Of a DNA stretch of 20,000 bases, positions 1-20,000 are shown piece after piece. The stretch covers positions 5,451,005 to 5,471,004 of the forward strand of contig NC_057719.1 of the NCBI RefSeq assembly GCF_004010195.1. Reading direction: 5' to 3'. How positions within the stretch are numbered: the stretch's first letter is position 1; each line of letters opens with the position of its first letter. The stretch is from Chiloscyllium plagiosum (lineage: Eukaryota). The notes beneath the pieces are model-generated. The model made no database searches. It was not told where the DNA came from and was given only the letters and a program-made list of their open reading frames with translations. Position numbers and translations under genes: made by a program.

Positions 1-164
1 GGAAAACACTTATAAATTTTCCGTTCTTCTGCAAAGTTGTTTTCTTGTTTGATCAGCCAACTGTTTGACCCATATCGAAAACCACTACCACATTTCCATA
101 TCTCTTATCTAGGCTACTGAGAACCATCCAAACATATGGTTTGTGTCTGTTCAATATGGCAGGT

Positions 165-359
165 GGGGGGCAGTTTAGTTGGCTGGACAGCTGGTTTTGT
201 GATGCACAGTAACACCAACAACATGGGTTCAATCCCTCTGCCCCACCATCTCAACCGCACCCCTCACCTGAAGCAGTGTGATCCACATATTAAACTACTA
301 CCAGTCATCTCTTGCTAATGACAGAACAGCCCTATAGTCCTCTGGTGACTTTATCTTAC
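165..359 (+). mobile_element. Decayed tRNA-derived SINE
   Basis: tRNA-like head with a B-box GGTTCAATCCC (226-236) and a body ending in a gactttatcttac simple tail. Resembles recalled shark SINEs; family not verified. Confidence 0.6.
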
Positions 360-556
360 CTTCAATATGTATTGCACATTCTCCCTCCACATCCAAAAGT
401 AACCAAGTCTAGATGCAGGGCTTGTTTAGAGACTCACATGTATGTAAGGAGTGGACCTGGGGTTTAACTATTGAAATTTAGATAGCATACTTAAGTAGAT
501 TACTGCTTTCTATTCTGACCATCTAGCCAATGAGTTCTTTAGCCTTCAGGTGTTAT
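360..556 (-). other. Candidate internal exon of the minus-strand transcript (mostly non-coding)
   Basis: Minus-strand acceptor gtcttttttctttcattttgctccag|ATAAC and donor TTGAAG|gtaaga. All three frames have early stops; only a terminal ATG frame (MWRENVQYILK) stays open to the donor. Confidence 0.4.
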
Positions 557-569
557 CTGGAGCAAAATG

Positions 570-900
570 AAAGAAAAAAGACAAACCTGTAGTCCTGTAG
601 TGTCTTTCAAGATCTCAGGACATCACATAACCAACTAAGTACTTTGCAAACTCTTGTAATGGTGAAACGTAGCTATCAATTTGGTAAATAGCAATGAGCA
701 ATAACCTGTTTTAAAGTGGTGTTAGTTGAGGGATACAAATTTGTCAAGATATTAAAGAATATACTTGTGGTCAACAGGATAATATAAAGGGGTCATTTCC
801 ATTGTCCAGAGTGGGCAGACATAGCCTTGGTTTAACATTTAATCTTAAAGAAAGCACCACAAATAATACAGATTCTTCTCATTAATAAATTGGAGAATCA
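570..900 (-). mobile_element. DeuSINE (SacSINE1-like), 3' part, decayed; the 5' part continues at 1293-1383
   Basis: Plus-strand blocks gttgagggatacaaatttgtcaagat and gggcagacatagccttggtttaacat match the recalled antisense Deu domain. The A-rich stretch at 565-582 is the T-rich tail on the minus strand. Confidence 0.65.
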
Positions 901-902
901 AC

Positions 903-1292
903 TTGCTCAGCAACAGTGTGCACCATCTACAAGATACTTTGCAGAAATTTAACAAGGCTCTTTAGATAGTTCCTTCCAAACCGACAGTTACTTTCATCTG
1001 GAAGGACAGGAGCAGCAGATACATGTAAACATGTATCATGTACATGTAAACATGTACCTTCAAGTTCCCATTTAAGTCATACTTACTTGGAATTATATTG
1101 CTGTTTCTTCACTGTCACTGAGTCAAAATTTGGTTCTCTCTCCCTAGTGGCATTGTGGGTTCACCTACAATACACAGACAGCAGAGGTTCAAGAAGGCAG
1201 CTCACTATCACCTTCTCAAGGGCAAACTAGGAATGGGCAATAAATATTCACCCAGCCAGCGTTGCCCACATCTCATAAATGAATTTTAAAAA
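903..1292 (+). mobile_element. 3' end of a CR1/L2-group LINE inserted into the DeuSINE
   Basis: Degenerate ORF2 C-terminus (ATVCTIYK..., SGRTGAADT), then ggttcaagaaggcagctcac...gggcaataaat...aaatgaattttaaaaa 3' end. The SINE resumes immediately after. Confidence 0.7.
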
Positions 1293-1383
1293 CCCTAGAT
1301 TTTAAGCTCCATTTTCATGAATGGGACATTAAACTGACAATCATCTAACTCAAAGATGAAAGTGCACTGAAACATGTCTGACA
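1293..1383 (-). mobile_element. DeuSINE (SacSINE1-like) tRNA-head remnant
   Basis: cctagatttt...gaatgggacattaaactgacaatcatctaactcaaagatgaaagtgc continues the antisense SINE from position 900. Confidence 0.55.
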
Positions 1384-1472
1384 GCTTCTCTCCAGTGACT
1401 CTTTCACAATCCCACCTTCCATTTGTGATCCTGGTAATTTATCAACGCTGTCCTTGAGCTTAGCAAACTTAC

Positions 1473-1665
1473 TTGGTTTGGCTGTCAGATTATTGAGTCA
1501 TATTTACAAACATATCTCTGTAACACATTTAACCATCTGATGTGACTGTTGACAAGGAGGAAGTGTTTAAGGTTTTCAGTGATTTTTCGTTCATAACAGA
1601 AAACTCAATCTCACAATAAATCAAACACTTATTAGACTATGGAGTTGGTAACAGAAGCCATGAAT
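1473..1665 (-). other. Candidate non-coding (5' UTR or lncRNA) exon
   Basis: Minus-strand acceptor cattgttttgcag|ATTC and consensus donor CCAA|gtaagt around 193 bp of non-repetitive sequence. All frames are closed and several short uORFs are present. Confidence 0.5.
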
Positions 1666-1709
1666 CTGCAAAACAATGACATATACAATTTTGAATTGCA
1701 TTACAGAGC

Positions 1710-1870
1710 CTTGATTAGTGCCTCAACCAATAGGATATATTTCTGACAACGCAGCATCTGACAATGCATTGGAAAGTCAGATTAGACTTTTCTGCTCAAG
1801 ATTTTGGAATAGGATTTGAAACCAATAATTAATTTTAGACCAAGCAGGTAACCTCTAATTGGCCAGGGCT
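1710..1870 (-). mobile_element. DeuSINE-like fragment, highly decayed
   Basis: tctgacaacgcagca...gcattggaaagtcagattagacttttctgctcaagattttggaataggatttgaaacc resembles the antisense SacSINE1 head. Confidence 0.45.
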
Positions 1871-2170
1871 TAGCATTTGGAATGCAGCAAGGAACGGAAC
1901 ATAACAATTTCTGAATGAAAAAGATAATGTATGTCCAAGTTCTTTTGCTTAGATAGTACAGGGTCCTATTGTGAGAATTTGTAGCCTCTGACATGCAAAT
2001 AAAATACATTGTAAGTCGGACTGACAATCTTAAATTAGTTTCCAGTATAAATGAAAGCACAGTCTATTATTTAGTAAATGGTGTCCAAAATGAGAATCAC
2101 ATCTAGTGCTCAACAGTATATGTGTTTTCAACAGAAGACTATAGCACTTACACTCCTGTCCAGCATGACA

Positions 2171-3843
2171 TGTGCGGAGAAAGACATGGAAGATATAGAA
2201 TGTGGGGAAATAGATGGTAACATCTTGAAAAATGTCCATATTACAGAGGAGGAGATGTTATACGTCTTAAAACACATAAAAGTGAATAAATCCCCAGGAC
2301 TTGATCAGGTGTACCCTGGAACTCTGTGGGAAGCTAGGGAAGTGATTGATAGGCCCCTTGTCGAGATATTTGTATCAGCAACAGTCAAAGGTGAGGTGCC
2401 AGAAGACTGGAGATCGGATAGCGTGGTACCACTATTTAAGAAGTGTGGTAAGGAAAAGCCAGGAAACTAGACCAGTGAGCCTGACATCATTGGTGGGCAA
2501 TTTGTTGGAGGGAATCCTGAGTGACAGGATTTAAATACATTTGGAAAGGCAAGGACTGATTAGGGATAGTCAGCACAACTTTGCGCATGGGAAATCATGT
2601 CTCACAAACTTGACTGAGTTTTTTTGAAGAAGTAACAAAGAGGATTGATGAGGGCGGAGCAGTGGATGTGATAATATATGGATTTTGGTAACACGTTCAT
2701 AAGATTCCTCATGGTAGACTGGTTAGCAAGGTTAGATCTCATTGAATACAGGGCAAATTAGCCATTTGGAAATAAAACTGGCTTGAAGGTAAAAGACAGA
2801 GGCTGGTGGTGGAGGGTGGCTTTTCAGATTGGAGGACTGTGACCAGTGGTGTGCCACAAGGATTGGTGCTGGGTCCACTGCTTTTTGTCATTCATATAAA
2901 TGATTTAGGTGTGAGCATAGGAGGTATAGTGAGTAAGTTTGCAGATGAAACCAAAATTGGAGGTGTAGTGGACAGCGAAGAAGAAGGTTACCTCAAATAT
3001 ACAATGGGATTTTGATCAGATGGGCCAATGGGCTGTGGAGAGGCAGATGGAGTTCAATTTAGATAAATATTAGGTGCTGCATTTTGGAAAAGCAAATCAG
3101 AGTGGGTCTAATACATGTAATGGTAAAGTCCTGGGGAGTGTTGCTGAACAAAGAGACCTTGGAGTGTAGGTTCATAGTTCCTTGAAAGTGGAGTTGCAGG
3201 TAGATAGGATAGTGAAGACGGTCTTTGGTATACTTTCCTTTATTGGACATAGCATTGAATACAGAAGTTGGGAGGTCATGTAGCTGCTGTTAAGTCACAT
3301 ATGGAATACTGCATGCAAATCTGGTCTCCCTTCTATCGGAAAGATGTTGTGAAACTTGAAAGAGTTCAGAAAAAATTTACAAGGATTTTGCCAAGGTTGG
3401 AGGATTTCAGGTACAGGGAGAGGCTGAATAGGCTGTTTCTCTGGAATGTCAAAGGCTGAGTGGTGACCTGATAGAGGTTTATAAAATCATAAGGGGCATG
3501 GTTTGGGAAAATAGATAAGTTCTTTTCCCTGGTGTAGGGGAGTCCAGAAGTAGAGGGCATAGGTTTAGGGTGAGAGGGGAAAAAATTAAAAGGGACCTAA
3601 GGGGCAATTTTTTCATGCAGAGGGTGGTGCATGTATGGAATGAGCTGGCAGAGGAAGTGGTGGAGGCAGGGACAATTACAATATTTAAAAAGCATCTGGA
3701 TGGGTATATGAATAGGAAGGGTTTCGAAGGATATGGACCAAGTGCTGACAAATGGGATTAGATTGGGTTAGGATACCTGGTCAGCACGGACGAGTTGGAC
3801 TGAAGGGTCTGTTTCCGGGCTGTACATCTCTATGACTCTATGG
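2171..3843 (+). mobile_element. 5'-truncated CR1 (HER1-type) LINE: RT region and 3' end, inactivated
   Basis: Translated motifs [76 protein letters not shown] are spread over frameshifted ORFs. Ends in a ctctatgactctatg tail. Confidence 0.95.
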
Positions 3844-3984
3844 CATGTCGACAAAAAAGTTGCACATAAATTGTACCTAGAGGGCATGGAGACTGACCAC
3901 CTTCGTAGCAATTCTTATGGCAACATTGTGACCAATCCAGGTCTACCTGTCTTGTCTGAGGTTAATCACCTAAGATTCTCAGTT

Positions 3985-4193
3985 GAGAAGAAAGTGAGGT
4001 CTGCAGATGCTGGAGATCAGAGATGGAAATGCGTTGCTGGAAAAGCACAGCAGGTCAGGCAGCATCTAGGGAACAGGAGAATCGACGTTTCGGGCATTAG
4101 CCCTTCAGAAGGGCTAATGCCCAAAACGTCGATTCTCCTGTTCCCTAGATGCTGCCTGACCTGCTGCGCTTTTCCAGCAACGCATTTCCATCT
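3985..4193 (-). mobile_element. Penelope-like pLTR fold-back insertion (36-bp tail plus 173-bp palindrome) with TSD
   Basis: Arms 4021-4106 and 4108-4193 are reverse complements with 2 mismatches. The direct repeat ctaagattctcagtt flanks it at 3970-3984 and 4192-4206. Confidence 0.85.
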
Positions 4194-4569
4194 AAGATTC
4201 TCAGTTAACAGATCCACCTTTCTCCTCAGCTAAAAATTCCCCTTGTAAGCCAGTCTGATCCATTTCCCTCATTTCTGCCCCCAAAACTTTCTCTTCGCAT
4301 CCACAATAATGGTAGGGTCCCCCTCGTCCTCACTTTCCACTGCATCAGCATCTGAAGGATCATAAGCCATAATTTCTGCTATCTTCAGTGGGATGCCACC
4401 ATTGGACACATGTTCACCTCCCTTGCCAGCATTCCACAGAGACAGTTGTTTCCGGGACATCCTGGTCCTTACTTCCTCAACTCCCAATACCACCCCAAAC
4501 CACCTTCACGTGCAGATGCGAAATGTGAAACACTTCGCCATTTACTTCCTCCCTCCTCACCATCTGAGG

Positions 4570-5306
4570 TGAAGTGGGAGATGGCACAGGGCAGGGTGAC
4601 AATAGGCACACGGACACACAAGATGGCACTGAGCCATAAGTTGTCCACTTGACACACAAGACGACTGCCTGACCACAATATGGAGAGAGACAGCAGAGCA
4701 AACACAGATACTGCCTGGGCCACAAGGATGCCAGCACATTGCCCTCACAACCTAGTTGATTAGTTTAAGGTGGGCGGGGGGGAGAATACACATGAATAGC
4801 ATATATTGCCTGCTGAAGTGTCTGGGTCCAGCCAACACTTTTGATAGAAATGCTAACTGCTTGATACAGACTCAATGCAAAGCGCTAATAGCTGCAGTAA
4901 TCATCCTTCTCAGGAAGAGCGATTAGTACCCATTACCACAGTAATGGACTTCCGCGCACACATTGAAATTGACAATGTCTGCACTGAAATTTATAAGGAC
5001 CGCGCTGACATTAACAAAGGCTGTGTTGGAACTGACAATGACTGCACCAATACTATCAACGATTCTGCAGTGTTTACAATCAACAAACTATGTTACAAAG
5101 ACCATAACCTCATCACTGACCTATTATATTACAAAACGTGCAAAAGTATCTTGACATGTGCTCTGGGTGGAGAGAGGACTCGCAGCTGGCCACTGTGCTG
5201 TTAGTGTCTCTCTCTCTCTCCTCTGAACTCCAGTATTTCAATATACAATAAACCCTGTCTTTGAACCCAGACTCTGACTCAGAGGCTGGTGATTTTCCCC
5301 ACAACA
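4570..5306 (+). mobile_element. Solo LTR (737 bp)
   Basis: TG...CA termini with an imperfect inverted repeat (tgaagtggga / ccccacaaca), 4-bp TSD gagg (4566-4569 and 5307-5310) and AATAAA at 5247-5252. Removing it restores continuous Penelope sequence catctgaggctccagacac. Confidence 0.8.
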
Positions 5307-5880
5307 GAGGCTCCAGACACACACTCCAGATGAAGCAGCAATTTACCTGCACACCCATTCAATCTAGTCTACTATATTCATTGCTCACAATGTGGTCTCC
5401 TCGTCACTGGGGAAAGTAACCACAGGCTGGTGTCCACTTTGCAGAACACCTACATTCTGTCCGCAAAAATGATGCTGAGCTTCCAGTTAAACAGCAACTT
5501 TAACACACTGTGTTTCTTGGCCGACAGTTCTGTCCTACACCGGCTGCAGTGCTCCAGCAAAGCTTAGCAAAAGCTGGAAGAACAGCACCTTATTTTCCGT
5601 TTGGAGACCCTGCACCCTGTCAAACTCAATAATTATAGTTCCTGAACATCATTTTCCATGTGCTTTACCTAACCCCACATTCTAGGCACTATCATCACAT
5701 GGGCTGCTTTCAGCACAGCCAGCCTGACTCACTGACCTCATTAATAGCTTGTCTTTCTGCCTGGCTTACCATTATCCATCCATTCATTTGCCTAACTGTC
5801 TTTATCTTCCTCTGCACTTACTGCTTATTCATTTTTACCTCCCTCGTATTCAGCATATATACCTCTCCTAACCTACTACT

Positions 5881-5918
5881 AATTCTGAAGAAGAGTCATT
5901 AGACTTGAAAGGTTAGCT
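5881..5918 (+). ncRNA. Degenerate Penelope-type minimal hammerhead ribozyme motif
   Basis: CTGAAGA (5885-5891), A, stem II GAGTC-atta-GACTT, GAAA (5907-5910), then GGTT. The stem III palindrome and stem I are damaged. Confidence 0.55.
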
Positions 5919-6237
5919 TTTTTTCCCCCCACAGATACTGTTGGGTTTCTTCAGCAATTTCTGTCTTTATTAAGAGATTTTGCTGCATCTCCATACCAAC
6001 CAGGGTCCGATCCAACAGCATCCTCATTTCATGCTATATCAGTTAGTTGTGCCTTCTTTTAAAACTTGCTGTGTCCCAGTCTTGGTGAGTGCAAGATAAA
6101 CCTTCAACTTCACATTGCTTTAAAATAAAATGTGTGAGCTCTGTTCTATCAAATAATTGCTTGGTCACCGAGTCTCTACCATACAGAAAGGCAGTCATCC
6201 CGTCTGGACAGCAGCTTTTGCATTCCCCCCTTTTCTC

Positions 6238-6349
6238 ATAGAATCCCCAATGTGAAAAGAGGCCCTTTGGTCCAACAAGTCCATACCGACCCTCTGAAGA
6301 GTATCCCACCCAAACCCACTCCCCACTACCCTATTACTCTACATTTACA
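6238..6349 (-). mobile_element. 3' fragment of an HE1-like SINE (tail shared with the HER1/CR1 LINE)
   Basis: Minus strand reads gtaaatgtagagtaatagggtag...ctcttcagagggtcggtatggacttgttggaccaaagggcc...gggattctat; its end is similar to the CR1 tail at ~3790-3840. Confidence 0.7.
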
Positions 6350-6591
6350 CCGACCCCCCGGGTCCTCAAAAAAACTCGCCTGGAAGATAGCATTTTTGAC
6401 AGGGCTGCATTCCCCCTTTCTTCCTTGGACTCGAGTTGCCAACCTTTTTGGTATTTATCCCAACACTAACGTCCACTCTCCTTTCAGACGTCAGTTATGG
6501 AGGTGCTGGGAGGAGTAGGGAAGATTTAGGAATCACTGTCGCACCCTCCCCCCTGTAAAATAGTGCCTTTTTAAATAGAGGATGGTCGCAC

Positions 6592-6720
6592 CTCCGAATT
6601 CTGCGCCTTCGTCAAAAGAGCGGCGGACAACACTGAGGTAACCTTCACGCGCTCATGCAGCGCGAAAGAGGACAGCTCCGTACTAACCAACCTACCAACC
6701 GACCAACCGAACCTGATGGC
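6592..6720 (-). other. Candidate first (non-coding) exon of the minus-strand transcript
   Basis: GC-rich sequence just downstream (on -) of the ETS/GC-box cluster, with donor GGAG|gtgcga. Contains a mini-uORF ATG AGC GCG TGA. The TSS is not determinable and alternative donors (~6640, ~6693) exist. Confidence 0.4.
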
Positions 6721-7138
6721 CGGAACTGACGCCCCTTCCCGCCTGCCGGAGGCGGGGTCAGAGTGATCGACATCGCCAAAGAACAAATGGTGGCGCAGAA
6801 ATAGGAAGACACACCCACGTAGGGTTTGACAGCCAGCCAATGAGGGGCCCGTGTGGGCAGGGTATATCTCCATCTGTCATGTTTGGTTGAGGAATAAGTG
6901 TTGGGGGGTGGGAGGAGTGGGAGAGAGTAGTAGTAACAGTCAGTGGGAGGGGAGATTGCTGTCTTGTGTGGAGATTATTTAAAAAAAACAGAAAATCTCT
7001 CTCCATGTATGTTAACAACATTTAAAGAGGACACCGTGGGGGTGGGTGGGGGGGGAATAGCTTCGTATTTAACAACTAGTTTTTAAAAAAAAAATAATAA
7101 AAGGTGCTAGGAGTTTGTGGGAGATTTTTGTTTGAAAT

Positions 7139-7196
7139 ATGGAAGAAGGGTCCAGTGAAGGTGACATGTTTACAGTTGAGCACGAGCTGAAGAACG
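7139..7196 (+). CDS. Putative first coding exon of an unidentified gene: MEEGSSEGDMFTVEHELKN + 1 nt (phase 1)
   Basis: ATG at 7139 in strong Kozak context (A at -3, G at +4), 19 open codons, and a strong donor ACG|gtaaga inside the CpG island. No in-frame exon 2 was found in the window. Confidence 0.65.
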
Positions 7197-7450
7197 GTAA
7201 GAGCGCGAGCCCGAACCCGGGTGCGAGTACTCGTAGCCGGGCTGGGGGTGGGGGGAGAAGCGCGATCCCGTGGTCGTGAAGAAGATGGGGGTGGGAGGAT
7301 CGGTTTGGGGATTTGGAGATGTGGGGGGCGGAGGTGAAAGCGCGATCCCGCTGCCCTGAAAGGGGTGTAAGGCCAATAGGGGGAGCGCGATCGAGTTGGG
7401 AGCGCGGGGCCCCTTCGGTCGTCGCCACTCTTGTGTATTCCTCCCACCTT

Positions 7451-7467
7451 CCCCCCCCCCCCCCCCC
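7451..7467. repeat. (C)17 homopolymer
   Basis: Directly visible. Confidence 0.95.
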
Positions 7468-8769
7468 ATCAACCCCATTCATGTTTCGAGCGCGATCCCG
7501 GCAGCGTCAGCCTGATCTGGATGCGCGCTCCCTGGTCTGCCTCTGCATTTCCCCCCGCCCCCCATAACAGGATTGAAATCCAGAGCATTGCACCCCCGTG
7601 CATCATAGGATTGGCGGTTTAGAAAATAATATTAATGGTGGCAAGTGCAACTGTGGTGACCCAGTGCATTCAATATTCCACACATCCCTTCTGCAGTGGA
7701 CACAGAAGTTTGCCAATGCAAACATAATTTGCATCGTTTGAAATGAATGCGGTCTGGGACGCTTGCTTGAAAATAAATTGAAATTTATTTGCTTTGCAAT
7801 TGATGGGTGAATGTTTCAATTTAGGTCGCCGTTTTAAGGCTGAAACTGTGACCTGTATTGAATGCCACTGCTGCACTTTGGACAATTGTATATGTTATTT
7901 TTGTCCGTTTAAAAATAATGTTTGCAACTGTGGGTTTGTTGTGAACCTTCAGTTGCAATTTGGTCTTCTCTGTCTCAGATGCTCAGTTGCATTAAAAGTC
8001 GTGGGAACTGTCCTGCGCAGGAGTATTCTGCTAATGCTTTTCTATTTGGGTAATCTTTCCGGGGGTGGAGAAGGAAAATACGCAGTTGTTCTTACTACTG
8101 GGATTAATAATTATGGATCTCAAAGGTATTTGCAAATTTTTACTGCACCCCCTGCGCTCCCCAGTTGGACTTCTTGTTGCTGTTGTGTGGAGTTATCAAC
8201 CGTGTTCGATTTACAGCCTGCTAATGCACGCTTTCTGGCAACTAACGAATATGTTTATTTTTGGTGATAGAATGTATGTTCATGCGATCTATCTATATAT
8301 GTTGCATGCCTAAGAATTATGTTAGATGTCCTTTATTAACTTTATTATGAAACGATATCACGTTTTTAAAAGAAAACTAGGTGAACAGATTTTTTTGTGG
8401 GAACAGATGAACTCAATACGCATCTGCAAGAGGACCGATATTTTATCATCAGCTATCTGAAAGGCCTTATATATTCCCGTTTGTCGCAGTTAAAACTGGT
8501 TTCTTTTTGGAAGAGAAAACCTATTGCATTTTAGCAAAGCTGTAAAATAAGTGGGAGGGTACGAGAGTTAGACTGAACAGTGATGGACACGATGTAGTAG
8601 AAGTTAACACCTCCAGTGATGCCATGCATTAGACCAGGCCCAGTTATCTCACACTTTTACATTATTATTATTTTTGTTGGCCAAAAATATACTCTTATAG
8701 TGTATTCCGATTTCTTTGAGTGTCACACTTCATTGTTATGTTTCGTAGGACTTTGCTATGAAAGCCTTT

Positions 8770-9140
8770 TTATTGCGATCTGTGCATGATCTTTGAGACA
8801 TTCCATAAATTTACAGCCAATGAAATACAATCGAAGTATAGCAACTTTTGCAGTTTAAGAAACACAATTGATGTTAAACAACAATGCCTCTCAGTAACCA
8901 ATAATGGCACTCCTATGCTTTGAAATATTGGATATGTATAGGCTCTATGAGAATGTTCCACTCAAAGTAGAGTTGTGGGATTTTTTAACTTAAGGATAGG
9001 TAAGGTCTCACTCTAATGTCTCATCCAAAAAATTTTATGTCTGACAGAATAGAAATGTCAGTCCAGATTTTGCGTTGATTTTGGCTTGAACCTATGACCT
9101 TTAATTGAAAGTGAATATACCACATTAGTACTAAGCAGAT
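8770..9140 (-). mobile_element. DeuSINE (SacSINE1-like), highly decayed
   Basis: tttacagccaatgaaatac, taatgtctcatccaaaa, tgtcagtccagattttgcg and cttgaacctatgacctt match the antisense SINE blocks in the expected order. Confidence 0.55.
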
Positions 9141-9576
9141 TTTGAAGGCATGGAATATCAGTTGTGAAACAAAAAAGATGTATCATTTGTTTTGGGAATT
9201 GTAGTGAGTTGATGCTGAGGCACAATGGCCCATAATTTAATGTAAAAACAGCAAGAACAAAGTGTGGGACAAGAGCTTTCAACCACAAGTTTATTTCTAT
9301 CCAGATTAAACATGAGTGATGCTTTACGTTATGCTACCTGACACAGGATGTCAGTATTTTTGCCACCCTTCATCCTTCTGACAATCTCATAAAACATTAG
9401 TAAATTCAAAGAAGCATGTTAGTGGTTAGCAACTATACACACTTTATCAAATCTTTAAGCATAATCATAGTTATTGAACAAGTATTACGCTAATCTTTTG
9501 TGATGCTAAAAAGTTGCTCTTCAGTTTTGAATTTGTTATGTAATATTGAGGTCTTGTGGTGCAATAAGTAGTATTT

Positions 9577-10548
9577 TGATTTAATTTGTTATTATAGTCA
9601 CGTGTACTGAGATACAGTGAAAAGTATTGGTTTGCATGCTATCCAGACAAATCATACCTTACATAAGTACATCAGGGTATTAGAACATAATGCAGAAGAA
9701 TATAGCTACAGAGAAGATACAGAGAAAGATGAAATCTAATGTATGAGAGGTCCATTCATAAGTCTCATATAACAGCAGGGAAGAAGCTGTTCTTAAATCT
9801 ATTGGTATATGTTTTCAAACTTTTGTACCTTTTGCCCAATGGAAGAGGGAGGAAGAGAGTATAATCGCGATGGGAGTGATCTTTGATTATGTTGGCTGCT
9901 TTCCTGAGGCAGCCTGAAGTGTAGATGGAGTCAATGGAAAAAAAACTGGTTTTCATGATGGACTGGGGTGTGTTCACAGCTCTGTTACTTTTTGCGGTTT
10001 AGGGCAGTGCAGTTGCCAAACCAAGTTGTGATGCATCTGGATAGGATGCTTTCTATGGTGCATGAATTAAAATTGGAAAGAGTCATTGTGGACATGTCAA
10101 CTTTCTGAGGAAGTAGCAGTGCTGATATGGCCTCTTGACTGCAGCATGGACGTGGATGGACTAAGACAGATTGTTGGTGATATTTACTGCAAGAAACTTG
10201 AAGCTCTTGATCATCTCCACCACTTGTCATTGATACAGAAAAGCAGTGTACTGAAGTCAATGACTGGATCCATCATTTTGCTGACACGGAGGGAGAAATT
10301 GTTTTCTTTAAATCATGCCACTAAGCTGTCTGTCCATATCTTTCATGTATTCTGTCTTGTTTGAGATCTGATTTACTACAGTGGTGTCATCAGCAAATTT
10401 GTAAATGGAGTTAGACTTGAATTTGGCCACACAGTCGTGAGTGTATAAGGAGTATCTTAAGGGGCTGAGTATGTGGGGCACTGATGTTGAGGATTATTAT
10501 GGAGGAGGTGTTATCGCTATCCTTACTGATTGTGGCTTGCAGGTCAGG
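9577..10548 (-). mobile_element. 5'-truncated Rex1/Babar LINE, decayed
   Basis: Minus-strand SIYKFADDTTVV (~10375-10410), SCTIESILSRCITTWFGNCT and CLRKAANIIKDHSH...LPLGKRYKSLKTYTNRFKNSFFPAVI. AATAAC/T-type 3' end near 9580. Confidence 0.9.
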
Positions 10549-10832
10549 AATCCATGCCTCTGAGTGAGAATCTCTGGTTTCAAGTACTACCTCAGGAGTT
10601 GATGCCAAGAGAGGTGCTTTCAGAATGTGGCCAAATAGGATAATTATCAACCTGAAAATCCTTACAATACAATGGCAACCAAGAGAGATTCCTTATGAGC
10701 TATATAATGAAAATAAGGTTGTAATTTCTGCCTTCACTGTCCACAGACTATAACATGCATGCAAAAGTCCATGTCGCCACAGCAACTGGGAGTCCTGGAA
10801 TAAAATGTTATGACATCACTAGCATGTAGTAA

Positions 10833-12550
10833 TAAGACATAAGATATAGGAGAAGAAGTAGGACATTCACCCAATCTAGTTGGCTTCACCATTCAATGAG
10901 ATAAGAGCTGATCTATAATCCTAAAATTCACTTTCCTCCTTTCTCATAACCCTTGATTCCCATGCTGATTTAAACTCTATCTTGATGTTGAATTTTCTTA
11001 ATGACCCAGCCTCGACAGTCCCCTGCAGTAAAACATTCCACAGAATCACTACCCTCTGTGAGAAAAAAAAGTCCTCATCTCCATCTTAAATATGCAATCC
11101 CTTATTCTGAGATTGTGCCTTCTGGTTCTCGACTATCCCACGGGAGAAACAGCCTTTCCACATCAACTCAAGTCCCCTAAGGATCTTGTATGTTTCTATA
11201 AGGTCACCTCTCATTATTCCATATTCCAATGGGCACAGGCCTACCTTATGCTGTCTCCTCATATGACTGGACATCCATATCTGACCCCAGCTGAGTGATC
11301 CTTCTCTGGACTACCTCCAATGCTAGTGTATCTTTCCTCAGATAAAGGGCCCATAGCTAGTACCTTTATTGTTCCAGCTTTGATCTGATTGGTGCTTTCT
11401 GTAGTTTTAGTAAAATCTCCTCCCTATCATCATACTCCATTCAGTTTGGAATGCTAACCATCGTTCCATTTGACTTTCTTATTACCGCTGAACTTGAATG
11501 CTAGATGTTTGTGATTCTTGGATGAAGACTTCCAAATCCAAATCTGCAATCATTCTCCTTTAAATCATATTCATCTCCTCTATTCTTCCCACCAAAGTGC
11601 ATAACCTTGCATTTTTCTACATTGCATTCCATCTACCGAGTTGTTGTTCAGTCTCTTAATGTGTCGGTATTCCTCCACAGACTCTTTCTACTTGCCTTCT
11701 CACCTATTTCTGTGTCATTTGCAAACTTGCTATGGTACATTCTCTTTGCTTACCCAAGTCATTAATATTTAGAATCATAGAGTCATACAGCACAGAAACA
11801 ATCCCTTCGGTCCAACTTGTTCATGTGTATGGAACGAGCTGCCAGAGGAGGCGGGTACAATTACAACATTGAAAAGGCATTGGGATGGATATATGAATTG
11901 GAAAGGTTTAGAGGGATACAGGCCAGGTGCTGTCAAATGGGACTAGATGGGATATCTGGTCCACGCAGGCAAATTGGATATGTTGTAAATAATTTTGACC
12001 GCAGCACTGGTGCACCAGTAGTTGCAGGCAACCATCCTGAAAATGTCCTCCTTATCTCAACTCTCTGTCTAGTATTAGTGAGCCAATCCTCACTCCATAC
12101 CAATAAGTTACCATCATCATCATGGGCTCTTATTAAGTAGCCTAATGTGTACTACCTCATTTAACAATGTCTGAAGATCCATATATGTTACATCCACTGC
12201 TTCCCCTTTATCTATCCTTTTTTACCATCTCAAAGAACTCTATTAATTTGTCAGGGATAATTCCCTTCAAGAGGCCATGCTAATTCTGTTTAAATGCGCT
12301 GCTATGACTTTCATGACAATAAACTCTAACATTTTCCCAATCAGCTGTTAAGCTAACTGACCTAGAGTTACCTGCTTTTGTCTTCTTCACTTTTTAAATA
12401 AAGATGTTACATTGGCTGTTTTCCAATCCTCTGGGACTTTTCCAAAACCTAAGAATTTCGAGAATATTATGTTTGGTATATCCACCATCTCTGTAGCTAC
12501 CTCCTTTAATCTTTGAGGATGCATTCTATCAAGTACAAGGACTTATCATC
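10833..12550 (-). mobile_element. Older CR1 LINE (3' end and RT), host of nested insertions; resumes at ~19045-19400
   Basis: Tail ataagacataagata at 10831-10846, MRGDLIETYKILRGL, KFA at ~11720 and the ttttccaatcctctgggac RT-region block. Heavily mutated. Confidence 0.85.
11770..11978 (-). mobile_element. HER1/CR1 3' fragment with a 5' inversion
   Basis: 11770-11825 is the antisense extreme 3' tail and 11822-11978 is the sense upstream segment (compare with 3630-3800). The host CR1 reads through when it is removed. Confidence 0.8.
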
Positions 12551-13230
12551 GAACATAGAACATGACAGTGTTGAACAGGCCCTTTGGCCATCGATGTTGC
12601 GCTGACCTGTGAAACCAATCCAAAGCCCTAACCTACACTATTCCTTTATCATCCGTACATTTATCCAGTGATCATCTCAATGCCCTTAATGTTGGTGAAT
12701 CCACTACTGTAGGAGGCAGGGCATTCCACACCCTGACTACTTGCTGAGTAAAGAACCTACCTCTGACATCTGTCTTATATCTATCACCTCTCAATTTAAA
12801 GCTGTGTCCTCTTGTGCTAGTCATCACTATAGGGTCCACCCTATTTAATTCTCTGATCATCTTGTATGCCTCTAAGTCACCTCTTAACCTTCTTCTCTCT
12901 AACAAAGACAGCCTCAAGTCCCTCAGCCTTTCCTCATAAGACCTTCCCTCCATACCAGGCAACATTCTGGTAAATATCCTCTGCAACCTTTCCAATACTT
13001 CCACATCCTCCTTATAATGCGGCGATCAGAACTGCACGCAAAACTCCAAGTATGGCCACACCTGGGTTTTGTACAGCTGCAACATGACCTCATCACTCCA
13101 AAATTCAATGCCTCTACCAATAAAAGCTAATACAATGTACGCCTGCTTAACAAGCCTATCAACCTGAGTGGCAACTTTCAGGAATGTATGTACATGGACA
13201 TCGAGATTTTTCTGTTCATCCACACTACCA

Positions 13231-13336
13231 ATCACCTGATGAAGGAGTAGTGCTTCGAAAGCTAGTGCTTCCAATATAAAACTGTTGCACAATAACCTGG
13301 TGTTTTGTGATTTTTAACTTTGTACACCCCAGTCCA
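13231..13336 (+). mobile_element. Penelope-like pLTR fragment (~106 bp) inserted in the CR1 RT region
   Basis: Interrupts ccacactacca|aggatcttacc. Carries a hammerhead core and a ...ccccagtccaacaccggcacctccaaatca end recalled from shark PLE termini. Confidence 0.8.
13233..13267 (+). ncRNA. Minimal type I hammerhead ribozyme motif (Penelope type)
   Basis: CAC-CTGATGA-A-GGAG(tagtg)CTTC-GAAA-GCTA-GTG: intact core, 4-bp stem II, palindromic AGCT stem III, CUA cleavage triplet (13262-13264) and a 3-bp stem I (CAC/GTG). Confidence 0.7.
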
Positions 13337-15227
13337 ACACCGGCACCTCCAAATCAAGGATCTTACCATTAGTCCAGTATTCTGTATTCGTGTTACTCCT
13401 TCCAAAGTGAATCACCTCACACTTCTCTGCATTAAACTCAGCACAGCTCTGCAGCTTATCTATGTACCTGTGTAACTTGTGACATCCTTCCGCACTGTCC
13501 ACAACTCCATCGACCTTAGTGTCATCTGCAAATTTACTAACCCATCCACTAAGCCCTCATCCAGGTCATTTAGAAAAATTATAAACAGCAGTGGCCCCAA
13601 AACAGATCCTTGCCGTACATCACTAGTAACTGAACTGAAGGATGAACATTTCCCATCAACCACCATCCTCTGTCTTCTTACAGCTAGTCAATTCCTGATC
13701 CAAATCGCTACATCACTTAATCCCATGCCTCTGTATTTTGTGCAATAGCCTACCTTGAGGAACCTTATCAAATACTTTACTCAAATCACACCACATCAAC
13801 AACTTTACCCTCATCCACCTGTTTGGTCACCTTCTCAAAGAACTCAATAAGGTTTGTGAGGCACAACCTACCCTTCACAAAACTGTGTTGACTATCCCTA
13901 ATCAAATTATTTCTTATTAGATGATTATAAATCCTATCTCATATAATCCTTTCCAAAACTTTGCCCACAATCGAAGTAATACTCACAGGTCTATAATTAC
14001 CAGGGTTGTCTCTACTCCCCTTTTTGAACAAGGTGACTACATTTGCTATCCTCCAGTCTTCTGGCACTATTCCTGTAGACAATGATGACGTAAAGACCAA
14101 AGCCAAAAGCTCTGCAATCTCTTCCCTAGCTTCCCAGAGAATCCTAGGATAAATCCCATCCGGCCCACAGGACTTATCACACTTTGCAGAATTGCTAACA
14201 CCTCCTCCTTATGAACCTCAATCCAATCTAGTCTAATATATTGTATCTCAGTTTTCTCCTCGACAACATTATTTTTTTTAGTGTGAATAGTAACGAAAAA
14301 TATTCATTTAGCGCCTCTCCTATCTCTTCGGACTTCACATATAACTTCCGACTATTGTCCTTGATTGGCCCTAATCTTATCCTAGTCATTCCTTTATTCC
14401 TAACATACCTATAGAAAACTTTATGGCTCTTCTTCGCTCTCACTTTAGTCCTTCCTAGCTAACATGTAACTCTCAAGTGCCCTAACTGAGCCTTCACATC
14501 TCATCTTTAAGTCTGCTTCTTCCTCTTGACAAGTTTCAACATCTTTAGTAAACCACTGTTCCCTCGCTCGACCATTTCGTCCCTGCCTGACTAGTACATA
14601 CTTATCAAGGACACACAGTAGTTGTTCCTTGAACATGCTCCAAATTTCAATTGTACCCATTCTCTGCAGTTTCCTTCCCCATCCAATGCATCTTAAATCT
14701 CGCTGAAACACATCATAATTGCCTTTTCCCCAGCTGTGGCTCTTGCCCTGCACTATATATCTATCCCTTTCCATTGCTAAAGTAAATGTAACCAAATTGT
14801 GGTCACTATCAACAACGTGCTCACCTACCTCCAAATCTAACACCTGGCCTGGTTCATTACCCAGTACCAAATCCAATGTGCCCTCGCCTCCTGTTGGCCT
14901 ATCTACATAATATGTCAGGAAACCCTCCTGCACACATTGGACAAAAACTGACCCATCTAAAGTTCATGAACTATAGCGTTTCCAGTCAATATTTGGAAAG
15001 TTAAAGATCCCCATAACAACTATCCTCTTACTTTTGCTTCTATCCCGAATCATCTTTGCATCTACAGCTCTGGAACTCTTTAGAGGCCTACAGAAACTTC
15101 CCAACAGGGTGACCTTTCCTGTTTCTAGCCTCAGCCCACACTACCTCCATAGACGATCCTCATCAAACGTTCTTTCTGCCACCGCAGTACTATTCTTGAC
15201 TAACAATGCCACACCTCCTCATCTTTT

Positions 15228-17803
15228 GAATTGAAATGAATTTATTGTCAAGTGTACCGAGGCGCAATGAAAAGCTTTGTCTTGTGAGCAATACAGGCAG
15301 ATCACATAGTTAAGTAGCATAGATAAGTAAATAATAAGTTAGCAGCAGCAAAAACAAAAAACAGGTACAGGCGAATGTTAAGAGTTTGAGTCCATTCAGT
15401 ATTCTAACAACAGTCGGATAGAAACTGTTTCGAAACCGGCTGGTGTGTGTGTGTTCAGGCTTCTATACTTCTCCCTGATGATAGAGGTTGTCAAAAAGCA
15501 TTGCCAGGGTGGGATGGATCTTTGAGAATGCTGGAGGCCTTTCCTTGACAGCGGGTCTGGTAGATGGTTTCTATAGATAGGAAGTTGATCTTTGTGATTG
15601 TCCGGGCCGAGTTCACCACTCTCTGTAACTGTCTCTGATCTTGAATGGTACAGTTGCCATACCAGGTAATGATACATCCAGACAGAATACTCTCAATGGC
15701 ACACCTATAAAAGTTGGCAAGGGTATTCATTGTCATGCCAAACTTCCTCAGCTGCATGAGGAAGAAGAGACGTTGTTGGGCCTTTGCATCCACATGAAGA
15801 GTCCAAGAAAGCTCGTTGTGGCTGACCACTCCAGGAGCTTGACACTGTCCACTCATTCCACCTCTGTGCTGTTAATGTGTAGGGGGGGCATGAGTAATAT
15901 CTTGCCAAAAGTCAATAATGAGTTCTTTGGTTTTGCCGGCATTGAGAGCTAGGTTGTTCTCAATGCACCATTTTTCCAGGTCTTTCACCTCCCGTGTGAT
16001 GTCTGTTTCGTCGCCATCTGAGATTCAACTGACTATGGTGGTGTCATCAGCAAACTTGTAAATGGCATTAGTGTGGTATTTGGCCACACAGTCATGAGTA
16101 TACAGTGAGTACAGTTGGGGGCTGAGTACGCACCCCTGGGGGACTCCAGTGAGGATGAAATATTCTCCTCAATCTTCACTGATTGTGGCCTGTGGGTCAG
16201 GAAACATTAAAGTCCAGTTGCAGAGAGTGGGGCTTAGTCTGAGATCAGTAAGTTTAGTAATCCGTCTCAAGGGGATAATAGTATTGAAGGCTGAACTGCA
16301 GTCAATGAGTAGGATTTTTACATAGCTATTCTTGTCTCAAGATGTTCTAGGGAGGAGTGGAAGGGCAAGTGATATGGCACCCGACGTGGATCTGTTGGTC
16401 CAATATGCAAATTTGAGTGGGTCAAGTTTAGTAGGGAGGCTGGAGTTGATTAATGCCATGACCAATCTTTCAAAGCACTTCATGACCACCGAAGTTAGGG
16501 CCACTGGACGGTAGTCATTGAGACATGTTGCATGAGCCTTCTTAGGCACAGGGATGATGCTGGCCCTCTTGAAACAGGCAAGGACAGTGGCCTGCTGCAG
16601 GGAGAGGTTGAAGGTGTCCGAGAAGACCTCTGCCAGTTGAATCTGCGCATGCTCTGAGTGCACGGCCTGGTACTCCGTCTGGTCCCATCGCTTTCCTTGG
16701 ATTCACATGAAAGAAAACTGATCTGCCCTCTGATGCAGTGACTGTTGGGATAGGTTCGTCAGGACTTGTCAGAATAGGTGTTACCTCTCCGCTGAAATTC
16801 TGCTCAAAGCGAAAATCGAAGGTGTTGAGACAATGTGGGAGGGATGTGTCATTGTCTGCTATCTTGCACTGTCTCTTTTTTGAACATGTGATGTCATTCA
16901 GTCCTTGCCAGTGTCGCCGGGTGTCTGTCTGGGTCTCTAGTTTGGATCGGTATTGGTCCTTGGCTGTCTTAATGGCTCTGTGAAGGTCATACTTGGATTC
17001 CTTATATTTGAGTGGGTCTGCTGATCTGAAGACCTCACGCCTGGCTTTTAGCAGGTTCTGTCTGTTCTGATTCATCCAGGAGTTCCTGTGGGAACACACA
17101 GATTGACTTCCTCAGTATGCAGTCCTCCACACACTTGCTGATAAAGTCTGTGACGGTGGTGGTGTACTTGTCCAAGGTACCTGCAGACTGTTTGAACATA
17201 GCCCAATCAGCTGATTCCAGACAGCCTCGGGGTTGATCCTCTGCCTCTTCCAACCAGCACTGGACCTGTATCCGCGAGGGGGTCTCCTGCTTGAGCTTTT
17301 GGCCTGTAAGCCAGGAGAAGAAGCACAGCATTGTGGTTGGATTTTCTGAAATGAGGGTAGTGTAGGTGGTGCAGCAGTGGTCTAAAATGTTCAGGCCCCT
17401 GGTGGGGCAGGTAATGTTCTGGTGGTACTTGGGCAATACCTTTCTTAGATAGGCCTGATTGAAGTCACCAGTTACAATAAACAGGGCTTGGGGTGTTCCA
17501 TCTCCAGGGTGTTGGTGGTGGTGTACAGCACATCCAGAGCTTCCTCAACATTTGCTTGTGGCGGAATGTACACAGTAGTTGGTATAGCAGCGGTAAATTC
17601 CCATGGTAGATAGAAGGGGTGGCCTTTGATGGTGAGGAATTCAGGGTTTGGGGAGCAATGGCTGCCCAGGGTTGCAATGTCCATGCACTACAAGTTATTG
17701 ATTAAAAAGGAAACCCCTCTAACCTTTGTCTTACCTGAAGATACTGTATGGTCCATACGATGGATAGAAAAACCATCAGCTTGAAGTGCGCAGTCGGGAA
17801 TGG
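15228..17803 (-). mobile_element. Rex1/Babar LINE (partial APE, RT, 3' UTR) nested in the CR1
   Basis: [68 protein letters not shown] (~16040-16057) and NFYRCAIESILSGCIITWYGNC. (TTCAA)-like tail at 15228-15240. The host CR1 rejoins as catctttt|accactttccc. Confidence 0.93.
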
Positions 17804-19044
17804 ACCACTTTCCCTGATCTTACTGAAACATCTAAACCCTAGAACCTGCAGCAAGCATTCCTGTCTCTACTCTATCTATGTCTCCAAACTTGCCACAACA
17901 TTGAAGTCCCAGGTACCAACCCATGCTGCAAGTTCACCCACCTTAGGCTGGATGCTCCTGGCTTTGAAGCTTTTATCTATAAAACCTTCCTGCCTACCGG
18001 TACACTCCTGTGACCTTAAACCCTTATTCATGACTTCACATTTCTCAACCTTCTGTTCACTGGAGCTACAATTCAAGTTTCCACCCCCCTGCTGAATTAG
18101 CTTAAATCCTCCCGAAGAGCATTAGCAAATTTTTCCCCCAGGGTATTAGTACTCCTCTGGTTCAGTGTAGACCATCCCGTTTGTAGAGGTCCCATCCACC
18201 TCAGAGTTAACCCCAGTTATCCAGGTATCTGAATTCCTCCCTCCTGTACCATCCCTGTAGCCACGTGTTCAACTGCTGTCTCTCCCTATTCCTCATCTTG
18301 CTCTCATGTGGCATGGATAACAAACCACAGATAAAACTCTGTTTGTTCTAGCTCTAAGCTTCCACCCTAGCTTCCTGAATTTCTGCCTTACATCCCCATC
18401 CCTTTTCCTGCCTATGTTGTTGGTGCCTATATGGACCATGACTTGGGGCTGCTCCCCCTCCCCTTTTAAGGATCCCAAAAACACTATCCGAGACATCATG
18501 GACCCTGGTACCTGGGAGGCAACACACCAACCGCGAGTCTCTTTTGTTCCCACAGAACCTCCAAACTGTCTCCTTCACAATGGAGTCCCCAGTAACTAAT
18601 GCTGTATTCCTCTTCCCCCATTCCCTTCTCAGCAACTGGGACGGTCTCTGTGCCAGAGACCTGTATACATGGCTTGTCCCTGGTAATTCATTCCTCCCAG
18701 CAACATCCAAAATGGTACACTTGTTATGTAGGGGAATGGTCACAGGGATCCCAGCACTGACTGCTTCTTACCCCTTCTAACAGTCATCCAAGCATCTTCA
18801 TTTCTGGGAGTAACTAACTCCCTGTAGCTTTCATCTATAACACTCTCTGCCTCCCGAAGGATCCTGAGTTCATCCAGTTCCAGTTCCAGCTCCAGTTCCC
18901 AAACTCGGTTTTTAAGGTGCTGGTATAGGAATGCAGGTTTACTCAGCTGGGACACTAATGATGTCCCTCACCTCAAACATCCCACAGGAGGAACATTGCA
19001 CTGCCATCCCTGCTTAGTTCCCTTACTAAAAAATGAAAGTATTT

Positions 19045-19400
19045 TGTTAGTTTTCCTAGCACTTTTTCTGTAGTCGTAGTTACTTGTATTTCCTCTCCTC
19101 CTTTTCCCCCTTGAATATTTAGTAATTTTGGAAAGTGTCTTCTATTATTAAGACTGACTCAAAACATTTGTTCAACCCCCCCCCCCCCCCCCCCACCATT
19201 TTCTGGTTCCCCACTATTTCTTGCCCAGCCTAATTTTCTAAGGACTTAGTTTCACTTTGGCGTCTCTAAACATTTTTTAATTTAAGGAAGCTCTTGCTGC
19301 CTACCTTGATATTATTTGCAAGTCTACCCTGGAAGTTTATTTTCTCCCTCTTTATGATTTTATTAGTTATCTTCTGTTACTTTTAAGATGTTCCCAATCT
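19045..19400 (-). mobile_element. Upstream continuation of the older CR1 LINE (10833-12550)
   Basis: ttagttttcctagcactttttct and gtcttctattattaagactgactcaaaacatttgttca continue the antisense ORF2 sequence that breaks off at ggacttatcatc (12550). Confidence 0.7.
19176..19194. repeat. (C)19 homopolymer within CR1
   Basis: Directly visible. Confidence 0.95.
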
Positions 19401-20000
19401 GTAAGAATAGTCGGGTAGTTATGGTAAGGGATTTTAACTTTCCAAACATAGACTAGACTGCCATAGTGTTATAGGTTTAGATGGAGAGGAATTTCTTAAG
19501 TGCATACAAGACAATTTTCTGATTCACTATGTGGATGTATCTACTAGAGAAGGTGCAAAACTTGACCTACTTTTGGGAAATAAGGCAGGGTAGGTGACTG
19601 AGATGTCAGTGGGGGAGCACTTTGGGGCCAGCGACCATAATTATATTCGTTTTAAAATCGTGATGGAAAAGGATAGACCAGATCTAAAAGTTGAAGTTCT
19701 AAATTGGAGAAAGGCCAATTTTGACGATATTAGGCAAGAACTTTCGAAATCTGATTGGAGGCAGATGTCCGCAGGTAAAGGGATAGCTGGAAAATGGGAA
19801 GCCTTCAGAAATGAGGTAACAAGAATCCAGAGAAAGTATATTCCTGTTAGGGTGAAAGGGAAGGCTGGTAGGTATAGGGAATGCTGGATGACTAAAGAAA
19901 TTGAGGGTTTTGTTAAGAGAAAGAAGGAAGCATATGTCAGGTATAGACTGGATAGATCGAGTGAATCCTTAGAGTATAAAGGAAGTAGGAGTATACTTAA
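19397..20000 (+). mobile_element. CR1 LINE ORF2 (APE C-terminal part and linker), degenerate, running off the window
   Basis: RVVMVRDFNFPNID, TREGAKLDLLLGN, EHFGASDHN and WRKANFDDIRQEL, with a frameshift near 19455 and an in-frame TAG at 19591. Confidence 0.92.

Follow-up and report, generated by a model that had tools for sequence, protein, structure and literature searches.

A probable Penelope-like insert whose palindrome is centred within the predicted hammerhead core of its source family

Introduction

How does a near-perfect palindrome come to carry an unpaired tail on one side only, between two copies of a short direct repeat, and does such an insert belong to a family of mobile hairpins or does it record a single accident of integration? 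The locus examined here, which lies within a 20,000-nt stretch of DNA (the window), raises both questions. An initial annotation of the sequence had described it as a young palindrome derived from a Penelope-like element (PLE), inserted as one unit and possibly representing a MITE-like family. In our assessment, it most likely records one recent integration, dead on arrival, of the 3' end module from an endonuclease-bearing PLE, during which the palindrome was formed. The evidence for this view comes from the anatomy of the insert, the structure of its abundant source family and the state of the target site in independent sequence data.

Results

Four of 24 listed sequencing runs were compared with the locus: X2 and X6, which stem from two studies of the organism matching the window (organism A), X9, which stems from a relative (organism B), and X21, which consists of RNA reads from organism A. 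The query, 3845-4122, comprised the left flank, the target site duplication (TSD), the tail, the left arm and 15 bases beyond the centre, and was matched at 85% likeness.

Base-by-base inspection bore out the anatomy of the initial annotation, namely 86-bp arms, a one-nucleotide centre and two CpG-type mismatches (Table 1). Of the 86 arm positions on either side of A4107, 84 are paired, pairing ends at 4020/4194, and the palindrome is the longest inverted repeat among 156 pairs in the window. Both mismatches (4091 C/4123 A and 4047 A/4167 C) fall inside CpG dinucleotides, of which the arm has five (chance 0.012), and the divergence between the arms amounts to 2.3% (95% range 0.3-8.4%); at the mirror place 4091, the left-arm letter is found in 86-93% of family depth. 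A4107 matches core base A7 of the right arm on the plus strand and therefore need not be a non-templated spacer. The longest direct repeat flanking the palindrome has 15 nt, and since it shares its first 2 nt with the right arm, the TSD length is given as 13-15 nt, exactly as annotated; a flanking repeat of 13 nt would be expected by chance at 2e-5 with 30 x 30 offsets allowed. The tail has no mirror counterpart in the right arm. Its annotated length of 36 bp stands, with the refinement that only 32 nt match the family: the window letter at 3988 occurs in 3-11% of family depth, loose ends cluster before 3989, and the outer 4 nt of the tail may be a variant or an addition.

Table 1. Features of the palindromic insert and candidate exons in its neighbourhood (positions in the window)
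Feature	Position	Strand	Basis
Left TSD copy, 15 nt, AT-rich, contains ATT	3970..3984	+	Base-by-base check; X2, X6 and X9 flank contigs agree up to exactly 3984
One-sided tail extension, 36 nt	3985..4020	-	3989-4020 matches the family; 3985-3988 deviates
Left arm, Penelope-like end module, from predicted hammerhead core base G8 (4106)	4021..4106	-	Base-by-base check and family contigs
Left-arm parts: stem II; GAAA box; predicted cut site	4103-4092; 4091-4088; 4084/4083	-	
Centre base A4107	4107..4107	.	Base-by-base check and family contigs
Right arm, same end module without tail; G12 replaced by A at 4123	4108..4193	+	Base-by-base check
Right TSD copy, 15 nt	4192..4206	+	Base-by-base check
Candidate first coding exon	from ATG at about 6772	-	Sequence
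Candidate first coding exon, ends in GTAAG donor	7139-7197	+	Sequence

The query aligned with 39,824 (X2), 41,867 (X6) and 35,467 (X9) contigs and with 2,868 reads (X21), nearly all of them on 3985-4107. Judged by these alignments, the arm forms the end of a repeat family of great abundance. Beyond 4106/4107, 471, 489 and 472 contigs, together with 417 reads, continue with TTCAGGAATGAG, after which agreement is lost (among the matches listed, 24 of 720 rows). In all four runs, the TTCAGG behind 4106 in family copies completes a CUGAAGA core on the minus strand, and the minus strand of the family reads as a minimal hammerhead, consisting of this core, an extra base, stem II, the GAAA box, a palindromic ACGU and a predicted cut site. 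Arm bases are numbered here after the account of the minimal hammerhead in PMC4209133 and the general hammerhead scheme. The fold point of the palindrome cuts through the predicted core of this family motif, with the left arm beginning at G8 and the right arm at A7, a feature that the initial annotation had overlooked, although its reading of the palindrome as Penelope-derived holds with regard to origin. C3-A6 is missing from both arms, as is the 5' strand of stem I, and the right arm also lacks G12. With the fold point inside the core and G12 lost from the right arm, neither arm is therefore a predicted ribozyme. An active minimal hammerhead has the complete core C3-A9, G12-A15.1 and U16.1-H17 together with helix I, which the palindrome does not contain, and a descriptor scan for the minimal motif returned only 5885 and 13236 in the window and none in the palindrome. 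Ribozyme cleavage as the origin of the fold point was considered and rejected, as the predicted cut site lies 23 nt from the centre.

Metazoan PLEs have been reported to carry the same minimal hammerhead motif in their pLTRs (PMC4209133). The hammerhead-bearing end module, the one-sided tail and the TSD together support a Penelope-like origin, and it is from the end module that we infer the PLE identity of the insert. Protein and HMMER searches, for which segments of the older element described below served as queries, found no intact ORF linked to the end module; one of these protein queries was a minus-strand frame, the wrong strand for that element, and is uninformative. Pattern scans of viral contigs, metagenomes and prokaryote genomes returned 0 loci, which is expected for an animal repeat and neutral as evidence.

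The family also has two preferred ends. Loose ends accumulate before 3989 in all four runs, and those before 4027-4035 hold family letters back to about 4020-4026 only, by our own reading of low-agreement consensus rows. The ratio of tail depth to arm depth is 0.41 (X2), 0.43 (X6), 0.35 (X9) and 0.56 (X21), rough values given that summed contig depth is not copy number; tail depth below arm depth is what two preferred ends would lead one to expect. The outer ends of the insert match the tailed and the tail-less ends of the family, respectively.

Regarding the target site, one contig in each of the three DNA runs agrees with the unique flank 3845-3984 and no further, extending beyond 3984 by 392 (X2), 171 (X6) and 351 (X9) letters, and the break coincides with the last base of the left TSD copy. 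From this break, judged from the left flank, we infer an empty site in both samples of organism A and in organism B, with the caveat that contigs can drop an allele. Over 140 flank bases, these contigs carry no substitutions in X2 and X6 and five in X9. All three have 3 nt (AAG) behind 3856 that the window does not, and the absence of AAG at 3856-3857 reads as a derived deletion on the insert-bearing haplotype. Most likely, the insert arose after the split from organism B and is missing from some, if not all, organism A chromosomes, or else the window comes from a close sister population. The annotated young age is supported by this apparently empty site in all three DNA runs, and insertion as one unit is supported as well. 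Additional low-depth contigs cover 3930-3975 in all three DNA runs, which places the target site within a low-copy older repeat.

The window consists of animal DNA, presumably from a cartilaginous fish, and is rich in repeats. To the left, what we take to be a LINE 3' end lies about 130 bp away, and the frame 2776-3012 matches RVT_1 below the curated cut-off. To the right, an older plus-strand PLE of another family appears, by our own reading, to occupy about 4250-4569 and 5307-5990, with 4263-4433 presumably included in its left part. The segment 5334-5465 resembles clusters with 12-15% GIY-YIG members, a lead only; sequence searches gave no match. A minimal hammerhead motif lies 3' of this GIY-YIG-like piece at 5885-5914. 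This older element is no more like the insert arm than shuffled sequences are. What looks like a solo LTR splits the older element at 4570-5306; this 737-bp insert starts with TG, ends with CA, lies between two copies of GAGG and contains AATAAA at 5247. Inside it, a 21-nt tandem array (4964-5047) sits within a 115-aa open frame that has no Pfam match. A third minimal hammerhead motif, at 13236-13264, belongs to yet another end module.

It is plausible that the insert lies in a minus-strand intron. A CpG island at 6501-7500 is possibly a bidirectional promoter, with a candidate first coding exon on either strand, and a transcript from about 6772 would cross the insert 2.5 kb away. As regards host-gene exons, none of 64 frames matched Pfam (64 of 110 listed frames, from 1-2100 and 5900-9350), and there was no RNA run among the 20 listed holders of words from 3500-4700. 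In the X21 RNA (2 in 100 read), 0 reads fell on 3845-3974; the animal sampled may not carry the insert. Family-wide X21 reads over 4017-4099 lean to the read direction of A-to-I editing at 7/7 places for T>C and 4/7 for A>G (11/14, p = 0.057; counted over 37 of 40 listed rows, with 3 flank rows left out and 40 of 78 rows listed). At 4088 and 4089, within the GAAA box, T>C reaches 9-11% in X21 RNA versus <1% in DNA. These observations are suggestive of A-to-I editing of family transcripts in general, as distinct from this copy; other changes are equally strand-biased, and single expressed loci could explain the pattern.

The minus strand of the palindrome folds at -178.3 kcal/mol, compared with -61.4 +/- 4.7 for 200 shuffles (z = -25; 0/200 equally stable). 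The predicted fold of this strand is a stem of 85 bp without interruption, since the two mismatches turn into G-U pairs, whereas in plus-strand RNA both stay A-C. The palindrome would form this stem if transcribed; the initial annotation proposed that such RNA may be a substrate of ADAR or Dicer and that the DNA may form a cruciform. Among 13 Rfam matches, 10 were to miRNA models, none reached the gathering score and none was to a hammerhead. A miRNA reading was rejected, since the matches lie far under the gathering score and are due to the hairpin. Two frames that cross the palindrome, of 153 aa and 70 aa, were taken as chance, the 153-aa frame having no Pfam match. We ascribe no function of its own to the insert.

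Discussion

The current study finds the insert to be, very probably, a one-off product of PLE insertion, formed through two-strand priming or fold-back. A competing reading is a small non-autonomous hairpin family, in which the palindrome would have been made once elsewhere and then copied as a unit by PLE machinery, and PLE proteins can mobilise other sequence between pLTRs in trans (PMC3846280). Some family sequence does cross the centre: depth at 4115-4122 amounts to 1001 (X2), 96 (X6) and 43 (X9) flank-depth units, and 69, 35 and 37 contigs extend over an end of the query, with at most 68 (X2), 34 (X6) and 36 (X9) reaching over its right end. Copies with a similar centre may number in the tens, whether because a repeat-prone spot gave rise to it more than once or because they form a small family. 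However, depth past the centre is only 0.40% (X2), 0.029% (X6), 0.026% (X9) and 0.17% (X21) of that at 4095-4104, so that the upper limits for a hairpin family are 0.03-0.4% of family depth and 0.08-0.17% of the contigs aligned. The hundreds of contigs and reads with loose ends past 4106/4107 described above, among the matches listed, enter the normal core instead. Equally, the 13 strand-switch joints among the rows listed (15 of 23; 2 skips) all differ in their coordinates and are each carried by 1-2 contigs per run at a depth of 12-39; some may conceal unaligned letters, and they indicate variety rather than exact fold points. There is no second copy of the 122-nt unit in the 20,000-nt window, both hammerheads are broken, and the start sites would be buried in the 85-bp stem. 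The idea of the initial annotation, a MITE-like family sharing this fold point, is thus unsupported. Nor does the insert have terminal inverted repeats on both sides and a short TSD of the transposase type, as the 36-nt tail lies outside the left arm and the TSD has 13-15 nt. We consider a hairpin family improbable. We likewise give a slim chance to the corollary that a hammerhead-less palindrome with a fixed centre, copied by PLE proteins, constitutes a retro-mobilised analogue of MITEs beside many one-off stubs, with the flank-depth units across the centre in two organisms being its copies. If true, such a fixed-centre family would be a new sort of non-autonomous retroelement; a literature search, with most subscription journals and Repbase/Dfam outside it, found neither a report of such small stubs nor one of a palindromic non-autonomous PLE family. 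The doubt as to whether the palindrome is an assembly or sequencing fold-back artefact can be addressed with the same data. The filled allele is seen in the window only, with no contig joining flank to tail among the 24 matches listed of 118,504, and the highest share of words from 3500-4700 in any of 20 listed holders is 0.72. Against this, the 15-nt duplication ends where independent contigs break, the tail is one-sided, the two CpG-type arm differences are unlike read fold-back, and the window lacks the 3 nt behind 3856 that all three DNA runs have, which identifies it as another haplotype. An artefact is in our judgement barely credible, and we regard the insert as genuine.

If the insert is a one-off product, the remaining issue is how its two arms were made, and here we lean towards priming from both target strands. 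A PLE protein would cleave both strands of the target 13-15 nt apart. The 3' end of the top strand, after 3984, would prime cDNA on element RNA at an outer start site to yield tail plus arm, while the 3' end of the bottom strand would prime at an inner start site over 2 nt of homology to yield an arm without tail. Both cDNAs would halt at the hammerhead core and then join head to head; a join over AG/CT followed by the loss of one TTC unit would produce the observed centre from family sequence, which is one possible path. The sequence after each target 3' end is antisense to hammerhead-sense RNA, as for cDNA, with tail plus arm on the top strand and the arm alone on the bottom strand. The Anolis Poseidon protein provides a precedent: in vitro it cuts and extends both target strands with a preference for ATT, it starts at two sites bounding the tail, and it has been modelled as a dimer (PMC11167929). 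The arms themselves present a difficulty for this route. At the variable family places 4023, 4026, 4032, 4067, 4069 and 4098, the window letter is present in both arms at 6/6 checked, including 4032, where it occurs in only 2.5-4.3% of family DNA depth. This identity, together with arm ends that agree to within 1 nt, counts against two independent cDNAs, which would have to stem from one template molecule or source locus, whereas copying of one arm from the other explains it at once. Such copying is the essence of the fold-back alternative, in which a single cDNA primed at the tail end would fold back or switch template at the hammerhead core and copy itself to the tail boundary; endonuclease resolution at that boundary and a join to the target over 2 nt of homology would complete the insertion, and tip loss or later correction would leave the one-base centre. 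A simple hairpin loop needs at least 3 nt, and fold-back from such a loop is disfavoured because a one-base centre is too tight. Moreover, the family sequence beyond 4106 (TTCAGG...) would demand a slip of at least 3 nt to give this centre, from a loop without a paired primer end. Published interpretations can be found on either side: Arkhipova et al. interpret palindromes at inverted PLE junctions as self-priming (PMC3846280) and Craig et al. attribute the tail to endonuclease resolution (PMC8557442), whereas the in vitro work places the tail between two reverse transcription start sites (PMC11167929). Taken together, we hold fold-back to be a possible, albeit doubtful, origin, and two-strand priming to be the somewhat probable one.

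By itself, the insert matters little, being one among very many stubs. Its value lies rather in being a clean natural record of how PLEs make inverted-plus-tail insertions. As a young and apparently polymorphic copy with its junctions, TSD and centre intact, it can be scored along with others for two-strand priming versus fold-back, and it is also a possible presence/absence marker.

When compared with known systems, the insert most closely parallels the endonuclease-bearing (EN+) PLEs of the Penelope/Poseidon and Neptune groups. Their published insertions feature inverted pLTRs, junction palindromes, TSDs of 8-10 bp and, on a single end, a tail of 30-40 bp (Arkhipova et al. 2013, PMC3846280; Craig et al. 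2021, PMC8557442). The insert is likewise arranged head to head, with a junction palindrome, a one-sided tail of that length, a TSD and 5' truncation of its inverted copy; a family hammerhead and what appears to be a single copy at an empty site complete the likeness. It differs from the elements described in those reports in having no ORF or direct pLTR between the arms, in that both copies are reduced to 86-122 nt, and in a TSD of 13-15 nt, the rotifer examples having 8-10. With Poseidon of Anolis carolinensis, as described by Frangieh et al. 2024 (PMC11167929), it shares a tail of 30-40 nt between two ends, a hammerhead just upstream and ATT in the target. The distance from the tail end of the insert to an ATG close to stem II is 109-113 nt, and the start region of Anolis Poseidon lies 111-118 nt into the ORF; however, the ATG frame of the insert stops after 26 codons, its predicted cut site is 14 nt from the ATG rather than 26 nt, and the main-text description in that paper does not include inverted products.

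The source family shares with the minimal hammerheads of metazoan PLEs, as portrayed by Cervera and De la Pena 2014 (PMC4209133), the core and the extra base between 9 and 10.1; in both, stem II opens with a G-C pair and helix III is replaced by a palindromic ACGU. Unlike those motifs, both arms of the insert have lost parts of core and stem I, and the right arm has lost G12 as well; pairs of hammerheads on opposite strands, 100-700 bp apart, are already published in the same report. Non-LTR retrozymes (bioRxiv 10.64898/2026.07.22.740005) are similarly short, non-coding, derived from PLE pLTRs and hammerhead-related, but in the available description their units are head-to-tail tandems with complete type I motifs, whereas the insert is head to head with broken motifs, and no tandem array was found at it. 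Short length, hairpin formation and a TSD recall MITEs, from which the insert departs in its non-terminal inverted repeat on the left, its long TSD, its retroelement end and the scatter of related joints in place of a uniform family. The insert is, in our view, the known inverted-plus-tail pattern of PLE insertion in minimal form and not a new kind of element; what is new at this locus is the apparently empty site together with a centre that falls inside the predicted hammerhead core.
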